DNA of 64,000 bases from the IMG/VR virus record IMGVR_UViG_3300020050_007388, positions 15,730-79,729 of that record; one strand, 5' to 3'. Below are positions 1-64,000 of this stretch, piece by piece. The notes below the pieces were generated by a model that searched no databases, had not been told where the DNA came from, and worked only from the letters and a program-made list of their open reading frames with translations. Each line of letters begins with the position of its first letter. The first letter of the stretch is position 1. This DNA comes from a virus. Lineage: Duplodnaviria > Heunggongvirae > Uroviricota > Caudoviricetes. A program made the translations under genes and the position numbers.

Positions 1-290
1 AGATGGATGAAAACATTGGTGGTTATGGTTATGGTTTATTAGGTATTAACAGTTCAACAGGTAATGGTGCAGCTAATGTAATGACAGATAGTCAAGGTAG
101 ACAGATATTGGTTCCTGCTGTAGGTCAACCCAATAAGTTTGTTTATAACTCTACTGATGCTGCAATGAAAGATCGAGTTGCTAAAGGTATTTTATCTACA
201 ACTCCTGTGGAAGTAACAGAACGTAAAGTTAATCGTAGTGGGTCATCCACTTCAAAAACTGAAATTACAAAAACTTCAAAATCTCAATAA
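1..290 (+). CDS. 3' end of an upstream gene (partial; C-terminal 95 aa visible), probably virion structural
   Basis: ORF 3..290 runs to the window edge. Its stop TAA overlaps the ATG of the next gene (TAATG at 288-292), typical of a coupled structural operon. Confidence 0.4.
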   Translation, partial: MDENIGGYGYGLLGINSSTGNGAANVMTDSQGRQILVPAVGQPNKFVYNSTDAAMKDRVAKGILSTTPVEVTERKVNRSGSSTSKTEITKTSKSQ

Positions 291-3200
291 TGGGAAAATA
301 TAGATTAGACAATCCAGCAAACACACCCTTAGATCCTTTTGCATTTGAGAAACAATTTGCTCAACCTAATCTTAACAATCCTTCACCTTTTTCTGGAGTA
401 GCAGGTTCTTTAGAAGTTGTTGCTCCAGATAGGGTGGATGATGGTTATGGTACAATGGGTAATTCTGGTTATGCCGTGCAAGTTATTAATGAAGCAAAAG
501 CTAGAAATCAAGGATCAGGTGAACTTATAGCTAAGGGTTTAGGTAATGTAGTAAAAACTATTGGTATAGAGATTGGTAAAACTCCAGGTTATCTTGGAGG
601 AGTAGTAGGTGCAATTGGAAATGAGGTTTTAGGAGATGGTAAACAATCTATGAGTATGATTGTAGATAATGGTTGGGTAAATGCTTTTGAAAGTTTAGAT
701 CAAGCTACAAAAGAAATGATGCCCATTTACATATCTCAACAAGTTCAGGAAGGTAATCTATGGGATAAAATGGGATCTGGTGCATGGTGGGCTTCCACTG
801 GTGCAGATGGAGCAGGATTTATGTTAGCTATGTTTGCACCTGGAGCTGTAGCCAAGGCTTTGAAGGTTGGTTCTGGTATTGCTAGAGTTGGTGAAGGTCT
901 AGCTAATGTAGCTCCTAAATTAGGTAAGTGGGCAACCGGTAAAGGATTGTTGGAATCAGTTGGAGACAGTTTTGCTTATACACAAAAGTTTGCTAGAAAT
1001 GCAGATGGTTATGCTTCAACGGTTCTTAATACAACTATCGAATCTTCTGCTGAAGCTGCTAATACTTTTGATAATTTAAAAAGTAAATATATAGCTGAAG
1101 GTTTATCAGAAGATCAAGCCAGTCAGAAAGCTGGTGAAGGTGCTGCTGCTGTATTCAAAGGTAATATGGCACTCTTAGCAGTATCTAATTACTTAGATGA
1201 AATGTGGATATGGAAAACAATTGGATCTGCAGGTTCTAAAGAAGCTGCTCAATCTGTGTTAAACAAAGTAATTAAAGATGGAGTAATAGATACTGAAGCA
1301 CTTAAGAATGTAGCAAAAGAATTTACAAGAGGTTCAGTCCTTAAAAAGGTTGGACAAAACATTGGTAAAAATATTTTAAAAGAAGGTTTCTATGAGGAAG
1401 GTTCACAAACTACTTTACAACAAAATATTGAAGAAGAAGGATCTAAAGGTTTCTTAGGTAACTTGGTTAATATTGGGGCATCTTATTTTGATGACTTTGC
1501 TAATAATACTGAGTTACACGAATCCATATTTCTTGGTGGACTTTTAGGAGGTAGTGCTTCTATAATTGGAACTGTTCAAGAAAACAACGCACTTAAAGCT
1601 GCACTAACTGGATCTAAAGGTAGAACTGCTGATAACTTCTGGACCAAATATGGTATCTTACCACAAACTAGTCCACAGAAAGGTTTAATTAATTTGGTTA
1701 ATGAAAATCACATTAAGCAATTTAGATCTTATAAAGACTTTCTGGAACCTGATGGTAATGGCTCATTTGTTTTGAACGAACAGAAATTAGCTGATGCTCA
1801 ATTAGAGCAAGTAGATAATCTACGAACTAACATTCTTTATGATATTTCTGTTGCAGAAGGTGATAAGTTGGGTCAAGAAATATATGGTCAATACTTAGCA
1901 GCCAATTATGCTCAGTCATTTTTAGGTCAAGAAGGTGGACAAGAGATATTTAATCAACATGTTCAAGATCAAGTTTTACCAGCTTGGAGAAAAAGGTTTG
2001 AAGATTCATTTGGTAGACCTGCAACTTCTAAAGAGGAATCAGATTACACAGCTAGTTTTAAACAATCTGGAGAAAGAGTTTTTAAAGCACATAACACAGC
2101 TTCAGAAACTAATTATCCCGAAAGATATTACAAAGAGAATAATCCTGATTATGCAGATTTCAGAAATGAATACTTCCATAATAAGTTCGAGACGTTAGTT
2201 ACCCTGGATGCTTTAAAAGAAAGAAGATCTCAAGTCAATAAAGATTTGATGGATGCAGGAGTTACCATTATAGATCTTGAAGATTTAAACACCATTAAGG
2301 ATCCAGTTAAGAAACAGTTAGCTCAACAAATTAAAAACGAGTTAGATCAAATTGATAAATACGAAGAATTATTAAATATACAGTATCCTAAATTCTTTTC
2401 CAAAGCTGGAGTTAAGGAAATGTATGAAAAGTTTAAAGCTCGTAAGAATAGATTTGAAGAACTATCGAAAGAAGCTGCACAAGAAAATCAAGAACTCAAG
2501 CAGGAAGTTGACTTTTTACCTGCAGCTAACCAAGCTGAAATTGATAGATTGATTAATGAGTCTAACTCTAATAATACCTCAATTCCACTTAAAGGGTCTA
2601 ATGGTAAAAACTATTCCTTAGTTAAGGATGAAACTACTGGTGAGAATAAGGTGTTTGATGAAAATGGTGAAGAAGTTACAACTAAACTATCTGATCTCAA
2701 ATTATCTGTCAATGATGTTTCTAAAGAGGACTTTGATTCATTCAAAGAAACTTCAGAAGCATCTGATGAAGTTCTTCAGAGAATTGCTGAAAAGTTAATT
2801 AATGGTGAACCTCTTTCAGATAATGAAAAGTTAATTGCTCAAACTGAAAAAGCTAAACTTCAAGATTTATTTAATAAAGAGAAAGCTAAAATTGCAGAAA
2901 GATTAGCTAAACAAGAAGCTGTTTCTACTTCAGTTGAAGATGATTCAATAGATGCTGATGAATCAATATCTCAAGTATCTGAAAAGAAAGGTGTTAATTT
3001 ATATCCATCTACTGGTAGGAATTTACAACAAGATTTGACAGAAATTAAACCTGGAGTATTTGTAGAAAAGATGACAGATAAACCTAGTCAAAAGTTATGG
3101 TTTGAAACTCTAGATCAAATTAAGAACCCTCAAGATTATACTGTTCAAGTTGTAAGAAAGGACGATAGATCCAATATGGATTTGTTTAACCAAATTGATA

Positions 3201-4852
3201 GAGATAGTAATGAGAATTCTAAGGTAGATGATCTATATGTTGTTCTTTATAAAAATGGTAAACCTGTAACTAAAGATGGTAACTATATTTTTACTGGACT
3301 TTGGAGACCTAATACACTTTACCCAGTTAAAGATGGTAAACCAAGAGATTTCATGTTGGCTGAAAAATCTATTTTAGATAACTTCTTATTTGATGTTAGA
3401 TTACCAAAACTTAAGTTAGGTAAGTTAACTAAAAATGATAAAGAAGTACTCACACAAAATGGGGTTACAGATTTCTCGGAACAAGGTATAATGACAGCAG
3501 CATTCTTTCATGCTAAAAAAGAATATCAAGAATGGTATCAATCTCTACAAGAGAATCCTGGTCAACTACAAGTTGCTGGTATTACTAAAGGTCATGCTGT
3601 TAAAGGTTACACTTCTAAAGATAAGTCTTCTAAATATTGGGGATCTCCATTTAATATCCCAGGTTTAAAACTAAGACCTAATCCAAAGTTAAACTCTGCG
3701 GATTTAGTTGGTGGTAAATTTGAAATGTCAATTGATGGAACTATTAAGGTTGGAGATGAAACTTACACTATCTCACAAGGTGATGTGGTTATTGTAGATG
3801 ACCAAAATAATGTTCATCCAATGAAAGCTAGGAATATAAATGAGGATGAAGTTAAGACTATCTTGTATCTATTAAGTTTAAGAACTGGAAACCAACCTAC
3901 TGAAACTTTTAAAATTAAACCTCCTAATGGAATCAGGTTTGGAAATACTGTTGTAAAGGACGTTCCCATATTCTTTAATGAATCTACTAAACGTAGACAA
4001 ACTAGAGCTAATTTAATTGAAACATTAATTTCATTTGGATCAAAGAATGGTGGTAAAGGTGAGATTTACTTTAATCAACAATCTGTGAATGATGGTAAGC
4101 CTGAATTAGTATGGACAGATTTTGAAGGCAATACTAAAAACATATCTGTTTCTCTCATTGAGAATGCTGTACAGAATAATGACTTCAGTCAGATTGATGA
4201 TTTAGTTTTATTTTTGCAGCAGAAAAAGTTTAATGTAAATGAACATCTATTGAGCAATCCTACATTTGTAAAACCTCAGTTAGTTTATAAAAGAGATCAG
4301 AATGGGAAACAGGTTCCTGAACTAGAATGGAATGAAGATCAATCTTATTATGAAGTTTTACTTGGTGATGTTCTAACTACTACTACACTTGATCTTCCAG
4401 GTTACCCATCTAGGGTTCAAAGAAATATGTGGTTTAATAAAGAGCCTTTATCTCAAGATGTTAAAATAGATGAAGTTTCAAATACTACAGGCTTAGAAAA
4501 CTTAGGTTCTGTTAATAGTGAAAAGGCTATTATGAAAGCAGATGTCGAGAGTAAAGGTGAGTTTAAAATAAATCTTACAGGTGCTTCAAAAGAGCAGTCC
4601 GATAAAGCCTGGAAAGATGCTAATGAACTAGTAAGCGAAGAAGATTATGAACTAGTTCTTATTGGATCTACTAACATTCTCACATTATCTAAAAAGCTTA
4701 AAATCTCTGCAAAAGAAAAACTTGCTGAAAAAATTAGAAATAGAAAAAATTCTTTAGACAGTTTTAAAGAAGATATGGATAAAATTCTTACAACTTCAGA
4801 TCTATTAAAGATGAAGATTCAAAATGGAGAAATCATTCAGAAATGCAAATAA
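290..4852 (+). CDS. giant virion-associated protein (1520 aa), unknown function; Gly-rich N-terminus and long charged coiled-coil-like central part
   Basis: Uninterrupted 4.5-kb ORF in an AT-rich genome. Start overlaps the previous stop (TAATG). First of three contiguous giant ORFs. No catalytic motif recognised. Confidence 0.7.
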   Translation: MGKYRLDNPANTPLDPFAFEKQFAQPNLNNPSPFSGVAGSLEVVAPDRVDDGYGTMGNSGYAVQVINEAKARNQGSGELIAKGLGNVVKTIGIEIGKTPGYLGGVVGAIGNEVLGDGKQSMSMIVDNGWVNAFESLDQATKEMMPIYISQQVQEGNLWDKMGSGAWWASTGADGAGFMLAMFAPGAVAKALKVGSGIARVGEGLANVAPKLGKWATGKGLLESVGDSFAYTQKFARNADGYASTVLNTTIESSAEAANTFDNLKSKYIAEGLSEDQASQKAGEGAAAVFKGNMALLAVSNYLDEMWIWKTIGSAGSKEAAQSVLNKVIKDGVIDTEALKNVAKEFTRGSVLKKVGQNIGKNILKEGFYEEGSQTTLQQNIEEEGSKGFLGNLVNIGASYFDDFANNTELHESIFLGGLLGGSASIIGTVQENNALKAALTGSKGRTADNFWTKYGILPQTSPQKGLINLVNENHIKQFRSYKDFLEPDGNGSFVLNEQKLADAQLEQVDNLRTNILYDISVAEGDKLGQEIYGQYLAANYAQSFLGQEGGQEIFNQHVQDQVLPAWRKRFEDSFGRPATSKEESDYTASFKQSGERVFKAHNTASETNYPERYYKENNPDYADFRNEYFHNKFETLVTLDALKERRSQVNKDLMDAGVTIIDLEDLNTIKDPVKKQLAQQIKNELDQIDKYEELLNIQYPKFFSKAGVKEMYEKFKARKNRFEELSKEAAQENQELKQEVDFLPAANQAEIDRLINESNSNNTSIPLKGSNGKNYSLVKDETTGENKVFDENGEEVTTKLSDLKLSVNDVSKEDFDSFKETSEASDEVLQRIAEKLINGEPLSDNEKLIAQTEKAKLQDLFNKEKAKIAERLAKQEAVSTSVEDDSIDADESISQVSEKKGVNLYPSTGRNLQQDLTEIKPGVFVEKMTDKPSQKLWFETLDQIKNPQDYTVQVVRKDDRSNMDLFNQIDRDSNENSKVDDLYVVLYKNGKPVTKDGNYIFTGLWRPNTLYPVKDGKPRDFMLAEKSILDNFLFDVRLPKLKLGKLTKNDKEVLTQNGVTDFSEQGIMTAAFFHAKKEYQEWYQSLQENPGQLQVAGITKGHAVKGYTSKDKSSKYWGSPFNIPGLKLRPNPKLNSADLVGGKFEMSIDGTIKVGDETYTISQGDVVIVDDQNNVHPMKARNINEDEVKTILYLLSLRTGNQPTETFKIKPPNGIRFGNTVVKDVPIFFNESTKRRQTRANLIETLISFGSKNGGKGEIYFNQQSVNDGKPELVWTDFEGNTKNISVSLIENAVQNNDFSQIDDLVLFLQQKKFNVNEHLLSNPTFVKPQLVYKRDQNGKQVPELEWNEDQSYYEVLLGDVLTTTTLDLPGYPSRVQRNMWFNKEPLSQDVKIDEVSNTTGLENLGSVNSEKAIMKADVESKGEFKINLTGASKEQSDKAWKDANELVSEEDYELVLIGSTNILTLSKKLKISAKEKLAEKIRNRKNSLDSFKEDMDKILTTSDLLKMKIQNGEIIQKCK

Positions 4853-4858
4853 TAAAAT

Positions 4859-7800
4859 ATGGCAGATTGTACTTTTGTATATAAAGGGAAATCATACTCT
4901 AAAGATCGGATTACTCGACTTTTAGTAGATGAACTTCCAGTAAGAAGTCAACAAGAAGGAATCAACTTCTTGAAAGAATTTTTAGGAATGACTGATGATG
5001 AAATCATAATCATTAAAGGTTTAATTGATGGAAAATCAATTGGTAGGTTTAAATCTGATGGTAAAATATTACTGTCAGATTTAGCCGAAACTGGAGTTGC
5101 TTATCATGAAGCATTCCATAGAGTCTGGAGAATGTTTTTAACTAATGAAGAAAGACTTCAAGCAATTAAAGAAGTAAAAGCTAGAAAGAATATTCAATTA
5201 ACCATTGATGGCTACAGAGAAGTTTATCCAAAGCTAAGTGAAAATGAATTGATTGAAGAAATTTTAGCTGATGAATTTTCAGACTTTAAGATGAATGAAG
5301 ATTATAAGACCGAACTTCCAATTAAAACCTTTTTCCAAAGATTGTGGAATTTCTTGAAAAAATTAGTTGGTCTTAAGACTTCTGATGTTCAATTGATTTA
5401 TGATAAGATTTTAAGTAAAACTTATAAGACTGCTCCTCAATCTGTACAACAGTATTTAAAAGATGCAGATAAAGTTTTAATTCAAGGTCATGAGTTTTCT
5501 GTTGAAGAAAAGAATGAGTTAATTCAAGTAATGACTCAACAGTTTGTTAAAGCAATGTTGGATCTTAACGGTAACATAGATGTATTCTTAAATTCACCAA
5601 CTGTTAAAATGAAACAATTGGTTGAGGACTATGTTATAACAAATATGTTATCTGACATGATGGATGCTGGAGTAAATGAAGATTTAGTTTCTGCAGTATT
5701 TCAAGATGTTGAAGCTTGGGTTGAGTCAAATAAATTTGAAGATTCCATATTTGTAAACGGAATGGTTCAGAACTTAAAGTTGATAGGATTAGTCATTAAA
5801 GATGATTCAGAAGATTTATCTGAAGGAGCTTTAGAAGGTGAAGAAAAACAAGCTAGAGAATATGGAGCTTCCATTGAGATTGACCCTAAATCTAAAATGG
5901 GTAAGAAGATTAAACTCTTATTGTCCAGTTTTTCAGATCCTAATGAAAAGACTACAAACTTTGGATTCCCAAAACCTGTAGGTTGGACCAAAGCTTTTGT
6001 TCAAATAGCCACTAAGATGGCAGGAATACCCACGTCTGTTTTTAGAGAAGAATTAAAAGCTCTAAATGTTCCATATATTCAAGACTTAATTGAAATCTTG
6101 GAAAAAGATGTAGTCTTTGGAAATGAATTTATCTCAACAATGGCCATGACTGAAAATAAATTCATGAAGATGAATTATAAGAATGGTGATATTTATTTCT
6201 TTGATGCTAACTCAGGAACTCGTAGAGACAAATTGGTTGGAGAATGGAAAAACAACTTAATCCGTAAAGTAGAGAATTGGGATGAATGGAAAGCAGAAGC
6301 TGCTGAATTAGAAAGAAAGAAGGGATCTGTTTCTGATGAAGAAATTATGGATCACTTTGGTTTAGTCCTTAATTTCCAAATTCCAGATCTACGTTCAGAC
6401 TTGAACTTCATTTTAAGTTTAGTAGATAAATATAAAGGAGATAAACCAGATCCTTCCAGGTTGTTTGAGCAATTAGGTATCAAAGGTTATGTCAATACTT
6501 TAGCAGAAAAACAATCTGCTTATGAAGATCATGTTGACTTGATGGTAATGTTGGGTTCTAAAAAGTTATATACGCTTGGATTAAATACTCAACAAACTCA
6601 AGTTGTAAATGGAGTTAAGTATGCTCAATCTAAGTTTACTCCAGATATGACTACAAGTCAAAAGATAGAGTTACTTAAAGAATTTGCACCATTTCAGGTC
6701 TCAGAGTTTAATATAACGAAATTAGAATCTGGAGAATACTTGATTCATAATAAATGGTTGGAAAAGATTCTAGAAGGTGAAAAACTGGAGTTGGTAATTC
6801 CTTATCAAGTAGATACTCAATCTGGAGAAGATTCTGAAATTGCTAAATTGGAAGAATCTGACTTAATGGCTTTACACTTAAATGGAGCTTTACAAGGAGT
6901 AAACATTAGCATGAAACATGCTGATCGTGGAACTTTCTTTGCTTATACATTTGGTAATAATAAACCTCTTTATACTAAGCAGGGTAATGTTGCAGATACT
7001 CTTAAGATCTTAGAAAGAAATATTATCGAACAGATTGAATTGGAAGCTAAGTTTTATAACAATATGTTGGAACGAAATATTCCAGTTCAATATATTGGTG
7101 AGCAAGACATTGATAATAAAAATGTTGATAAGCAAAAGTTTGGAGCATTTTCTAAAGATATTATTGGTGTAGATGATTTTAAAACATTATTAGCTACTGG
7201 TGAAGTTCCTAACAAATCTAAGATAACAGAGTTTGTAAGTAAAGCTTTTGAAGATTACAAAAAAAGTGTTGAAGCTTATGGATTGTTAGGAGAGTTCTCA
7301 GAACCCGTTTATAAAGATGGTAAAAGAACTGGAGAAATCAAGAAACTAAAAGGTGTTAATAATAACTTAAGGTTTCAATATGCCAATCTTGATTTGCTTT
7401 TAGCTTCAGCATTTACCAATGAAGTCTCTAGTCATATTTTTGAAGTAAGATTCTTTTCTGGAGACGTAAGGTCTTTTAAGTCTGGTACTGACTTATTCAA
7501 ACGTTTAGCTCCACAAAGTTCTACTGGTAATTTAACAGTTACAGATAATGTAGCTAATGAGGATGTTAGAGTAAAGTTAGATCAAGATTTTGAAATACTT
7601 AATCCAGTTACTGGAGAAACTGTAATAGTTAACCCAAGTAAAAATATTGGTGAAGGAAAAGATAAATACTTTAGGGCTGTAACTGGAGCTGAAAGATCTA
7701 ATTATAAAAGTCACTTACTAGAACCTGCATTAAGTTCTACTGGTAAACCTTTAGTATCTAAACTAACTGGAAATAATGAGTCTAAGTTATTCATGATGTT

Positions 7801-10800
7801 TGAGGATGGTTTTATTAAAGACTTTCCAAATACTTCGTTAGATGAACTTAAGAAAACATATCTTCCAAAGTTTAAATTATATGAAGAAAAGTATGCTGAT
7901 GTAAATGAAAATGATGGTATCAGCTATATGGTTTTACCAGCATTTAAAAACTTTATGTTAAAGCAGGGCAAGTGGACTGAGGGAATGGAAACTGTTTATC
8001 AAACAGAAATGAAAATTGCTCAGTTAACTAACATCAACGACATTGCCAATATAGAAATTACGGTTAAAGGAGTTACCTTTAAACCATTTGAGATTAAATC
8101 TGAAGAAGTAAATGGTAAGAAAGTAGATGGTTGGAAAAAAAGAGTTGTAAATGGTAAGCTAATTTCTTTAGAAGCTGTTCACACACTTAAAACACAATTT
8201 GCAGGTTACTCAACACCAGAGGAATATTTTGACGAAGCTAAGTCAGAATTAGAATATTGGTTTAATACTATCTTTAAAACTTCTCAACATTTACTTTTAC
8301 CCTCTGCTATTTTAGGTACTAACTTACAACTGATGAACTTTAGTTTGCTCAGTAATGGTATAGATATATATCATATGGGTTCAGCTAATAAAGTTGGTGG
8401 GGTTGATGCTAAATTGGCAGCCAAAAATATAACTTCAAACAATGATGATATTCGGAATACTCGTAAGTTTCTTCCTGATATTCAGGAACGAGGATTAGAC
8501 TTCTATAATAAAGAAGGATTCTTCAATCATGAAGCTCTAACAGAAAACTTAGATATATTATCTTACCTATCTGCTTGGGATAATCAGAAGAACCAGGTGC
8601 AAATTGGTAACAAAGTTAAAGATGAAATTAAAGGCTCTACTCAGAGTTTAAAGATTTTACTTTCTAACTTGGTTGTCAATTCTACAGAAAGATTTGTAGG
8701 TGCCAAGCAATTGATAGATGATTACAAAGAAGTAGTTAGTTTAATGGTCCAAGGTAATCATACTAACTTACTAAATAAGATTGGATTTAATTATGATAGT
8801 AATGAATTTGAAAGTTTAGATAAACTTAAGAAAGCTGTTCTAGAATCCAGTCAAATGCAATCTGCACCAGAGAATACTCGTAATGCAGTAGAGAATTTCT
8901 TTAATGATCCTAGTTTAGGTATAGAAGCTGTACCTATGAAGAATAAGATTGAAAATGTTCTTTATGCTCTTATTACAAATGGTATTATCAGTTTTGATAG
9001 ACCTGGATCAAGTTATCCACAAGCTGCTGTTACTGGTTATGAGAAATTAGGATCTAGAACATTTAATGAAGATGGAACTCAAAGAACTAATCAAGATACT
9101 TTGAAGTTTTACAATCCTATTTTTGATGAGGATGGAAATGTAACTGAGATGGAAGCTGCAGAAGTTATAATGCCACTCCCTGATTATTGGATTAAACCAT
9201 TATTAAGATGGGCTAAAACAAATAACTTGGTTAAGGCTTTGGAAAAACTAAATTCAGATATTCCAAATAGACCTGAATTATTTCAATTCAAAGGTCTACG
9301 CATTCCTAACCAGCAGTTGAGTTCTAATGACTTCTTTCAAGTAAAAAGATTTACTTTACCAACGATGCAGAATTATATTATAATTCCGTCAGAGATGGTT
9401 ACAAAAACTGGTGGAGATTTTGACATTGATTCCATCAAATTATATTGGGCTTCAGATACAGAATCTAAGATTTTCAGTAAAATAACTGAAGAAGAAGTTC
9501 AGGATAAATATGAGAATTATCTGGAAACCAGTGAAGATGAAAATCCTTTAACGTATGAAGAATTTAAAGCTTTTTACAATTCTACTTTAGACAGAGTTTT
9601 ATTGGAACAAGAAAAGAACTTACTTTTACATCCTAGAAATGCTCATCACTTACTAATGCCTTTAACTGATGAAATCTTTGTAAAAGATATTTACAATGAA
9701 TTGGTATCAGAAGGTTTAATTGAAGAACCTGCAAAGTCATTCTTTGGTGCTATGTTACCAACAACTAATGTAAAGAATGCAGTAATCTTTGTTAAAGGTA
9801 AATATGGTGTAGGTCCAGTAGCTTTAGGTATTACTAACTCAGCAACCAACCAAGCTGACACATTGTCAATATCTCAGAACTATGTAAATCAAGATAATGT
9901 AGCTAGGCCAACTAAACTTTTATTTGAAGGATTAGAAGAAACTTATACTCTAGATAATTATACTGACAATAAAGGAACTGTTATATCTGAAATCTTATCT
10001 CAGCTCTTAACTACTCAAGTGGATAATGTAAAGAATCCAACTGCAGTTCTTATGAACATTAATATGCAGACTTTGGGAGTTATGCTGTATTTGATTAGAA
10101 GAAAGGTTAATCCTAAATCTGTAGTTCTCCTTTTACAACAACCTTTAATTAAACAGTACTTAATTGCTCAAAGGCAGAATGAATCTCTATTCAACAAGAA
10201 TGCTGATTCAGTAAGTAATGCTAAAGGAAACCGTAAAGCAGAATTAAGTAAGAAGGATTTAATAGCTAAACTTTTGAGTGAGAATGGATATTCTGAAACA
10301 GAGTTAGTTGATCCATATTTAGTAATAGGATCTACTTCTGTAGAAACAGAAGGTCTTCAAGTATTTCGAGATGAATCGGGAAACCTTATTTATGATGAAT
10401 CCAACATCAATGTGGTTCTTACTGATAAACTCTGGAGTATGTCTGACAGAAATATGATGAGTGAGGCTAAAGCTAAATCACCTAATAAGCAACAACAGCT
10501 TCTTTATTTATCTTACTTTGTAGATGAACTTCAACCTCAAGCTAGAGCATTTTCTGATTTTCAACAAACTCAGAACTCAGATACTAAAGGGTTGAAGGAT
10601 AAACAAATGTTGGATGAATCAGATGTTATTTATGGAAGAACACGATTGTCTGGAATTATTGCAAGTTGGGATGTATCTAGATTAAATAATACTGGAGTTA
10701 TTTCTCCATTCTATCAATTTGGTAGAAAGTCTTATAGAATCTACGATAGGTTTTATTCTCTGTTAAGCTCTCCATTTGCTGGAGTTCTTACAGATTTTAA

Positions 10801-13800
10801 AAACAAAGCTGCTGCAATTGCTCCATCTGCTTCTAAAGATAGAGTAAGGCAAACTATTGAGAATGACTTTATATTATTCTTAGTTCACAATTACATCTTA
10901 ACTAAGGATGAGTTTAATAGGTTAATGAAAGGAGATGAAACTACTAAATCTGTAGCTCTCAGGGTTAAAGATTTAAAATTAGTTTTACCTTCCAATTTAG
11001 TACTTAAAGCATTCTTTCCAATGTTAAGTAACTCTATAGATCAGCTAGATAATAAAAGAGTTGATAACTTACGTTTATTTGAAAAGGAATTAAATTCTTT
11101 GGACAACAATGACTTGAGATTATCTTTGGAAGAAATTGCTGAAACTGATTTAGATCTTTACACAGATATTGTAAAACTGTTGATGTTCCAAACTGGATTA
11201 AACATTAGTCCGTTTAACTATAGATCTGTGATACCAGTTGGTTTAGATCAAAATAGAACTGAGTATAATGAGTATCAATACTTGTATGCAGATATTCTTA
11301 AGAATGCAGTTAAAACAATGGAATCTAAAGTTAGAAATCAAAAAGAAGCTGAATTAATCTTCAAAGATTTTCAAACTTTATTTGCTGCTAATAATCCACA
11401 ATTCTTAAGAAAGAATTTCTATCATCCACTTTACCCATATCCTTTAGCTAGATCTTGGGATAGAAAGACTCAGATGTTTACTTTACACCCAAATGATGGT
11501 AAAGGTTTACCAAATACAAATATTACTCAACCTACATTAGGTAATGCTTATATGAAGCAATATTTCCTATCTGGAAAGATTACCAATTCTAAGAATCCTA
11601 ATGTAGAAAAGGAAGCTTTAAATAAGACTTTTGAGCAGACTGTGTTTAATGAGGAAACTGAAGTTACTACAAATTCTCCACAAGCTGAAGTTCTAAGTAA
11701 ATATGAACTATTTCCTGGAGTATTTGCTAACCAAGGTCAAACAGAAGCTTTAGATAAATTAGTTACTTTCCTAAGCTCTAATGAGCAAGAGTTTACTTTA
11801 ATAGGTAGAGGTGGTACTGGTAAGACAACTATTATTAAAAAGATTCTAGAAACTCAAAAGGGTAAATCTATTCTGGGTATTACAGTAGCTCACAAAGCCA
11901 AAAAGATTTTAGGTAGATCAATTGGTAAAGATAAAGTGAAAACTGTAGCCTCAGCTCTAGCTATTAAGTTAGATGAATCAACAGGTGATTTTGTTCCAGA
12001 CCAATTTGCTAGAGAAAAAGGTAGGGTTCCAATTAAGTATGCGGATATTATTATTGTAGATGAAGCTTCTATGATTTCTCCAAAAATTTATGCTGAGATA
12101 ATGTCTTTAAAAGCTAGAGGTGCTAAGGTTATATTTATGGGAGACAATGCTCAATTGCCACCAGTTGGTGAAGATGTGGATAGTCCTGTATTTGGAATTA
12201 AAAACCAATACACGTTGGTTGAAAAAATGAGACAAGCTAAAACAAGTCCTATTATTAATGTAGGATCTATTGTGGCTGACAACATTGAATCTAAAGAGGT
12301 TAAATTAGTTGCTATTCCAGATTCAGAAAGAAAGAATAAATTTGACAACATTAGTCGAAGTCAAATTATATTTACTTCTAATGAAGATGAAGCTTTAGAG
12401 TCCTTGGTGTCAGATTTCTTAGGCTCTGGAGGAATAAACCCGGATACCGTTAAAGCAGTAACTTTCAATAATGAGAAACATAATGCTCCACAAAGTGTTA
12501 AAAATCTTAACGATAAAATTAGGATTAAGCTTTGGGGAGATCAAGTTAAAAATCAATTTAATGAAGGGGAACTATTAACTGCATATGATAGTTATTCTAG
12601 AGATATTGGGGCAAGTGAAGATGAAGTACCAGTACATAACTCGGATGACTTTATTGTAACTGCAATAGAAACAAGAAAATCTGAAAAGATTAAAGTTTTT
12701 GCAGTTAGTCAAAAAATGGGCCGAAGAGAATTTACTACTACTTATGATGTAATTTATCTTAATCTATTAGACAGTGAAGGTAAAGAGGTTCCTGGTGGAA
12801 TTCCTGTTATAGCTAATTCTAGCAAGGAAAAGTATAACGAAGATATGGCCCAACTATGGCAATCAGATAAACAATTAGCATTTGTACTTAAAAATCAATT
12901 TGCTAATTTGCAGTATGGTTATGCTATTACAAGTCATAAAGCTCAAGGTTCTACATACACTAACACATATGTCTTTGAAGATAATATCTTAGGTAGAACA
13001 AATGCTGGAGATGCTATTACAAAGAATAAGAGTTTATATGTTGCTGTATCTAGACCTACTGATAAGTTAGTTATGATCTCTGAAAGGAACGAAGGATCAA
13101 CAGATCCAGTTACTCAACCTAAAGTTGAAAAAACTATTGATTCTGTTGTTAAAAACTTTGTTAAGCAAGATATATTAAAGGTATCTCCTATACAAGCTGC
13201 TGATAAAAAAGCGGTTGTCAAAGCAAGTATTTCTAATAAATTTATTGGTTTCGCAGAAGGTATTCCTGGAAGTTCGACAGAAGAATATAGAAAGCAAACT
13301 GGAACACTTGCTAATACTGGAGATTATAATTCTAAGGATATTATATTTGTATCAGTACCAGGAAATAGAGGTTCTGAAACTACTAGAAAAGTTCAACAAG
13401 ATAGAACTATTAAAGAGGCTATTAAAGCATTGGAATCTGGAGCAACAATCATTGTTGATAATAAAGCTTATATAGATAGTAGTTCTTATAATTCTGGAGA
13501 GAAAAGATTAGCTCAGAATTTAGAAGCTAAAGGGTTCATATATTCAGAAATCACTGTTGATAATCAACTATTAGGTGTATGGAATAAACAAGCTGTGGAA
13601 GACTGGAGTGATTTTCAATCAATCTTTGAATTGGATAAATCTCAATCTAACTATTCTCCATCTCTTAAAATGTATGAAGGATTTATTAACTTAAATCAAT
13701 TATATATAGGAGATGAAATTCTACCATTTATTGGTGAATCAGAATATTATAGGTACTTAGTCCCAATGTTGTTAAATATGAATCCTAAGGCTCAAACAAT

Positions 13801-14476
13801 GTTTACTGATAATCTCAATAAAGCTGCTGTAGCTGAAGGTATTCGTCAAGATCTTCCAATAGACTATCTGCTAGATGTTAGTAACTTAGGTTTAAAACGT
13901 TCTGTTAGAGGAGCATCATTTAATACTATGAATACAAATTTCATAAAAGATAGAGCTAAGACTAAGACTGTTGTTCATGAATTGGTTCACTTAACTCTTC
14001 AAAAAGAATACGAAAAGAACGGTGAATTTAAACAGAAGATAGATGAACTATGGAGTTATTCTGATGATAGAGCTAAATCTGATAGTTATGGATTTACAAG
14101 TCCTAAAGAGTTTTTAGCTGAAGCTTTAAGTAATCCTGATTTTATGCAAGAGTTAAATGAGATTCAATACAAAGAAGAAACTATCTGGTCATATTTAATG
14201 ACTTTAGTATCTGACTTTATTAATAATTTGTTGAATGTAGAACTAAAATCAGATTCAGTATTAGCTGAAGTTGTAAGACTTTCAGAACAAGTATTAAACA
14301 ATAACGTCAAGGAAATGTCTAAAGATAAACCAATTGAAATATCTTCAGTAAAAAGTGAAATCTTAGACAATTGGGATAATTATTTCCCAAGATATTCTTG
14401 GATGAATGATACACAAAAACAAATGACAGCCAAACTCGTAGAGGAAGGTAAAATCAATTTAACTTGTAAAATATGA
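4859..14476 (+). CDS. giant multidomain 'polyvalent'-type protein (3205 aa): N-terminal HExxH zincin-like motif, central RecD/Pif1-like SF1 helicase domain, second HExxH near the C-terminus
   Basis: HEAFH at aa ~83 (nt ~5105). Walker A GRGGTGKTT (nt ~11806), Walker B IIIVDEASM, GDNAQLPPVG and ITSHKAQGSTY (nt ~12930), the characteristic RecD/Pif1/TraA (AAA_30 + UvrD_C_2) motif set in the right order. VVHELVHL at nt ~13967. Stop overlaps the next start (ATGA at 14473-14476). Confidence 0.8.
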   Translation: MADCTFVYKGKSYSKDRITRLLVDELPVRSQQEGINFLKEFLGMTDDEIIIIKGLIDGKSIGRFKSDGKILLSDLAETGVAYHEAFHRVWRMFLTNEERLQAIKEVKARKNIQLTIDGYREVYPKLSENELIEEILADEFSDFKMNEDYKTELPIKTFFQRLWNFLKKLVGLKTSDVQLIYDKILSKTYKTAPQSVQQYLKDADKVLIQGHEFSVEEKNELIQVMTQQFVKAMLDLNGNIDVFLNSPTVKMKQLVEDYVITNMLSDMMDAGVNEDLVSAVFQDVEAWVESNKFEDSIFVNGMVQNLKLIGLVIKDDSEDLSEGALEGEEKQAREYGASIEIDPKSKMGKKIKLLLSSFSDPNEKTTNFGFPKPVGWTKAFVQIATKMAGIPTSVFREELKALNVPYIQDLIEILEKDVVFGNEFISTMAMTENKFMKMNYKNGDIYFFDANSGTRRDKLVGEWKNNLIRKVENWDEWKAEAAELERKKGSVSDEEIMDHFGLVLNFQIPDLRSDLNFILSLVDKYKGDKPDPSRLFEQLGIKGYVNTLAEKQSAYEDHVDLMVMLGSKKLYTLGLNTQQTQVVNGVKYAQSKFTPDMTTSQKIELLKEFAPFQVSEFNITKLESGEYLIHNKWLEKILEGEKLELVIPYQVDTQSGEDSEIAKLEESDLMALHLNGALQGVNISMKHADRGTFFAYTFGNNKPLYTKQGNVADTLKILERNIIEQIELEAKFYNNMLERNIPVQYIGEQDIDNKNVDKQKFGAFSKDIIGVDDFKTLLATGEVPNKSKITEFVSKAFEDYKKSVEAYGLLGEFSEPVYKDGKRTGEIKKLKGVNNNLRFQYANLDLLLASAFTNEVSSHIFEVRFFSGDVRSFKSGTDLFKRLAPQSSTGNLTVTDNVANEDVRVKLDQDFEILNPVTGETVIVNPSKNIGEGKDKYFRAVTGAERSNYKSHLLEPALSSTGKPLVSKLTGNNESKLFMMFEDGFIKDFPNTSLDELKKTYLPKFKLYEEKYADVNENDGISYMVLPAFKNFMLKQGKWTEGMETVYQTEMKIAQLTNINDIANIEITVKGVTFKPFEIKSEEVNGKKVDGWKKRVVNGKLISLEAVHTLKTQFAGYSTPEEYFDEAKSELEYWFNTIFKTSQHLLLPSAILGTNLQLMNFSLLSNGIDIYHMGSANKVGGVDAKLAAKNITSNNDDIRNTRKFLPDIQERGLDFYNKEGFFNHEALTENLDILSYLSAWDNQKNQVQIGNKVKDEIKGSTQSLKILLSNLVVNSTERFVGAKQLIDDYKEVVSLMVQGNHTNLLNKIGFNYDSNEFESLDKLKKAVLESSQMQSAPENTRNAVENFFNDPSLGIEAVPMKNKIENVLYALITNGIISFDRPGSSYPQAAVTGYEKLGSRTFNEDGTQRTNQDTLKFYNPIFDEDGNVTEMEAAEVIMPLPDYWIKPLLRWAKTNNLVKALEKLNSDIPNRPELFQFKGLRIPNQQLSSNDFFQVKRFTLPTMQNYIIIPSEMVTKTGGDFDIDSIKLYWASDTESKIFSKITEEEVQDKYENYLETSEDENPLTYEEFKAFYNSTLDRVLLEQEKNLLLHPRNAHHLLMPLTDEIFVKDIYNELVSEGLIEEPAKSFFGAMLPTTNVKNAVIFVKGKYGVGPVALGITNSATNQADTLSISQNYVNQDNVARPTKLLFEGLEETYTLDNYTDNKGTVISEILSQLLTTQVDNVKNPTAVLMNINMQTLGVMLYLIRRKVNPKSVVLLLQQPLIKQYLIAQRQNESLFNKNADSVSNAKGNRKAELSKKDLIAKLLSENGYSETELVDPYLVIGSTSVETEGLQVFRDESGNLIYDESNINVVLTDKLWSMSDRNMMSEAKAKSPNKQQQLLYLSYFVDELQPQARAFSDFQQTQNSDTKGLKDKQMLDESDVIYGRTRLSGIIASWDVSRLNNTGVISPFYQFGRKSYRIYDRFYSLLSSPFAGVLTDFKNKAAAIAPSASKDRVRQTIENDFILFLVHNYILTKDEFNRLMKGDETTKSVALRVKDLKLVLPSNLVLKAFFPMLSNSIDQLDNKRVDNLRLFEKELNSLDNNDLRLSLEEIAETDLDLYTDIVKLLMFQTGLNISPFNYRSVIPVGLDQNRTEYNEYQYLYADILKNAVKTMESKVRNQKEAELIFKDFQTLFAANNPQFLRKNFYHPLYPYPLARSWDRKTQMFTLHPNDGKGLPNTNITQPTLGNAYMKQYFLSGKITNSKNPNVEKEALNKTFEQTVFNEETEVTTNSPQAEVLSKYELFPGVFANQGQTEALDKLVTFLSSNEQEFTLIGRGGTGKTTIIKKILETQKGKSILGITVAHKAKKILGRSIGKDKVKTVASALAIKLDESTGDFVPDQFAREKGRVPIKYADIIIVDEASMISPKIYAEIMSLKARGAKVIFMGDNAQLPPVGEDVDSPVFGIKNQYTLVEKMRQAKTSPIINVGSIVADNIESKEVKLVAIPDSERKNKFDNISRSQIIFTSNEDEALESLVSDFLGSGGINPDTVKAVTFNNEKHNAPQSVKNLNDKIRIKLWGDQVKNQFNEGELLTAYDSYSRDIGASEDEVPVHNSDDFIVTAIETRKSEKIKVFAVSQKMGRREFTTTYDVIYLNLLDSEGKEVPGGIPVIANSSKEKYNEDMAQLWQSDKQLAFVLKNQFANLQYGYAITSHKAQGSTYTNTYVFEDNILGRTNAGDAITKNKSLYVAVSRPTDKLVMISERNEGSTDPVTQPKVEKTIDSVVKNFVKQDILKVSPIQAADKKAVVKASISNKFIGFAEGIPGSSTEEYRKQTGTLANTGDYNSKDIIFVSVPGNRGSETTRKVQQDRTIKEAIKALESGATIIVDNKAYIDSSSYNSGEKRLAQNLEAKGFIYSEITVDNQLLGVWNKQAVEDWSDFQSIFELDKSQSNYSPSLKMYEGFINLNQLYIGDEILPFIGESEYYRYLVPMLLNMNPKAQTMFTDNLNKAAVAEGIRQDLPIDYLLDVSNLGLKRSVRGASFNTMNTNFIKDRAKTKTVVHELVHLTLQKEYEKNGEFKQKIDELWSYSDDRAKSDSYGFTSPKEFLAEALSNPDFMQELNEIQYKEETIWSYLMTLVSDFINNLLNVELKSDSVLAEVVRLSEQVLNNNVKEMSKDKPIEISSVKSEILDNWDNYFPRYSWMNDTQKQMTAKLVEEGKINLTCKI

Positions 14477-17400
14477 ATTGTACAACACCAGATGATTTCA
14501 ACTCAGCAATTGAGTTTGGTAGAATTATTAATGAAACAAAGCCTAATCAAGCAGCTGAAGTAACCGTTACATTCCTGGATAATACGTCTGGGAATGTAAC
14601 TAAACTTGATAAATCATATCAAGCTATTGGTGGAACAGCTAAGATTAAGGAGAGTGTTACAGAGAAAGCTGGAAGATTAAAACCTTTTAGAGGTAAAGCT
14701 AATCCACTGTTGGATCAGCAGGCTGATCTTGGACAATATGTTCACGATGTATCAGAAATGATTACTCAAGATATTGTGAATGCAATTGGTGATAAATCTA
14801 ATGACTATGCACTAACTTATGTCAAGAACATAAATACCATTGACGAAGAAGGTTTAAAAAAAATAAATCAAATGTATGGAAAAACTTTAGATAATAAATC
14901 TAAAGTTAGAGTTTTGGAAGGAGTTAAAGAGAATTTGTTAATTATTTACCGTCAACAAAGAACCATTAACAAACTAACTGGAAAAGAAGGTAAAGTAACT
15001 ATCAGATTAAAACAAATAGTTATTGATCCAAAAAACGGAATTGGTGGAACCATAGACTTCTTAGCTATATTTTCAGATAATACTGCAGCTATCATAGATT
15101 ATAAAACCAAAATTGTTACATCAAGCAATCAAGATGCTTTTGGAAATATTATCAATATTGACAAAGTAATTTATCCTCAAGCTGTTGAAAAGTATAAACT
15201 ACAAACTGGTGAATATGGTAGGATCTTAAGAGAATCTTATGGAGTAAAATCTATTGCTAATATAACTATTATTCCAATTAAGATTAATGTTAAATTGGAT
15301 AAGAAGTTAGGTAAGTATGGAAACAAAATTGAGAACTTAGCTTTTCCTGGGCAAGATCCATTGTTAGAGAAAATCTTACCTTTTAGTAACTCAACCAGAT
15401 TTAAATCTTTAGATGAATTTATTCGAGCAATTGATGAGCGTATTCAAAAGTTGGAACAAAAAATTAAGTCTAATCCTAGTCAAAGAGAGGAACTTTCCAA
15501 AAGAATTAAAGAATTGAATAACGGAAGAAAAGATATTCTCATTAACCATAACATGGATACCATCCTAAATTACGGTAAGAGTTTGTCAGAGAAGGTTAAA
15601 AAAGGGGAAATGGGAGAATTAAGTGTTTCTGAATTACAAGATTTAATTCATGAAATGCAGCTGTTAGCCAGTATTGCAGAATCTACCTATGAATATCGTA
15701 AGAGTTTAAAAGGAACTACCAAAGAGAAAGATCTGGATGAAATAGAACAAAAAATTGGATTAATTACACGAGAATTAAAAGATAGAATTGAAGAACTAAA
15801 AGTAGTTTTATTTGAAGACAAGATTACCAAACTAATTGAGATTCACACGGGTTATAAAATAACAGATGATTTTGGAAATTACGTTCCATTTGCTCAAGAA
15901 GGTTATATGGGAAAATGGTTTTATCAGTTAAGTCAATATGATAATCCAATCTTTAAAACTTTAAGATCTATCTTAGATGACATTAATTACAAAGTAAGAC
16001 AAAAGACAGAAGCTGTAGTTGAAAATATTAAAGAAACGGAGGATAAAGTTTATACTTGGTTAAACAATACTGGTAGATCATTTGAGGATTTAATCACAAT
16101 TATGATTAATCCAAAAAATGATAACTTTTGGGGCAAGTATAGTTCTGAATACTTTGATAAAATTAATTCAGCAAAACCTGAAGAACTACATACCTTTTAT
16201 GAACCTTCAGAAACATATGAAGAATGGTATACTCAAGCTTTATTCAAAAAAGCTAATCAGTTAAAAGATGAAGGAGTTACAGGAGAAGAATTGAATAAGC
16301 TTATTAATAGTTGGGTTAGTCAAAATGATTTGTCTGTAGTGGATGGTGAAGCTGTACATCCTGAAGCTTGGGAACAAGCTAAAAGATTTAACAGGTTACA
16401 TCTAAAAGACAATCCAAAAGCTTATAATGAAAATTATAAATTTATCATGTCTGTTCCTGAACTGAAAGCGTACTATGAAATGTTTGAAACTTATAATAAA
16501 GAGTTTAGAGGTATGTTAGGTGTTGATTATAATCAATTACCTAATAACTTCTTACCTAATATTAGAAAGTCAATGACAGAAAGAGTAGCTGAACATGGTG
16601 CTGGAGGTCTACTAACTGGAGTCCAAGATTACTTGAAGGATTTTTCAATTAGGGAAGAAGATAGATCAGCAGATTCTACATACAACTCTAATTCTCAAAT
16701 TCCAATCTTTTTCTTAAATCCGTTTAGAGCTGAAGATAAAAGTTTAATGATTGGTGAAAAGTCATACCAGTTTGGTAGATCTTTAGCAATCTTTGCTAAA
16801 ATGGCTTATAATTATGAAGCTTCTACAGAACAGGAAGCTAATATCTTAGCACTACAAGAATTCTTAAGTACTGAAGCTGAACAACTAACTCAATCTAGAG
16901 GTAGAAACCTGATTGATAAAATGGGTAATAATTTGACAGAGAAGTTACAAGCTACAGAATTACCAGAGATATTTCAATCTTTTGTTGATATGTACTTGTA
17001 TAGAATTAATGTTAAATCTATTATTGGTGATAAGTCAGGTAAGGCTGAAAAAATGTTATTAAAAGCCAAAGAATATTTTACTTTAAAAGTCTTAGGTTTT
17101 AACGTTATTGCAGGTTTAGGTTCTCTAGCTACTGCTAAGATCAACTCTATGATTGAAGCTAACAAAGGTATTATTTTTAACAAAGATAATTACACAGAAG
17201 CTATGAAAGCTTCATGGTCTGAAAGAGATAAGTTTTTAGCTATCAACGCATACTTTGATCCAATGTCACATCGCTTAAATAATCCTGCTATTGGAGGAGA
17301 AAAAAAATATGGTGAAAGACAATATGGAGATCCTACCATGAGAGGTTGGGTAAACAAATATGTTAATGCTAGAATGTTGATGAACACATTTTCTATTGGT

Positions 17401-18474
17401 GATGAATACATTGAGGAAATGATTACTGCAGCTATGGCTAAAAATTATTACTTAGATAGTTTAGGTAATTTCCGAAGAGTTAAAAATGAAGCTGATAGAC
17501 AATTAAATGAGAAAAGATTAATTTGGAATTTATTTTCTTATTCTAAAGAGGATGGTGCTAAATTAGATTTGACTCCTGAACAAACTGAAATAGCTTTTAA
17601 GAAGTTTAGAAGAGCTGTACAAGCTGGACAATCTAGGATTAAAGGTACTATTCCAGAAGAAGATAAAGCGCATTGGCAGAATAATATTGTAATGCAATTA
17701 GTAATGCATTTCAAATCTTGGATGCCAGGTATTATGTTTGAAAGATTTGGTAAGGTTAAATTTGATGATAGAATTCAAAGCATTTATCTTGGAAAATATG
17801 TTGCTTTAGGTAAGGAATTAATTATACCTGAAGATATGGTATTTCAAGAATACGTTAAAAAGATACTATTACCTAAACTTAGCAAGTTAACTGCTCATGT
17901 GTTGACTTTTGGTATATTTGGTAAGACTAAATTGAATGATGTTCACAATAAGCAGTTGTTTTTTGAAAAGTGGTTGGAAGCCAATCCACATTTTAAGGGT
18001 GAAGTATCTTTTGAGGATTTCAATGAGGTGCAGCAAAAGCAGTTAAAGTCTGTTGTTCAGGAACTTAGAGTACTAATAATGTTTACAATACTAGCTTTAC
18101 TTATGATGGGTGATTGGGATGATGATAATATTCCTGACTACCGTAAATATTTGTTAACTAGAAAAATAGTAAGTGCTCTTTTAAAAACTCAACAAGAACT
18201 TAGTTTTGTATTTGATCCAGCTTCCTTTGCATCTATGGTAAAATCACCTATTCCATCAATAGGGCTTATAATTGATGCTCAGAAGACTATTGTCAATACT
18301 TTTGATGAACTTTTTGATTTAGCTTTTGGGGAGGAAAGATTAATTGGTGGGACTGACGGTAAGGACAAAACTCCAATTGGGTCACAATCAATTAAGTGGG
18401 TGCCTGGACTTGGAGGTTTTGCTCGTTTTATAGATTTTTTTAATGCTGATACTCAATATTTAAATACGCAATAA
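14473..18474 (+). CDS. giant virion-associated protein (1333 aa), unknown function
   Basis: 4-kb ORF translationally coupled (ATGA) to the 3205-aa ORF. Probable hydrophobic segment near aa ~1190 (VLIMFTILALLMMG). No recognised catalytic motif. Confidence 0.7.
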   Translation: MNCTTPDDFNSAIEFGRIINETKPNQAAEVTVTFLDNTSGNVTKLDKSYQAIGGTAKIKESVTEKAGRLKPFRGKANPLLDQQADLGQYVHDVSEMITQDIVNAIGDKSNDYALTYVKNINTIDEEGLKKINQMYGKTLDNKSKVRVLEGVKENLLIIYRQQRTINKLTGKEGKVTIRLKQIVIDPKNGIGGTIDFLAIFSDNTAAIIDYKTKIVTSSNQDAFGNIINIDKVIYPQAVEKYKLQTGEYGRILRESYGVKSIANITIIPIKINVKLDKKLGKYGNKIENLAFPGQDPLLEKILPFSNSTRFKSLDEFIRAIDERIQKLEQKIKSNPSQREELSKRIKELNNGRKDILINHNMDTILNYGKSLSEKVKKGEMGELSVSELQDLIHEMQLLASIAESTYEYRKSLKGTTKEKDLDEIEQKIGLITRELKDRIEELKVVLFEDKITKLIEIHTGYKITDDFGNYVPFAQEGYMGKWFYQLSQYDNPIFKTLRSILDDINYKVRQKTEAVVENIKETEDKVYTWLNNTGRSFEDLITIMINPKNDNFWGKYSSEYFDKINSAKPEELHTFYEPSETYEEWYTQALFKKANQLKDEGVTGEELNKLINSWVSQNDLSVVDGEAVHPEAWEQAKRFNRLHLKDNPKAYNENYKFIMSVPELKAYYEMFETYNKEFRGMLGVDYNQLPNNFLPNIRKSMTERVAEHGAGGLLTGVQDYLKDFSIREEDRSADSTYNSNSQIPIFFLNPFRAEDKSLMIGEKSYQFGRSLAIFAKMAYNYEASTEQEANILALQEFLSTEAEQLTQSRGRNLIDKMGNNLTEKLQATELPEIFQSFVDMYLYRINVKSIIGDKSGKAEKMLLKAKEYFTLKVLGFNVIAGLGSLATAKINSMIEANKGIIFNKDNYTEAMKASWSERDKFLAINAYFDPMSHRLNNPAIGGEKKYGERQYGDPTMRGWVNKYVNARMLMNTFSIGDEYIEEMITAAMAKNYYLDSLGNFRRVKNEADRQLNEKRLIWNLFSYSKEDGAKLDLTPEQTEIAFKKFRRAVQAGQSRIKGTIPEEDKAHWQNNIVMQLVMHFKSWMPGIMFERFGKVKFDDRIQSIYLGKYVALGKELIIPEDMVFQEYVKKILLPKLSKLTAHVLTFGIFGKTKLNDVHNKQLFFEKWLEANPHFKGEVSFEDFNEVQQKQLKSVVQELRVLIMFTILALLMMGDWDDDNIPDYRKYLLTRKIVSALLKTQQELSFVFDPASFASMVKSPIPSIGLIIDAQKTIVNTFDELFDLAFGEERLIGGTDGKDKTPIGSQSIKWVPGLGGFARFIDFFNADTQYLNTQ

Positions 18475-19140
18475 ATGGATACTTCAGGAGTTTATAGAAT
18501 TAAAAACTTAGTCAACAATAAGATCTATATTGGTTCCAGTGTAACTGTAGAAAAGAGATTGTTAAAACATAAAAATGAGTTACTTAAAAATATTCATTGC
18601 AACAATCATCTTCAGAATGCATATAATAAATACGGGTTAGAAAATTTTATATTTGAAAAACTTGTAGATTGTCCCAGGATTATTAAAGAACTTCGTGAGA
18701 TGGAACAATATTTAAAAGATTTTTATCAAGCTGAATATAACATTCGAGATAAAGTTGATTCTAATGAAGGTATGAAATTCTCAGACGAACATAAAGCTAA
18801 AATTAGTGCTGCTCATAAAGGTAAGACTTTATCAGAAGAAACTAAAGAAAAGCTGAGGATCATTAATACTGGTAAGAAAGCTTCAGAAGAAACACTGTTG
18901 AAGAGAGGTCTTATTTTCAAAGGTAGAAAACAAAATCCTGAATGGATAGAAAAAAGAGCTAGTTCTAAAAGAATTCCTATTTATCAATTTGATAAAGCAT
19001 CAGGTTTTATAAAAGAATTTCGATCCATTGCTGATGCAAGTAGAGAGTTGGGTATTCAACACATTAATATTATTAAGTGTGCAAAAAGTCAAAGAAACCA
19101 TGCAGGAGGATTTATTTGGAAATATGAGAACGTACAATAA
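18475..19140 (+). CDS. GIY-YIG homing endonuclease (I-TevI/Seg-like) with NUMOD-type C-terminal repeats
   Basis: N-terminus GVYRIKNLVNNKIYIGSS ... RLLKH ... NAYNKYGLENFIFE matches the GIY-YIG catalytic core. Repeated K/H-rich segments (KISAAHKGKTLSEETKEKLRI) follow. ATG is immediately after the giant ORF's stop. Confidence 0.8.
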   Translation: MDTSGVYRIKNLVNNKIYIGSSVTVEKRLLKHKNELLKNIHCNNHLQNAYNKYGLENFIFEKLVDCPRIIKELREMEQYLKDFYQAEYNIRDKVDSNEGMKFSDEHKAKISAAHKGKTLSEETKEKLRIINTGKKASEETLLKRGLIFKGRKQNPEWIEKRASSKRIPIYQFDKASGFIKEFRSIADASRELGIQHINIIKCAKSQRNHAGGFIWKYENVQ

Positions 19141-19156
19141 AAGGTTAAATTTTTTA

Positions 19157-19198
19157 AAGGGATGTCTAGCTGTAATGGCTAGCATCCCTTTTATTTTA
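19157..19198. terminator. bidirectional rho-independent terminator between convergent plus and minus gene blocks
   Basis: GGGATG(T)CTAGC-tgtaatg-GCTAGCATCCC hairpin. A-run on the 5' side (tttttaaa) and T-run on the 3' side (ttttatttt). Sits between the stop of the + strand HE (19140) and the stop of the minus ORF (19196). Confidence 0.7.
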
Positions 19199-19666
19199 AT
19201 ATAATCTATCATACTCGGAACTTGTTAATCCATAATCAAACAAAACTTTCCTCTTACCTATTAATCCAAATTGGTCACAATCTCCTCTAATAACTTCAAA
19301 ACAATCTACTAAATACCTTTCAAGTTCAGGAGAAGCTTCTAGTACTTCATAATTATCATTTCGTTTTTTAATTCCTGAAACTCTTTTTTGAATTAACCAA
19401 GTTCCATTAATTGCATCTGCTTTTTTAACTTGTGCTAAAAAACGTTTATAATAAACCGGCATATCTCTATAAACTCGATATTCATTTAAGTTTTGAGAAA
19501 TACCTTTTTCATTATAAGCAACTTTTAGAACATATTGGTCATTTATTGGAATAACAATTCTAGCACTACCTTTCCTCTTCCTTGTTGTTGGAAAAGATTT
19601 AGAAATAATTTTTTTAACTGCTGTGTAAGATTGAGCTTGTTCAATTTGTTTTAACAATTCTTTCAT
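19196..19666 (-). CDS. hypothetical protein (156 aa)
   Basis: ORF. Last gene of the minus-strand block. No motif recognised. Confidence 0.5.
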   Translation of the reverse strand: MKELLKQIEQAQSYTAVKKIISKSFPTTRKRKGSARIVIPINDQYVLKVAYNEKGISQNLNEYRVYRDMPVYYKRFLAQVKKADAINGTWLIQKRVSGIKKRNDNYEVLEASPELERYLVDCFEVIRGDCDQFGLIGKRKVLFDYGLTSSEYDRLY

Positions 19667-20115
19667 TATAAAATTCCTTTTTGAATTAACAGTTTTTCAA
19701 TTTCTGCCCAATCTGCAAATGGTCTGTCAGATACAGTTGGAACAAATTTAAGTGGACATCCTAAAGCAGCATCATCTATATAAAGTTGAGCATAACATTT
19801 TGGACTTGATGTCCAATTATCTTGGCTAGGATTTCTTTGTATTCCATATAATGGAATATCATTATCTTCAAACCATTTAATAGCTTGAGCTAAATAGTCT
19901 CCTGCATGAATTTCATATTCACTTGCAGATGTAGATTGTTCTTGTCCATCACATCTCATTGTCCATAAAATTAATTGGTGCCCCTTATCTACTAATTGTC
20001 TTAGTACATGTTGAGCACCAATACTTACACCTAATTCTGGAAATGAATGTGTAACACAAGTTCCATCAAAATCTACTGCTATTGTCATTTCATCCAAAGT
20101 AAATAATGAGTTCAA
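19666..20115 (-). CDS. HAD-superfamily phosphatase (small, 149 aa)
   Basis: IAVDFDGTCV matches the HAD motif I DxDGT, as in the T4 Pnkp 3'-phosphatase (DVDGT). Downstream GHQLILWTMR and KxxxD-like region. Confidence 0.45.
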   Translation of the reverse strand: MNSLFTLDEMTIAVDFDGTCVTHSFPELGVSIGAQHVLRQLVDKGHQLILWTMRCDGQEQSTSASEYEIHAGDYLAQAIKWFEDNDIPLYGIQRNPSQDNWTSSPKCYAQLYIDDAALGCPLKFVPTVSDRPFADWAEIEKLLIQKGIL

Positions 20116-20128
20116 CAGGATCTCTCAT

Positions 20129-20800
20129 TTAGATACTATTCCTAATTTCATAAGTAAAGAATGCTTGTAGCAACTTGTAAAACTCAGAATTTGGTTGACC
20201 TAAGATGTAATGCATATCTGGTGTACCATTCTCTGCAATATACTTAGCAATAGTATTTCTAAGATAAGGTTTAGCCATATCTTTAATATTAACCAAAGTT
20301 CCTTTATTTTTACTCAAGTGCTTACCTGCTGGTACACGAATCCAAATCTTATGATTATCTGAGGTGTACTTACCACTAAATTGTAAACCAAGTTGGTTAA
20401 ACAATTCTTTAAAATTATCCAATGGAAAATCATTTTTTCTTACAATACTTTTAAGAGCTACTTTTGTAACAGGTTTACCAGCATTTATTAAAGAGTCACA
20501 ATATAGACCCAAAATAGAAACCGTTAGTGGTTGAGGAATTGTATAAATTCTATATCTACGATCATCAGATACTTCATATTCTAAATCTAAACTTTGAAGA
20601 AATCCTGAAACCCATTGTTGAGACCAGTACTCATTAGTATAATTTGTGATTAAATAATTTTTAAAATCCAACGAGGTAATCGTTGAATTAAATGTTGACC
20701 ATTGGTCAAATGCTTCAGTTGCTTGTTCTGTCTTTGTCATTACTATTTTGTTTAATTTGATCTTGTCTGATTTCCCATTGCCGTCTACAAGCAATTCCAT
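20129..20800 (-). CDS. hypothetical protein (223 aa)
   Basis: ORF only. Confidence 0.5.
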   Translation of the reverse strand: MELLVDGNGKSDKIKLNKIVMTKTEQATEAFDQWSTFNSTITSLDFKNYLITNYTNEYWSQQWVSGFLQSLDLEYEVSDDRRYRIYTIPQPLTVSILGLYCDSLINAGKPVTKVALKSIVRKNDFPLDNFKELFNQLGLQFSGKYTSDNHKIWIRVPAGKHLSKNKGTLVNIKDMAKPYLRNTIAKYIAENGTPDMHYILGQPNSEFYKLLQAFFTYEIRNSI

Positions 20801-20915
20801 GAGCCATTAAATGTAATGCACTCCCAGTAATTAATTGTTCACAATATGGACATCTAATTGTTTGAGTATCATCTCCTGAGCCATATTGTAATTCCATTTC
20901 TCCAAGTGTTCCCAT
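20715..20915 (-). CDS. small Cys/His-rich putative zinc-binding protein (66 aa)
   Basis: CPYCEQ ... HLMAHGIAC pattern. Overlaps the start region of the 223-aa ORF, so one of the two start assignments is probably shorter. Confidence 0.3.
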   Translation of the reverse strand: MGTLGEMELQYGSGDDTQTIRCPYCEQLITGSALHLMAHGIACRRQWEIRQDQIKQNSNDKDRTSN

Positions 20916-21997
20916 TAAGGTATATAATCTATAATTGTTTTAACTGTAGGAAATCTTAAACTATTATCTTCAGTTTTTCCAAAGAATTTAATTGTTGCTT
21001 GCTTTCCTATGATTTTATCTCGATCTCTCCAAACAGCTCTCATGTATTCTTCAGTACCAGTCATAGTTGGAAAACATGAACCTTCATCTAATTGAATACT
21101 AAGCATATTTGCACAACCTGCTCTATTCCCCTTACCTTCCAATATATCAACAATTTTAAACTCGGCATCTTGCCAATCTTTATATTTAAGAAGTTGTTTA
21201 CTACGTTTATTCTCATAGCCACCTAAATCCATTCTAATAATAGATCCTTCATAACCTTGCACAATAAACTGTTCATGGTATTGTTTAAGTTCTTCCATAG
21301 ATTTAATTTCATATGTAGGAACAAGTTGAAAAAAAGATCCTGGGTAGCACCAACTAGCAAAATCATTTTTTAACATCTCATACCTTTTTGAAAAAACTTT
21401 ATCCGATACATAAGGATAATCATACATCCAGTATTGAATTAACTTTTCAGATTCAGCAAGATCTGCTAACTCAGGTTTAGTTTTTCTTACCAAACTTATG
21501 ATCTTATTAAAATCTGATCTTAATTCATGATTGTATAATTCTCCATCTAAGCCAAACAAATTAATTTCTAGATGAGGGCAACTAACAATGGGTTTACCAG
21601 CTCTTGTCATCAACTTTTTATCATTAAGGTAACACCTAACTCCATCCAATTTAGGTTGAATAAACGTAGGAACTGTAAATAGAAGTTTCTCATATTTAGA
21701 AAATTCAAATGCTAACATTGGTTCAAAGAATTTCTTTTCTGCAGTTAATACTTCATTATAACCTGAATCCAACTTCTTTTGCCATTTAGCTTGAGCTTCC
21801 AATTGAGCTTGTTGCTCATCAGTAGTTTCATTAGATCTACCTACATTCTTACCAGTGCAATAGGTAGGACTAGAGGTGGTTAACTTACCACCTTGAATCC
21901 CTTCTATTGTATAGAAATAATTTTCACCTGAAGGAACAATAATCTCCCAAGATTGAACTTGTCCCCTAGTTGTGTATTTATACAGCTTTGGTAGCAT
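20915..21997 (-). CDS. ATP-dependent DNA ligase (T7-like size, 360 aa)
   Basis: Motif I KLDGVRCY (KxDGxR), EGSIIRMD-like motif IV and a K-rich motif V region. Size and order are consistent with phage ATP-dependent ligases. Confidence 0.75.
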   Translation of the reverse strand: MLPKLYKYTTRGQVQSWEIIVPSGENYFYTIEGIQGGKLTTSSPTYCTGKNVGRSNETTDEQQAQLEAQAKWQKKLDSGYNEVLTAEKKFFEPMLAFEFSKYEKLLFTVPTFIQPKLDGVRCYLNDKKLMTRAGKPIVSCPHLEINLFGLDGELYNHELRSDFNKIISLVRKTKPELADLAESEKLIQYWMYDYPYVSDKVFSKRYEMLKNDFASWCYPGSFFQLVPTYEIKSMEELKQYHEQFIVQGYEGSIIRMDLGGYENKRSKQLLKYKDWQDAEFKIVDILEGKGNRAGCANMLSIQLDEGSCFPTMTGTEEYMRAVWRDRDKIIGKQATIKFFGKTEDNSLRFPTVKTIIDYIP

Positions 21998-22235
21998 TCT
22001 GTAACAGTTCTATTTCAGACATCATTACGTCTGGTCTATCTTTTAAATCCGTGAACATTCTCATCAAACCTTTTAAAACAATTTCTTTGTCTTCTTGTGT
22101 AGAAGACATACTGTGTGTATGAAAAGTAATTAGGTTCGCCAATACAATTTCACATTGTTCAATTGGGGTTCTACCTTTTAAGTTTTCTATTAATCCTGCA
22201 ATAAATTGCACATCATGTTGTTCTATTGTACTCAT
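21978..22235 (-). CDS. hypothetical protein (85 aa)
   Basis: ORF only. Confidence 0.4.
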   Translation of the reverse strand: MSTIEQHDVQFIAGLIENLKGRTPIEQCEIVLANLITFHTHSMSSTQEDKEIVLKGLMRMFTDLKDRPDVMMSEIELLQNATKAV

Positions 22236-22318
22236 TTTATAACTTTAAGAATTAGCTACAAGTATGTTGTGATCCAGGAATAATTTGTGCCCCACAATGT
22301 TTACATCTAGGGTAAGCT

Positions 22319-22630
22319 CTAAACCTTTTCCAAAGTTGAATTAATTTCTTTCTCATTTCTTAATTTTAGTTCTAAAATAGCTAAAGTATTCCAAGCTAAA
22401 GCTGCTAAGTGATCTAATTCAGTTTCATTTTCTTCACCATCTTGCATTAAATGGCGAACTAAAGCATCTTCATATTGTTCAATTGGAAACTTGGTAAAAC
22501 CCTGCCAATCTTGGTCAATATCTGAATATTTTTCATGACCCAATTCAGATCTTTTAGCTACAGATTTAATAGCTAATGGAAATTGTTCAACTATTGTTTT
22601 GAACATTCTAGGTTTTTCGTGTTTTTTCAT
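22319..22630 (-). CDS. possible MazG-like nucleotide pyrophosphohydrolase (103 aa)
   Basis: Small all-helical protein with acidic EExE/D-rich segments (DGEENETELDHLAALAWNTLAILE) resembling the MazG/HisE fold. Weak. Confidence 0.3.
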   Translation of the reverse strand: MKKHEKPRMFKTIVEQFPLAIKSVAKRSELGHEKYSDIDQDWQGFTKFPIEQYEDALVRHLMQDGEENETELDHLAALAWNTLAILELKLRNEKEINSTLEKV

Positions 22631-23012
22631 TTCTATATTTTAGTTCGTAAAGAAATATTAAGTGATAAGCTTTCCATTGAGTTTGAATTACTTCTGGTGG
22701 AAGTAGTTTTTGTGTAAAATAAATTAAGATTCCTAAAATATGATCTGAATCAAGATCTTTTAATAATTGATATTTTGTTTCAGGTAACCTATTATTAGCT
22801 ATATCATAGTTTTGACCCCACTTAAACTGTTCTCTAATATCTCCAATCAGGTTCCAGATAGTATCTGTTTTTAATTCTCCACTAAATCGAGTATAATCAA
22901 ATCCACCATCAATAAACTCACCAGATTCAAATTTTTGATAATCATATCTATGGAATGAAAACAGTTTAACTCCATCTTTTTCAATATAAGAAATTTCCAT
23001 AGATTTAACCAA
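22608..23012 (-). CDS. hypothetical protein (134 aa)
   Basis: ORF only. Confidence 0.45.
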   Translation of the reverse strand: MVKSMEISYIEKDGVKLFSFHRYDYQKFESGEFIDGGFDYTRFSGELKTDTIWNLIGDIREQFKWGQNYDIANNRLPETKYQLLKDLDSDHILGILIYFTQKLLPPEVIQTQWKAYHLIFLYELKYRNEKTRKT

Positions 23013-23226
23013 TATGTCGATTCTTTTTTACAATCTCAACATTGTTTTGCATTATTACACGAACCAAATCTGACTGTATAATTTGTTTTGTAGGTTCGGT
23101 TTTAACTTCAGTTTGTTTAGTGCTCTCTTTCTTCATTTGGAATTTCTTTTTTAATATCATGCATCCATTTAGGAACTTCTTTCTTTTGACAAGAACATAA
23201 TTCATTCTTGTAAATAATTTTATCAC
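23005..23226 (-). CDS. hypothetical protein (73 aa)
   Basis: ORF only. Confidence 0.3.
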   Translation of the reverse strand: MIKLFTRMNYVLVKRKKFLNGCMILKKKFQMKKESTKQTEVKTEPTKQIIQSDLVRVIMQNNVEIVKKNRHIG

Positions 23227-23315
23227 AATTAGGACATTGAATTGTGTCTTCTTTTACTTCTTTAACTTCTTCTTCCATCCTTCTATAAAACTGATTAAAT
23301 TAATTAATGCTTTCA

Positions 23316-23618
23316 TTATTTTCCAGTTGAGCTAAAGTTTGAAACTGTTTTACAAAAATTGATAAACTCTTTATCAGATAACATACCTTTCATTTTATTT
23401 ATGTCTTTATGAACCCATTGAATATTATCAGTTGTGTAATTCTTCTTACTATCTTTTCGATCAATAGACGCAGTTTGAACAACTTTTGTTTTCCTACCGT
23501 TATTCTGATTTGACCATTGAGGATTTAATATAATGTCAAGTCCACTTAAAGCACATTTCTTGTTTTGTTTCAGAAATAAACTCCAAAGAAAAGTCATTGT
23601 TACATCATCACTAAACAA
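23316..23618 (-). CDS. HNH endonuclease (short, possibly N-terminally truncated)
   Basis: CALSG ... ASIDRKDSKKNYTTDNIQWVHKDINKMKG matches the HNH core (ASIDRxD...N.Q.V...N..KG). Followed by ~250 nt with no ORF (23619-23875). Confidence 0.6.
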   Translation of the reverse strand: MFSDDVTMTFLWSLFLKQNKKCALSGLDIILNPQWSNQNNGRKTKVVQTASIDRKDSKKNYTTDNIQWVHKDINKMKGMLSDKEFINFCKTVSNFSSTGK

Positions 23619-23875
23619 TTTACCTTTTGATTTCCGACTATATTTAAAAGATGTATAATAAGATTTAGATAATTCTCCTACACATTCTGCTTTAAAACGA
23701 CCTACAGTATTAGTACAACCACAACTTTTTGATTTATTGTTATTTAGTTGTCAAGTGAGTACATTTCTTACTGTACCACAAATATACTCGCAAGTATTTT
23801 TATATACGCCATTTTCCTTAAATCTATCTGAAATAATTCTCCAATTGCCAATTTGGGTTCCTATTTTTATATTCA

Positions 23876-24337
23876 TTAAGTCATCCCCGTACTGCCAAAA
23901 CCACCTTCACCTCGTTCAGTAGAAGATAATTCTTCTACCACATAAAGTTCAGGTTGTTCTATTTTATTAAATACTAATTGTGCAATTCTATCTCCATGAT
24001 TAATCGGATAATAATATTGGTCGTTGTTATTTTTCAATAAAACACAAATTTCTCCCCTATAATCAGAGTCAATTGTTCCAGGAGAGTTAGCTACACAAAT
24101 TCCTTTACTTGCCATACCAGATCTAGTTCTTACTTGACATTCATAACCTACAGGAATTTCCATGTAAATACCTGTTGGAATTTTATATGTAGCTCCTGGA
24201 GGAATCTCTGTGTAGGTTGTAGGTTCATCTGTACTTGGATCAAATACTAGATTTGCACAAATATCCATACCTGCACTACCTTGAGTTTTAAACTCAGGTA
24301 ATGGGTTAGACGACTTATTTACTATTTTAACTATCAT
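23876..24337 (-). CDS. dut: dUTP pyrophosphatase (dUTPase)
   Basis: All five trimeric dUTPase motifs: AGMD, RSG, GTIDSDYRGE, GDRIAQLV, RGEGGFGSTG. Confidence 0.9.
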   Translation of the reverse strand: MIVKIVNKSSNPLPEFKTQGSAGMDICANLVFDPSTDEPTTYTEIPPGATYKIPTGIYMEIPVGYECQVRTRSGMASKGICVANSPGTIDSDYRGEICVLLKNNNDQYYYPINHGDRIAQLVFNKIEQPELYVVEELSSTERGEGGFGSTGMT

Positions 24338-24522
24338 TTTCTTGTTCTTTTAGCAGTTCCATCTTCTGGAATTAATTTACCAGGTCGATGTTCATTAAAT
24401 GTTTTTTCAAATTCAGTACCTTGAAATCTTTCTCTTTCAAGTTCTAGAGGATCCATATTATTAATTATCTCTCCTAGGTTTTTTTTCGATATATCCTCTT
24501 CCAAGTATGTTCGTTTTTTCAT
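24334..24522 (-). CDS. hypothetical protein (62 aa)
   Basis: ORF only. Overlaps its neighbour's start. Confidence 0.3.
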   Translation of the reverse strand: MKKRTYLEEDISKKNLGEIINNMDPLELERERFQGTEFEKTFNEHRPGKLIPEDGTAKRTRK

Positions 24523-25078
24523 AATTCAATATTTCTTGGTTCATACACGGGGGAATGTCATATTGACTAATTGGAACACTAATTCCATTTGGTCTAGACT
24601 CCAACGTTTCAATTGAATGTCGAGTATTAAACCATTCATTTAGTAAATCTACGTAAACTTGTTTATATTCAGGATCTCTAGTTAAAACCTTTTTAGTTTT
24701 ACCTGAAGTACTAAATGCTAAGTTAATTTGATCTTCTAAATAAATATCTGAATACCGACCTTCTTCAAACGCTGCATAATTTAACTCAGGTCTTACTTCT
24801 ACAGCATATACATTTTCATTATGCATGTAATCATCAATATATTCATTGTTTTGTTTTAAAGTTTTAATTAACTCATGTATTGCAATAGTATTTTTCCTAT
24901 CATAATACAAAACAATTTTCTCATTCTTATAGGAACAACATAAAAAATTATCTTTTAAATTTGTTAATGCTGGTCTATAAGATTTCATCAGTACTATTGC
25001 AGGATAAAGATAATATCTAGTTCTATTTAGATACCCTTTCTCTACAATAAACTGTTCCTTATTGTCGTATTTAATCAT
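24461..25078 (-). CDS. hypothetical protein (205 aa)
   Basis: ORF only. Confidence 0.5.
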   Translation of the reverse strand: MIKYDNKEQFIVEKGYLNRTRYYLYPAIVLMKSYRPALTNLKDNFLCCSYKNEKIVLYYDRKNTIAIHELIKTLKQNNEYIDDYMHNENVYAVEVRPELNYAAFEEGRYSDIYLEDQINLAFSTSGKTKKVLTRDPEYKQVYVDLLNEWFNTRHSIETLESRPNGISVPISQYDIPPCMNQEILNYEKTNILGRGYIEKKPRRDN

Positions 25079-25081
25079 GGA

Positions 25082-25483
25082 TTAAATTTCTGGATTATTG
25101 GTTTCATAGTTTTTAATTAACTCTAGAAAGAAAGAGTATTCAATGGTAACCTGATTCATTTCTGGCTGACTCTGTTTACCTCCTTTAATCCTATTTAGTT
25201 TATTAATTAAAACATATGGTAAATTGTGCACTGGATGTGCTTTAGGAAAATTCTTTTCTACCAAAGCTTTCATTTCTAAATAAAGAACTTCAAATTTTGG
25301 TCTTGATTTATTATAACCTGCTTTACACTGAATAAGTAATGGTATACCTGTCAAATCAATTTTACAGTCATCCAACAATCTACTAGTTTGTCTTGCAGTT
25401 TTACAAAATGGAAACTTAGATCTTAAATCTTTGGCTACAGTTTGTTCTAGAACATTACCTTTTACTTTATTTGGGTGTGCCAT
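25082..25483 (-). CDS. hypothetical protein (133 aa)
   Basis: ORF only. Confidence 0.5.
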   Translation of the reverse strand: MAHPNKVKGNVLEQTVAKDLRSKFPFCKTARQTSRLLDDCKIDLTGIPLLIQCKAGYNKSRPKFEVLYLEMKALVEKNFPKAHPVHNLPYVLINKLNRIKGGKQSQPEMNQVTIEYSFFLELIKNYETNNPEI

Positions 25484-25642
25484 TAGTGTTTGTAATTAAA
25501 GTAGAAGTAAACATGACATTTTTGAAATGTAGTGAAACTCTAAAATCTCCATCAACATATAACAAGTGTTCTATTCTTAAATACTTACTAAGGTATTCTC
25601 TAAAGAATACCTGTCCATTTTCACTTTCCAAAATAGTTTTAA

Positions 25643-25969
25643 TTACATCAACTGACGCTTGATCCACTTCTTGAGCCATGAGTCTTCTGGTTTAATTGTT
25701 ATTTCGTAATTAGGTAAATATCCATAGGATTTAATATATCCACGAACCCCATTCTCTTCAGAAAGCATTATAAAGTGAGTTTGAGATAGTTGCCTCACAA
25801 TATATTCATGAAACCAACGTTTACCACTTCTACTTTCCAATACAGTTTTAAATATTTCAAGGGTTGCTGGGTCTATATCATCTGGTTCAAACATGGGACT
25901 TGGTATTAGTGGATATTCTTTAACATAAGGTGTTCTAGCCATACGAGGATCACAATTGGTCATATCCAA
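25643..25969 (-). CDS. hypothetical protein (108 aa)
   Basis: ORF only. Confidence 0.45.
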   Translation of the reverse strand: MDMTNCDPRMARTPYVKEYPLIPSPMFEPDDIDPATLEIFKTVLESRSGKRWFHEYIVRQLSQTHFIMLSEENGVRGYIKSYGYLPNYEITIKPEDSWLKKWIKRQLM

Positions 25970-26673
25970 TTAATTTGTTCTTGTCCAGATTCCAACAAAT
26001 AAGCATTAACTTCTTGATAGAATCCTGTGAATTTATTACTTCCATGACTTTCTGCTGCTGGATGGTACCTAGATAATTTATAATGTAACTTTTCATTAAC
26101 CAAGTTAGAATATAGTTGAGCTTGTGCTCCTAAGAATACAAATACTAAACTAGTCATCTCCTTTCTAGTTATTTTAAAGTCATTTAAAACTTTAATTAAT
26201 CCTGCCATAAAATCTTCCCATAATTTACTGTGACTTCCAGATTTAAAAGCTTCACAACTCAAACTAGAATTTAGAAGTAAAACTCCTTGTTCTTCCCATT
26301 GAGTTAAAGTAGAATCAAATAATTCAGTATCACAATCAGGGTACTCTATTTGTAACTCTCTAACCAACATATTTAAACTAGGTTGTCTTTTTTCTCCATA
26401 CTTAACTGCAAATGACAAACCTGTAGCCACTCCAGGTTGAGGATATGGGTCTTGCGAGCAAATAACAACTTTAATTAAATCAGGATTCAATCTTAGACAT
26501 CTTAAAATCTTATCTGGAGTATCAGGACACAATGTTCCACCTTTATTGATTACTGAAACAATTGTTCTATCTAGAATATCCATTAAAGACTCAGTTTCAT
26601 TAGCTGGAGTATTGAGTAAAGTCTTCCATCCAGGATGTATTCCTGCTACTGCTAATTCTGTTACTTTATGCAT
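25960..26673 (-). CDS. ung: uracil-DNA glycosylase, family 1 (UNG-like)
   Basis: Collinear with E. coli Ung. [24 protein letters not shown] matches [35 protein letters not shown] matches [24 protein letters not shown] matches [24 protein letters not shown] matches [20 protein letters not shown] matches HPSPLSAHRG; C-terminal INWI matches IDWMP. Confidence 0.85.
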   Translation of the reverse strand: [237 protein letters not shown]

Positions 26674-26933
26674 TATCCAAATGATTTTCTAGCGTCAACT
26701 TCATTATCAAATAATCTACAACCCCAAATAGTCCAATTATCAATTGGTTTCGTAGTTTCAGAATCAAGTAACCCACCTTTTACCGCACTTACTTTACCGT
26801 ATTTTTCAACAGCTTCTTGATTTAATTTTTCAACTGCTTCATCAAAACTATCTGCTTCATATTCACCAATCATTTGTGCATCACTTTGATTTCCAGTAAC
26901 TGCATAACCTTCCATCCAAATTTCATATTTCAT
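26673..26933 (-). CDS. hypothetical protein (86 aa)
   Basis: ORF only. Confidence 0.4.
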   Translation of the reverse strand: MKYEIWMEGYAVTGNQSDAQMIGEYEADSFDEAVEKLNQEAVEKYGKVSAVKGGLLDSETTKPIDNWTIWGCRLFDNEVDARKSFG

Positions 26934-27877
26934 AATATTAATTTTTTTGTATTTTCTATTCCAAACTTACTAATCATTTCAAATGGATCTTTAACATCAC
27001 ACTCTATGACTTTATAAGGATAACCATATTTTTCACTTAACTTTTGAGCTTGTAAAATTCCAGATATATCATTATCATATAAGAAAGATATATCTTTAAA
27101 ACTTACATCTAAATCTAAAGCTATTTCATCAGGTAAATAACAACCTTCATTTTGCAAAGCTATACTTGGAATACCAATAAAATAACCTAACATCAATCTA
27201 TCTTTCCCTGATTTGGTTATTATAAGTTTGTCGGAATAGGATTGATAATATTTTATTTTATGGTATCCAAATATATCTTGTGTACTGCAATTGGAATACC
27301 ATTTATTCTCCAACTCATTTGGAAAATAAAGTTTCACATGATTAGTTTCTGGAAAAAAATATGCTATAGTTAGAGTTTTATTTGGGTCATGAATACTGTT
27401 TTTGAACCAACCACCTTTTGTTTTTATCCAGTAGTTCTTGACCTTAAATACTAACTCTTTCTCCAGAATATCTCCAGACAACATAAACATGTTAGGTTCT
27501 TCCCAAGGTTGTTTTTCAAACCTAATTTCTGGAACAAATGTTTTGTTTGGAATAACTTTACCTACTTTTACTGGAAGAGATTTTTGCCAAAGTATATCTA
27601 AAGCTTCTTGAAAGCTACAATTCTTAACATACATTACTACATCAATACAAGACCAATATAGTTTGTTGTTAAACATTGTATTTTCAACAAAATAAAGAAT
27701 CCCGGAATACCATATAAAACGGCATCCAGGATTCTTATCATTTGCTCTAAATGGAGACTTAAACCTTTGGCTCAAATCAGGGTATATTCCAAGATATTCT
27801 GAAAAGACTTGCTCTTGAGAAATCTGGTTCAATACCTCTGAACTCTTCCTATATGTTGGTCTAAGTCCTTTAAACAT
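26930..27877 (-). CDS. putative DNA primase (TOPRIM-like C-terminal domain)
   Basis: C-terminal ALQNEGCYLPDEI ... FLYDNDISGILQAQK resembles the TOPRIM conserved Glu plus DxD(xxG) motifs of DnaG-type primases. The Cys-containing N-terminal region may bind zinc. Confidence 0.4.
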   Translation of the reverse strand: MFKGLRPTYRKSSEVLNQISQEQVFSEYLGIYPDLSQRFKSPFRANDKNPGCRFIWYSGILYFVENTMFNNKLYWSCIDVVMYVKNCSFQEALDILWQKSLPVKVGKVIPNKTFVPEIRFEKQPWEEPNMFMLSGDILEKELVFKVKNYWIKTKGGWFKNSIHDPNKTLTIAYFFPETNHVKLYFPNELENKWYSNCSTQDIFGYHKIKYYQSYSDKLIITKSGKDRLMLGYFIGIPSIALQNEGCYLPDEIALDLDVSFKDISFLYDNDISGILQAQKLSEKYGYPYKVIECDVKDPFEMISKFGIENTKKLIL

Positions 27878-28726
27878 TTAGTTCCAGCTTCCTCCAGCTT
27901 GTGGTGTAGGATTGTTAGGTACGTTATTAAAGCAATCAGCTTTATTAAAGTCTTGATACTTGATGGTAAACAAGTCCTTTATTAAAGGATATGCTTGAGT
28001 TTGTCCAGCACCAACTTCTAAAGATTTTTCATATCTTTCAAGAAGTTTCTTTTCAGCCCAATCTGTAACAGGCCCTGAAAACCATGTTTCAGATGCACCA
28101 GAAACTCCTTGATAGTTCTTAGTTGTAGTGTTACCATCAGTACCTACTACATCTTTTTCACGAACTACCAATACCATTGAAATCAATTTACCATTTTCAG
28201 CAGCCCAAGCTGCAAGTTGATTCATACCTTTGTATGAAGCATTATACAAACTTACTACGTCTACACCTTGCTCTGTAAGTTGATTATACAGATTTTCTCC
28301 AGACTTATAGTCAAAGTTAATCAATTTTGCAATAAAATTAATTACATCAGCTTCACCAATTTTAAGTGGTTTATGATCTGCAAATTCTGGTTTAACAACT
28401 CCACCTTTTTTAGCCCAAACTACTGTACCTGTACTGGTACATACTTGATAGTTACCAGATTTAGCAATGGCATCATCTTGACCAACGTTAATTCTAAAAT
28501 TAACTACAAGACCATCTTCATTTTTAAGATAAATGTTAATTGGTCTAACTTGATGCTCTCTACTGTAATCATCAGTAATGTCATAGTTTGGATCCTGAAC
28601 ATTTTCTCGTCCAGTCCATTCTTCAATTTGTGCTGCTGTTGGATTTACTCCTAAAAATGTAAATGCTGTTAAACCGGTTTTGAGATATGAACCGTTTGAG
28701 TTTCCTGTTTTTGTTCCTGTAAACAT
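27878..28726 (-). CDS. hypothetical protein (282 aa)
   Basis: ORF only. Sits between the primase-like and Sak4-like genes. Confidence 0.5.
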   Translation of the reverse strand: MFTGTKTGNSNGSYLKTGLTAFTFLGVNPTAAQIEEWTGRENVQDPNYDITDDYSREHQVRPINIYLKNEDGLVVNFRINVGQDDAIAKSGNYQVCTSTGTVVWAKKGGVVKPEFADHKPLKIGEADVINFIAKLINFDYKSGENLYNQLTEQGVDVVSLYNASYKGMNQLAAWAAENGKLISMVLVVREKDVVGTDGNTTTKNYQGVSGASETWFSGPVTDWAEKKLLERYEKSLEVGAGQTQAYPLIKDLFTIKYQDFNKADCFNNVPNNPTPQAGGSWN

Positions 28727-28740
28727 TGATTAAATTAAGA

Positions 28741-29046
28741 TTAAGGATTATTAAAGTTGATTGTTGCTTTTGTTAGAATACTGTCTTTAGGGCTTACACT
28801 CAAAGAATTAATTGGTGCTGCAAGAGTCCCGTAATAAGGTTTGTTCCAAGGATTCCAATACGGATTCCTATAAACTTCTTTTTCTACAATAATTTCTTTG
28901 TATTTAATGGTTTCCACATATGGAATGAATTTCCATTGTTCCCAATCTTCTGGAAACCAAGATATTAAATAATTAAAAACAGTTGCCACTTGAGCTTGAC
29001 CTTCAATAGCAACTGTTTTATCTTCAGTGTTTACATGTAATTTCAT
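28741..29046 (-). CDS. hypothetical protein (101 aa)
   Basis: ORF only. Confidence 0.45.
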   Translation of the reverse strand: MKLHVNTEDKTVAIEGQAQVATVFNYLISWFPEDWEQWKFIPYVETIKYKEIIVEKEVYRNPYWNPWNKPYYGTLAAPINSLSVSPKDSILTKATINFNNP

Positions 29047-29849
29047 TTAACAAAAACTTTATCCCAACTATCCTTAAAGATCTTATTCTGACCTGTTGTA
29101 GTATAATCTGGATTTGTTAGTTCTAAAATTACAAACTCTTGGTTACTTAAGTGTGCAGGTCTAGCTCCAGTAGCCAAATCCTGTTCATGCGTTTTAAAAC
29201 TTAAAATAGTTTGATTCACATTTTGAGGATTTCTATACATGTAACCAATTGCATCTGCTCCAGCACAAGTAATTTGTTTGATCTTACCTGTGAGTGCCAA
29301 ATCCTTAGCAGCTAAGTCCTTACCTTGTTTATTAATACTTGAGTCTTTTGTATGACTTACCAAGATAAAACATGTATTACACTTACCTTCTAAAGGTTCT
29401 AACAACTTTTCAAAAGCTTTTCTCAACCAACCATAACCTGCTCCATTTGGGAGTTCTGATATAACGTCTGTTCCAGGAAAACTTTTACCCATAGGTGTTT
29501 GCTTATAAAGTACTGTTGCAAATTTAGTAGCATATTCTTCTAATGCAGATGTAGTATCCACAGTCAAGAAATCATATTGCCATCTTCCATTTGCTTTATA
29601 ATACTTTAACAATTCATCACCAATACTTTGAAACACAGCCATTGGATTGGTATCATTATCTCGTAAGATCTTTTTAATATCAATCTTCATGGCTTCTACA
29701 TACTCTGAACCTTCTTCTAGATCCAGAATTAAATTGTTAGGAAGCTTTGACAGGGCCTCTGTTTTACCCACCTTAGTATGAGCAAAGAAAACTGCTCTGC
29801 GTGGATTTTGTGATTTGACTTTTTCTACCTCTGTTGGTAAAGTAAACAT
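29043..29849 (-). CDS. putative RecA-fold Sak4-like recombination ATPase
   Basis: N-terminal Walker A FFAHTKVGKTEA followed by LPNNLILDLEEGSE, matching the Sak4 pattern GxxGxGKT...L.iDtEgG. 268 aa. Confidence 0.4.
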   Translation of the reverse strand: MFTLPTEVEKVKSQNPRRAVFFAHTKVGKTEALSKLPNNLILDLEEGSEYVEAMKIDIKKILRDNDTNPMAVFQSIGDELLKYYKANGRWQYDFLTVDTTSALEEYATKFATVLYKQTPMGKSFPGTDVISELPNGAGYGWLRKAFEKLLEPLEGKCNTCFILVSHTKDSSINKQGKDLAAKDLALTGKIKQITCAGADAIGYMYRNPQNVNQTILSFKTHEQDLATGARPAHLSNQEFVILELTNPDYTTTGQNKIFKDSWDKVFVK

Positions 29850-29897
29850 TATTGATTAAATTTAAGATTAAAGGAATCGGTTCTTGGGATTTGATAA

Positions 29898-30155
29898 TTA
29901 TACCAACTCTTCTGTTTCCAACGCTACATTACTTGTAGTAGGTGCTTCAGATACAGTATCATCAATTACAGTGATCCAGCTTGTACTAGATTTACGTGCT
30001 CTAGAACGTAGATTGAAACCATTTGCTTTAAACAGTTCATGTACCATTTTAACAGATACTTCTACACCAGCCTCAATACTGAAATCAGCTGCAATTTCTT
30101 CCCATGTTTTTCCACCGTTAAAGATGGATGTTAGTTGTGTTTTAGTCACTTTCAT
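29898..30155 (-). CDS. hypothetical protein (85 aa)
   Basis: ORF only. Confidence 0.4.
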   Translation of the reverse strand: MKVTKTQLTSIFNGGKTWEEIAADFSIEAGVEVSVKMVHELFKANGFNLRSRARKSSTSWITVIDDTVSEAPTTSNVALETEELV

Positions 30156-30832
30156 TTTTTAATTAATTTTATTAATTTGATTTGTTCCAATGTGATAGTG
30201 GTTACCATTAATGCATCTAGTAACCTGGCTGCGGATGGTTCTCTTGTTTTCCAATCTAGTTGATAACTATTTGCAAAATTAGACCATCCATTTAACTTAC
30301 TTAAATTTCCTCCAAATATGGAGCTATGATAATAAAGTGTTATTGCATGTAACAACAATTCAATTCCTGTCCAATCAATAGTCATTAGTGTATGAACTGC
30401 TAATCGAACATTGATTTTGTTACTTGAATCAGATAACATTTGAGCAATACTTAAATACAATTCTGGTGTAAATTCAATCTTAGGTTTTGATTCAACTTTG
30501 AACTTACGAACCGCTTTAACAAAATCTTGTAAATCAACATATTTGTGTCTATTTAAAAGTTCAGTAGGTACTGACTTAGGTTTTTCTTCAGTTATCCCAA
30601 AATAAGGTCTGTGACCAACAATTTTATCAGCTTCTTCAGTTGTATTAACTCTAGTACATCCAATAGATTCTAAATACGAAGCTGTTATTTTAACACCTTC
30701 ATTGTAAGGTTTGCTTATATAAACTTTATCTCCATGAGAAAGTTCGTTGTGAAACTCAAGAAGGATCTTATCTTTAACAACCCAAAAAGGCTTGGAATAA
30801 TTACGAATTTCAAAGAAATCATCTACTTCCAT
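30152..30832 (-). CDS. hypothetical protein (226 aa)
   Basis: ORF only. Confidence 0.5.
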   Translation of the reverse strand: MEVDDFFEIRNYSKPFWVVKDKILLEFHNELSHGDKVYISKPYNEGVKITASYLESIGCTRVNTTEEADKIVGHRPYFGITEEKPKSVPTELLNRHKYVDLQDFVKAVRKFKVESKPKIEFTPELYLSIAQMLSDSSNKINVRLAVHTLMTIDWTGIELLLHAITLYYHSSIFGGNLSKLNGWSNFANSYQLDWKTREPSAARLLDALMVTTITLEQIKLIKLIKK

Positions 30833-31650
30833 TCAAATTCAATATTAAAACTTCCTAAATATGGAGCAAGTTTTTCAACTGCTGTATCTAACTCTTTATT
30901 TAAAAACTCTGAAGCTTTTGCTGCAATTCTAGTTTTAATCCAGGGAATTTGTATCATGTCTTTAAAACTTAATTCAGATACACCACTTCCACAATTTCTA
31001 GTTCGCAAATATCTTGGAACATTTTCCAATCTCATTGTAAGCATTCGATTTTCTGAATTAAATCCGTTTTCAAAATACAAAAGGCATAAGATAAACAAGA
31101 ATGATTTTTCTATATCACATGTATCAATCATTTTTGAAACAATACCAATATCAGATTTTATCAAATCTATAATACTATCATAATTTGATTCATCAATTAC
31201 AATACCTGAGTTGATATACTTAGTAACTTCTGATTCAAATACAACTTTAGGTTTATGATTCAATTGACTAAACCAAAACCATTGTTGTATAGTTGTTAAA
31301 TACTCTACTCCAAACTTACTAATATTGAACATCACATCTTCAGCCTCATGTAATGGAATATTAGGACTAATTTTATTTCCAATCATCCCTAATCCTTCAT
31401 GAGGAAATATTAGATTTGGATTTACAACAATAGTATTAGCCTTGTCTAATTTAATAACTCTTTGGAATTTACCTTCAGCAATATCCAATAGATCTCTTCT
31501 AAATTTTACATCTTTAAAAAAGAAAATATTGTCATTAGGTGTGATTTCACCAGATTCAGCACTTACATACTGTTTGATAAATCTTATCAAACTAAGATTT
31601 ACATATACATCTCCAGACGACTGAAGTGAAATTAATTTAGGTTCTGCCAT
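30823..31650 (-). CDS. hypothetical protein (275 aa)
   Basis: ORF only. Confidence 0.5.
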   Translation of the reverse strand: MAEPKLISLQSSGDVYVNLSLIRFIKQYVSAESGEITPNDNIFFFKDVKFRRDLLDIAEGKFQRVIKLDKANTIVVNPNLIFPHEGLGMIGNKISPNIPLHEAEDVMFNISKFGVEYLTTIQQWFWFSQLNHKPKVVFESEVTKYINSGIVIDESNYDSIIDLIKSDIGIVSKMIDTCDIEKSFLFILCLLYFENGFNSENRMLTMRLENVPRYLRTRNCGSGVSELSFKDMIQIPWIKTRIAAKASEFLNKELDTAVEKLAPYLGSFNIEFEWK

Positions 31651-32882
31651 TATGCCATTATTCTTTTAAGGATTTCAGGATGCACAGGGATATTCTGTAA
31701 TTTAGCACTTTGTTCTTTTGCTTTTGGAGTAATAAATTGTCTAGCCATAAAAAACTTTAAATCATCTGAGAAACAAGTATGTAAGATCATATCAATAACT
31801 TTCTGATTTTCATCTTTTCCCCATTTATCATGATTTCCATAAATAACGTAGTTGGTAATACGAGATGCCATAATACTTGCTGTAGCTGGATTATAAGCAT
31901 CTTTTGTAGTATAATTACCACAAACTTTATTTAACATACCCAAAGCTTCTTTAGATTCTGCTTTAAGTAGATCTTTTGGATGAGGTAGTTGGTCTAAACG
32001 ATTATTAACAAAACTGATAAAATGATCTGTAAAAGCATTACCTACAGCACCATCTCCACAAATTTTAACATAACTCAAACTTTCAGAAAAGTTCTTTAGA
32101 CAACCAATATCATTAAAGAACTTAGTCATACTTCTTGCATTATAATCTTTAGATCCACCAATACCATCATGTTTTTCACTAAACAATTCTGCATTGTTTA
32201 AAACAAAGTTTATACATCTTCCATCCAAATTAACAGACTCAGCCCATTGTGCCCAAGATTGAACATCAAATACCATCTCTACGTATCTCATACGAGTTTT
32301 CTGAGCTGTATCTAAACTGGCTACAGAATATTCTCCATTATCTGGATTTGTAGTCAAAATAATAACTGTATTTTTAGGTAACTCCCAACTACCATATCTA
32401 TATTCTTCTACCAAAGTCATACATGCTTGCATAACCATTGGAAAACCTCTAGTAAAATCATCCAGTAAAAGAATAAACTTTTCTTCAGGATTCACATTCT
32501 TCAACCAATGAGGTTCAGCATATGCCATTCTAGTTTCTCCGGTAAACACTCCTGTCTTAGAAGCATCATCTGAAAATTCTGCAGGAACCCAATTAAAATC
32601 CCCATCATGATCTTTAAACCTAAATTGTTTTTCTGGAAATCCAGTTAAGTGACCCAAATCATCTATCATTGCAGCATTAATTTGGTGAAAAGCATATCCC
32701 TTTTCCTTAGCTATTTGTTTAATAAGAGATGTTTTAGCAATACCCGCTTTACCTTCAATACAAATAGCTGAAGGTCTATCCCCTTTTGATATTTGATGCT
32801 CGCAGTTACTAAGATACTGCATCAAGTGTTCATGTGTTTGTGCAGGAGTTAATTTGATTCTAGAGCCTTTTTCCTTACTCAT
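31650..32882 (-). CDS. MoxR/CobS-like AAA+ ATPase
   Basis: Walker A IEGKAGIAKTSLIKQIA, Walker B ILLLDDFTRG, and the following region (LVEEYRYGSWELPKNTVIILTTNP) typical of MoxR/CbbQ/CobS AAA proteins. Adjacent to a VWA protein. Confidence 0.6.
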   Translation of the reverse strand: MSKEKGSRIKLTPAQTHEHLMQYLSNCEHQISKGDRPSAICIEGKAGIAKTSLIKQIAKEKGYAFHQINAAMIDDLGHLTGFPEKQFRFKDHDGDFNWVPAEFSDDASKTGVFTGETRMAYAEPHWLKNVNPEEKFILLLDDFTRGFPMVMQACMTLVEEYRYGSWELPKNTVIILTTNPDNGEYSVASLDTAQKTRMRYVEMVFDVQSWAQWAESVNLDGRCINFVLNNAELFSEKHDGIGGSKDYNARSMTKFFNDIGCLKNFSESLSYVKICGDGAVGNAFTDHFISFVNNRLDQLPHPKDLLKAESKEALGMLNKVCGNYTTKDAYNPATASIMASRITNYVIYGNHDKWGKDENQKVIDMILHTCFSDDLKFFMARQFITPKAKEQSAKLQNIPVHPEILKRIMA

Positions 32883-32926
32883 TTTCTAAATTTTGTTCGT
32901 TATATTTAAGTTGTTATAAAACCAAT

Positions 32927-34138
32927 TTATTTTTCAATAATTAATTTTTTACCATTATGCTCCCTAATGGCATTAGGACTTCCATTGCTACTAATAACCC
33001 ACAACATAGGTCTTACAGCATTAGGTGGACATTCAGCATATCCATCTGTAAAGTATATCATACAGCTATATTCTGTATGTGCATTAAAATATTCTAATTG
33101 AGGTGTGAAATAAGTTCCACCTCTACCATGAATCACAATATCACTTTGACCTTTATAGACATAAGGATCATAAATTTGTGTATCAGCACACAAAATAGTA
33201 ATTGTATGTCCAAACTTCCACAAGTTGTAAATCTCTGACATAAACTCTCCCAATTCTCTATTGGAAACTGAACCTGATGTATCTATACAACACAAGACAT
33301 TCTGTTTTAGTTTAATCTTATTACTTGGAGTTCCTGGAAAATATGGATTTGGTTTAAACCTAGTAGGTTTAACATAAACCTCTTGTGAATTACCAGTCCA
33401 TTGACGCAGAAATTTTTTCCAATCAAATCTAGGTGGAATCTTTTTAAGAGCAATTAATCCGGAGATTTCTCCAGGTGTTGAACCAGGTCTAATTTTCTCA
33501 CATTCTTGTGAAACATGATCCATTAAGTACTCAATTTGATTTTGCACCACAGCTTTATCTGCATCAGATAGTTCATCAAACTTATCCCAAAAGTGCTCAT
33601 TATTACCTAAGTCATAATCTTCTTTTACTTTTCCATCTAAAGCTTTATAATAATAATCTCTACCTTGTTTCTCAAGAAGATTTAATCCAAATTCATTCTT
33701 TAATAATTCTAAGGTAATTCCGCCTTTAGGTAAATGTTTTGGATTAATATACTGATTAATCTCGGCATCTGTGGCTATATTATCCCTTTTATGATCTGCA
33801 TATTTGTCTTGTGTTACAAGATGCATAAAACATAGGTGTAACATCTCATGTTTACATACACCAAATCTTTCATCAAGACTCAAACTAAACCAAAATTCTG
33901 GATTAATGTATAGTACCACATTTATTCCATTTAAACCTACAGCTAAAGTTGGAACTTCTGCAGTCTCTTGTTTGTCCAAAGACATCATAAACATTCCATA
34001 ATATGGATCTGATGTTAATAATTTTTTTAGGACGTATCCTACATTTTCATATAACGATTCTTTCATTTTGGATAAAATGGTAAATTTATTAATCTTCGTT
34101 TTACAACTTTTTTCAAAGTAGATCCTACAATAGGACAA
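32927..34138 (-). CDS. VWA-domain protein with N-terminal putative HExxH metallopeptidase domain (DUF2201/CobT-like)
   Basis: CKHEMLHLCFMH (HExxH) in the N-terminal half. MIDAS-like CCIDTSGSVSNRELGEFMSEI (DxSGS) in the C-terminal half. Partner of the upstream AAA protein. Confidence 0.6.
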   Translation of the reverse strand: MSYCRIYFEKSCKTKINKFTILSKMKESLYENVGYVLKKLLTSDPYYGMFMMSLDKQETAEVPTLAVGLNGINVVLYINPEFWFSLSLDERFGVCKHEMLHLCFMHLVTQDKYADHKRDNIATDAEINQYINPKHLPKGGITLELLKNEFGLNLLEKQGRDYYYKALDGKVKEDYDLGNNEHFWDKFDELSDADKAVVQNQIEYLMDHVSQECEKIRPGSTPGEISGLIALKKIPPRFDWKKFLRQWTGNSQEVYVKPTRFKPNPYFPGTPSNKIKLKQNVLCCIDTSGSVSNRELGEFMSEIYNLWKFGHTITILCADTQIYDPYVYKGQSDIVIHGRGGTYFTPQLEYFNAHTEYSCMIYFTDGYAECPPNAVRPMLWVISSNGSPNAIREHNGKKLIIEK

Positions 34139-34395
34139 TTGGAATAAAAACTTACGTAAAATCTAATTCTTAATCCTGTTAACTTAGACTTTTCTTCTCT
34201 AATGAGATCTAAGCTTTTATTCATTTGTTCCAATAATACCTTTTCTTGAGGTGTAATTAATGGATGGCTTAAATCAACATTCCAACCCCTAATTACTTTA
34301 TAACGGATATAGTTTCTAGCTTTATTGATAGCTTGTACAGAAGTATAAACTCTTGGTTCCTTTACAACTTCAGTTGTTTCAAATTCTCTAAGCAT
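34063..34395 (-). CDS. hypothetical protein (110 aa)
   Basis: ORF. Overlaps the start of the VWA gene by ~75 nt. Confidence 0.35.
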   Translation of the reverse strand: MLREFETTEVVKEPRVYTSVQAINKARNYIRYKVIRGWNVDLSHPLITPQEKVLLEQMNKSLDLIREEKSKLTGLRIRFYVSFYSNCPIVGSTLKKVVKRRLINLPFYPK

Positions 34396-35423
34396 TATTT
34401 CCCTTTACTTTTTAAGAAATTATCTATATCTATTTTTTTATCTGGGCTTGGTAATTCTTCATACTTAGAGCTACTACCATGAAAATACATTCCTTTTACA
34501 ATACCTTCATCACCGTCTCTATGTTTGAGAATATATACCAACCTTAAATTTTCACTTAAACGTTTAATATCATATCCTCCATCAGGACTACCTTTAATTC
34601 TATGAGGACCAAATAAACCTAAGACAACAGCATATTCTTGTTGCACTATTTTATTTACTCCTAACTTATCTAAAGTCGGTTCAGGTGTTCCAAATCTCAT
34701 ATTCTCAGTGCTTCCGGCAGTTGCTTCTTGTTGATGAACAGCTAAAAATATAATATTGTATTTTTTACAGATAAACTTTACTGCATACTCAGCCAATTTA
34801 TTTATTGCATCAAAAGTAGTATTTACCTGACTATAAGGATTCTTTTCTGGAGTAACCAACTTCATATGATCTACAATAACCATTACTTGGGTATCAGGAT
34901 CATTATATGTGTAATCAAAACTATTCCATTTATTTCCAAATTCATCAGTATCTGTAATACCTTCCGTTTTAGTACCAATTGTGGCCATAAACTTAGCTAT
35001 AGTTTTATAGATACCTGTTGGATTACTTACATAATCTATTGGAATAATACATTTTTTCATTTCTTGTAACTCAGGTTCAATATCTCTTAATGCTTGAGCA
35101 TGAGCTTCTGTAAATCCTTCGTGATAACCCTTATACTGATAATAAGTTAGTTGTAAACCATATCTTTCAACAATTAGATCACATTGAATGGTGATCCAAA
35201 ACTTTTCAATAGATTCTTCTAAGCAAAAATATAAACAATAAAAAGGCATGTCATTGGCTTTACAATAATTATATCCATGAAACAAAAAAGCATATTTACT
35301 AAACTTAGTTTTACCAACACCTGATCCTGCAGTTACACAATGAAATATTCCTTTTAACCATCCAGGAATAACCTTAAACAAATCTGGGAATAATCCCTCT
35401 ATACTTATAAACTTAGGTTTCAT
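34395..35423 (-). CDS. DnaB-family replicative helicase (RecA-like C-terminal domain only)
   Basis: Walker A TAGSGVGKTKFS, Walker-B-like MVIVDHMKLV, AVHQQ (H3-like), and ILKHRDGDEG resembling the DnaB H4 motif KHRNG. Confidence 0.5.
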   Translation of the reverse strand: MKPKFISIEGLFPDLFKVIPGWLKGIFHCVTAGSGVGKTKFSKYAFLFHGYNYCKANDMPFYCLYFCLEESIEKFWITIQCDLIVERYGLQLTYYQYKGYHEGFTEAHAQALRDIEPELQEMKKCIIPIDYVSNPTGIYKTIAKFMATIGTKTEGITDTDEFGNKWNSFDYTYNDPDTQVMVIVDHMKLVTPEKNPYSQVNTTFDAINKLAEYAVKFICKKYNIIFLAVHQQEATAGSTENMRFGTPEPTLDKLGVNKIVQQEYAVVLGLFGPHRIKGSPDGGYDIKRLSENLRLVYILKHRDGDEGIVKGMYFHGSSSKYEELPSPDKKIDIDNFLKSKGK

Positions 35424-35701
35424 TTTAAGGGATGTCTTTTTACAAAATGTTTATATGCATGGAAATAAGAACTATTAGAACTTTCAAGCAATTTTCGATC
35501 TCTTCTAACATTCCAATACTTAAACCGTTTTTGTATACTTTTTCTAAAATTAGAAACTTTATATAACTCTGAAATTTCACCAGCTTTTACAATTTGTAAC
35601 ATTAATTCATCTTCAGGTTCTAAAGTCGAAGATGCATAATTAAGACCAAATCTGTAATAATTTAGATCTTCTATAAATTCATAATACTCTCGGTCCTTCA
35701 T
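35420..35701 (-). CDS. hypothetical protein (93 aa)
   Basis: ORF only. Confidence 0.4.
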   Translation of the reverse strand: MKDREYYEFIEDLNYYRFGLNYASSTLEPEDELMLQIVKAGEISELYKVSNFRKSIQKRFKYWNVRRDRKLLESSNSSYFHAYKHFVKRHPLK

Positions 35702-36008
35702 AATATTTTAATCTTTCTTTTAAAGCATTTCTGAATACATAGTTATTATGTAACTGTATATGAGGAATGTTCTGAATAAGTTCTACTAAAAATTTATCAT
35801 CTTCAGGTACTCTATCTGAATTCACATACATAGGATCAATCAGCTCTCTAAATCCAGGGCTGTATGTGAATGAATCATACACTCGCAGCTTAGTATCAGG
35901 TAGTTCTTTTAAATAACTTATGTATTTTTTCAAACTACCTATAAACTTAACTACCTTAGCGATTCCAGCTCTTCTTTTCTTCCTTAGTTTACTTCTAGAA
36001 TAACTCAT
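35679..36008 (-). CDS. hypothetical protein (109 aa)
   Basis: ORF only. Confidence 0.4.
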   Translation of the reverse strand: MSYSRSKLRKKRRAGIAKVVKFIGSLKKYISYLKELPDTKLRVYDSFTYSPGFRELIDPMYVNSDRVPEDDKFLVELIQNIPHIQLHNNYVFRNALKERLKYYEGPRVL

Positions 36009-36562
36009 ATCATCTTATAGGTTCTTTCTGTAGATTGACTAGACATATCTTGTTCTTCAAAAGCTATCTTTAGTAGACTAATTTCATTACCTTCTTTATC
36101 TAATTTACTAATAAAATTATCTGCATTAGAAATAACTTTAAAATCAGTATAAGACATATAGGCTTTGGTAACTAATAATACGTCGTCAAAAGATTTTTGA
36201 TTCTGGATACAGAATTGAGTTAACATAGTAATCACCTTCTGTTTCTCTCCAATACTACCAGATCTAATACCTTTAAACATAGATCTATACTCATCTATTC
36301 TTTCTCGAACTTCTTGTTCTATAACTGCTTCATAATCAACATTTAACTCTACAACCTCACCATCATAAATTCCCACTAAAGGAATTATAGTATTAGTCAT
36401 AAAGTTTAACTTAATCATTTTTTCTTTATCTAGAAACTGAAAAGTTTCTTCTGAACATCTATATTTTAAACCATGTCTACAAGCCAATAAATACAAAATG
36501 CATTCATCAGCATTCTGACCTTTAGATTCAAAATACGGTTTTAATTTATCATCTAATTTCAT
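36005..36562 (-). CDS. hypothetical protein (185 aa)
   Basis: ORF only. Confidence 0.5.
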   Translation of the reverse strand: MKLDDKLKPYFESKGQNADECILYLLACRHGLKYRCSEETFQFLDKEKMIKLNFMTNTIIPLVGIYDGEVVELNVDYEAVIEQEVRERIDEYRSMFKGIRSGSIGEKQKVITMLTQFCIQNQKSFDDVLLVTKAYMSYTDFKVISNADNFISKLDKEGNEISLLKIAFEEQDMSSQSTERTYKMI

Positions 36563-36863
36563 TGAAGTCTAAATCTTTTACAACTTGATCTATAAATAAT
36601 AGTGCTCTTTCATATAATACATCTGATTCAATAATCATTCGACTGTTTATATCAAAAAACAATTCTATAATTAAAGCTGCATCAAAGTAAGTACTATTTA
36701 CATGTTCTTGTCCCATCATGGCTTTTGACATATTAAAACACCTGAGAAATAACATGGAAATTTCATTTTTTGGTTGGTCTATTGATAATAAATACCCGAT
36801 TCCATTTGGATACCTTTCTCTGAAAAAGCGTAAATAAGAAGCACTCGTCAAATCTTTTCTCAT
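36549..36863 (-). CDS. hypothetical protein (104 aa)
   Basis: ORF only. Confidence 0.4.
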   Translation of the reverse strand: MRKDLTSASYLRFFRERYPNGIGYLLSIDQPKNEISMLFLRCFNMSKAMMGQEHVNSTYFDAALIIELFFDINSRMIIESDVLYERALLFIDQVVKDLDFNEIR

Positions 36864-36865
36864 AA

Positions 36866-37183
36866 CTATTTTTTTGCTAAATCCATGTAATCTTCATCTC
36901 CAACAACATTGTTAAACATTTTCCACCAAAGTTTGAACATTCTCCAATATAACGTATCATTCTTGTTCATAATTTCAAAATCTAAGTTTTTAATTATGTC
37001 TAATAGAACAATATCACTTTCTGTAAAATCTAATGTATAATCGTCTTCAAATTCTTCAATACCATCTTTACAAAGATCTACAGCAACAGTTTTTTGATTA
37101 AGTGTAAATAAAATAAATGTTATAATTAATATAATGGATTTTGAAAATATTTTTATCAAATAAAATTTAAGTATGTACGGCAT
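36866..37183 (-). CDS. small membrane/secreted protein (105 aa)
   Basis: Hydrophobic N-terminus ILIITFILFTL. Confidence 0.4.
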   Translation of the reverse strand: MPYILKFYLIKIFSKSIILIITFILFTLNQKTVAVDLCKDGIEEFEDDYTLDFTESDIVLLDIIKNLDFEIMNKNDTLYWRMFKLWWKMFNNVVGDEDYMDLAKK

Positions 37184-37204
37184 TTTAAAATAATTTATGA
37201 AAGA

Positions 37205-37513
37205 TCAATCTTTAAATAAATAATTGTATGTGCTTAAGCTTGCAAAAAACCTATACATAGACTCAAACTTTCTCATAAGCTCTTTGTTTTCCAATATTAT
37301 TTCTGGATCCACACTTTGTAATATTTCCATCAATAGTTTATCGTCAGAAGTTATAAAATAATCACTTGCGTGCACCTTTTGTTTAAAAATTGAAAGTAAT
37401 ACATTAAAACTGTTTACTGTTTTAGGTGTAGACCAAACAATCATTCTGTCTAACCGAATTTGTTGACCTCTTAAAACAATTGTAAAACATCTAGTAATAT
37501 CAGGTGTAAACAC
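37205..37513 (-). CDS. hypothetical protein (102 aa)
   Basis: ORF only. Confidence 0.4.
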   Translation of the reverse strand: MFTPDITRCFTIVLRGQQIRLDRMIVWSTPKTVNSFNVLLSIFKQKVHASDYFITSDDKLLMEILQSVDPEIILENKELMRKFESMYRFFASLSTYNYLFKD

Positions 37514-39122
37514 TGTAACTCAACTTTTTATTAACAATCCAAATAGACATCAATCTTTCTAAAATAAAAGTGTGAAATGGATAGTAGTCCAACCCTGTAT
37601 ACTTCTTTAAGTCTTCAGAGTTTAATCCAGTTTTATAACCAGCATCTTTCCAACATAATTCTCTAATTTCAGAATCTGTTTCCATTATGTCAATAGCTTT
37701 CTTAAGAACTTCTACATAATCTTTGTACACATTTGCTTTGGCTGCAAAGAAATTAGAATATATTGTCAGAATATTATCTGGCGGAATTACTAGTTCCAAC
37801 TTTTGACAAACCTTTATAAATATATCCATAAATCCAGGATGTTGTTGTTCGGTCCACAATAGATAGTTGTCTGATTGATTACAAAATACAACTACGTCTG
37901 AATCTTCATTATTTAAAATTTCTTCAACATACTTTCTGTAAAATCCAGTTTTATGTGGAAACTTATGACTAAAAAATGCTAAGTAGGAATCTTTACTATA
38001 GGTTTCCCAACATTCTACATATTCTATAATCTTATTATACTCAAATAGATAACTCTTTTCGTCTATTGTTGAAATATGATTATTAATTCTTTTATATTCA
38101 ACGTTTTGTTTAGAATTATAAGTGATAGAATATAAGTCGTGTTTATCTTCCAACTTAGGTTGTATTTTATTAAAGACTTCTAATCTAGAATCAACACAGT
38201 CTTTTTGATAATTTAGCTTAGACATGTACATGGCTCCCTTTAAGATATTCTCCTCTAATCTACTTGCGATAATTTCAAGTCTGTTATTATGATAAAATGC
38301 AAAGGTGGCAAATAGTTTTAAACTATAAGCATTTTCCCAACCAGTTTTATCTTCATACTCATCACTTACTATTGGTACAACACCTTTAGTAAAACATTCC
38401 AAAATCTTTACACCGCTTCTACCTTTATTAATGTTTGTATCTAACAAAGGCATTAACATATAATCTAAGTTGTCATACAAAGACATGTATTCTTCTGGAG
38501 ATTTAGCTTTATATATTTTACAAGTTTTAAACATTTTACTAACATCCTGCCACTTAGGATTTTTAGCATCATATCCAATAATTGCAAATTCACAATTCTT
38601 TTTAAACCATTTATCTTTTTCTAATTCTTTAATTAATTTAGACAAAGACATATAATCTTCATAATGACTAATACTCCCACCAATTCCAAATACTAATTTA
38701 GAATTAGTTTTAACAGGTTTAGGTGTAAACTGTCCATGACCTACAGGAATTAAGTTTGGAATAACAGTTATATTTTTATTCCATTCCATTATGTCTTGTA
38801 CTAAATATTCAGTGCTGCAGATTACATGATCTGCTAACAGACACAAGTGTTGACTTAAAAATACAGAATATGTAAATTTTTCACCTAACTTCCAAGTATC
38901 ATCAACATCTGCTATAATTTTAAATCCATATTTTTCACGCCAAATACTCAATTGAGTAAGAGCTGTTTTACTATTCCAGTGAATGTAAAGAATGTCACAA
39001 TTGGAAACTAACTCTTCAGTTAATTCTTGAACAAGAGTAACATTCTCTACAAACTCTGACCACAGTTTAACTCTATGATAAGATCCTCCTGATTTAGGAT
39101 TGTAAACTGCTGTTATTTTCAT
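37500..39122 (-). CDS. glycosyltransferase, GT-B fold (GT4-like N-terminal domain) with C-terminal extension (540 aa)
   Basis: GRSGVKILECFTKGVVPIVSDEYED resembles the GT4 E-x7-E / G-x-P-V-I signature. ~280-aa C-terminal domain of unknown function. Confidence 0.4.
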   Translation of the reverse strand: MKITAVYNPKSGGSYHRVKLWSEFVENVTLVQELTEELVSNCDILYIHWNSKTALTQLSIWREKYGFKIIADVDDTWKLGEKFTYSVFLSQHLCLLADHVICSTEYLVQDIMEWNKNITVIPNLIPVGHGQFTPKPVKTNSKLVFGIGGSISHYEDYMSLSKLIKELEKDKWFKKNCEFAIIGYDAKNPKWQDVSKMFKTCKIYKAKSPEEYMSLYDNLDYMLMPLLDTNINKGRSGVKILECFTKGVVPIVSDEYEDKTGWENAYSLKLFATFAFYHNNRLEIIASRLEENILKGAMYMSKLNYQKDCVDSRLEVFNKIQPKLEDKHDLYSITYNSKQNVEYKRINNHISTIDEKSYLFEYNKIIEYVECWETYSKDSYLAFFSHKFPHKTGFYRKYVEEILNNEDSDVVVFCNQSDNYLLWTEQQHPGFMDIFIKVCQKLELVIPPDNILTIYSNFFAAKANVYKDYVEVLKKAIDIMETDSEIRELCWKDAGYKTGLNSEDLKKYTGLDYYPFHTFILERLMSIWIVNKKLSYSVYT

Positions 39123-39450
39123 TACATCTTTCTACAAACTTAATTACTGTTTGCCATGTAGCATCTATTTTAGATACAGATTCTTGAGCAATTGTTTCAT
39201 ATAACAATAAATCTCCTTCAGCTACATGTTTAATACAGCAATATTGTTGCTCAATAATAACCATGTACATTCCACGAATTTCAATTTCTTCAATTCTTTC
39301 AACCACAGGCATTAGCCAATCCCAAGATGAATGATATTTTAATTGAAATCTTGGATAATAACCTTTTTGTCCAGGAAAAGACCAGCAATGTTGTTTATAA
39401 ACACCACCCATAAAATCAGCAATTAATCTGTTTCCTTCTTCTATACTCAT
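39094..39450 (-). CDS. hypothetical protein, paralog of 39613..40128
   Basis: Shares W-L-[MI]-PVVE-[RV]-IE and ATW..V..F[VI]E blocks with the 171-aa ORF two genes upstream. Confidence 0.45.
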   Translation of the reverse strand: MSIEEGNRLIADFMGGVYKQHCWSFPGQKGYYPRFQLKYHSSWDWLMPVVERIEEIEIRGMYMVIIEQQYCCIKHVAEGDLLLYETIAQESVSKIDATWQTVIKFVERCNENNSSLQS

Positions 39451-39677
39451 AATTTATATTCCTTTATTAATTCTTGAATCATCTCTTTATACTTAATCAT
39501 ATGAACTTCAGAAATTCTATATTGTTTCCAATCTGTAGTTTCATGTCTAAATATACAAGATGATATAATAAGATACTTTATTAGATCCTGTTCTTTAGCT
39601 ATTAGACAAAACTTAAATAATTGTGTTGTCTCCATTATGTATATCAGGCTTAAGATACCATTTATAAACTTCTTCAT
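39447..39677 (-). CDS. hypothetical protein (76 aa)
   Basis: ORF. Overlaps the 171-aa ORF's C-terminus by 65 nt, so uncertain. Confidence 0.3.
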   Translation of the reverse strand: MKKFINGILSLIYIMETTQLFKFCLIAKEQDLIKYLIISSCIFRHETTDWKQYRISEVHMIKYKEMIQELIKEYKL

Positions 39678-40128
39678 TTATCGGAAGTATTAAATTAATT
39701 TCTTTCCACAATTTTATAAACTCTACAACAGCTAACCATGTAGCTTTAACTTTAGTTTCTGCTGTAAAATTGCAATATTCTCTAGTTCTATCTTCAGCAT
39801 GATAAATTGTACAATTTGTATAATCAATTAAAACTCTAAAAGAATTATCTTGTAAAGTTTCAATAACTTCTACTACTGGTATCAACCAACCTAAATTATA
39901 GTGAAATTCAAATTCATCATCTCTTACACGTTGTGTAATATCTTTTGATTCAAATCTTCCATCAGTACTAACACTAGTCATAGCACTTACATATAGTGAT
40001 TGGTCAAATTTAGGAAATTTCTTTTGAAAACGAAAAACATTACAATCTTTCATATTAGGATAAGTTGGAGTAAACCCAACAAATTTTGCGATGAGAACAT
40101 TATTCTTTATAATTTCTTCAGGTGTCAT
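39613..40128 (-). CDS. hypothetical protein, paralog of 39094..39450
   Basis: See the paralogy blocks listed for 39094..39450. Confidence 0.5.
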   Translation of the reverse strand: MTPEEIIKNNVLIAKFVGFTPTYPNMKDCNVFRFQKKFPKFDQSLYVSAMTSVSTDGRFESKDITQRVRDDEFEFHYNLGWLIPVVEVIETLQDNSFRVLIDYTNCTIYHAEDRTREYCNFTAETKVKATWLAVVEFIKLWKEINLILPINEEVYKWYLKPDIHNGDNTII

Positions 40129-40984
40129 ACTTAATCCAATTTTTAGGATAATAATGTTCTGTGTTTATATGTCTCATATTTCCAGTATCACTAAATACTT
40201 TACCTGAATGGATCACTTTATTATATGTATTGTAAGTAGCCAACCATGCTTGCCACCAACTAAATGTTGAATTACCAATAATAAAATGATTCATTAATGA
40301 TCCAAGTATCAAATGTTCAGATGCATCACCATGATAATATTTGAAATTATCAGCATGAGTTTCTGTTCCATTTGGTTCAGCATATTGAAATGGAAAATCT
40401 TTAAAAATCTGTTTAGCCATCTTAATATCATCTGAAAATATAACAACAATATTTTCTTCTTCCCAATTTGGAAAATAAGTATTGAGTGCTGATATATACC
40501 AATCTGGATCTATTTGGTAAAAGTCTCCATGACCAATAAAGTCACCCAATCTAATACCTATACCAATTTGTTGTTTACCATGACCAAATAAGTGACCATA
40601 TTTCCAAATAACATCTGATTCAGCTTTATCTGTGAAATACAAATGATCTCTAACTCTATGTCTATAATTTTCAAACCATTTTTCAGATTGAAAAAATGAA
40701 TCTAAACTAACCACACAATTTCTATCTTTTTTAACAAGATTGTTGATTCTAATTTCTTCCTCCTTAGACCACTCCCAATCAGATTTAATAAAACTTGAAT
40801 CTGGAACAGTATCTGAATAATTCATTTTAAGAACTGGTGGCTGTCTTAAATATTGCCACAAATAGTATTCTTGTGGGTATGTAGTTACTTCTCCAAACTG
40901 TTCTTTCTTGGCCACAGACCAAGCGTACTTAAATAAGAAATTTCCTAAACGAAGCACGGAACCAAATTTCTCATGATAAATCAT
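40118..40984 (-). CDS. GT11-family glycosyltransferase (alpha-1,2-fucosyltransferase-like)
   Basis: GT11 motifs in order: LRLGNFLFKYAW (GGLGNQMFQYA-like), IGIRLGDF (HVRRGDY-like), NSTFSWWQAWLA (STFSWWAAWL-like). Confidence 0.65.
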   Translation of the reverse strand: MIYHEKFGSVLRLGNFLFKYAWSVAKKEQFGEVTTYPQEYYLWQYLRQPPVLKMNYSDTVPDSSFIKSDWEWSKEEEIRINNLVKKDRNCVVSLDSFFQSEKWFENYRHRVRDHLYFTDKAESDVIWKYGHLFGHGKQQIGIGIRLGDFIGHGDFYQIDPDWYISALNTYFPNWEEENIVVIFSDDIKMAKQIFKDFPFQYAEPNGTETHADNFKYYHGDASEHLILGSLMNHFIIGNSTFSWWQAWLATYNTYNKVIHSGKVFSDTGNMRHINTEHYYPKNWIKYDT

Positions 40985-41023
40985 ATCGTGTTTGTTTTAA
41001 AATTAAAGTGTTCTGTATATTTA

Positions 41024-41218
41024 TCATATTTTCTCTTTAGAAATATTTGGCCTTCCAAAAAGTTTATCCATTGTAGGTCTTGCCCAACAATGTTTTACTT
41101 TATAACCAAATTCTGGACCAAATTCTTCAATAAATTCTTGCTCTGTTTTAAATCTAAATTTCGTTTCCGGACTCATGAGGAATATATTTAAACATTTTTT
41201 TATTAATACACCAACCAA
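41024..41218 (-). CDS. small protein, tandem paralog of 41154..41462 (possibly one gene disrupted by a frameshift)
   Basis: KFRFKTEQEFIEEFGPEFG ... LFGRP repeats RFRIKTEEEFIEEYGENW ... LFGRD of the neighbour. The two ORFs overlap by 65 nt in different frames. Confidence 0.35.
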   Translation of the reverse strand: MVGVLIKKCLNIFLMSPETKFRFKTEQEFIEEFGPEFGYKVKHCWARPTMDKLFGRPNISKEKI

Positions 41219-41462
41219 GAACTCTTAAGTCTGCATTTAAACCCATAAATTTTTGAAGAGCTTTTGAATTTTCACTAATCGGAATATCTCTACCAAATAA
41301 ATGTCTATCCATTCCATTAACCCAAGCAGGAACTTGCTTTCTCCAATTTTCACCGTATTCCTCTATAAATTCTTCTTCAGTCTTAATTCTAAATCTTAAA
41401 TTATCTAATGTTAACCCTATTTCTAATTCCATTTTCATAATAATCTTTATGTATAGATTCAT
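41154..41462 (-). CDS. small protein with EEFIEEYG motif (102 aa)
   Basis: See the repeat described for 41024..41218. Confidence 0.4.
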   Translation of the reverse strand: MNLYIKIIMKMELEIGLTLDNLRFRIKTEEEFIEEYGENWRKQVPAWVNGMDRHLFGRDIPISENSKALQKFMGLNADLRVLGWCINKKMFKYIPHESGNEI

Positions 41463-42150
41463 CTAGTTCATAATGAAAATTCCATCCCATTTTTTTAGAA
41501 TGCTCAGAACGTCTTTTAGCTAATAATCTGGCTCTTTCAATACCATTAGTCCAACTTCGCCATTTAGTGTGATACATGTTAGGTTGACCTTTACTCCAAA
41601 TAACAATAAGACTTTCAATTCCAATTGGATTTGCAGAATGACTCCCTGGAGCCAGATTAATTTCCACCAATCTTTCTGGTTGAAACAATACTGGTTTACA
41701 ATAACCTGCTGATTTACAGCCTTGGGTTAGAGTATTAATAGTATCTTCTTCTGTACCAAACATTTCATATCCTTCACAGTGAAAAATGTCAACAAGTGGT
41801 TTTTCTTCTAAAAATTTTGTATTAATATCAACTAGTTCATCAGCATCAACAACTAGACACCATTTAGCTTTAGATTGTTTCCAACAACTATTTCTAATAT
41901 TCATTAAAGTTTGTTCATCCATATAACCGCCTGTGTCATATGGAATAACTTTACACTCATTGTCTAGTGCTATCTCAACAGTTTTATCATCAGACATGTT
42001 GTCATAAACTGTTATTGCACAATTTGGAACTCTAGATCTGTACCATTTAATAAAGTCTAATAAGATCTTTTCCTCATTCCATGTACAAACAAATACTTCT
42101 AATAAAGGATTCATTTGATCTGGAGTTAATGGGTGGTTTAATTCATTCAT
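41401..42150 (-). CDS. GT2-family glycosyltransferase (GT-A fold)
   Basis: FVCTWNEEKILLDFIKWY ... ITVYDNMSDDKTVEIA (GT2 N-terminal signature) and DxD-like CLVVDADELV. Confidence 0.5.
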   Translation of the reverse strand: MNELNHPLTPDQMNPLLEVFVCTWNEEKILLDFIKWYRSRVPNCAITVYDNMSDDKTVEIALDNECKVIPYDTGGYMDEQTLMNIRNSCWKQSKAKWCLVVDADELVDINTKFLEEKPLVDIFHCEGYEMFGTEEDTINTLTQGCKSAGYCKPVLFQPERLVEINLAPGSHSANPIGIESLIVIWSKGQPNMYHTKWRSWTNGIERARLLAKRRSEHSKKMGWNFHYELDESIHKDYYENGIRNRVNIR

Positions 42151-42301
42151 ATTTTTAAAATTAAACTAACCCAATCTATCACTAGAAAGGGTTAGTTATA
42201 TTATTTCTTTTTTAAAGTATCGTTAACATCGTTAACAGCCTTAATAAGTTGGTCAAGTCCAAACAATATTAGAATTGTGCAAACAAAAATAGTAAATGCA
42301 G

Positions 42302-43600
42302 TCATTCTACAACCTCCTCTTCTTTATCCAAAGCTTTAGTTTCCATTTCAAGGAAAGCTTTAGATTTTAATTTGTAGGTCATTTTATTTTCAGATTCATT
42401 TCTAATGCAAATACCTTCTGCAGGAACCTTCTTAGTACAATATGTACAATTTTGTTCAAGATAAACTCTTTTTAAAGATTCCAAAAAGGTTTCTCCAATA
42501 TTAGAATTTTGAACACACCAACCTTTGATTGTTCCATAAAATAATTCTGGAACATGTTCCAACTGATGTTCTCTACAGAAATCTTTAATTTCATCCCATG
42601 AGTATTCTAATACTGCTCCCATACGAGTTGTCTGAGTTATTCTGTAAACTAAGAACTTATGTTCTCCTGGCTTACAACCATAATCATAACCAGCTTGAAT
42701 CATCTTCTCTCCAGTATAACCTACAATTTCTCCATAAATAGTATAACTTTGGAACAGTTTGTCTTTAATCTCTTCAAACACTTTCCCCCAAATATCAGAG
42801 TTATAATATCCTCCTTCAGGTGTATTGTATTTACCTTCAACAGATTTAATAACTGTTCTACTAGAATACATCTTAGAATACTCTTTAGTTTTTACATCAG
42901 AACCAAAGAATTTTTTAACTTTTTCCCAAAATGAAAGTTTTCTTTTAGTTAGAAGATTGGAGAATACTGCTGAAGTTCCATGCCATTTATCTGTAATAAC
43001 AATTTTATCATCTTCATTCTGAAACTTCCAAATATTATCTTGAAGTTTAGAAGTACTGTAATGGAAGTTAAACTGTCCTGGAATAAGGATGTCATTTACT
43101 TTAAGTATTTTCTTTTCTCCAGTTCCACCACCAGATCTAACTTCTTTAATTACAGGAACATATTTTTGGCAGATAGTATAACCATCTATTGTGTCAAACT
43201 CTTGGTTTATAAATTGTTGAGCTTCTCCAATAATGTCTAAATATGAGATACCTAAAACATTCATTATCTCGGAATAAGGTAAAACCATTCCTTCAGACAT
43301 TATTCCTCTAAGTTTTACAGCTCTAACCCTACCAGTCTTATGAACATAACCTGCTATATTCTTATCTTCATTCAAATCTTTATCTGAAAACAAATTCATT
43401 TTAGATAGAATCTTTTGATCTATCTGACATTCAATTGGAAAATAGATACATATATCTCCAGATTGTCTAGACATATCAGTGATAATTTCATACCCATTAA
43501 CGGAAAATATCTGTAAACGATTTGCATTAGGATGGACTTTAGGAATACCTAATTGTACAACTTTTGCAAGATAGTTAGAGGGTGTGTTAATTGTTAGCAT
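42302..43600 (-). CDS. Rnl2-like RNA ligase (covalent nucleotidyltransferase) with ~200-aa N-terminal extension
   Basis: Motif I KWHGTS (KxHGxN/S, RNA-ligase type rather than KxDG), motif III TIYGEIVG, motif IV EGICIR, motif V KLKSK, in canonical order and spacing. Confidence 0.55.
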   Translation of the reverse strand: MLTINTPSNYLAKVVQLGIPKVHPNANRLQIFSVNGYEIITDMSRQSGDICIYFPIECQIDQKILSKMNLFSDKDLNEDKNIAGYVHKTGRVRAVKLRGIMSEGMVLPYSEIMNVLGISYLDIIGEAQQFINQEFDTIDGYTICQKYVPVIKEVRSGGGTGEKKILKVNDILIPGQFNFHYSTSKLQDNIWKFQNEDDKIVITDKWHGTSAVFSNLLTKRKLSFWEKVKKFFGSDVKTKEYSKMYSSRTVIKSVEGKYNTPEGGYYNSDIWGKVFEEIKDKLFQSYTIYGEIVGYTGEKMIQAGYDYGCKPGEHKFLVYRITQTTRMGAVLEYSWDEIKDFCREHQLEHVPELFYGTIKGWCVQNSNIGETFLESLKRVYLEQNCTYCTKKVPAEGICIRNESENKMTYKLKSKAFLEMETKALDKEEEVVE

Positions 43601-44264
43601 ATTTTGTTATTTTATATTTTTTAGAAGTACCTCTTTGCATAATGTGTAAAACACCTCCATATGAAAGATTTAAACACTCTGCTATATTTTTAAGAGAATC
43701 GTGCATTATAAATACTCCATGTTGATAAAAGAAAAATTTCTGAGACCTAACATTTTCCCGTTTTGCAAAATTAAACGTCTTTATAATTTTTCTAACAGTA
43801 ATACGATTAATACCTAACTGTTTTGAAATTTCAATAATTTTTAAATCTTTATTATAAAGATCGTAAACAGCATCTTTATAATTTTCTATAAATTGTTTTT
43901 TGGTTAATGCAATTTTACTAATTGTACTAGGAGAATGTTTTAACCCTAAAATCCCTCTACCTCCATCAGTGAGGTTAACCAAAGACCCCGTTTTTATATT
44001 TCTTCTTCCGTATAACTTAATAAACTCTCTTTCTTTTATATCAAGAAAATTATTATCGCTGGTTTCAAAAATAATCTCTACTCTATATTTAGTTTTAGCA
44101 ACAATTCTATTCCAGAAAACACCTCGCCTTGTAGAAATAAATGCTCTAGCATAAAGATTTCTATAAGAGTTGTCTCTCTTACTTTTTGTGCCAATTCCAA
44201 TATAAAACGGAACATTTTTATCTAATCTAATGTGACGATAAATAAAATATTTATCCTCTTCCAC
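43587..44264 (-). CDS. GIY-YIG homing endonuclease with C-terminal HTH-like DNA-binding region
   Basis: YFIYRHIRLDKNVPFYIGIGTK ... R ... NLYARAF matches the GIY-YIG core. C-terminal KQLGINRITVRKII is helix-turn-helix-like. Confidence 0.6.
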   Translation of the reverse strand: MEEDKYFIYRHIRLDKNVPFYIGIGTKSKRDNSYRNLYARAFISTRRGVFWNRIVAKTKYRVEIIFETSDNNFLDIKEREFIKLYGRRNIKTGSLVNLTDGGRGILGLKHSPSTISKIALTKKQFIENYKDAVYDLYNKDLKIIEISKQLGINRITVRKIIKTFNFAKRENVRSQKFFFYQHGVFIMHDSLKNIAECLNLSYGGVLHIMQRGTSKKYKITKYANN

Positions 44265-44269
44265 GATAG

Positions 44270-44563
44270 TTACTTTGATTTTTTATTATTAACATTTAGA
44301 TATTCACCGTTTATTAAATATTCAAGTACTTTATACCGAGCTTCTTTTAAAGAGATTTCAATTGGTCTTCCCACACTTTGTTTAGATGTAGTCATTCTCA
44401 AAGTAGAAACTTTTCCATTATTGAAATAAAAAAATCTAGGGTAACCATCCAATTCAGTATTTCTAAGTGAAACACCCAATGTCTTTTTACCTCCATCGTT
44501 CCTGACAACTTTAATTCTAAGCTTAAATTTACTATCGTGAATTGTTGGATATAGCTTTTTCAT
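44270..44563 (-). CDS. hypothetical protein (97 aa)
   Basis: ORF only. Confidence 0.4.
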   Translation of the reverse strand: MKKLYPTIHDSKFKLRIKVVRNDGGKKTLGVSLRNTELDGYPRFFYFNNGKVSTLRMTTSKQSVGRPIEISLKEARYKVLEYLINGEYLNVNNKKSK

Positions 44564-44565
44564 AT

Positions 44566-44847
44566 TTATCGTCTTTCATTTAAAAGATAGTTTAAAATTA
44601 ATCGTTTAGCTTCTTTAGATTTATGTTCTCCAGTTACAGTAACAGAATAGTCTCCAAGAATTAATTGCCATTGTATTATTACATATCTCGGTTTATAAAC
44701 TTTTAATGTAATATCTCTAACATCATAATCCCTACTGGAAATTCTTAAATATGCCGTATGCTTACTATTTGGATAAACACTCGTATATCTATCAAAACTT
44801 AAAGTATATTTTGTATCTCCAAGTTCAAATTGTTTAAAAGTTCTCAT
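44566..44847 (-). CDS. hypothetical protein (93 aa)
   Basis: ORF only. Confidence 0.4.
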   Translation of the reverse strand: MRTFKQFELGDTKYTLSFDRYTSVYPNSKHTAYLRISSRDYDVRDITLKVYKPRYVIIQWQLILGDYSVTVTGEHKSKEAKRLILNYLLNERR

Positions 44848-45121
44848 TTAATAATCTTTCTATAGTTAACAATTGAGCTTGTTTTCTAGTAATATCAACT
44901 TTATAAATAGCTGTAAATGGAGATCTATATTCATAAATAGCCCCATATTTAATACAAGATCTATAAAATGCAAATCTAATGGTCAAATCATTTAAATATT
45001 TAACTGGAGTCAAATGTAAACTATAGGCTCTATCAGGATGACCTTTTACAGTAAACTCAATTTCCCATTCTAAGTCATGAATGAAAATTCTTTTCTTTAA
45101 AACAGTAATATTTGGTTGCAT
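44834..45121 (-). CDS. hypothetical protein (95 aa)
   Basis: ORF only. Confidence 0.4.
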   Translation of the reverse strand: MQPNITVLKKRIFIHDLEWEIEFTVKGHPDRAYSLHLTPVKYLNDLTIRFAFYRSCIKYGAIYEYRSPFTAIYKVDITRKQAQLLTIERLLNENF

Positions 45122-47046
45122 CTTTCAATCTCAGCTATAATTGTGTTTACTTTAGACAAATAAAACTTATAGTCAATATTATAATTTTCTAACTCTTGAT
45201 GTTGGTTATAAATCATAATACCTGTATCACTTAACATATGAGACCTTGTATAAATATTGTCTGTAATTTTAGTCTTTTTATTCAACCTTTCAACCCATCT
45301 ACATTTATATAAATATCCACCTTTAGTAGAAGCATAATATCTATTCAATCTTTGTTGTTTAACTCCTTTCCATTCAACAGTATAACTTCTATCTACCTTT
45401 TGGCTAGCACAGAAATCATAAATATGAAATTTACTCCAATCAACATCTTCAGGCTTAATCCCTTTAACAAAATATTCTTCCAGTAATTTAGGAATAATTA
45501 AGAAATCAGAGCTGTTGCCCAACTCAGGTTGAGTGACAAACATTCCTTTTTTCTTCAATTGCCCATTTTCTAAAATTGCAATATAATCATTAACAGAGCT
45601 ATAAATGATACTTCTGTAATTTTCACTTTCAAATTGAACATTAAACTTTTCCTCAACTTCTTTAACTAATTGGAAATAAGTTTGCATTTTATCATTAGGT
45701 ACAATAACCTCCAAACCATCAGTATTTAGACTAAGTACTTTGAAGCCATTTAAAATACATTTTTCCATTAGAAGTAAAAGAATTAATTGTCCTCCACATC
45801 TAACTTTCATAATCCCTTCAGAGTTAAACAACCATGAATACTCTAAATCCAATAAACCTGAAACACCATTTAAAATTAGTTTATAAAACAAATCTTGCTG
45901 GAAGAAGTTAGTCCATTCAGGAGAACCTTTGGAGTGTTGTTTCATTCCAGGTTTGGTTTCTGTAATCCGTTTAGTTTTAAAAGACTTATAGATATTTAAA
46001 ACTTCTGGAAATCTGAATGCATTCCAATTCTCAATGTTAGTTGGGTACATTGCAGCCACATCCGAAGTCAAGATTGTATGTGTATCTGTAGTATGATATA
46101 TTTCATTATTATTTACTGAATGAATACCACCTACACCACATGTAACTTGTATTGGATGATCTTTAGTACCAGTAAGAAATGTTTTATTAAATGTGTCCAC
46201 TGAATTACACCATTCAGAATATAGCTGTTTTAATTCAGGTAATTGAAACTCTATATTTAGATCTTTTAAAAGTCTTCCAAAATGTATTACAGGACGATCA
46301 AATCTTAGATCTCTTGTACTCTTTTCATCCTTCTTGGTAATCTTACAGTATTCTTTTAATAATGTCTCTGAAGCAATTTTAGGGCCATCCATAGACCATG
46401 CATTAATACCATAGTCTTTAACAACTTGTCCTCTTAATTGTATAGTTCCCAAGTTACCTAATGGAACTTTACTTTTACCTTCAAAAGCTTCTGTCAATAA
46501 CCTAAGAATACCTAAATCATGTTGAAGATTATAGTTCTTTAATTCAGCTCTTTGATCTTTATCTAGAATCATACTAGGATCAAACGGTAATTCCTGTATA
46601 GTATGATAACCTAACTGAATTCCCAACCCCTTCAAACTAATCTTTTTAGATTGTCTTAAACCTTTACTCCAATAAAGATATAAATCTACATTAGTAAACT
46701 TCCAATTAAAATATTTGTAAGGTTTAAGAGATTCAAAATTACCTTCTTCATCATTAATAATTTTATCTGAAAAGTTTTTCAAGTTTCTACATACTTCATA
46801 CCATCCTACACCTGGCCACCATCTATTTTTCTGACCATAAGCAAGAACCATATTGTCATAATGTAAACCATTAAAACTAATCCAAAAACCACTGTATTGG
46901 TTTAAGAATTTATATAGTTCTTGCCTTTGATCTATATCCTCAGCTATCTCAAAACTAGTTTTAATACCAGTTTTATAATCTTCAACACCTAATAAGAAAT
47001 ACTGAGGAAAAACTTCACAATCTATAAGTAACTGTTCCATAATCAT
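45097..47046 (-). CDS. DNA polymerase, family B-like, with 3'-5' exonuclease domain (compact, 649 aa)
   Basis: Exo I LIDCEVF (DxE), Exo II FNGLHYDNMVL, Exo III YNLQHDLGIL, motif A SDVAAMYPTNI (DxxSLYPS-like), motif B KLILNGVSG (Kx3NSxYG-like), motif C SLNTDGLEV (DTDS-like). Confidence 0.6.
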   Translation of the reverse strand: MIMEQLLIDCEVFPQYFLLGVEDYKTGIKTSFEIAEDIDQRQELYKFLNQYSGFWISFNGLHYDNMVLAYGQKNRWWPGVGWYEVCRNLKNFSDKIINDEEGNFESLKPYKYFNWKFTNVDLYLYWSKGLRQSKKISLKGLGIQLGYHTIQELPFDPSMILDKDQRAELKNYNLQHDLGILRLLTEAFEGKSKVPLGNLGTIQLRGQVVKDYGINAWSMDGPKIASETLLKEYCKITKKDEKSTRDLRFDRPVIHFGRLLKDLNIEFQLPELKQLYSEWCNSVDTFNKTFLTGTKDHPIQVTCGVGGIHSVNNNEIYHTTDTHTILTSDVAAMYPTNIENWNAFRFPEVLNIYKSFKTKRITETKPGMKQHSKGSPEWTNFFQQDLFYKLILNGVSGLLDLEYSWLFNSEGIMKVRCGGQLILLLLMEKCILNGFKVLSLNTDGLEVIVPNDKMQTYFQLVKEVEEKFNVQFESENYRSIIYSSVNDYIAILENGQLKKKGMFVTQPELGNSSDFLIIPKLLEEYFVKGIKPEDVDWSKFHIYDFCASQKVDRSYTVEWKGVKQQRLNRYYASTKGGYLYKCRWVERLNKKTKITDNIYTRSHMLSDTGIMIYNQHQELENYNIDYKFYLSKVNTIIAEIERCNQILLF

Positions 47047-47735
47047 TTATATTTCCAAGATTTGGGATTATGTTTTGACGGAAGTTTTTGTTTACCCCTT
47101 AAAACAAGACTTAAATGTTTATAGGAAAGATTATTTATCTTACACATCTCTGTGAGAGATTTGTATTCTTTAACTACTGTACCATTTTCCATTTCTAATA
47201 CAGGTTTTGCCCTCATTCCTTCAATAGATTTCCAATTTTTAGGTATCTTACCTTTTAATGCAGCACTTACTTTTTGACTTATAAGCCTCCTTGTTTCTAG
47301 TGGTATAATTCCACCTCCTGTGTGTCCATCATGAGAACAGTTGAATCCTAACTTAACACAATTAAATTGCTTAATATAAAATTCTTCTCTTGATCTTGAT
47401 ACTGATTTATCACATAATTCAACAATTTCAAATACTAAATTCTCAAAACCATATTTGTTTACATAATTTTGTAATTTTGGGGAGTGATGTGTTCCAGCTC
47501 GTAAAGACATAATATGGTGATACAGTCTAATATAAAATCCAACCCTAAATTTTTTATATCTACCTGAATTAGTTTGTATTGCACTTCCAATGTAAACTCT
47601 TTTCTTAACATCATTACTAAAATAAAGTTTGTATATTCCAGTAGCAGATATTAATTTAGGATCTTTTGGCAATAACTGTAAAACCTTATCTTTTACAGAA
47701 AAACACTCTATATCAATTAGCTTCTGTTCCATCAT
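47043..47735 (-). CDS. GIY-YIG homing endonuclease; first 12 aa mimic the DNA polymerase N-terminus
   Basis: TGIYKLYFSNDVKKRVYIGSA ... R ... H matches the GIY-YIG core. N-terminus MMEQKLIDIECF compared with polymerase MIMEQLLIDCEVF. Confidence 0.65.
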   Translation of the reverse strand: MMEQKLIDIECFSVKDKVLQLLPKDPKLISATGIYKLYFSNDVKKRVYIGSAIQTNSGRYKKFRVGFYIRLYHHIMSLRAGTHHSPKLQNYVNKYGFENLVFEIVELCDKSVSRSREEFYIKQFNCVKLGFNCSHDGHTGGGIIPLETRRLISQKVSAALKGKIPKNWKSIEGMRAKPVLEMENGTVVKEYKSLTEMCKINNLSYKHLSLVLRGKQKLPSKHNPKSWKYK

Positions 47736-47925
47736 GACTTGGAAAATGTAAACTTAAAATAGAATCTCTATCTAAAACATGGGAATATTCTTTAATTACA
47801 ACTTCTAAACATTTCCTAACATACCATTCAGCATACTCTTTCATACATAAATCTATACATTCTTCATAATCAGTATAACCTCCTTCTAAAATAATACGTT
47901 CTTTTATTTCTTCAATTTTTGTCAT
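47713..47925 (-). CDS. hypothetical protein (70 aa)
   Basis: ORF only. Confidence 0.35.
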   Translation of the reverse strand: MTKIEEIKERIILEGGYTDYEECIDLCMKEYAEWYVRKCLEVVIKEYSHVLDRDSILSLHFPSHDGTEAN

Positions 47926-48260
47926 ACTATGTCTAATATTTTATTTGAAAATAAGATACTTGATATTTCAGTTCCCTGATAAATAATCGGATCAAATTTT
48001 ATCTCTAAAAATTTAGTTCCTGTTCCTCTACCAGTAATTGATTTAATCACTACATCAATGTCTTCTAAATTAGTATAATCATACCAATTATTAGGATCAC
48101 TAAACTCTTCCTTAGTTGTAAATACCTGATATTTATAATGGGTGCCAAAATTACTTTTTGGTCCATATTGTGCAAACCATAACTTTACAGTTTTACCTTC
48201 ATACAATCTTTTCAACTCATTATTAATTAATGTCTTCCAACTTGATATTTTTATTCTCAT
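47922..48260 (-). CDS. hypothetical protein (112 aa)
   Basis: ORF. ATG overlaps the stop of the upstream helicase exon 2 (ATGA at 48257-48260). Confidence 0.5.
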   Translation of the reverse strand: MRIKISSWKTLINNELKRLYEGKTVKLWFAQYGPKSNFGTHYKYQVFTTKEEFSDPNNWYDYTNLEDIDVVIKSITGRGTGTKFLEIKFDPIIYQGTEISSILFSNKILDIV

Positions 48261-48406
48261 AGTTTATCTAACAACTGTTTAAGATTACTGCAATATATAA
48301 ATGGAGCATTTAACTCTTCCGTCATACTTTCAAACCACTTTTCTTCTTGAGTTCCTGCAGTTAAATGAATTATAACATTACCTACTTGTTTGTCCTGTCT
48401 TAGCCT
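48257..48406 (-). CDS. SF2 helicase, proposed exon 2 (motif VI arginines plus C-terminal tail)
   Basis: In-frame RLRQDKQVGNVIIHLTAG...; an in-frame TGA lies ~17 codons upstream at ~48458. Joining to exon 1 after ...QMVG recreates motif VI QMVGRLRQ. Confidence 0.45.
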   Translation of the reverse strand, partial: RLRQDKQVGNVIIHLTAGTQEEKWFESMTEELNAPFIYCSNLKQLLDKL

Positions 48407-49289
48407 CTTTTTGTCAATACAGTTATTTCTCTCAGATGTCAACCTGGACTGTATTCCTACTTTTCAATAGGGATCGGACTATATCTTTATTCAGAGTACT
48501 CTGAATATCTACTGTTTCAGAAAGATTGACTTCTTTCCTACCCTTATTACTAAGGTATTACTTAGATATTTTATATTCCATTGAAGGAATAATAAAATTA
48601 CGAATAACATTTGCTAATTTTCTACCTTCTTTTAATCTACAAACCAAAGCAAAATTATTTTTCATTTTTCTCTGTCCAAACTGAACATCATATTTAGATT
48701 TAAACCAATCAATTATTATTTGATTATCTTCTTTTGATATACAAGTAGACAATGTTGAAATTGAAGACCGAATATTGTTATTAGGTTTACAATATTCCAT
48801 GCTACAACTACCATCATCCATCCACCATATTGCTATATGAATAGGTTCTAGCTTGTTTAAAATCTTTTGAGAAATAACTTTTTTGTTATCTGGATATAGA
48901 ACTCTTCTAAGAAGTTTAGTGTAATCTGATATTTTAACTCTAAAACCAACTTGTTTAAAGTTTCCAGAATCTCTATATAATACACCAGAATGAGTAAGTA
49001 ATGGTCTAATTAAATCGGCTTTATATTTCACATACTCTTCCTGATTAATAGAATGCCACACTTCAATTCTACCATTTTTATCAATACTTCCGTCTCCTAT
49101 ACACATTGATAAAAGCAAATGTCTATGTTTTTTTGTAATTTTCATATCTCTTACGCTATTGCGAAGTTTAAATTGTAATTTTAGTCTCTACACACGCCCG
49201 GAATATAAATTCCTGCTTGGCTCGGTATTCCCATATCATTTTTTGACTTAGGGTTCACCGAATTAAATAGAATTATGGGCAAGCTATTC
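48407..49289 (-). mobile_element. putative group I intron (~883 nt) carrying a LAGLIDADG homing endonuclease ORF, inserted in SF2 helicase motif VI
   Basis: Helicase ORF ends abruptly at ...TQMVGE* right at motif VI; continuation is in-frame 0.88 kb downstream. A double-motif LAGLIDADG ORF lies between. Proposed 5' exon ends in U (ggu) and the intron ends in G (aaaag), as group I introns require. The ORF-free flanks carry palindromes (e.g. cagagtactctg at ~48491). Confidence 0.5.
48558..49145 (-). CDS. LAGLIDADG homing endonuclease (two-motif, monomeric type)
   Basis: LLLSMCIGDGSI (motif 1) and IAIWWMDDGSC (motif 2) about 95 aa apart, typical of double-motif LAGLIDADG enzymes. Confidence 0.75.
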   Translation of the reverse strand: MKITKKHRHLLLSMCIGDGSIDKNGRIEVWHSINQEEYVKYKADLIRPLLTHSGVLYRDSGNFKQVGFRVKISDYTKLLRRVLYPDNKKVISQKILNKLEPIHIAIWWMDDGSCSMEYCKPNNNIRSSISTLSTCISKEDNQIIIDWFKSKYDVQFGQRKMKNNFALVCRLKEGRKLANVIRNFIIPSMEYKISK

Positions 49290-50372
49290 ACCCACCATTT
49301 GAGTAAAATCTTTGTTCTTACTATAATATGCCAACAAAACAACATTATCTAATCCAGGTATATTCTCACCTTGTTTAAGAATCCTATTAGATCCTGTTAA
49401 CTTTGTTTTACCAGCTTTAAAATCTGCCAAATCCTGAACATAATTAGGATTATCTGACACAATAGATGTTGGGCATATATCTAACAAAGTAGCACTATCT
49501 TGACCAAATACTAAAGTTTTACCTGGCAACTTACTTATTAGATCTTTACATAGTTTTATTTTACTTGGTAAACTGTAAAGAAACCTAGCTCTTCTAGTTG
49601 CTACTTGAATAGTTCTAAACTTCTTTTCTTCAGCAGTTTTATACTTTGCAAACATAGCATCTCTAACAGACTTATCTAAATAACTATAGTTTAACTTTTC
49701 AGTAGTCCAGAATGTTTGACCTTTAGCTCCAGCTTGAATATTTCTATTAACATCATCTAATTGATGTTTAAGAACAAAAAACTTAATATCCCTAGTTGTC
49801 TTATTATCCATTGACTCTTGTAAAGAGTATGTATAAACAACTGGGCAGAACTTTTTAAGTAAATCAAACTTAGTAATCTCTTGACCTTGAATAAGATATT
49901 GAGTTTTCTTATCTATTGTAGCCGATAAACCTAACTTCGCATAAAGTGTAAATGTTCCATGATAATGAGAGTTTGAGTTATTAATAAACTCAATTCTTTT
50001 ATCACTAAGAATATCATGAATCTCATCCATGACAATAATTGTATTATCTACTACCGCATTGGGAAAGTAATCCCATAAGTTATATTTGTAAGCCCCTTGA
50101 TAAGTTGCAAATTTGAACTTGTAACCTTTCAGTGGATCCACACCATAGAATTTCTTATATTGTTGAGCATCTTGTAGAACAGTATTCTCCCTAACTACAG
50201 TCTCAGCTAAAAATAAAACATTGCTGCCTTTAGGCATACTTAAAATACACTTAAAAGCAACAAATGTTTTACCAGTGCCTGTAGCTTGTTCTATGGTTCC
50301 TATTTTACCATTATTTAACCAAGCCTGATGTGCTTCAGTTTGGACCTTTTCTTTAACTTTGTTGAGCATCAT
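49284..50372 (-). CDS. SF2 (DEAH/SNF2-like) DNA helicase, exon 1
   Basis: Motif I ATGTGKTFVAF, motif II VMDEIHDI, motif III LGLSATIDKK, motif V QGENIPGLDNVVLLAY. Ends TQMVGE* where motif VI (QxxGRxxR) should continue. Confidence 0.7.
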   Translation of the reverse strand: MMLNKVKEKVQTEAHQAWLNNGKIGTIEQATGTGKTFVAFKCILSMPKGSNVLFLAETVVRENTVLQDAQQYKKFYGVDPLKGYKFKFATYQGAYKYNLWDYFPNAVVDNTIIVMDEIHDILSDKRIEFINNSNSHYHGTFTLYAKLGLSATIDKKTQYLIQGQEITKFDLLKKFCPVVYTYSLQESMDNKTTRDIKFFVLKHQLDDVNRNIQAGAKGQTFWTTEKLNYSYLDKSVRDAMFAKYKTAEEKKFRTIQVATRRARFLYSLPSKIKLCKDLISKLPGKTLVFGQDSATLLDICPTSIVSDNPNYVQDLADFKAGKTKLTGSNRILKQGENIPGLDNVVLLAYYSKNKDFTQMVGE

Positions 50373-50967
50373 AATCTTTTTTAAATTTCCATAAATATCC
50401 TCCTAAACTTGCTCGTTTACCCAAAGCCACTTGACTTAATGACCCAGAACTTAATTTACAAACCAACCCTGCTTCTTTTATACAGCTAAATTCTGCAAGA
50501 ACTTTATGAGTCATCATATCTATTTTATATATTGGTTTACGATTAGAAGTGTGCTTTCTAGCATATTGAGCATCACTCATTCTTTTCTTGGATTCAATAC
50601 TTCTTTTCTTACCTGTATTTGCTTTTATTAATTTAGCTATTGATTCTTTACTTAATTTTCTTCCTAAACGGCTTCCTGCAATCTTTAATGCGTTATATTC
50701 AGGTTTATAATTATTTATGAAGTATTGTTCAATTCTAATTAAATGTTCCTTAGGACAGGTAAATAATATTTCAAACATGAAATTATCAGAACCATATTTA
50801 TTCCAACTTCTCTGTAAATATTTGGAATGATGCTTATTTTGTCTTAAATCATATCTATGAACTCCCCACCGAAGCCTAATATTTATTGCTGAACCAATAT
50901 AACACTTTCTTGTAGTTATATTAGTGATCTTATAAATACCTGAAATGGAATTTGATAACTTAATCAT
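50353..50967 (-). CDS. GIY-YIG homing endonuclease
   Basis: SGIYKITNITTRKCYIGSA ... R ... H ... YLQRSWNKYGSDNFMFEIL. Its 3' end overlaps the helicase start by 20 nt. Confidence 0.75.
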   Translation of the reverse strand: MIKLSNSISGIYKITNITTRKCYIGSAINIRLRWGVHRYDLRQNKHHSKYLQRSWNKYGSDNFMFEILFTCPKEHLIRIEQYFINNYKPEYNALKIAGSRLGRKLSKESIAKLIKANTGKKRSIESKKRMSDAQYARKHTSNRKPIYKIDMMTHKVLAEFSCIKEAGLVCKLSSGSLSQVALGKRASLGGYLWKFKKDYDAQQS

Positions 50968-50973
50968 AGAATA

Positions 50974-51201
50974 TCAAGCATGGATTATACTTTTAATGTG
51001 AAAATATACACAGCTCTCAATTGGTGTATTGGGTAAATAGCAAACACAAGTAAGTTTGTTTTGTTTTGCTAAAATAATTACTTCTTTAGGAGTTTCTCCA
51101 ACTAACCATATTAGATTGGAGAAACTCTCTATTGGATGTGTATGATTAAGTTTTAACTTTCTCACGATATAATTGCTAAAAGTAACATAAACATAGCCCA
51201 A
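50974..51201 (-). CDS. hypothetical protein (75 aa)
   Basis: ORF only. Confidence 0.3.
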   Translation of the reverse strand: MGYVYVTFSNYIVRKLKLNHTHPIESFSNLIWLVGETPKEVIILAKQNKLTCVCYLPNTPIESCVYFHIKSIIHA

Positions 51202-51264
51202 TAGAAAGTTATTTCACATAACTCTCCGGCATTAATTTCTGGTTCTACATGATATGTAGGTTTA

Positions 51265-51699
51265 TTAATTTTCAATTGTTCCTTCATCTCCTGATGAAAT
51301 TGATTTCTGATAACTTTCATATTCTTCTTTTGTTGATGGTAAATAAAAAAATAAATGTGTCCAAGTTTCACGTTCTTGAAACATCTTTCCTGTAAAAACG
51401 GTTCCACTAAACCCTCCTACTTTCTTTACAACTTTTACAATTTCATTTCTAGATATAAGTTTAAGATAATCTGGAATATCTTCAACCTTCCTTTCTTCCC
51501 ACCATTCTAACTTTTTAAATATTGCTGGATATTCGTCTGGGCAAAAAGCATCAAATGGATGAGGTGAAGTATAAAAAGTTCCATCACCAGACCAATGATC
51601 TTGCCCAACAATTATTTCTCCAATATTAAAAGTTCCTTGATTTCCAGGAAAATCAGCAATAACCTTCCACCTTGGTTTCATTAATTCTTCTGTACTCAT
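51265..51699 (-). CDS. hypothetical protein (144 aa)
   Basis: ORF only. Confidence 0.5.
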   Translation of the reverse strand: MSTEELMKPRWKVIADFPGNQGTFNIGEIIVGQDHWSGDGTFYTSPHPFDAFCPDEYPAIFKKLEWWEERKVEDIPDYLKLISRNEIVKVVKKVGGFSGTVFTGKMFQERETWTHLFFYLPSTKEEYESYQKSISSGDEGTIEN

Positions 51700-52235
51700 T
51701 TGAATAAATGTATAATTTGTTTAGGAAGTTTTCTATGAACTCTTTTCATCCATTTCCCGTGAGCAGTTGTATGATCGCAAGGACCTGCCCAGTAGAAAAT
51801 TGTATCTGTACAAAATCTATTACCCTCAATAATAGATTGAGCCATTTCCCTATTTTGAACACTAATACTATCATGTGTATCAAATTTAAATTGTTCAGGA
51901 TTATATTTCCACAATCCAGTAAACTGTTCTGGAGCTAATAGTTGTTCCTTAACTGTTGTTCCATTATTGTTAAAATTATAAATAATTCGGTTATGAAAAG
52001 CTTCCATAACTAACCAACGTTCTAACTTACTTAAGTTAAAACATTCATGATAAGCAACTGCAGCCATAACCTCATCTAAAGGATATTGGTTTACTGAATC
52101 TTTATCTAACTCATAACTATAACCTAACTCAATTTCTGGAATACTTATATGAGTTTCAGACTTAGGTTTATATAGGATTAGAATTAATCCCAACACTAAT
52201 GACATTTTCATTACTACTTTGCATATTGTATACAT
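51696..52235 (-). CDS. putative cell-wall hydrolase (SleB/Hydrolase_2-like) with N-terminal signal/TM
   Basis: Hydrophobic N-terminus MSLVLGLILILY. MAAVAYHECFN ... VMEAFHNRI resembles the SleB-family AVA...NR core. Weak. Confidence 0.35.
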   Translation of the reverse strand: MYTICKVVMKMSLVLGLILILYKPKSETHISIPEIELGYSYELDKDSVNQYPLDEVMAAVAYHECFNLSKLERWLVMEAFHNRIIYNFNNNGTTVKEQLLAPEQFTGLWKYNPEQFKFDTHDSISVQNREMAQSIIEGNRFCTDTIFYWAGPCDHTTAHGKWMKRVHRKLPKQIIHLFK

Positions 52236-52791
52236 CTTTTTGTAGTTTGGTGAACAAATTTGGAAACTGTTGTTTCCATTCCTTAAATCTTCTCCTAATA
52301 ACTAAATTAGGATTTTCCTTCATCATTAACTTTAGTCTAATACCAACAGCATAATTGGTATCCTGTACTTGAGAATCTAAATCTCTTAATTTATGAATCT
52401 GTTCAATGTGTCTATCTTGAACAATGTCTAAATGAAAGTTCATTCTATCTCGATTTCCTGTATACCAACAAGAATAATGATCCAGTAGGCTTGTTACTTC
52501 ATTACCATCATAGATTACTTCCTTTCTATCAGAATTAACATATTCTTCTGGAAGATCTAAGAATACGTAGATGGGGACCTTTTTAGTTTCTACAAAACCT
52601 GTATTTAAATTTAAACATTCCCAAACTTCATAATAAACATGATCTCTACCATCTTCCAATACAGCAGATGGTTTAACAGAAACTACTCTGACACCATCTG
52701 ATTTTCTCCTCCATTCCCCTAAATAGGATAAGAGTTCATACTTTGTATCCTCCTTACCTAAAGTCAATAACTGTCCTACTTTATAGTTCAT
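52168..52791 (-). CDS. hypothetical protein (207 aa)
   Basis: ORF only. Confidence 0.5.
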   Translation of the reverse strand: MNYKVGQLLTLGKEDTKYELLSYLGEWRRKSDGVRVVSVKPSAVLEDGRDHVYYEVWECLNLNTGFVETKKVPIYVFLDLPEEYVNSDRKEVIYDGNEVTSLLDHYSCWYTGNRDRMNFHLDIVQDRHIEQIHKLRDLDSQVQDTNYAVGIRLKLMMKENPNLVIRRRFKEWKQQFPNLFTKLQKDVYNMQSSNENVISVGINSNPI

Positions 52792-52796
52792 ATTAA

Positions 52797-52967
52797 ATTA
52801 TTTATTTTAGATTTAATAAGTCTCCAAATAAATAGATTATTGTAAAACTCTTCCTTTGTTTTAAACTCATTATTGAGTAAACCAAGAACAGCCATAATTG
52901 GAGTCATTATAACTGCAAGAAATAAAAATGTTGCTAAAAAAGCAAGTATTATAACTAAAATTTTCAT
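52797..52967 (-). CDS. small hydrophobic membrane protein (56 aa; absent from the ORF track because it is under 60 aa)
   Basis: Hand-translated: MKILVIILAFLATFLFLAVIMTPIMAVLGLLNNEFKTKEEFYNNLFIWRLIKSKIK. One long TM segment. Confidence 0.35.
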
Positions 52968-53033
52968 ATCAAAAAAGGTTTAGAAAAAAGTGAACAATCT
53001 GAATCTTGGAAACAAATTGTCCACCTTAGTTAT

Positions 53034-53522
53034 TTAAAATTTCTCTTGTTGCTCGTTATGCCGAACCCAAAGACTGTTTGGATCAGCACCTGTCAACACT
53101 TTTTCCAAATCTGCACACTTTTTATTCCAATAAGTGTATGCAGTTTGATTATCTGGATCTCCTCTACGACCAATTTCACCCAATAGAGCATAAATAGCAC
53201 CCATCAAACCTGTATCAGTTAGATTTTGTGCCATATGAGTGAATGAAGGATTCCGAGGAATTACATTGGTAATACGCTTAATCAAATCATCTACAGAAGT
53301 ATTAGATCCTTTTTGCAAATAATCAATACCTGCAGTTGTTGGAACCAATCCATTTTCAGATTCTTTGATAAAACCAGCTTCAATTAATTCATCTTGTTGT
53401 GGTTTCAAGTCTTTATTTTCATCCAACACCCATTCAACAAATGCTTGATCTGGATGTGTTTGAGCTGCCAAATTTACCAATAAAAAGTTGGCTCTTTTAC
53501 TTAAGTTTTTTTTCTTAATCAT
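53034..53522 (-). CDS. hypothetical protein (162 aa)
   Basis: ORF only. Confidence 0.5.
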   Translation of the reverse strand: MIKKKNLSKRANFLLVNLAAQTHPDQAFVEWVLDENKDLKPQQDELIEAGFIKESENGLVPTTAGIDYLQKGSNTSVDDLIKRITNVIPRNPSFTHMAQNLTDTGLMGAIYALLGEIGRRGDPDNQTAYTYWNKKCADLEKVLTGADPNSLWVRHNEQQEKF

Positions 53523-53787
53523 GTGTTACCTGTTTAAGTGTTGCTTGATAATGATTTTTACTTCCCTTCCCTACTCTCGCAGCCTTTCTTCTTGGAGCAT
53601 AACCTACAGTGGTAAATACTCGATCACATTTAATTTCCCAAATATGAATATTCCCATTTGGACATGTGCAAATAAATTTCTCTCCTAATTTAGCTCCATG
53701 TTGAAGCTTGAGCTTAAGACCTTGGATAGTAGAAGATGGCGCTCGTGTAATACCATCAGCTAGTTTAATTTCCTTATATGATTTCAT
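53515..53787 (-). CDS. hypothetical basic protein (90 aa)
   Basis: ORF only. K/R-rich. Confidence 0.4.
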   Translation of the reverse strand: MKSYKEIKLADGITRAPSSTIQGLKLKLQHGAKLGEKFICTCPNGNIHIWEIKCDRVFTTVGYAPRRKAARVGKGSKNHYQATLKQVTHD

Positions 53788-53897
53788 GTACTAATTAATT
53801 TTAAAAATTAAAGTGTGGAATATCTCATTTAATAAGGTTCTAACCTTAAACGCTCTCACGGCTAATTAAAATATTAATAAACCACACTTTAAAAGTT

Positions 53898-54761
53898 TTA
53901 GCGAGGTACTCCTAACATCATACCAGCTTGAGCGCCAGTAATATATGTAGGTAAAGCACCATCCCATTTGTCAATCCACCATTCTTGTAGAAGAAGTGGA
54001 GTAACAGCTTCACGTCGGTTTTTCAAAGCTTCAGCTTCAGCTCTACTTGTAACAAGCATTGCTTCTGCATTAGCCTTTGCTCTAGCAATTAAGACAGCTG
54101 CTTCAGCATTTGCTTTAACTGTTTCTGCTTTAGCTGTAAATACTGCTTGAATTGACGCATTCTCAGCTTCCTTAGTTTTCAAAATTGATTCTGGTGGTCT
54201 AACACCAGTCACAAAATTGTTCAAATGAAATCCTAAGCGGGCAAATCTAACTCTAATTGAATCTTCAATAACTTGAGCAATACCCATTTTATCATTCATC
54301 ATTAAAGTATCTCGGTTTTTACCAATAATCTCGACATAAGTATTATTGACAATTGGAACCAAGAAATGTTGACCAACATCAGCTAAAAAACTATCCTTTC
54401 CTTCTGACAAATAAGAATTAAACATATGACACACAACAGGTGCATCTTTCCGAATAATACTAAATGTCATACTTGGATCAACTTCCCATTTACCATTTTC
54501 TTTTGACAATACCTGACGAAAAGGTAAATCAATAGTCCAAGGATTACCAGGAAGAATGAATGATTTAGTAGCTGGAGTGAAATCAAATGGGAAAGAACCT
54601 TGCCACAATTTGTAATCTGGAATACCGTTATATCCACCATTCACCATGTAAATCCCGATTTCATCAGGTTGTACATATTTGTAGGATGCTAAACGAATTA
54701 CACCATAAGAAAACAATAGTGTTAATGCAGTAATTAAACCGAATTTTAAATATTTATTCAT
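53898..54761 (-). CDS. SPFH/band-7 (prohibitin/stomatin-like) membrane protein
   Basis: N-terminal TM LITALTLLFSYGVI. C-terminal alanine/glutamate-rich coiled coil AKAETVKANAEAAVLIARAKANAEAMLVTSRAEAEALKNRREA, typical of SPFH proteins. Confidence 0.55.
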   Translation of the reverse strand: MNKYLKFGLITALTLLFSYGVIRLASYKYVQPDEIGIYMVNGGYNGIPDYKLWQGSFPFDFTPATKSFILPGNPWTIDLPFRQVLSKENGKWEVDPSMTFSIIRKDAPVVCHMFNSYLSEGKDSFLADVGQHFLVPIVNNTYVEIIGKNRDTLMMNDKMGIAQVIEDSIRVRFARLGFHLNNFVTGVRPPESILKTKEAENASIQAVFTAKAETVKANAEAAVLIARAKANAEAMLVTSRAEAEALKNRREAVTPLLLQEWWIDKWDGALPTYITGAQAGMMLGVPR

Positions 54762-54873
54762 AAAAACTAATTAGTTACAATTTATAGTACCCCTGACAGG
54801 GGATGATCCTGCACGGACTTCACAGTCCAAAAGGGTTTAAACCTTTCTCGGCTTCCAGTTACGACACAGGGGC

Positions 54874-55710
54874 TTATTGTTTAACTTGATCTAATATTCC
54901 GTATCTTATACACCATTTTCTAACCGCATTATCACTAACGTTAAAATGTTTTCCTACTTGTAAAAAGTTTTTATGGATTTTAAATGCTTCAAGTAAAGTT
55001 TCATATGTAGGAACTTTAATAGACGCAGCTATATTTTTACATTCATATGAACAATATACATTTCTAGTTCTAGTAAGAATGTTATCACAAACCTTACAGT
55101 GTTTCAACACTACCGTTTTAGCAACTTTTGGTAAAACTATCTTTTTATTTACTAAAACTTCAGTAGTGTCACGATTATTATATTTTTCTAATCTTAATTT
55201 AGAAACAAAGCTTGTTTGATTCTTTCCCCTAAAAGTTGGTGTTTGAGAATGACAATTTGGACACAGTAATTCTAAATTTGAAATTAAATTATTTGTGTTT
55301 TCCCCATCAATGTGGTTAAGCTCTAATGTAATATTAGAGCCATTCCAATTAGAAATACCACATTTATTACATTCGTATTTAACGTGACCACCATCCAAAA
55401 GATTCCTTTTTACAGTTTTATTAGATGTACACTTTGAATCTTTAATAAATAATTCTTGAGGACTATAAGTTTTTGCAAAATTTTTATATCTGACCCCTAC
55501 ATTCCAACCTTGTCCTGTGAAATGTTCAGTAGAAATGCCAAACTCAATAAATTTCTTTTTTAAAGTTCTGTAGTTTCCCCCAAGAGGTCTCAGATTTAAC
55601 TCCCTACAAACTTGTGCTGTTGATAAGCTTTTGTTAACAGCTTCTTGTAATTGTTCTTTCGTAATTTTGTATCTCATGTTTATATGATTGTGTGAGACAC
55701 AAAGATACAC
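54874..55710 (-). CDS. HNH homing endonuclease
   Basis: CNKCG ... LELNHIDGENTNNLISNLELLCPNCHSQT matches the HNH ββα-Me zinc-finger core. Confidence 0.7.
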   Translation of the reverse strand: MYLCVSHNHINMRYKITKEQLQEAVNKSLSTAQVCRELNLRPLGGNYRTLKKKFIEFGISTEHFTGQGWNVGVRYKNFAKTYSPQELFIKDSKCTSNKTVKRNLLDGGHVKYECNKCGISNWNGSNITLELNHIDGENTNNLISNLELLCPNCHSQTPTFRGKNQTSFVSKLRLEKYNNRDTTEVLVNKKIVLPKVAKTVVLKHCKVCDNILTRTRNVYCSYECKNIAASIKVPTYETLLEAFKIHKNFLQVGKHFNVSDNAVRKWCIRYGILDQVKQ

Positions 55711-55860
55711 TATGATTTACGAGTTTTAAACAATTTAGAAATAAATCAAGTACTTTATCGACTAACAATACTTATTTATCGACGAACTACATAAAATCAT
55801 CGACATAAATATTTTATAAGTGTGACATGTATAGCAGTTCCATCACCGGACCAAAAACAT

Positions 55861-56067
55861 TTACTTTTTATCTTTTACTTCTTTCTTTTCAGAATCTTTC
55901 ACTTCTTCCTTCTTTTGAAAATCCTCTTGAGCTTTTTTCATACAAGTATTTTTATGATAACCACAACCACAATCACAAATATGATCGGGTTTTTCATAAT
56001 GGTGCTTTTCTAAACTCATACGTTCTTTTTTAGTTAACTTTTTTCTATCTGGTAAATTCTTACGCAT
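55861..56067 (-). CDS. small Cys-rich protein (68 aa)
   Basis: HICDCGCGYHKNTC cluster. Confidence 0.35.
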   Translation of the reverse strand: MRKNLPDRKKLTKKERMSLEKHHYEKPDHICDCGCGYHKNTCMKKAQEDFQKKEEVKDSEKKEVKDKK

Positions 56068-56281
56068 AACTAAATAATTTAAAATTGATAGGGATGCTTG
56101 CTTACCTATCTTCCTCCCGCATACTTAATTGTATTGGAGATTGCTCTACTTAAACACGGATAGAGTGCCTACATTACTGTGTTACCACAGTTATAAATTA
56201 CAGATCTAGTAGTTTTAACATAAGTAACTCCTAGCATTTCTCTAAATGGAAAAGGTGGTGTTAACCCTTCTGTATTTATTC

Positions 56282-56647
56282 TTACTTCACTTCTTCAGCT
56301 CCAACTCCAGCTGTAGCCAATGCTTGCTCAAAGTCAAAACCAAAATCAGCAGCAGTTGCACGTACAGCAGAGGTCAAAGGACTAATGCTGATAATTGGCT
56401 CATTTGGACGATCTTCAGTAAATACGACATTGCACAAATAATCAGTACCAAGTTTAATACCTTTGTCCAAATTTGCTTTGTAGCAAATTGCTGACCGGGT
56501 TTTCCCTTCAAAGGAAATAGAACCTACTACATACTCTGTTCCATTACTGTTTTCCAATAGTGTATCACCAAGTGATACTACTGTTGCTTTAATTTGACCA
56601 GTAAATTGTTTTCTGGTTGCATCGAATTCAAGATTTTCAATTTTCAT
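56282..56647 (-). CDS. hypothetical protein (121 aa)
   Basis: ORF only. Confidence 0.5.
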   Translation of the reverse strand: MKIENLEFDATRKQFTGQIKATVVSLGDTLLENSNGTEYVVGSISFEGKTRSAICYKANLDKGIKLGTDYLCNVVFTEDRPNEPIISISPLTSAVRATAADFGFDFEQALATAGVGAEEVK

Positions 56648-56697
56648 TGTTAACTTTGTTTAAATTATTTAAATTTGTCAATAATACAACTGACTTT

Positions 56698-56772
56698 GTG
56701 GTGAGAGAAGATTTTGAGCCTCCGACCTGTTGTGTTTCAAACAACCGCTCTTACCATCTGAGCTACCTCACC
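56698..56772 (-). tRNA. tRNA-Phe (anticodon GAA)
   Basis: Reverse complement GGTGAGG-TA-GCTC-AGATGGTAA-GAGC-G-GTTGT-TTGAAAC-ACAAC-AGGTC-GGAGG-CTCAAAA-TCTTC-TCTCACC-A folds as a cloverleaf. Anticodon loop TT-GAA-AC. T-loop is atypical (C at position 54). No encoded CCA. Confidence 0.65.
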
Positions 56773-56785
56773 TACACATCTTTTA

Positions 56786-57379
56786 CTATAAAGGTTTATA
56801 AGCATTATTTATGCCATACATGGATGTATCATTTCCTTTTACCATATATGAATCCTTATCTGTATGTGGATTAATAACTATTTGAGATACAATACCTAAA
56901 TACTTAAATATATGTGTATTAGATCTTCTAAAGACTTCATCTCCAACTACAGGAATAAACTTTTCGTAGTATTTATTTTGTCTTCTAGGCCATTTACAAG
57001 TATGACCAATACAAGTGTATATATTAGATTCACCAAATCCTGGTTCATTTTCTTCTCCAGGTAATCTAGAACCCTTTTTCTGATTACATTTATAACACAT
57101 TGGTTGTTTATTATCCAAACCTTCACCACCACCTCTTGATTTAGGAATGATATGGTCCACAGTAAGTGGATAAAAATCACTTGTGTAAACATCCCAATGT
57201 TTACCAGCCTTTTTTCCCTTACCTTCTCCTAATGCAATTTGTGTAGCTTCAATACCACACTCAACACATTTGCATCCTTTCAGATGAAAGACTTTAAGTC
57301 TTGGATGCTCTTTAAATTCTTCTAAAGCCGTGATAGGTTTAGTTTCTAGAATTTTATAATGAAAAAATTGTGCTCTCAT
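56786..57379 (-). CDS. HNH endonuclease
   Basis: CVECG ... VDHIIPKSRGGGEGLDNKQPMCYKCNQKKGSRL is a classic HNH motif. Confidence 0.7.
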   Translation of the reverse strand: MRAQFFHYKILETKPITALEEFKEHPRLKVFHLKGCKCVECGIEATQIALGEGKGKKAGKHWDVYTSDFYPLTVDHIIPKSRGGGEGLDNKQPMCYKCNQKKGSRLPGEENEPGFGESNIYTCIGHTCKWPRRQNKYYEKFIPVVGDEVFRRSNTHIFKYLGIVSQIVINPHTDKDSYMVKGNDTSMYGINNAYKPL

Positions 57380-57598
57380 AAATAATTTAAAGTTTTAAAA
57401 ATAACTCTGCCAGTTTCAGTCTGGAACCATAAAATGTTATCTTCACTCCTAATATACCGTGTATGCCTACTCAGCAAGGTGGTTACTAATAGCATTATTA
57501 TATCTTCTCCATAAACAATGACGCTGAAACGTCTCTTATACACTGATCCTATAAATAGGGTAGATTTAGTGTTTACTTCAAAGCAGAGTTATATATTA

Positions 57599-57823
57599 TT
57601 ACCAATGTGTTTTACCAGTGGTATTACGTTTAACCTTTTTAGGTTTATCTTTTGGCTTTTCACCTATAAATTGAATATCTTTCAATTCATTTGGATGAGG
57701 AACTTGTTGTACATTAGCAATACTTTGTATAAAAGTTGTTCTTGTAACAACTGTATCAATTACTGTTTGAGCTGACAATTGAAAACTAACAATTGTCAAT
57801 ATTGCAATAATCAAATTTTTCAT
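57599..57823 (-). CDS. small secreted protein (74 aa)
   Basis: Signal peptide MKNLIIAILTIVSFQLSAQ (Bacteroidetes-type SAQ cleavage context). Confidence 0.45.
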   Translation of the reverse strand: MKNLIIAILTIVSFQLSAQTVIDTVVTRTTFIQSIANVQQVPHPNELKDIQFIGEKPKDKPKKVKRNTTGKTHW

Positions 57824-58071
57824 TTTAAAATTTCAATTTCATTTAACATGTAAAGTTCTGGACGTTGTGATCCTAAAACTGTTGGTCCATCATAAACAAC
57901 AATACTATCAGCTGGACGAATGATGGAATCAGGTTCACACTTAATAGGTTTTAAACCTAAGAATTTACCCTCAAACATTTGAGTTTCTTCAGGGGTTTCT
58001 TTGGTATTATAGTATTTCCAATTACTAGATTGAATAGTAATACCTTTGTAGATAAATTTAATTTCAGTCAT
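57820..58071 (-). CDS. hypothetical protein (83 aa)
   Basis: ORF only. Confidence 0.4.
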   Translation of the reverse strand: MTEIKFIYKGITIQSSNWKYYNTKETPEETQMFEGKFLGLKPIKCEPDSIIRPADSIVVYDGPTVLGSQRPELYMLNEIEILK

Positions 58072-58093
58072 TATTTAAAAATTTAATGTTTAG

Positions 58094-58165
58094 TTGCGCA
58101 GCCGGGATATGCACCCAGGTCTCAAGGTTATGAGCCTCGCGAGTTAACTACTTCTCTACCGCGCA
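58094..58165 (-). tRNA. tRNA-Met/Ile2 (anticodon CAT)
   Basis: Reverse complement TGCGCGG-TA-GAG...CTC-G-CGAGG-CTCATAA-CCTTG-AGAC-CTGGG-TGCATAT-CCCGG-CTGCGCA-A. Anticodon loop CT-CAT-AA. 3-bp D-stem. No CCA. Confidence 0.55.
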
Positions 58166-58290
58166 ATTTAATAATTAATTAGGTAGGACTGATTACCTAC
58201 ATGTAGACCTTACGTATTATCTACCAGCCATAGAGTCGAACTATGTTGATTGCCCCTACTGTATGTCTAAATTCCATCACTAATTAATTG

Positions 58291-58365
58291 TGACCCGTAC
58301 TGGACTCAAACCAGTGACCTACAAATTAGAAATTTGTTGCTACTATTCAACTGAGCTAACGGGCC
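58291..58365 (-). tRNA. tRNA-Arg (anticodon TCT)
   Basis: Reverse complement GGCCCGT-TA-GCTC-AGTTGAATAG-TAGC-A-ACAAA-TTTCTAA-TTTGT-AGGTC-ACTGG-TTTGAGT-CCAGT-ACGGGTC-A. Anticodon loop TT-TCT-AA. No CCA. Confidence 0.65.
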
Positions 58366-58602
58366 GTTTAATAAAAAGAAACTCAAGTATGAGTAAGTCT
58401 TAGTAGACACTGGCTACTGCCAGTTTCCGGTACTCTCGGACTATTGTCCAGTGACTTGAGTTTCTAGTTTTGTATTCATTTGATAGGGAGAATATAATTC
58501 AGGTGTAACCTTTTCCTGACCCGAAGTTACCTACAATATTACATCATAGACTTCTTTAAAATACATTATTACAACGTATTTCAACTTAACTTAATTTCTT
58601 TT

Positions 58603-58902
58603 TTAAACTGCTTCAACTGGAAACAACTGAGCAAATGCTTTCAATGCAATATCCAAACCACGAGTAAAGCCCTCAATTTGATCTGTACAAGTAATAATAG
58701 CTTGTAGATCTGCATTACGATAAGCATTGTTCAAATTTTGTTCTGCACGAGCAAGTGATGCACGTGTTTTGCTGATGTTAACTTCCCAGCTGGATTTTAC
58801 TTCTTGCACACGATATTGCAACTCCTCTTGGAGCTGTTCCGTAGGTGACTGTTGAAGAAATCCTAGGTAGGATAGGTTCGTAGGTGTGACTTTCTTTGCC
58901 AT
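58603..58902 (-). CDS. hypothetical coiled-coil protein (99 aa); start uncertain
   Basis: ORF overlaps the 3' end of the 425-aa ORF by 125 nt, so the true start is probably an internal alternative start codon. Confidence 0.35.
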   Translation of the reverse strand: MAKKVTPTNLSYLGFLQQSPTEQLQEELQYRVQEVKSSWEVNISKTRASLARAEQNLNNAYRNADLQAIITCTDQIEGFTRGLDIALKAFAQLFPVEAV

Positions 58903-60055
58903 TGTGTTGTGTATTTAAATTTAAATTAGTTTCAATTACATCTGTTATATTAAATATCCAATATTTATCGCCTCCAGTGAATGAATCTTTATCATCCCTG
59001 AGAGCCTTTTCATATCTTTTTACATCACTCTTTGCTAGTTCTTGCCCACAATATTTCTCCATATTATGTACCCAACCACCAGGAATTCTTCCACCAAATT
59101 CCTCTTTTGTTTTAAATCTGTACTTCTTTACAGTCGTTACAGTCTCTGGAGTTGTAATTCTTTTTAAATGTTTCCAAAAAACATATATGAGTTTCCCGGT
59201 TCTTTTATTCAAGAACTTTGGCCATTTTGATTGATCGTTATAATGATATTTTACTATATCTCCAGTTGTGTAACTATCATCTTCTATATCATGGTCAACA
59301 CATTCATATTCAGTCCCAATTATTTCATTAGGTTGCGGTTCATTTGAAAAATCTGAACTCGCTACTTGAACATATGTAAGTTTACACCAACTAACCCAAA
59401 ATTCTTTTCCAGTTTCCGGATTTCTAAATTTTGGATTAGGAGATCCATCATTTATTATTAATGTAACAATATCTCCAACATTAAAATAATGTGACGCTTC
59501 TAGAACAACCTTATATTTGCTACCAACTTTTTCATTTGGACGAGCTTCATCTTTAAAACATTTATCCGAACTCATGGTTGATTTAGTTTCAATAGGTTTT
59601 AAATAAGACCATGATAAATACATAAGTTTATCATTAGGAAGTCTAAATTCAGGCATATCTGACCCATCATCTTCATGAAGAATTACAATGGATCCAATAG
59701 TCAATTCCATGTCTTCCAAAAATTTTGATCTATCCTCTCCTGAAAAATAACAGTTATAAACTACTTCAAACTTGCTATTCTTTTGAATGTTTTTAGGAGC
59801 CTTAAAATAATGTTGTTGCCAAACTTTCTTTGGATACTTTTCAAAAAATACGTCAAAATTTTGCTCATTCATTACCTTTATCCAAAAATCAAATCCTTCT
59901 GGTGAACTATTGTAACTAAATGCTGAAATTGTTGGTAAAGCTCCATGAGTAGCATAATGCGCACTAATCACTTCTTCATCATAAGGTTTAGATAGTTCTT
60001 TAATCCTATTCTTGATTTCAATTGGAACATCTTTGTAACTTATTCTACTCATCAT
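58778..60055 (-). CDS. protein with three tandem ~35-aa internal repeats (425 aa), unknown function
   Basis: Repeats GSIVILHEDDGSDMPEFRLPNDKLMYLSWSYLKPI / GDIVTLIINDGSPNPKFRNPETGKEFWVSWCKLTYV / GDIVKYHYNDQSKWPKFLNKRTGKLIYVFWKHLKRI. Confidence 0.55.
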   Translation of the reverse strand: MMSRISYKDVPIEIKNRIKELSKPYDEEVISAHYATHGALPTISAFSYNSSPEGFDFWIKVMNEQNFDVFFEKYPKKVWQQHYFKAPKNIQKNSKFEVVYNCYFSGEDRSKFLEDMELTIGSIVILHEDDGSDMPEFRLPNDKLMYLSWSYLKPIETKSTMSSDKCFKDEARPNEKVGSKYKVVLEASHYFNVGDIVTLIINDGSPNPKFRNPETGKEFWVSWCKLTYVQVASSDFSNEPQPNEIIGTEYECVDHDIEDDSYTTGDIVKYHYNDQSKWPKFLNKRTGKLIYVFWKHLKRITTPETVTTVKKYRFKTKEEFGGRIPGGWVHNMEKYCGQELAKSDVKRYEKALRDDKDSFTGGDKYWIFNITDVIETNLNLNTQHNGKESHTYEPILPRISSTVTYGTAPRGVAISCARSKIQLGS

Positions 60056-60359
60056 TTTCTTTATTTAGAGTGATAAAGTAAATATGTTTTTGTGGTGAAA
60101 CATAAACATAAAAATAATATCCTTGTTCGTCTAAGTATACAGGACAAGAAATCTGATCTCTTGTACCATATCTAGCGTATAACCTTACACAGTCTTCAAC
60201 ATTATCTTTAAAATAAGATTGTTGTAGGCTATCAAGAGTTGAAATAATATCTTCAACTTGTATAGCTCTTTGAGCAGAACAAATAGAAGATAAAAACAAT
60301 AATGTAAAAATAATTAAATTTTTCATAATTTTAATTTTTAAAAATATCAGATAAAACAA
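60045..60359 (-). CDS. small secreted protein (104 aa)
   Basis: Signal peptide MKNLIIFTLLFLSSICSAQ, near-identical to that of 57599..57823. Confidence 0.5.
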   Translation of the reverse strand: MFYLIFLKIKIMKNLIIFTLLFLSSICSAQRAIQVEDIISTLDSLQQSYFKDNVEDCVRLYARYGTRDQISCPVYLDEQGYYFYVYVSPQKHIYFITLNKENDE

Positions 60360-60454
60360 CTAGAGCCTGTGTTAACAAGCATTACCCTAATTGGAAAACT
60401 CCTGATATAACCAACGCGTTCCACAACGGATTGATTAGTTTTCTGTGGAATTTC

Positions 60455-61021
60455 TTACTTCCATTCAAGTTCAACTCCATTGCTGAAGCTAACCTTAATC
60501 TCAATACCTGACTCAGTACGAAATACATCATGTGCATACTCATAGAGTACACATATGATTGTTTCAGCGGGAGTCAATTTTGGTTTTACAGATTTAACTT
60601 TACCATCTACTTTTGTGTAGGTAGTTTTTTTACCTGTCACAAATTCAATGGTTCGTGAAGTTATATCAATAAAAAATGTATCTTCAGAAACATTTTTAAT
60701 CAACGTACTGGAGTTCTTCAAAAACTGTTGAGGTTCTTTAATTGAATAAACTTTCAACTTACTATAACGAGTTGTTCGAGCAATCTTACTAAAAGATTCT
60801 TGCCTACGAATAACACCGTCCAGCTTTTTATCTGATACTGGAATACCAATACCACGAATGTCAAAACCTTCCAAACCTGCAAATGGTTTTTGAGTAGCAA
60901 TTTCACCCACACATAGTGGGCTAGCAGTTCCGTTGATTGTGAGGGTTGCCAACCCTGTGCACATGGTTACCGCTTTATTTGAAGTAATCATAATTTCTAT
61001 TCTGGAATGTTTCCACCCCAA
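60455..61021 (-). CDS. hypothetical protein (188 aa)
   Basis: ORF only. Confidence 0.5.
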   Translation of the reverse strand: MGWKHSRIEIMITSNKAVTMCTGLATLTINGTASPLCVGEIATQKPFAGLEGFDIRGIGIPVSDKKLDGVIRRQESFSKIARTTRYSKLKVYSIKEPQQFLKNSSTLIKNVSEDTFFIDITSRTIEFVTGKKTTYTKVDGKVKSVKPKLTPAETIICVLYEYAHDVFRTESGIEIKVSFSNGVELEWK

Positions 61022-61230
61022 CCAGCTTCTTTTAATTCTTCAGTAGTAAATACTTCAGTAATCGCACGATTACCTTGTACTCCTAATCTATCAACCAATC
61101 GAGCAGTTTTAATTTCAGATCTATTCATTCGATCTGCAATTTCAAATGCTCTTTCTGGATCTGGAGTCCTACCTACAAGAACAGTCTCGTGTTCACTTAC
61201 AGGTTTCTTAGTTCTAAAAATGTGAAACAT
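60997..61230 (-). CDS. hypothetical protein (77 aa)
   Basis: ORF only. Confidence 0.4.
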   Translation of the reverse strand: MFHIFRTKKPVSEHETVLVGRTPDPERAFEIADRMNRSEIKTARLVDRLGVQGNRAITEVFTTEELKEAGWGGNIPE

Positions 61231-61278
61231 AATTAAGATTTTAAAGTTTAAGTTACTCTATTACTAGAGTCTGCACAA

Positions 61279-61902
61279 TTATTTATATTTCCACTTGTAA
61301 CCATAAGCGGAAGTTCTTTTACCTTTACAGCATTTGCTTATTTCAGAAACATTTTTATTTGTTTTACCTATAGCTAAACAAGCTTCTGTTATGCTATTAT
61401 ACACATTGATTGTTTTTCCTAATAGATCTAATTGCTCAACAGATTTTATTTTATAGTCGAAAGAATTCTTTTTTCTATATTTAAATAAACTTCTTTCTTT
61501 TAATATTGTCCTCACTGTGATTATAGAAATATTTAATTTGTCTGCTATTTTTCGAGTGGATTTTAGATCCACATATAAATCTGGAATAATATCTTCATAT
61601 TTTCTTTTTCTTGTACAACCTTTACATCCTTCTCCACCTTTTGTAAGATTATATCCATTTCTATAAGAATTGTATTTCCTTATATAATAAATCTCTTTTT
61701 CATCTAATAATTCAGGTTTTGTTTTTTCAACTATTTCAAATGTAAAATTTTCCAAACCATATTTCAGTATTGCTGAATAAATGGCACATTTATACTTTTT
61801 TGGTTTAATGTGTTGTTTCCATCTAATATTAGGTTCTTGGACCGTTTGCCCAATATAACATTTATTATTTAAATGATTTGTAATTTTATAGATTATTGCC
61901 AT
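61279..61902 (-). CDS. GIY-YIG homing endonuclease
   Basis: MAIIYKITNHLNNKCYIGQT ... RWKQH ... ILKYGLENFTFEIVE. C-terminal Cys cluster CCKGKRTSAYGYKW. Confidence 0.75.
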   Translation of the reverse strand: MAIIYKITNHLNNKCYIGQTVQEPNIRWKQHIKPKKYKCAIYSAILKYGLENFTFEIVEKTKPELLDEKEIYYIRKYNSYRNGYNLTKGGEGCKGCTRKRKYEDIIPDLYVDLKSTRKIADKLNISIITVRTILKERSLFKYRKKNSFDYKIKSVEQLDLLGKTINVYNSITEACLAIGKTNKNVSEISKCCKGKRTSAYGYKWKYK

Positions 61903-62692
61903 AACTAAGATTAATATTTACACTCTGTATTTATAGAGGCTTGTGACTCTCATCGAATTGATGGCTACATTACTAAACAGATTATTGCTAATCTGCTTAT
62001 CCCATTTAAGGACTTACATTCTCTGTTTCCAGGAAATATTATGGTGAGGTTATTTATAACTGGTAACTCACCGCTCCAGGAACTAAATTGTCGACCAATT
62101 TAATCTTTTACTTCAACAACTTCTGCAAATCTTCTCAAAAATATCTTGATATTATAATCAAGATTATTAATGAGAGGATTTGAGTGCTCTACCAGACTGA
62201 GCTATTTCTCGATTTAAACTTATTTAGAATAAGTTTGTACAATCATGTCCACATTTCTTCTATCAACTGTTAATCCTGATTCAGTTAACAATACTTCCAC
62301 AATTTATGTATAGAACTTCCATACATAAATTGTTCACCGAGAAGTTGTGCACACATAATGTCTACAACTGTAAGTTTCGTTTTCATATTTTTATTTTAAA
62401 ATGGTTAACGGTTTAATCCAGTTTCATCACCGTAAGTTTTATATCACACTGGAACTTTGACAAACCTACTATATCCTGATTATAGAATCAGTCAATTTCA
62501 GTCTTTAGATAATAGATTAGAGAATCGCAAGCTCACAATATCTTATTTCTAAGACCCAAAGTTACAGGATGACCCATTCTCTTTTTACAGTAGTGTTAAA
62601 GCTTTGATCTATTATCATCAGTCATATTAAGAAACAAGTCTGACTGGCAGTAAACTTGTTAATCATAAGTAAGATCGACTAGTATGCTGTAC

Positions 62693-63130
62693 TTATAGTT
62701 TTAATGTATCAATTTCACTTTTCAGATACTTAATGATACCAGGAATATTTGCATTCTTAGTACAAATATATCCTTCTAAAGCAGAAAGATATGAAAAATT
62801 TCTTACTTGCAAACCAGCATTTCTCCAAGTTTGTTCACTATACTCTCCATTGATAGCAAATTCTTCTGATTCAATATCAACATCATCAATACTATCAGTT
62901 CCTCCATCATCAAGATGCATTACTCGAATACAGGACAAATCCATTAATTCTTTTGCCCTTGGTGATTGACAATTACCTGTCATTTGACCATAAATACAAC
63001 TTGTTTGGGAATGTTCCCAAAATGTATCTAGGTTAAGACCTGCAATTTCTTCTGGAGTTCCATGCTGTTTAAGCATGTTAATTTCATGCATTACATCTGC
63101 TAGAAATTGTTCTTTGCTGATTTTACTCAT
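62693..63130 (-). CDS. hypothetical protein (145 aa)
   Basis: ORF. Translationally coupled (ATGA) to an unlisted 55-aa ORF at 63127..63291. Confidence 0.5.
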   Translation of the reverse strand: MSKISKEQFLADVMHEINMLKQHGTPEEIAGLNLDTFWEHSQTSCIYGQMTGNCQSPRAKELMDLSCIRVMHLDDGGTDSIDDVDIESEEFAINGEYSEQTWRNAGLQVRNFSYLSALEGYICTKNANIPGIIKYLKSEIDTLKL

Positions 63131-63291
63131 GATATTTTACCGTGTTTAGGTGTACCTATTGAGCCATGTTTAGCTTTGATGTAGGTTCCCAATGAATATG
63201 AATTCCAAATTACACGTCTACCTGGTTTAGGTTTTTGTTGTAACAAGAATCGTTCAATTGATTGTGGGGATAATTCAAAGTTATTTTGCAT
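63127..63291 (-). CDS. small protein (55 aa; hand-found, below the ORF-track size cutoff)
   Basis: MQNNFELSPQSIERFLLQQKPKPGRRVIWNSYSLGTYIKAKHGSIGTPKHGKIS. Stop overlaps the downstream ATG. Confidence 0.3.
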   Translation of the reverse strand: MQNNFELSPQSIERFLLQQKPKPGRRVIWNSYSLGTYIKAKHGSIGTPKHGKIS

Positions 63292-63325
63292 TGTGAATCT
63301 TTTTAATGATTGATAATAATTTTAT

Positions 63326-63514
63326 TTAAAATTTAACTGCTGTATCAGTGTACCAATCAAATGTATAATCTGAATAAGTACTACCTAATCCAGAACTATG
63401 TTGACCAAGAAATACATCTCTAAGCCACATTTGAGCATTGTATAAAGATGAGTGACCATCAGATAATTGTTTTTTAGTATTTTTATGAACAATTCTCCAC
63501 AATGTAACATTCAC
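63326..63514 (-). CDS. hypothetical protein (62 aa)
   Basis: ORF only. Confidence 0.3.
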   Translation of the reverse strand: MNVTLWRIVHKNTKKQLSDGHSSLYNAQMWLRDVFLGQHSSGLGSTYSDYTFDWYTDTAVKF

Positions 63515-63633
63515 GATTGTTTATTTAAAAGTAATCACTCCTAATATTACATCGGGAGATCATGATAAGTTTTAATTGCCATCATACAGTAAGGAAAGTG
63601 ACTGTTTGAATTGATGGACTTGGAATGCCGGGA

Positions 63634-63942
63634 TCAAATAACTTCACCTGAAGGCTGACACTCTTCAGAATGATCCGGTATATTTTCTATAGATTCTGTA
63701 AGAGAATCTACTAACGTTTCAAGTGCATTTTTTGCCAACTTCAATTCAAAAATTTCCTTTTCAAGGAGTTCTTTTTGAACTTTTAGCTCGCGAACAATTT
63801 TACGATTGTTAAACATAATGTCTAACAATTGAGAAATTGTTTCATTGTATAATCCACCTACTTCTTTGAAGTGGAGAACTTTGTTTTTACTTAGATTTCT
63901 CAGACACTTTAGTAGTGTTAGGAACATCAATAATTTTTTCAT
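63634..63942 (-). CDS. hypothetical coiled-coil protein (102 aa)
   Basis: ORF. Heptad-like KELLEKEIFELKLAKNALETLVDSL. Confidence 0.45.
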   Translation of the reverse strand: MKKLLMFLTLLKCLRNLSKNKVLHFKEVGGLYNETISQLLDIMFNNRKIVRELKVQKELLEKEIFELKLAKNALETLVDSLTESIENIPDHSEECQPSGEVI

Positions 63943-64000
63943 TGTTGTTAAATTTATAACATTAACCGACCATTTTCAAAATAGAGAATATCGTCTTTAA

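Follow-up and report, generated by a model that had tools for sequence, protein, structure and literature searches.

A probable mosaic of structured RNAs, gene remnants and a homing-endonuclease cassette in the longest ORF-free gap of a crAss-like phage

An ORF scan of the whole window (64,000 nt of the Caudoviricetes record IMGVR_UViG_3300020050_007388) placed the longest stretch without an ORF of at least 40 aa at positions 61903-62692. This gap measures 790 nt; the second-longest is 531 nt and contains two tRNAs. The first-pass annotation had described it as the longest non-coding stretch, palindrome-rich and ORF-free. Its length ranking held, and every palindrome named there was found at its coordinates. 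"ORF-free" applies to ORFs of at least 40 aa but not to a 33-aa minus-strand ORF (62285-62386) that is the remnant of a frameshifted gene. That broken gene, a candidate twister ribozyme and the GIY-YIG nature of the adjacent ORF had been overlooked.

Compared with dinucleotide shuffles, both strands of the gap folded far more stably, with z = -7.4 (minus) and -6.1 (plus). The whole gap and every neighbouring gene are read on the minus strand, and the four tRNAs that ARAGORN found in the window lie on the same strand, 3.5-8 kb downstream. No terminator-like or intrinsic terminator sites were found on the minus strand between the elements of the gap, which makes read-through transcription of the stretch probable. 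A replication gene module adjoins the gap. The sequence ATTGTGCA, which we considered as a promoter, is enriched (7 occurrences vs 1.6 expected) and occurs on both strands. The recognised elements, in the order in which the minus strand is read, are the following.

62619-62659, minus: 5' pseudoknot domain of motif A, with stem S1 (ACAAGU/ACUUGU), whose loop CAGUC pairs with a downstream GACUG (S2)
62459-62618, minus: expansion segment within motif A, with a closing helix (62602-62616/62508-62522) and inverted repeat I3
62408-62458, minus: 3' pseudoknot domain of motif A, with AAAGU, then S3 (UCCAG/CUGGA) and the conserved loop GUGUGAUAUAAAACUUACGGUGAUGAAA
62220-62386, minus: small protein gene, frameshifted, of which the 33-aa ORF remains
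62300-62332, strand not applicable: 12-bp palindrome CAATTTATGTAT-N9-ATACATAAATTG within the small gene, perfect only with a 1-nt deletion
62183-62211, minus: truncated tRNA gene, with the acceptor 5' strand CGAGAAA, U8-A9, the full D-arm and the first anticodon-stem bases
62135-62182, minus: 48-nt junction filler with the perfect palindrome ATCTTGATATTATAATCAAGAT and no counterpart in the relative L275
62108-62134, minus: last nine codons of a lost gene, GAAGATTTGCAGAAGTTGTTGAAGTAA, encoding EDLQKLLK*
62043-62107, minus: two hairpins, AAUUGGUCGACAAUU and GGUGAG...CUCACC, presumed to be the 5' part of the motif-B RNA
61996-62042, minus: motif B, with AUAUUUC, a GNRA hairpin (CUG-GAAA-CAG), AGAAU, GUAAG, a UUAAAUG-loop hairpin and AUAAG
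61978-61995, minus: first hairpin of the cassette (CAGAUUA-GCAA-UAAUCUG), where L275 instead has the RNA's closing stem AUUGAAC/GUUCAAU
61917-61976, minus: candidate type-P1 twister (Rfam RF03160), with a predicted cut between U61972 and A61971
61279-61902, minus: gene for a 207-aa GIY-YIG + NUMOD1 homing endonuclease (Pfam)
61255-61280, minus: AAUUGUGCAG, then hairpin ACUCUA-GUAA-UAGAGU, where the match to endonuclease-less relatives picks up again, directly upstream of a 77-aa gene

We compared this arrangement with L275, a relative of ~95% identity that lacks the endonuclease and whose flanks are 89-96% identical. L275 holds 2.7 kb with three genes that are missing from the window, and its positions 6029-6282 are swapped in the window for 61280-61995, with homology resuming at TTGTGCAGACTC. 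In L275, 3.3 kb separate motif A from motif B, an interval that holds a protein gene, an intact tRNA and three further genes. L264 and L265, which are independent assemblies, repeat the window's arrangement. From these comparisons, we consider it likely, with a probability of roughly 70%, that the gap is a mosaic in a crAss-like phage left by two rearrangements, composed of an intact RNA, a frameshifted gene, the front of a tRNA and a second RNA truncated by a cassette.

The cassette rearrangement is seen at the downstream end. The adjacent gene encodes a GIY-YIG domain (PF01541, E = 2.4e-9) plus NUMOD1, and it shows presence/absence polymorphism at a single site, being present in the window and absent from L275, with sharp junctions. 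Homologues also occur in L266, L267 and L273, and the endonuclease of L139 (59% identity) occupies the same site of the same RNA gene. In L139, L266 and L267, homologues of 56-66% identity are inserted directly past GGGAUAA(G/A), and the rest of the RNA gene is kept downstream; in L273, read on its upstream side, the same endonuclease cassette follows a diverged copy of the RNA, AUAAGCCCUUAAGUGGGAUAAA. The element of AAUUGUGCAG and hairpin that follows the endonuclease also trails the RNA in L006, L053, L140, L141, L266, L267 and L268. Judged from sequence, the window keeps only the 5' part of the motif-B RNA, the 245-nt 3' portion (closing stem, conserved hairpin and long-range helix) having been replaced by the cassette. 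In putative homing, the endonuclease would cut cassette-free alleles such as L275 near the junction of GGGATAAG and ATTGAAC and spread via recombinational repair; cutting and repair of this type would also favour flanking deletions and mosaics such as those seen here. A group I intron carrying the endonuclease was rejected, as neither a catalytic core nor flanking exons were found: Intron_gpI, a model that does detect an intron in L006 (8022-8293), gave no match in the gap at E up to 10, and the genes on either side are unrelated. The first-pass annotation had rightly regarded such an intron as less likely.

Between the truncated RNA and the endonuclease gene lies the candidate twister. It matched RF03160 with E = 1.2e-10 to 2.4e-9 and 52.2 bits, a significant score, yet below Rfam's curated gathering score of 67.2. 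The conserved blocks UAA, GCC, G..GUC.CAAGCC (GUCNCAAGCC, including AAGCC), UAAA and GAG.G (GAGNG) are kept, and the minimum-free-energy fold recovers P1 (UGUUUA/UAAAUA), P2 and P4 in the expected order P1-P2-P4. The consensus CCC...GGG reads CAC...GUG here, a paired change that would preserve tertiary pairing between these two blocks, which we take, from published structures, to pair with each other. The twister is absent from endonuclease-less L275 and present, as in the window, in L265, and it arrives only with the cassette. A 10-nt direct repeat on either side of it, GCAATAATCT, was discarded as not above chance for such AT-rich sequence.

It is unlikely, in our assessment, that this match is an inactive look-alike, decayed or arisen by chance, in a cassette leader that is merely an untranslated region. 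Such a reading is favoured by the sub-threshold score, a very short P2, one non-canonical P1 pair, a P1 that is weak in the covariance-model (CM) alignment, a fold no more stable than shuffles, and related endonucleases without a twister alongside in L139, L266, L267 and L273. Against it stand the E-value of ~1e-10 to 1e-9, the retention of all near-invariant blocks, and the matching of the sole tertiary-block change by a change in the partner block. In addition, the 3' half is conserved in L268, from other samples, upstream of a 76%-identical endonuclease, albeit with UAGA in place of the consensus UAAA. If the element is an active ribozyme, the predicted cut between U61972 and A61971 would leave the truncated RNA upstream with a defined end carrying a 2',3'-cyclic phosphate, and would free the endonuclease mRNA with a 5'-OH. 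A partial precedent is the Didymium twin-ribozyme group I intron, in which a lariat-capping ribozyme upstream of a homing-endonuclease ORF makes the mRNA 5' end. The likeness is functional only, in that a small ribozyme (predicted, in the window) stands just upstream of such an ORF; the window has no group I intron or splicing, its ribozyme is of another class and chemistry, and the host RNA gene is left truncated. The roles of bacterial and phage twisters are largely unknown, and cutting of polycistronic transcripts has been suggested for the bacterial ones (PMC6765202). The window element shares helix order, conserved blocks and a setting near phage genes with the type-P1 twisters of RF03160, and differs from the curated ones in its score, its very short P2, its AT-rich composition and its location in an endonuclease-gene leader at the border of a structured-RNA gene. 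We found no report in the literature of a twister in a homing-endonuclease leader bordering such a gene.

The second rearrangement concerns the centre of the gap. A canonical tRNA 5' half, as had been annotated, is present on the minus strand, ~15 nt from the original estimate; it reads CGAGAAA-TA-GCTC-AGTCTGGTA-GAGC-A (62185-62211). No tRNA was found in the gap by ARAGORN or by the Rfam tRNA model at E up to 10, and the 3' acceptor strand TTTCTCG was not found on the window's minus strand. A full tRNA with an anticodon-loop intron was rejected, given that no 3' half occurs anywhere in the window. L275 has a complete tRNA at 3164-3242 (ARAGORN; Rfam 48.1 bits). Window positions 62254-62183 align with L275 3121-3192, and the alignment stops at the tRNA truncation. 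Because the intact tRNA of L275 has an identical 5' part, the window copy is best read as a truncation. The CTCAAA...TTTGAG stem noted by the first-pass annotation in place of the anticodon arm has precisely the same start position as the anticodon stem of the intact L275 tRNA, and its 3' strand (UUUGAG) is supplied by the filler at 62135-62182. Past the filler, the EDLQKLLK* peptide is the same as that at the end of a 124-aa gene in L275 (5896-5922), with synonymous differences; we read this match directly, as it is too short for BLAST to have reported it. A deletion of ~2.7 kb would have removed three genes along with the remainder of the tRNA, leaving the filler and the final nine codons of the third of those genes. 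The truncation of the tRNA and the leftover gene tail are our grounds for inferring this direction, as opposed to an insertion in L275. The suggestion of a tRNA-derived recombination scar is thereby upheld for the D-arm fragment, as the complete L275 tRNA shares its 5' 28 nt and is followed by ~2.7 kb absent from the window.

Upstream of the tRNA fragment, the small protein gene is intact in L265 (55 aa) and L275 (64 aa). L265 differs from the window by one extra C near 62304, and its ORF matches a 63-aa ORF of L006 (BLASTP, E = 4e-10); a further homologue, P0122, shows 69% identity. The palindrome annotated at ~62300-62332 does exist, but it falls inside this gene, and only the frameshifted allele makes it perfect. 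An assembly error, in either the frameshifted or the intact version, could account for the 1-nt difference.

A reading of the tRNA-like piece as a functional mimic of tRNA, comparable to the tRNA-like domain of the bacterial Y RNA YrlA, and not as a scar is in our view quite unlikely. There is a YrlA match at 62151-62266 (E = 0.016 in a 901-nt search), but its 23.8 bits are far under the gathering score of 69 (RF02553). L006 has a near-identical D-arm followed by a CUAGC/GCUAG stem at the anticodon-stem position, where the window has CUCAAA/UUUGAG, and the UUAAAUG loop of motif B resembles a T-loop. Opposed to this are the L275 tRNA, with its identical 5' part, the origin of the pseudo anticodon stem's 3' strand in filler that L275 lacks, and the missing 3' acceptor strand. 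No orthologue of Ro60 (Rsr) was found among the selected window ORFs that were scanned. In L006 too, no more than ~150 nt link a tRNA-like D-arm to motif B, and a stem there covaries; the tRNA fragment of the window may therefore have gained a role and not be a pure scar.

The two RNAs of the mosaic flank these remnants. Motif A (62408-62659, minus strand) is an intact structured RNA of ~250 nt with two consecutive H-type pseudoknots and one expansion domain, and it has no counterpart in Rfam 15. In its 3' domain, which matched covariance model R1 at 62.4 bits (E = 5e-11), ACGGU of the S3 loop pairs with ACCGU to form S4; a 45-nt blastn match to phage phiHQ spans this domain. The 5' domain agrees with the consensus of the A3 alignment in architecture and S2 sequence, and a weak CM match (10 bits), together with one window occurrence against 0 expected of a pattern written with the sequence already in view, tentatively suggests its assignment. 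Similarity to L275 sets in at 62663, ~4 nt upstream of S1, and the expansion segment is 95% identical to that relative. The annotated CTGATT/AATCAG hairpin sits inside this segment, and L002 has a 42-nt insertion at the matching point of its motif A.

Motif A was found at 11 further loci, including Ralstonia phage RP13 and Pseudomonas phage phiHQ. Across the A3 alignment, 96% of cells were paired and 17 of 26 pairs showed compensatory changes; none of 500 shuffles reached the observed value, and slid controls gave at most 37%. S4 is invariant in the present set. The covariance model also recovered instances that the DNA pattern had not picked, such as RP13 (76.6 bits), which has a new S3 stem. 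In L011, L013, L014 and RP13 the motif abuts tRNAs on the same strand. The ~105-nt core forms a stand-alone unit within the tRNA arrays of other phages, beginning 3-4 nt past the CCA of one tRNA and stopping 4-10 nt short of the next. We also considered RNase P RNA, HDV-like, hatchet and pistol ribozymes, tmRNA and SRP RNA as identities for motif A; the order of helices, compared by eye, did not fit, and there was no Rfam match.

Motif B was found at more than 10 loci, with blastn identities of 80-98% to L002, L006, L015, L053 and L275 (98% in L275). Its small hairpin has a 7-nt loop, and every family member has a hairpin upstream of the motif, the sequence of which is not conserved. The GNRA hairpin covaries at all three of its pairs across eight loci. 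The closing stem covaries too, with partners in the A4 alignment that were partly picked by eye. The long-range helix UUGUAUAUC/GAUAUACAA takes the compensatory form UUAUAUAUC/GAUAUAUAA in L015 and L275. The abundant long ncRNAs of the crAss-like phage phi14:2 (bioRxiv 10.1101/2020.03.07.982082) were set aside as relatives: one of the two regions reads like tmRNA and the other has only a 16-mer in common with this family.

Until the L275 comparison, our working model was that the whole ~700 nt form one ornate RNA of the GOLLD/ROOL kind, with motif A, a tRNA-like linker, motif B and a 3' end trimmed by the twister. GOLLD and ROOL are large structured phage RNAs near tRNA islands, and GOLLD linkers can bear tRNAs (PMC12286853). 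The size and tRNA-island location of such an RNA would fit, no terminator separates the parts, and a few hundred nt at most separate motifs A and B in the window, in L002 and in L006 (the loci of L002 and L006 adjoin tRNA arrays). We now regard this model as a minor and very unlikely rival, since in L275 3.3 kb with genes and a tRNA split the two motifs, the "linker" of the window holds a homologue of a real protein gene, and most motif-A loci are without motif B and most motif-B loci without motif A. Moreover, the GOLLD and ROOL models of Rfam gave no match in the gap (E up to 10), in L002 or L015 (E up to 1) or in L006, L140, L141 or L142 (E up to 0.1), and direct alignment to ROOL env-120 and GOLLD env-38 scored within the range of shuffles. 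The motifs resemble GOLLD and ROOL in being phage-encoded, highly structured, pseudoknot-rich and near tRNA genes; they are smaller (~105-260 nt and ~365 nt for A and B) and separate. The earlier proposal of a long structured ncRNA therefore stands in kind, but as two conserved RNAs and not as one molecule.

A DNA-level element, that is, the replication origin or packaging region of the first-pass annotation with the palindromes as DNA hairpins or protein-binding sites, would suit the dense palindromes, the folding of both strands beyond shuffles and the replication module next door, but is extremely improbable: the only turn in cumulative GC skew, at ~19 kb, coincides with a flip in gene orientation, and 62 kb shows no extremum; repeats are limited to two copies of 10-20 nt, with no iterons; several palindromes are otherwise explained (one in a coding gene, one as deletion filler, others as ribozyme stems), and L275 keeps none except those within motif A; and the covariation is that of RNA structures on the transcribed strand, the conserved helices tolerating G-U pairs on one strand only, always that of the neighbouring tRNAs.

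The placement of the motif A core, wedged between tRNAs, makes it most likely that tRNA-processing nucleases would release it as a small stable RNA. The near-invariant loops (UCAAUUG, UGAC, AAAGU, AAACUUACGGUGAUGAAAC and AAACCGU), the double pseudoknot and the position between tRNAs are as expected of a ribozyme or of a specific ligand- or protein-binding site. A speculative and rather unlikely extension is that motif A represents a new class of catalytic or tRNA-directed RNA and that the twister serves to insulate the selfish cassette from the RNA gene it invaded; motif A may then be a self-cleaving trimmer of tRNA precursors or a decoy for host tRNA-targeting defences. Theta ribozymes, which are minimal HDV-like ribozymes, are likewise compact pseudoknotted RNAs against phage tRNA genes (PMC10879173). 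They have the nested double pseudoknot of HDV-like RNAs, whereas motif A has two consecutive H-type pseudoknots, and no HDV-family match was found for motif A.

A close parallel to the locus is provided by phage T4, in which the GIY-YIG homing endonuclease SegB lies in a tRNA cluster beside the small stable RNAs rnaC and rnaD (PMC2330249). Both systems have a free-standing GIY-YIG endonuclease among phage tRNA or small-RNA genes. SegB sits between genes, while the window endonuclease replaces part of an RNA gene and brings a predicted ribozyme. We rejected rnaC and rnaD as counterparts of motif A, having seen no evident sequence similarity by eye.

The gap offers a lesson in method, in that a long non-coding, palindrome-rich stretch may be a mosaic of scars, and one close relative settled what structure prediction could not. 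The analysis also defines, with covariation support, two families of structured RNA that Rfam 15 lacks. The genomic context gives the predicted twister a concrete and testable job, cutting between an invaded RNA gene and the mRNA of a homing endonuclease, for which the cassette-free allele of L275 is a paired control. Motif A, present in the cultured phages RP13 and phiHQ, is directly open to study, and it adds to the puzzle of RNAs in phage tRNA islands, beside T4 rnaC/rnaD, GOLLD and ROOL.

The longest stretch of the window without an ORF of at least 40 aa runs from 61903 to 62692. Defined by the absence of coverage from such ORFs, this gap measures 790 nt, against 531 nt for the runner-up, which holds two tRNAs. 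The first-pass annotation had singled it out as the longest non-coding stretch, and the palindromes listed there were all found in the sequence. The genes around the gap are all on the minus strand, and both of its strands fold far better than shuffles (z = -7.4 and -6.1). The window is 31% G+C, with a minus-strand replication module and a DNA polymerase about 30% identical to those of Crassvirales; its source is a divergent crAss-like phage. The same sequence is found in two JGI contigs, L264 and L265. Known RNAs were also sought, as the first-pass annotation had proposed: ARAGORN placed four tRNAs 3.5-8 kb downstream of the gap and none within it, and a permissive Rfam scan of the gap gave twister-P1 as the single strong match, with a weak YrlA match (23.8 bits) over the D-arm. 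By blastn against 50,697 phage records, the only match was 45 nt in a spacer of Pseudomonas phage phiHQ that carries no annotation.

The gap is a mosaic and not a single element. Our comparisons established rearrangements, conserved RNA structures, a twister match, and an endonuclease insertion site common to relatives.

Parts of the gap and the adjoining endonuclease, in minus-strand order (window coordinates)
62619-62659, minus: motif A RNA (intact), probable 5' domain
62408-62458, minus: motif A RNA, 3' domain
62285-62386: small gene, frameshifted (33-aa ORF)
62185-62211, minus: tRNA gene, truncated
62135-62182: deletion filler (48 nt)
62108-62134: gene-tail remnant
61996-62042: motif-B RNA, conserved block of the 5' part (GNRA hairpin, AGAAU-GUAAG, small hairpin with 7-nt loop UUAAAUG, AUAAG)
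61917-61976, minus: twister-P1 ribozyme inside the homing-endonuclease cassette leader (Rfam score 52.2 bits against a gathering score of 67.2; E about 1e-10)
61279-61902: GIY-YIG + NUMOD1 homing endonuclease, ORF directly downstream of the twister

The rearrangements emerge from comparison with L275, a relative whose flanks are 89-96% identical to the window and which has neither endonuclease nor twister. Homology begins some 4 nt before motif A hairpin S1, at 62663, and upstream of this point L275 has 228 unrelated nt. This segment (L275 2456-2683), directly upstream of motif A, is ORF-free and missing from the window. Across motif A and the small gene, window and L275 share 95% identity. 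L275 then carries a complete tRNA at 3164-3242 (ARAGORN; Rfam 48 bits), with acceptor CGAGAAA/UUUCUCG, encoded CCA and, according to ARAGORN, anticodon CGA. Its anticodon loop is oversized (UUCCGAAUU between CUUGC and GCAAG), and its T-loop, GUCGUAG, is odd. The tRNA 5' half recognized in the first-pass annotation corresponds to the first ~28 nt of this gene, and about 2.7 kb of L275 are missing from the window, namely the 3' half of the tRNA together with three genes (54, 705, and 124 aa); the proposed tRNA-derived recombination scar is thereby borne out. Of the 124-aa gene, the window retains the nine final codons (EDLQKLLK*) with synonymous differences, and the filler between tRNA fragment and gene tail, which holds the perfect palindrome ATCTTGATATTATAATCAAGAT, has no L275 counterpart. 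Motif B is 98% identical. Beyond it, the 3' part of the motif-B RNA (L275 6029-6282) is replaced by window 61280-61995, which holds the hairpin, twister, and endonuclease, and homology resumes past this cassette at TTGTGCAGACTCTAGTAATAGAGT. A functional tRNA mimic is a less likely account of the tRNA-like piece. It draws on the phage contig L006, in which a D-arm is likewise linked to motif B and a covarying stem is present; the window copy is nevertheless a cut-short version of a gene that is intact in L275.

The window's 33-aa ORF is similar to the start of a 63-aa ORF in L006. Compared with the window, L265 has one additional C near 62304 and so encodes 55 aa, whose homology with the L006 protein extends from end to end (BLASTP E = 4e-10). 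Protein searches found one additional homologue, P0122 (64 aa, 69% identity), on L275. The frameshifted gene holds a 12-bp palindrome that is perfect only in the window's allele.

Motif A loci were gathered with a DNA pattern seeded by the 45-nt phiHQ match, the shared element being ~105 nt; further loci came from a MAG contig (L138) and, by blastn from phiHQ, from Ralstonia phage RP13. The element consists of two successive H-type pseudoknots separated by AAAGU. In the first, the loop of hairpin S1 (UCAAUUG-CCAGUC-UGAC) pairs with GACUGG downstream (S2); in the second, ACGGU in the near-invariant 27-nt loop of hairpin S3 pairs with AAACCGU downstream (S4). Across seven aligned sequences, 96% of cells are paired, with compensatory changes at 17 of 26 pairs; none of 500 shuffles matched this, and slid controls reached at most 37%. 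S4 does not vary within the alignment. In L006, outside it, one strand alone has changed, to ACUGU, and a G-U pair is retained. With a covariance model from which the window had been left out, the window scored 62 bits and RP13, whose sequence strays from the search pattern and whose S3 stem is new, scored 77 bits. Between the window's two domains lies an expansion of ~160 nt that has a closing helix of its own; the phage locus L002 carries a smaller insertion there. No family in Rfam 15, the release used for family comparisons, matched motif A. In three phage loci (L011, L013, L014) and RP13, motif A lies within or heads tRNA arrays on the tRNA strand, starting 3-4 nt past a CCA and ending 4-10 nt ahead of the next tRNA; tRNA-processing enzymes would release it as a small stable RNA. 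It is unannotated in two cultured jumbo phages, RP13 (L263, LC554890, 2493-2594, ending 4 nt ahead of tRNA-Leu) and phiHQ (L001, PV029745, 2992-3109). The phiHQ copy is inserted in a spacer, the 3' half of which is conserved throughout the phiKZ-like group. Because phiHQ alone among phiKZ-like phages (~60 records) carries it, motif A behaves like a movable module.

Motif B is common to the window and to loci L002, L006, L015/L134, L053, L139/L142, L140, L141, L266, L267, and L275, with a diverged copy in L273. In cassette-free loci it leads into a closing stem that holds a variable insert. The conserved hairpin GGCAGCAAGUUGGAUACUUGC comes next, then the long-range helix UUGUAUAUC/GAUAUACAA, for which L015 and L275 have the compensatory pair UUAUAUAUC/GAUAUAUAA, and then AUUGUGCA with a GNRA hairpin. 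Covariation was seen at 3/3 pairs of the GNRA hairpin and 7/8 of the closing stem (some partner segments picked by eye). No Rfam family matched at motif B loci, and direct alignment of motif B to ROOL env-120 and GOLLD env-38 (sequences from PMC12286853) scored within shuffles. L006, which has both motifs, also carries a group I intron at 8022-8293, which at 61.7 bits passes the Rfam gathering score. In Cellulophaga phage phi14:2 (L274, NC_021806), a crAss-like phage, about 4020-4520 is tmRNA-like by eye (5' end GGGG..., 3' end GGGGGTTCGAATCCCCCC-GACTCCAC); this stretch is one of a pair of 'long intergenic regions' reported to be highly transcribed in that phage.

The L139 endonuclease, 59% identical to the window's, is inserted immediately past GGGAUAAG, and the motif-B closing stem and conserved hairpin come after its stop codon. 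Placement is the same in L266 and L267, and in L273 the same cassette leader comes immediately past the diverged motif B. L268-L272, five short contigs that come from other samples, encode a 76%-identical endonuclease, with the 3' half of the same twister upstream and ATTGTGCAG plus a hairpin directly downstream, as in the window. Judging from these junctions, the endonuclease is located in the motif-B RNA gene. Past the L266 endonuclease lies a degenerate second copy of the motif-B hairpin (700-735, GUAAAGCCAUUUAAAUAUGGAUAAG), so that this insertion is bracketed by two diverged copies of its likely target. An exact 10-nt direct repeat, GCAATAATCT (minus strand), occurs either side of the window's twister at 61979-61988 and 61890-61899. 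The second copy is the endonuclease ORF start, which hints at twister insertion there with a short duplication, but a 10-mer repeat does not exceed chance here.

Further observations concern the surrounding genome and related loci. L267, with motif B and the endonuclease, has DUF805b RNA motif matches at 989-1025 and 1718-1750 (35.5 and 31.6 bits, near the gathering score of 35.6). WATTGTGCA occurs at seven sites in the window against 1.6 expected, including 61272-61280 (minus); ATTGTGC(A) with a GNRA-loop hairpin recurs upstream of genes in related loci, three times in L267, and may be a promoter or leader element. Two HNH endonuclease genes (54874-55710 and 56786-57379, both minus) lie among the window's four tRNA genes (54787-58365), and homing endonucleases have colonised this entire tRNA region. 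An ORF at 42302-43600 (minus) has Pfam RNA_ligase and PHA02142 OB-fold domains; a phage RNA ligase, tRNAs, and a ribozyme predicted to yield cyclic-phosphate and 5'-OH ends are thus found in the same genome.

Since the minus strand of the stretch has no terminator-like site, it would be transcribed through. The twister could be inactive; its predicted cut, between U61972 and A61971, would free the endonuclease mRNA with a 5'-OH and leave the truncated RNA upstream with a fixed end. Processing of polycistronic transcripts has been put forward as a role for bacterial twisters (PMC6765202). Of the other readings in the first-pass annotation, a long structured ncRNA holds as far as conserved RNA structures are concerned, but L275 contradicts one molecule across the gap, such as a single GOLLD/ROOL-like RNA. 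There is no support for an origin of replication or a packaging site, as the only skew turn is at ~19 kb, iterons are absent, and it is as RNA, on the transcribed strand, that the helices covary.

The endonuclease would cut cassette-free alleles such as that of L275 near GGGATAAG|ATTGAAC and spread through repair, a behaviour demonstrated for T4 SegB in the T4 tRNA cluster (PMC2330249). The scar by itself is ordinary. Relative to Rfam 15 and the literature searched, the two structured RNA families, one of them in cultured phages, appear to be new, as do a homing endonuclease that would target a structured-RNA gene and a twister in a homing-endonuclease leader.
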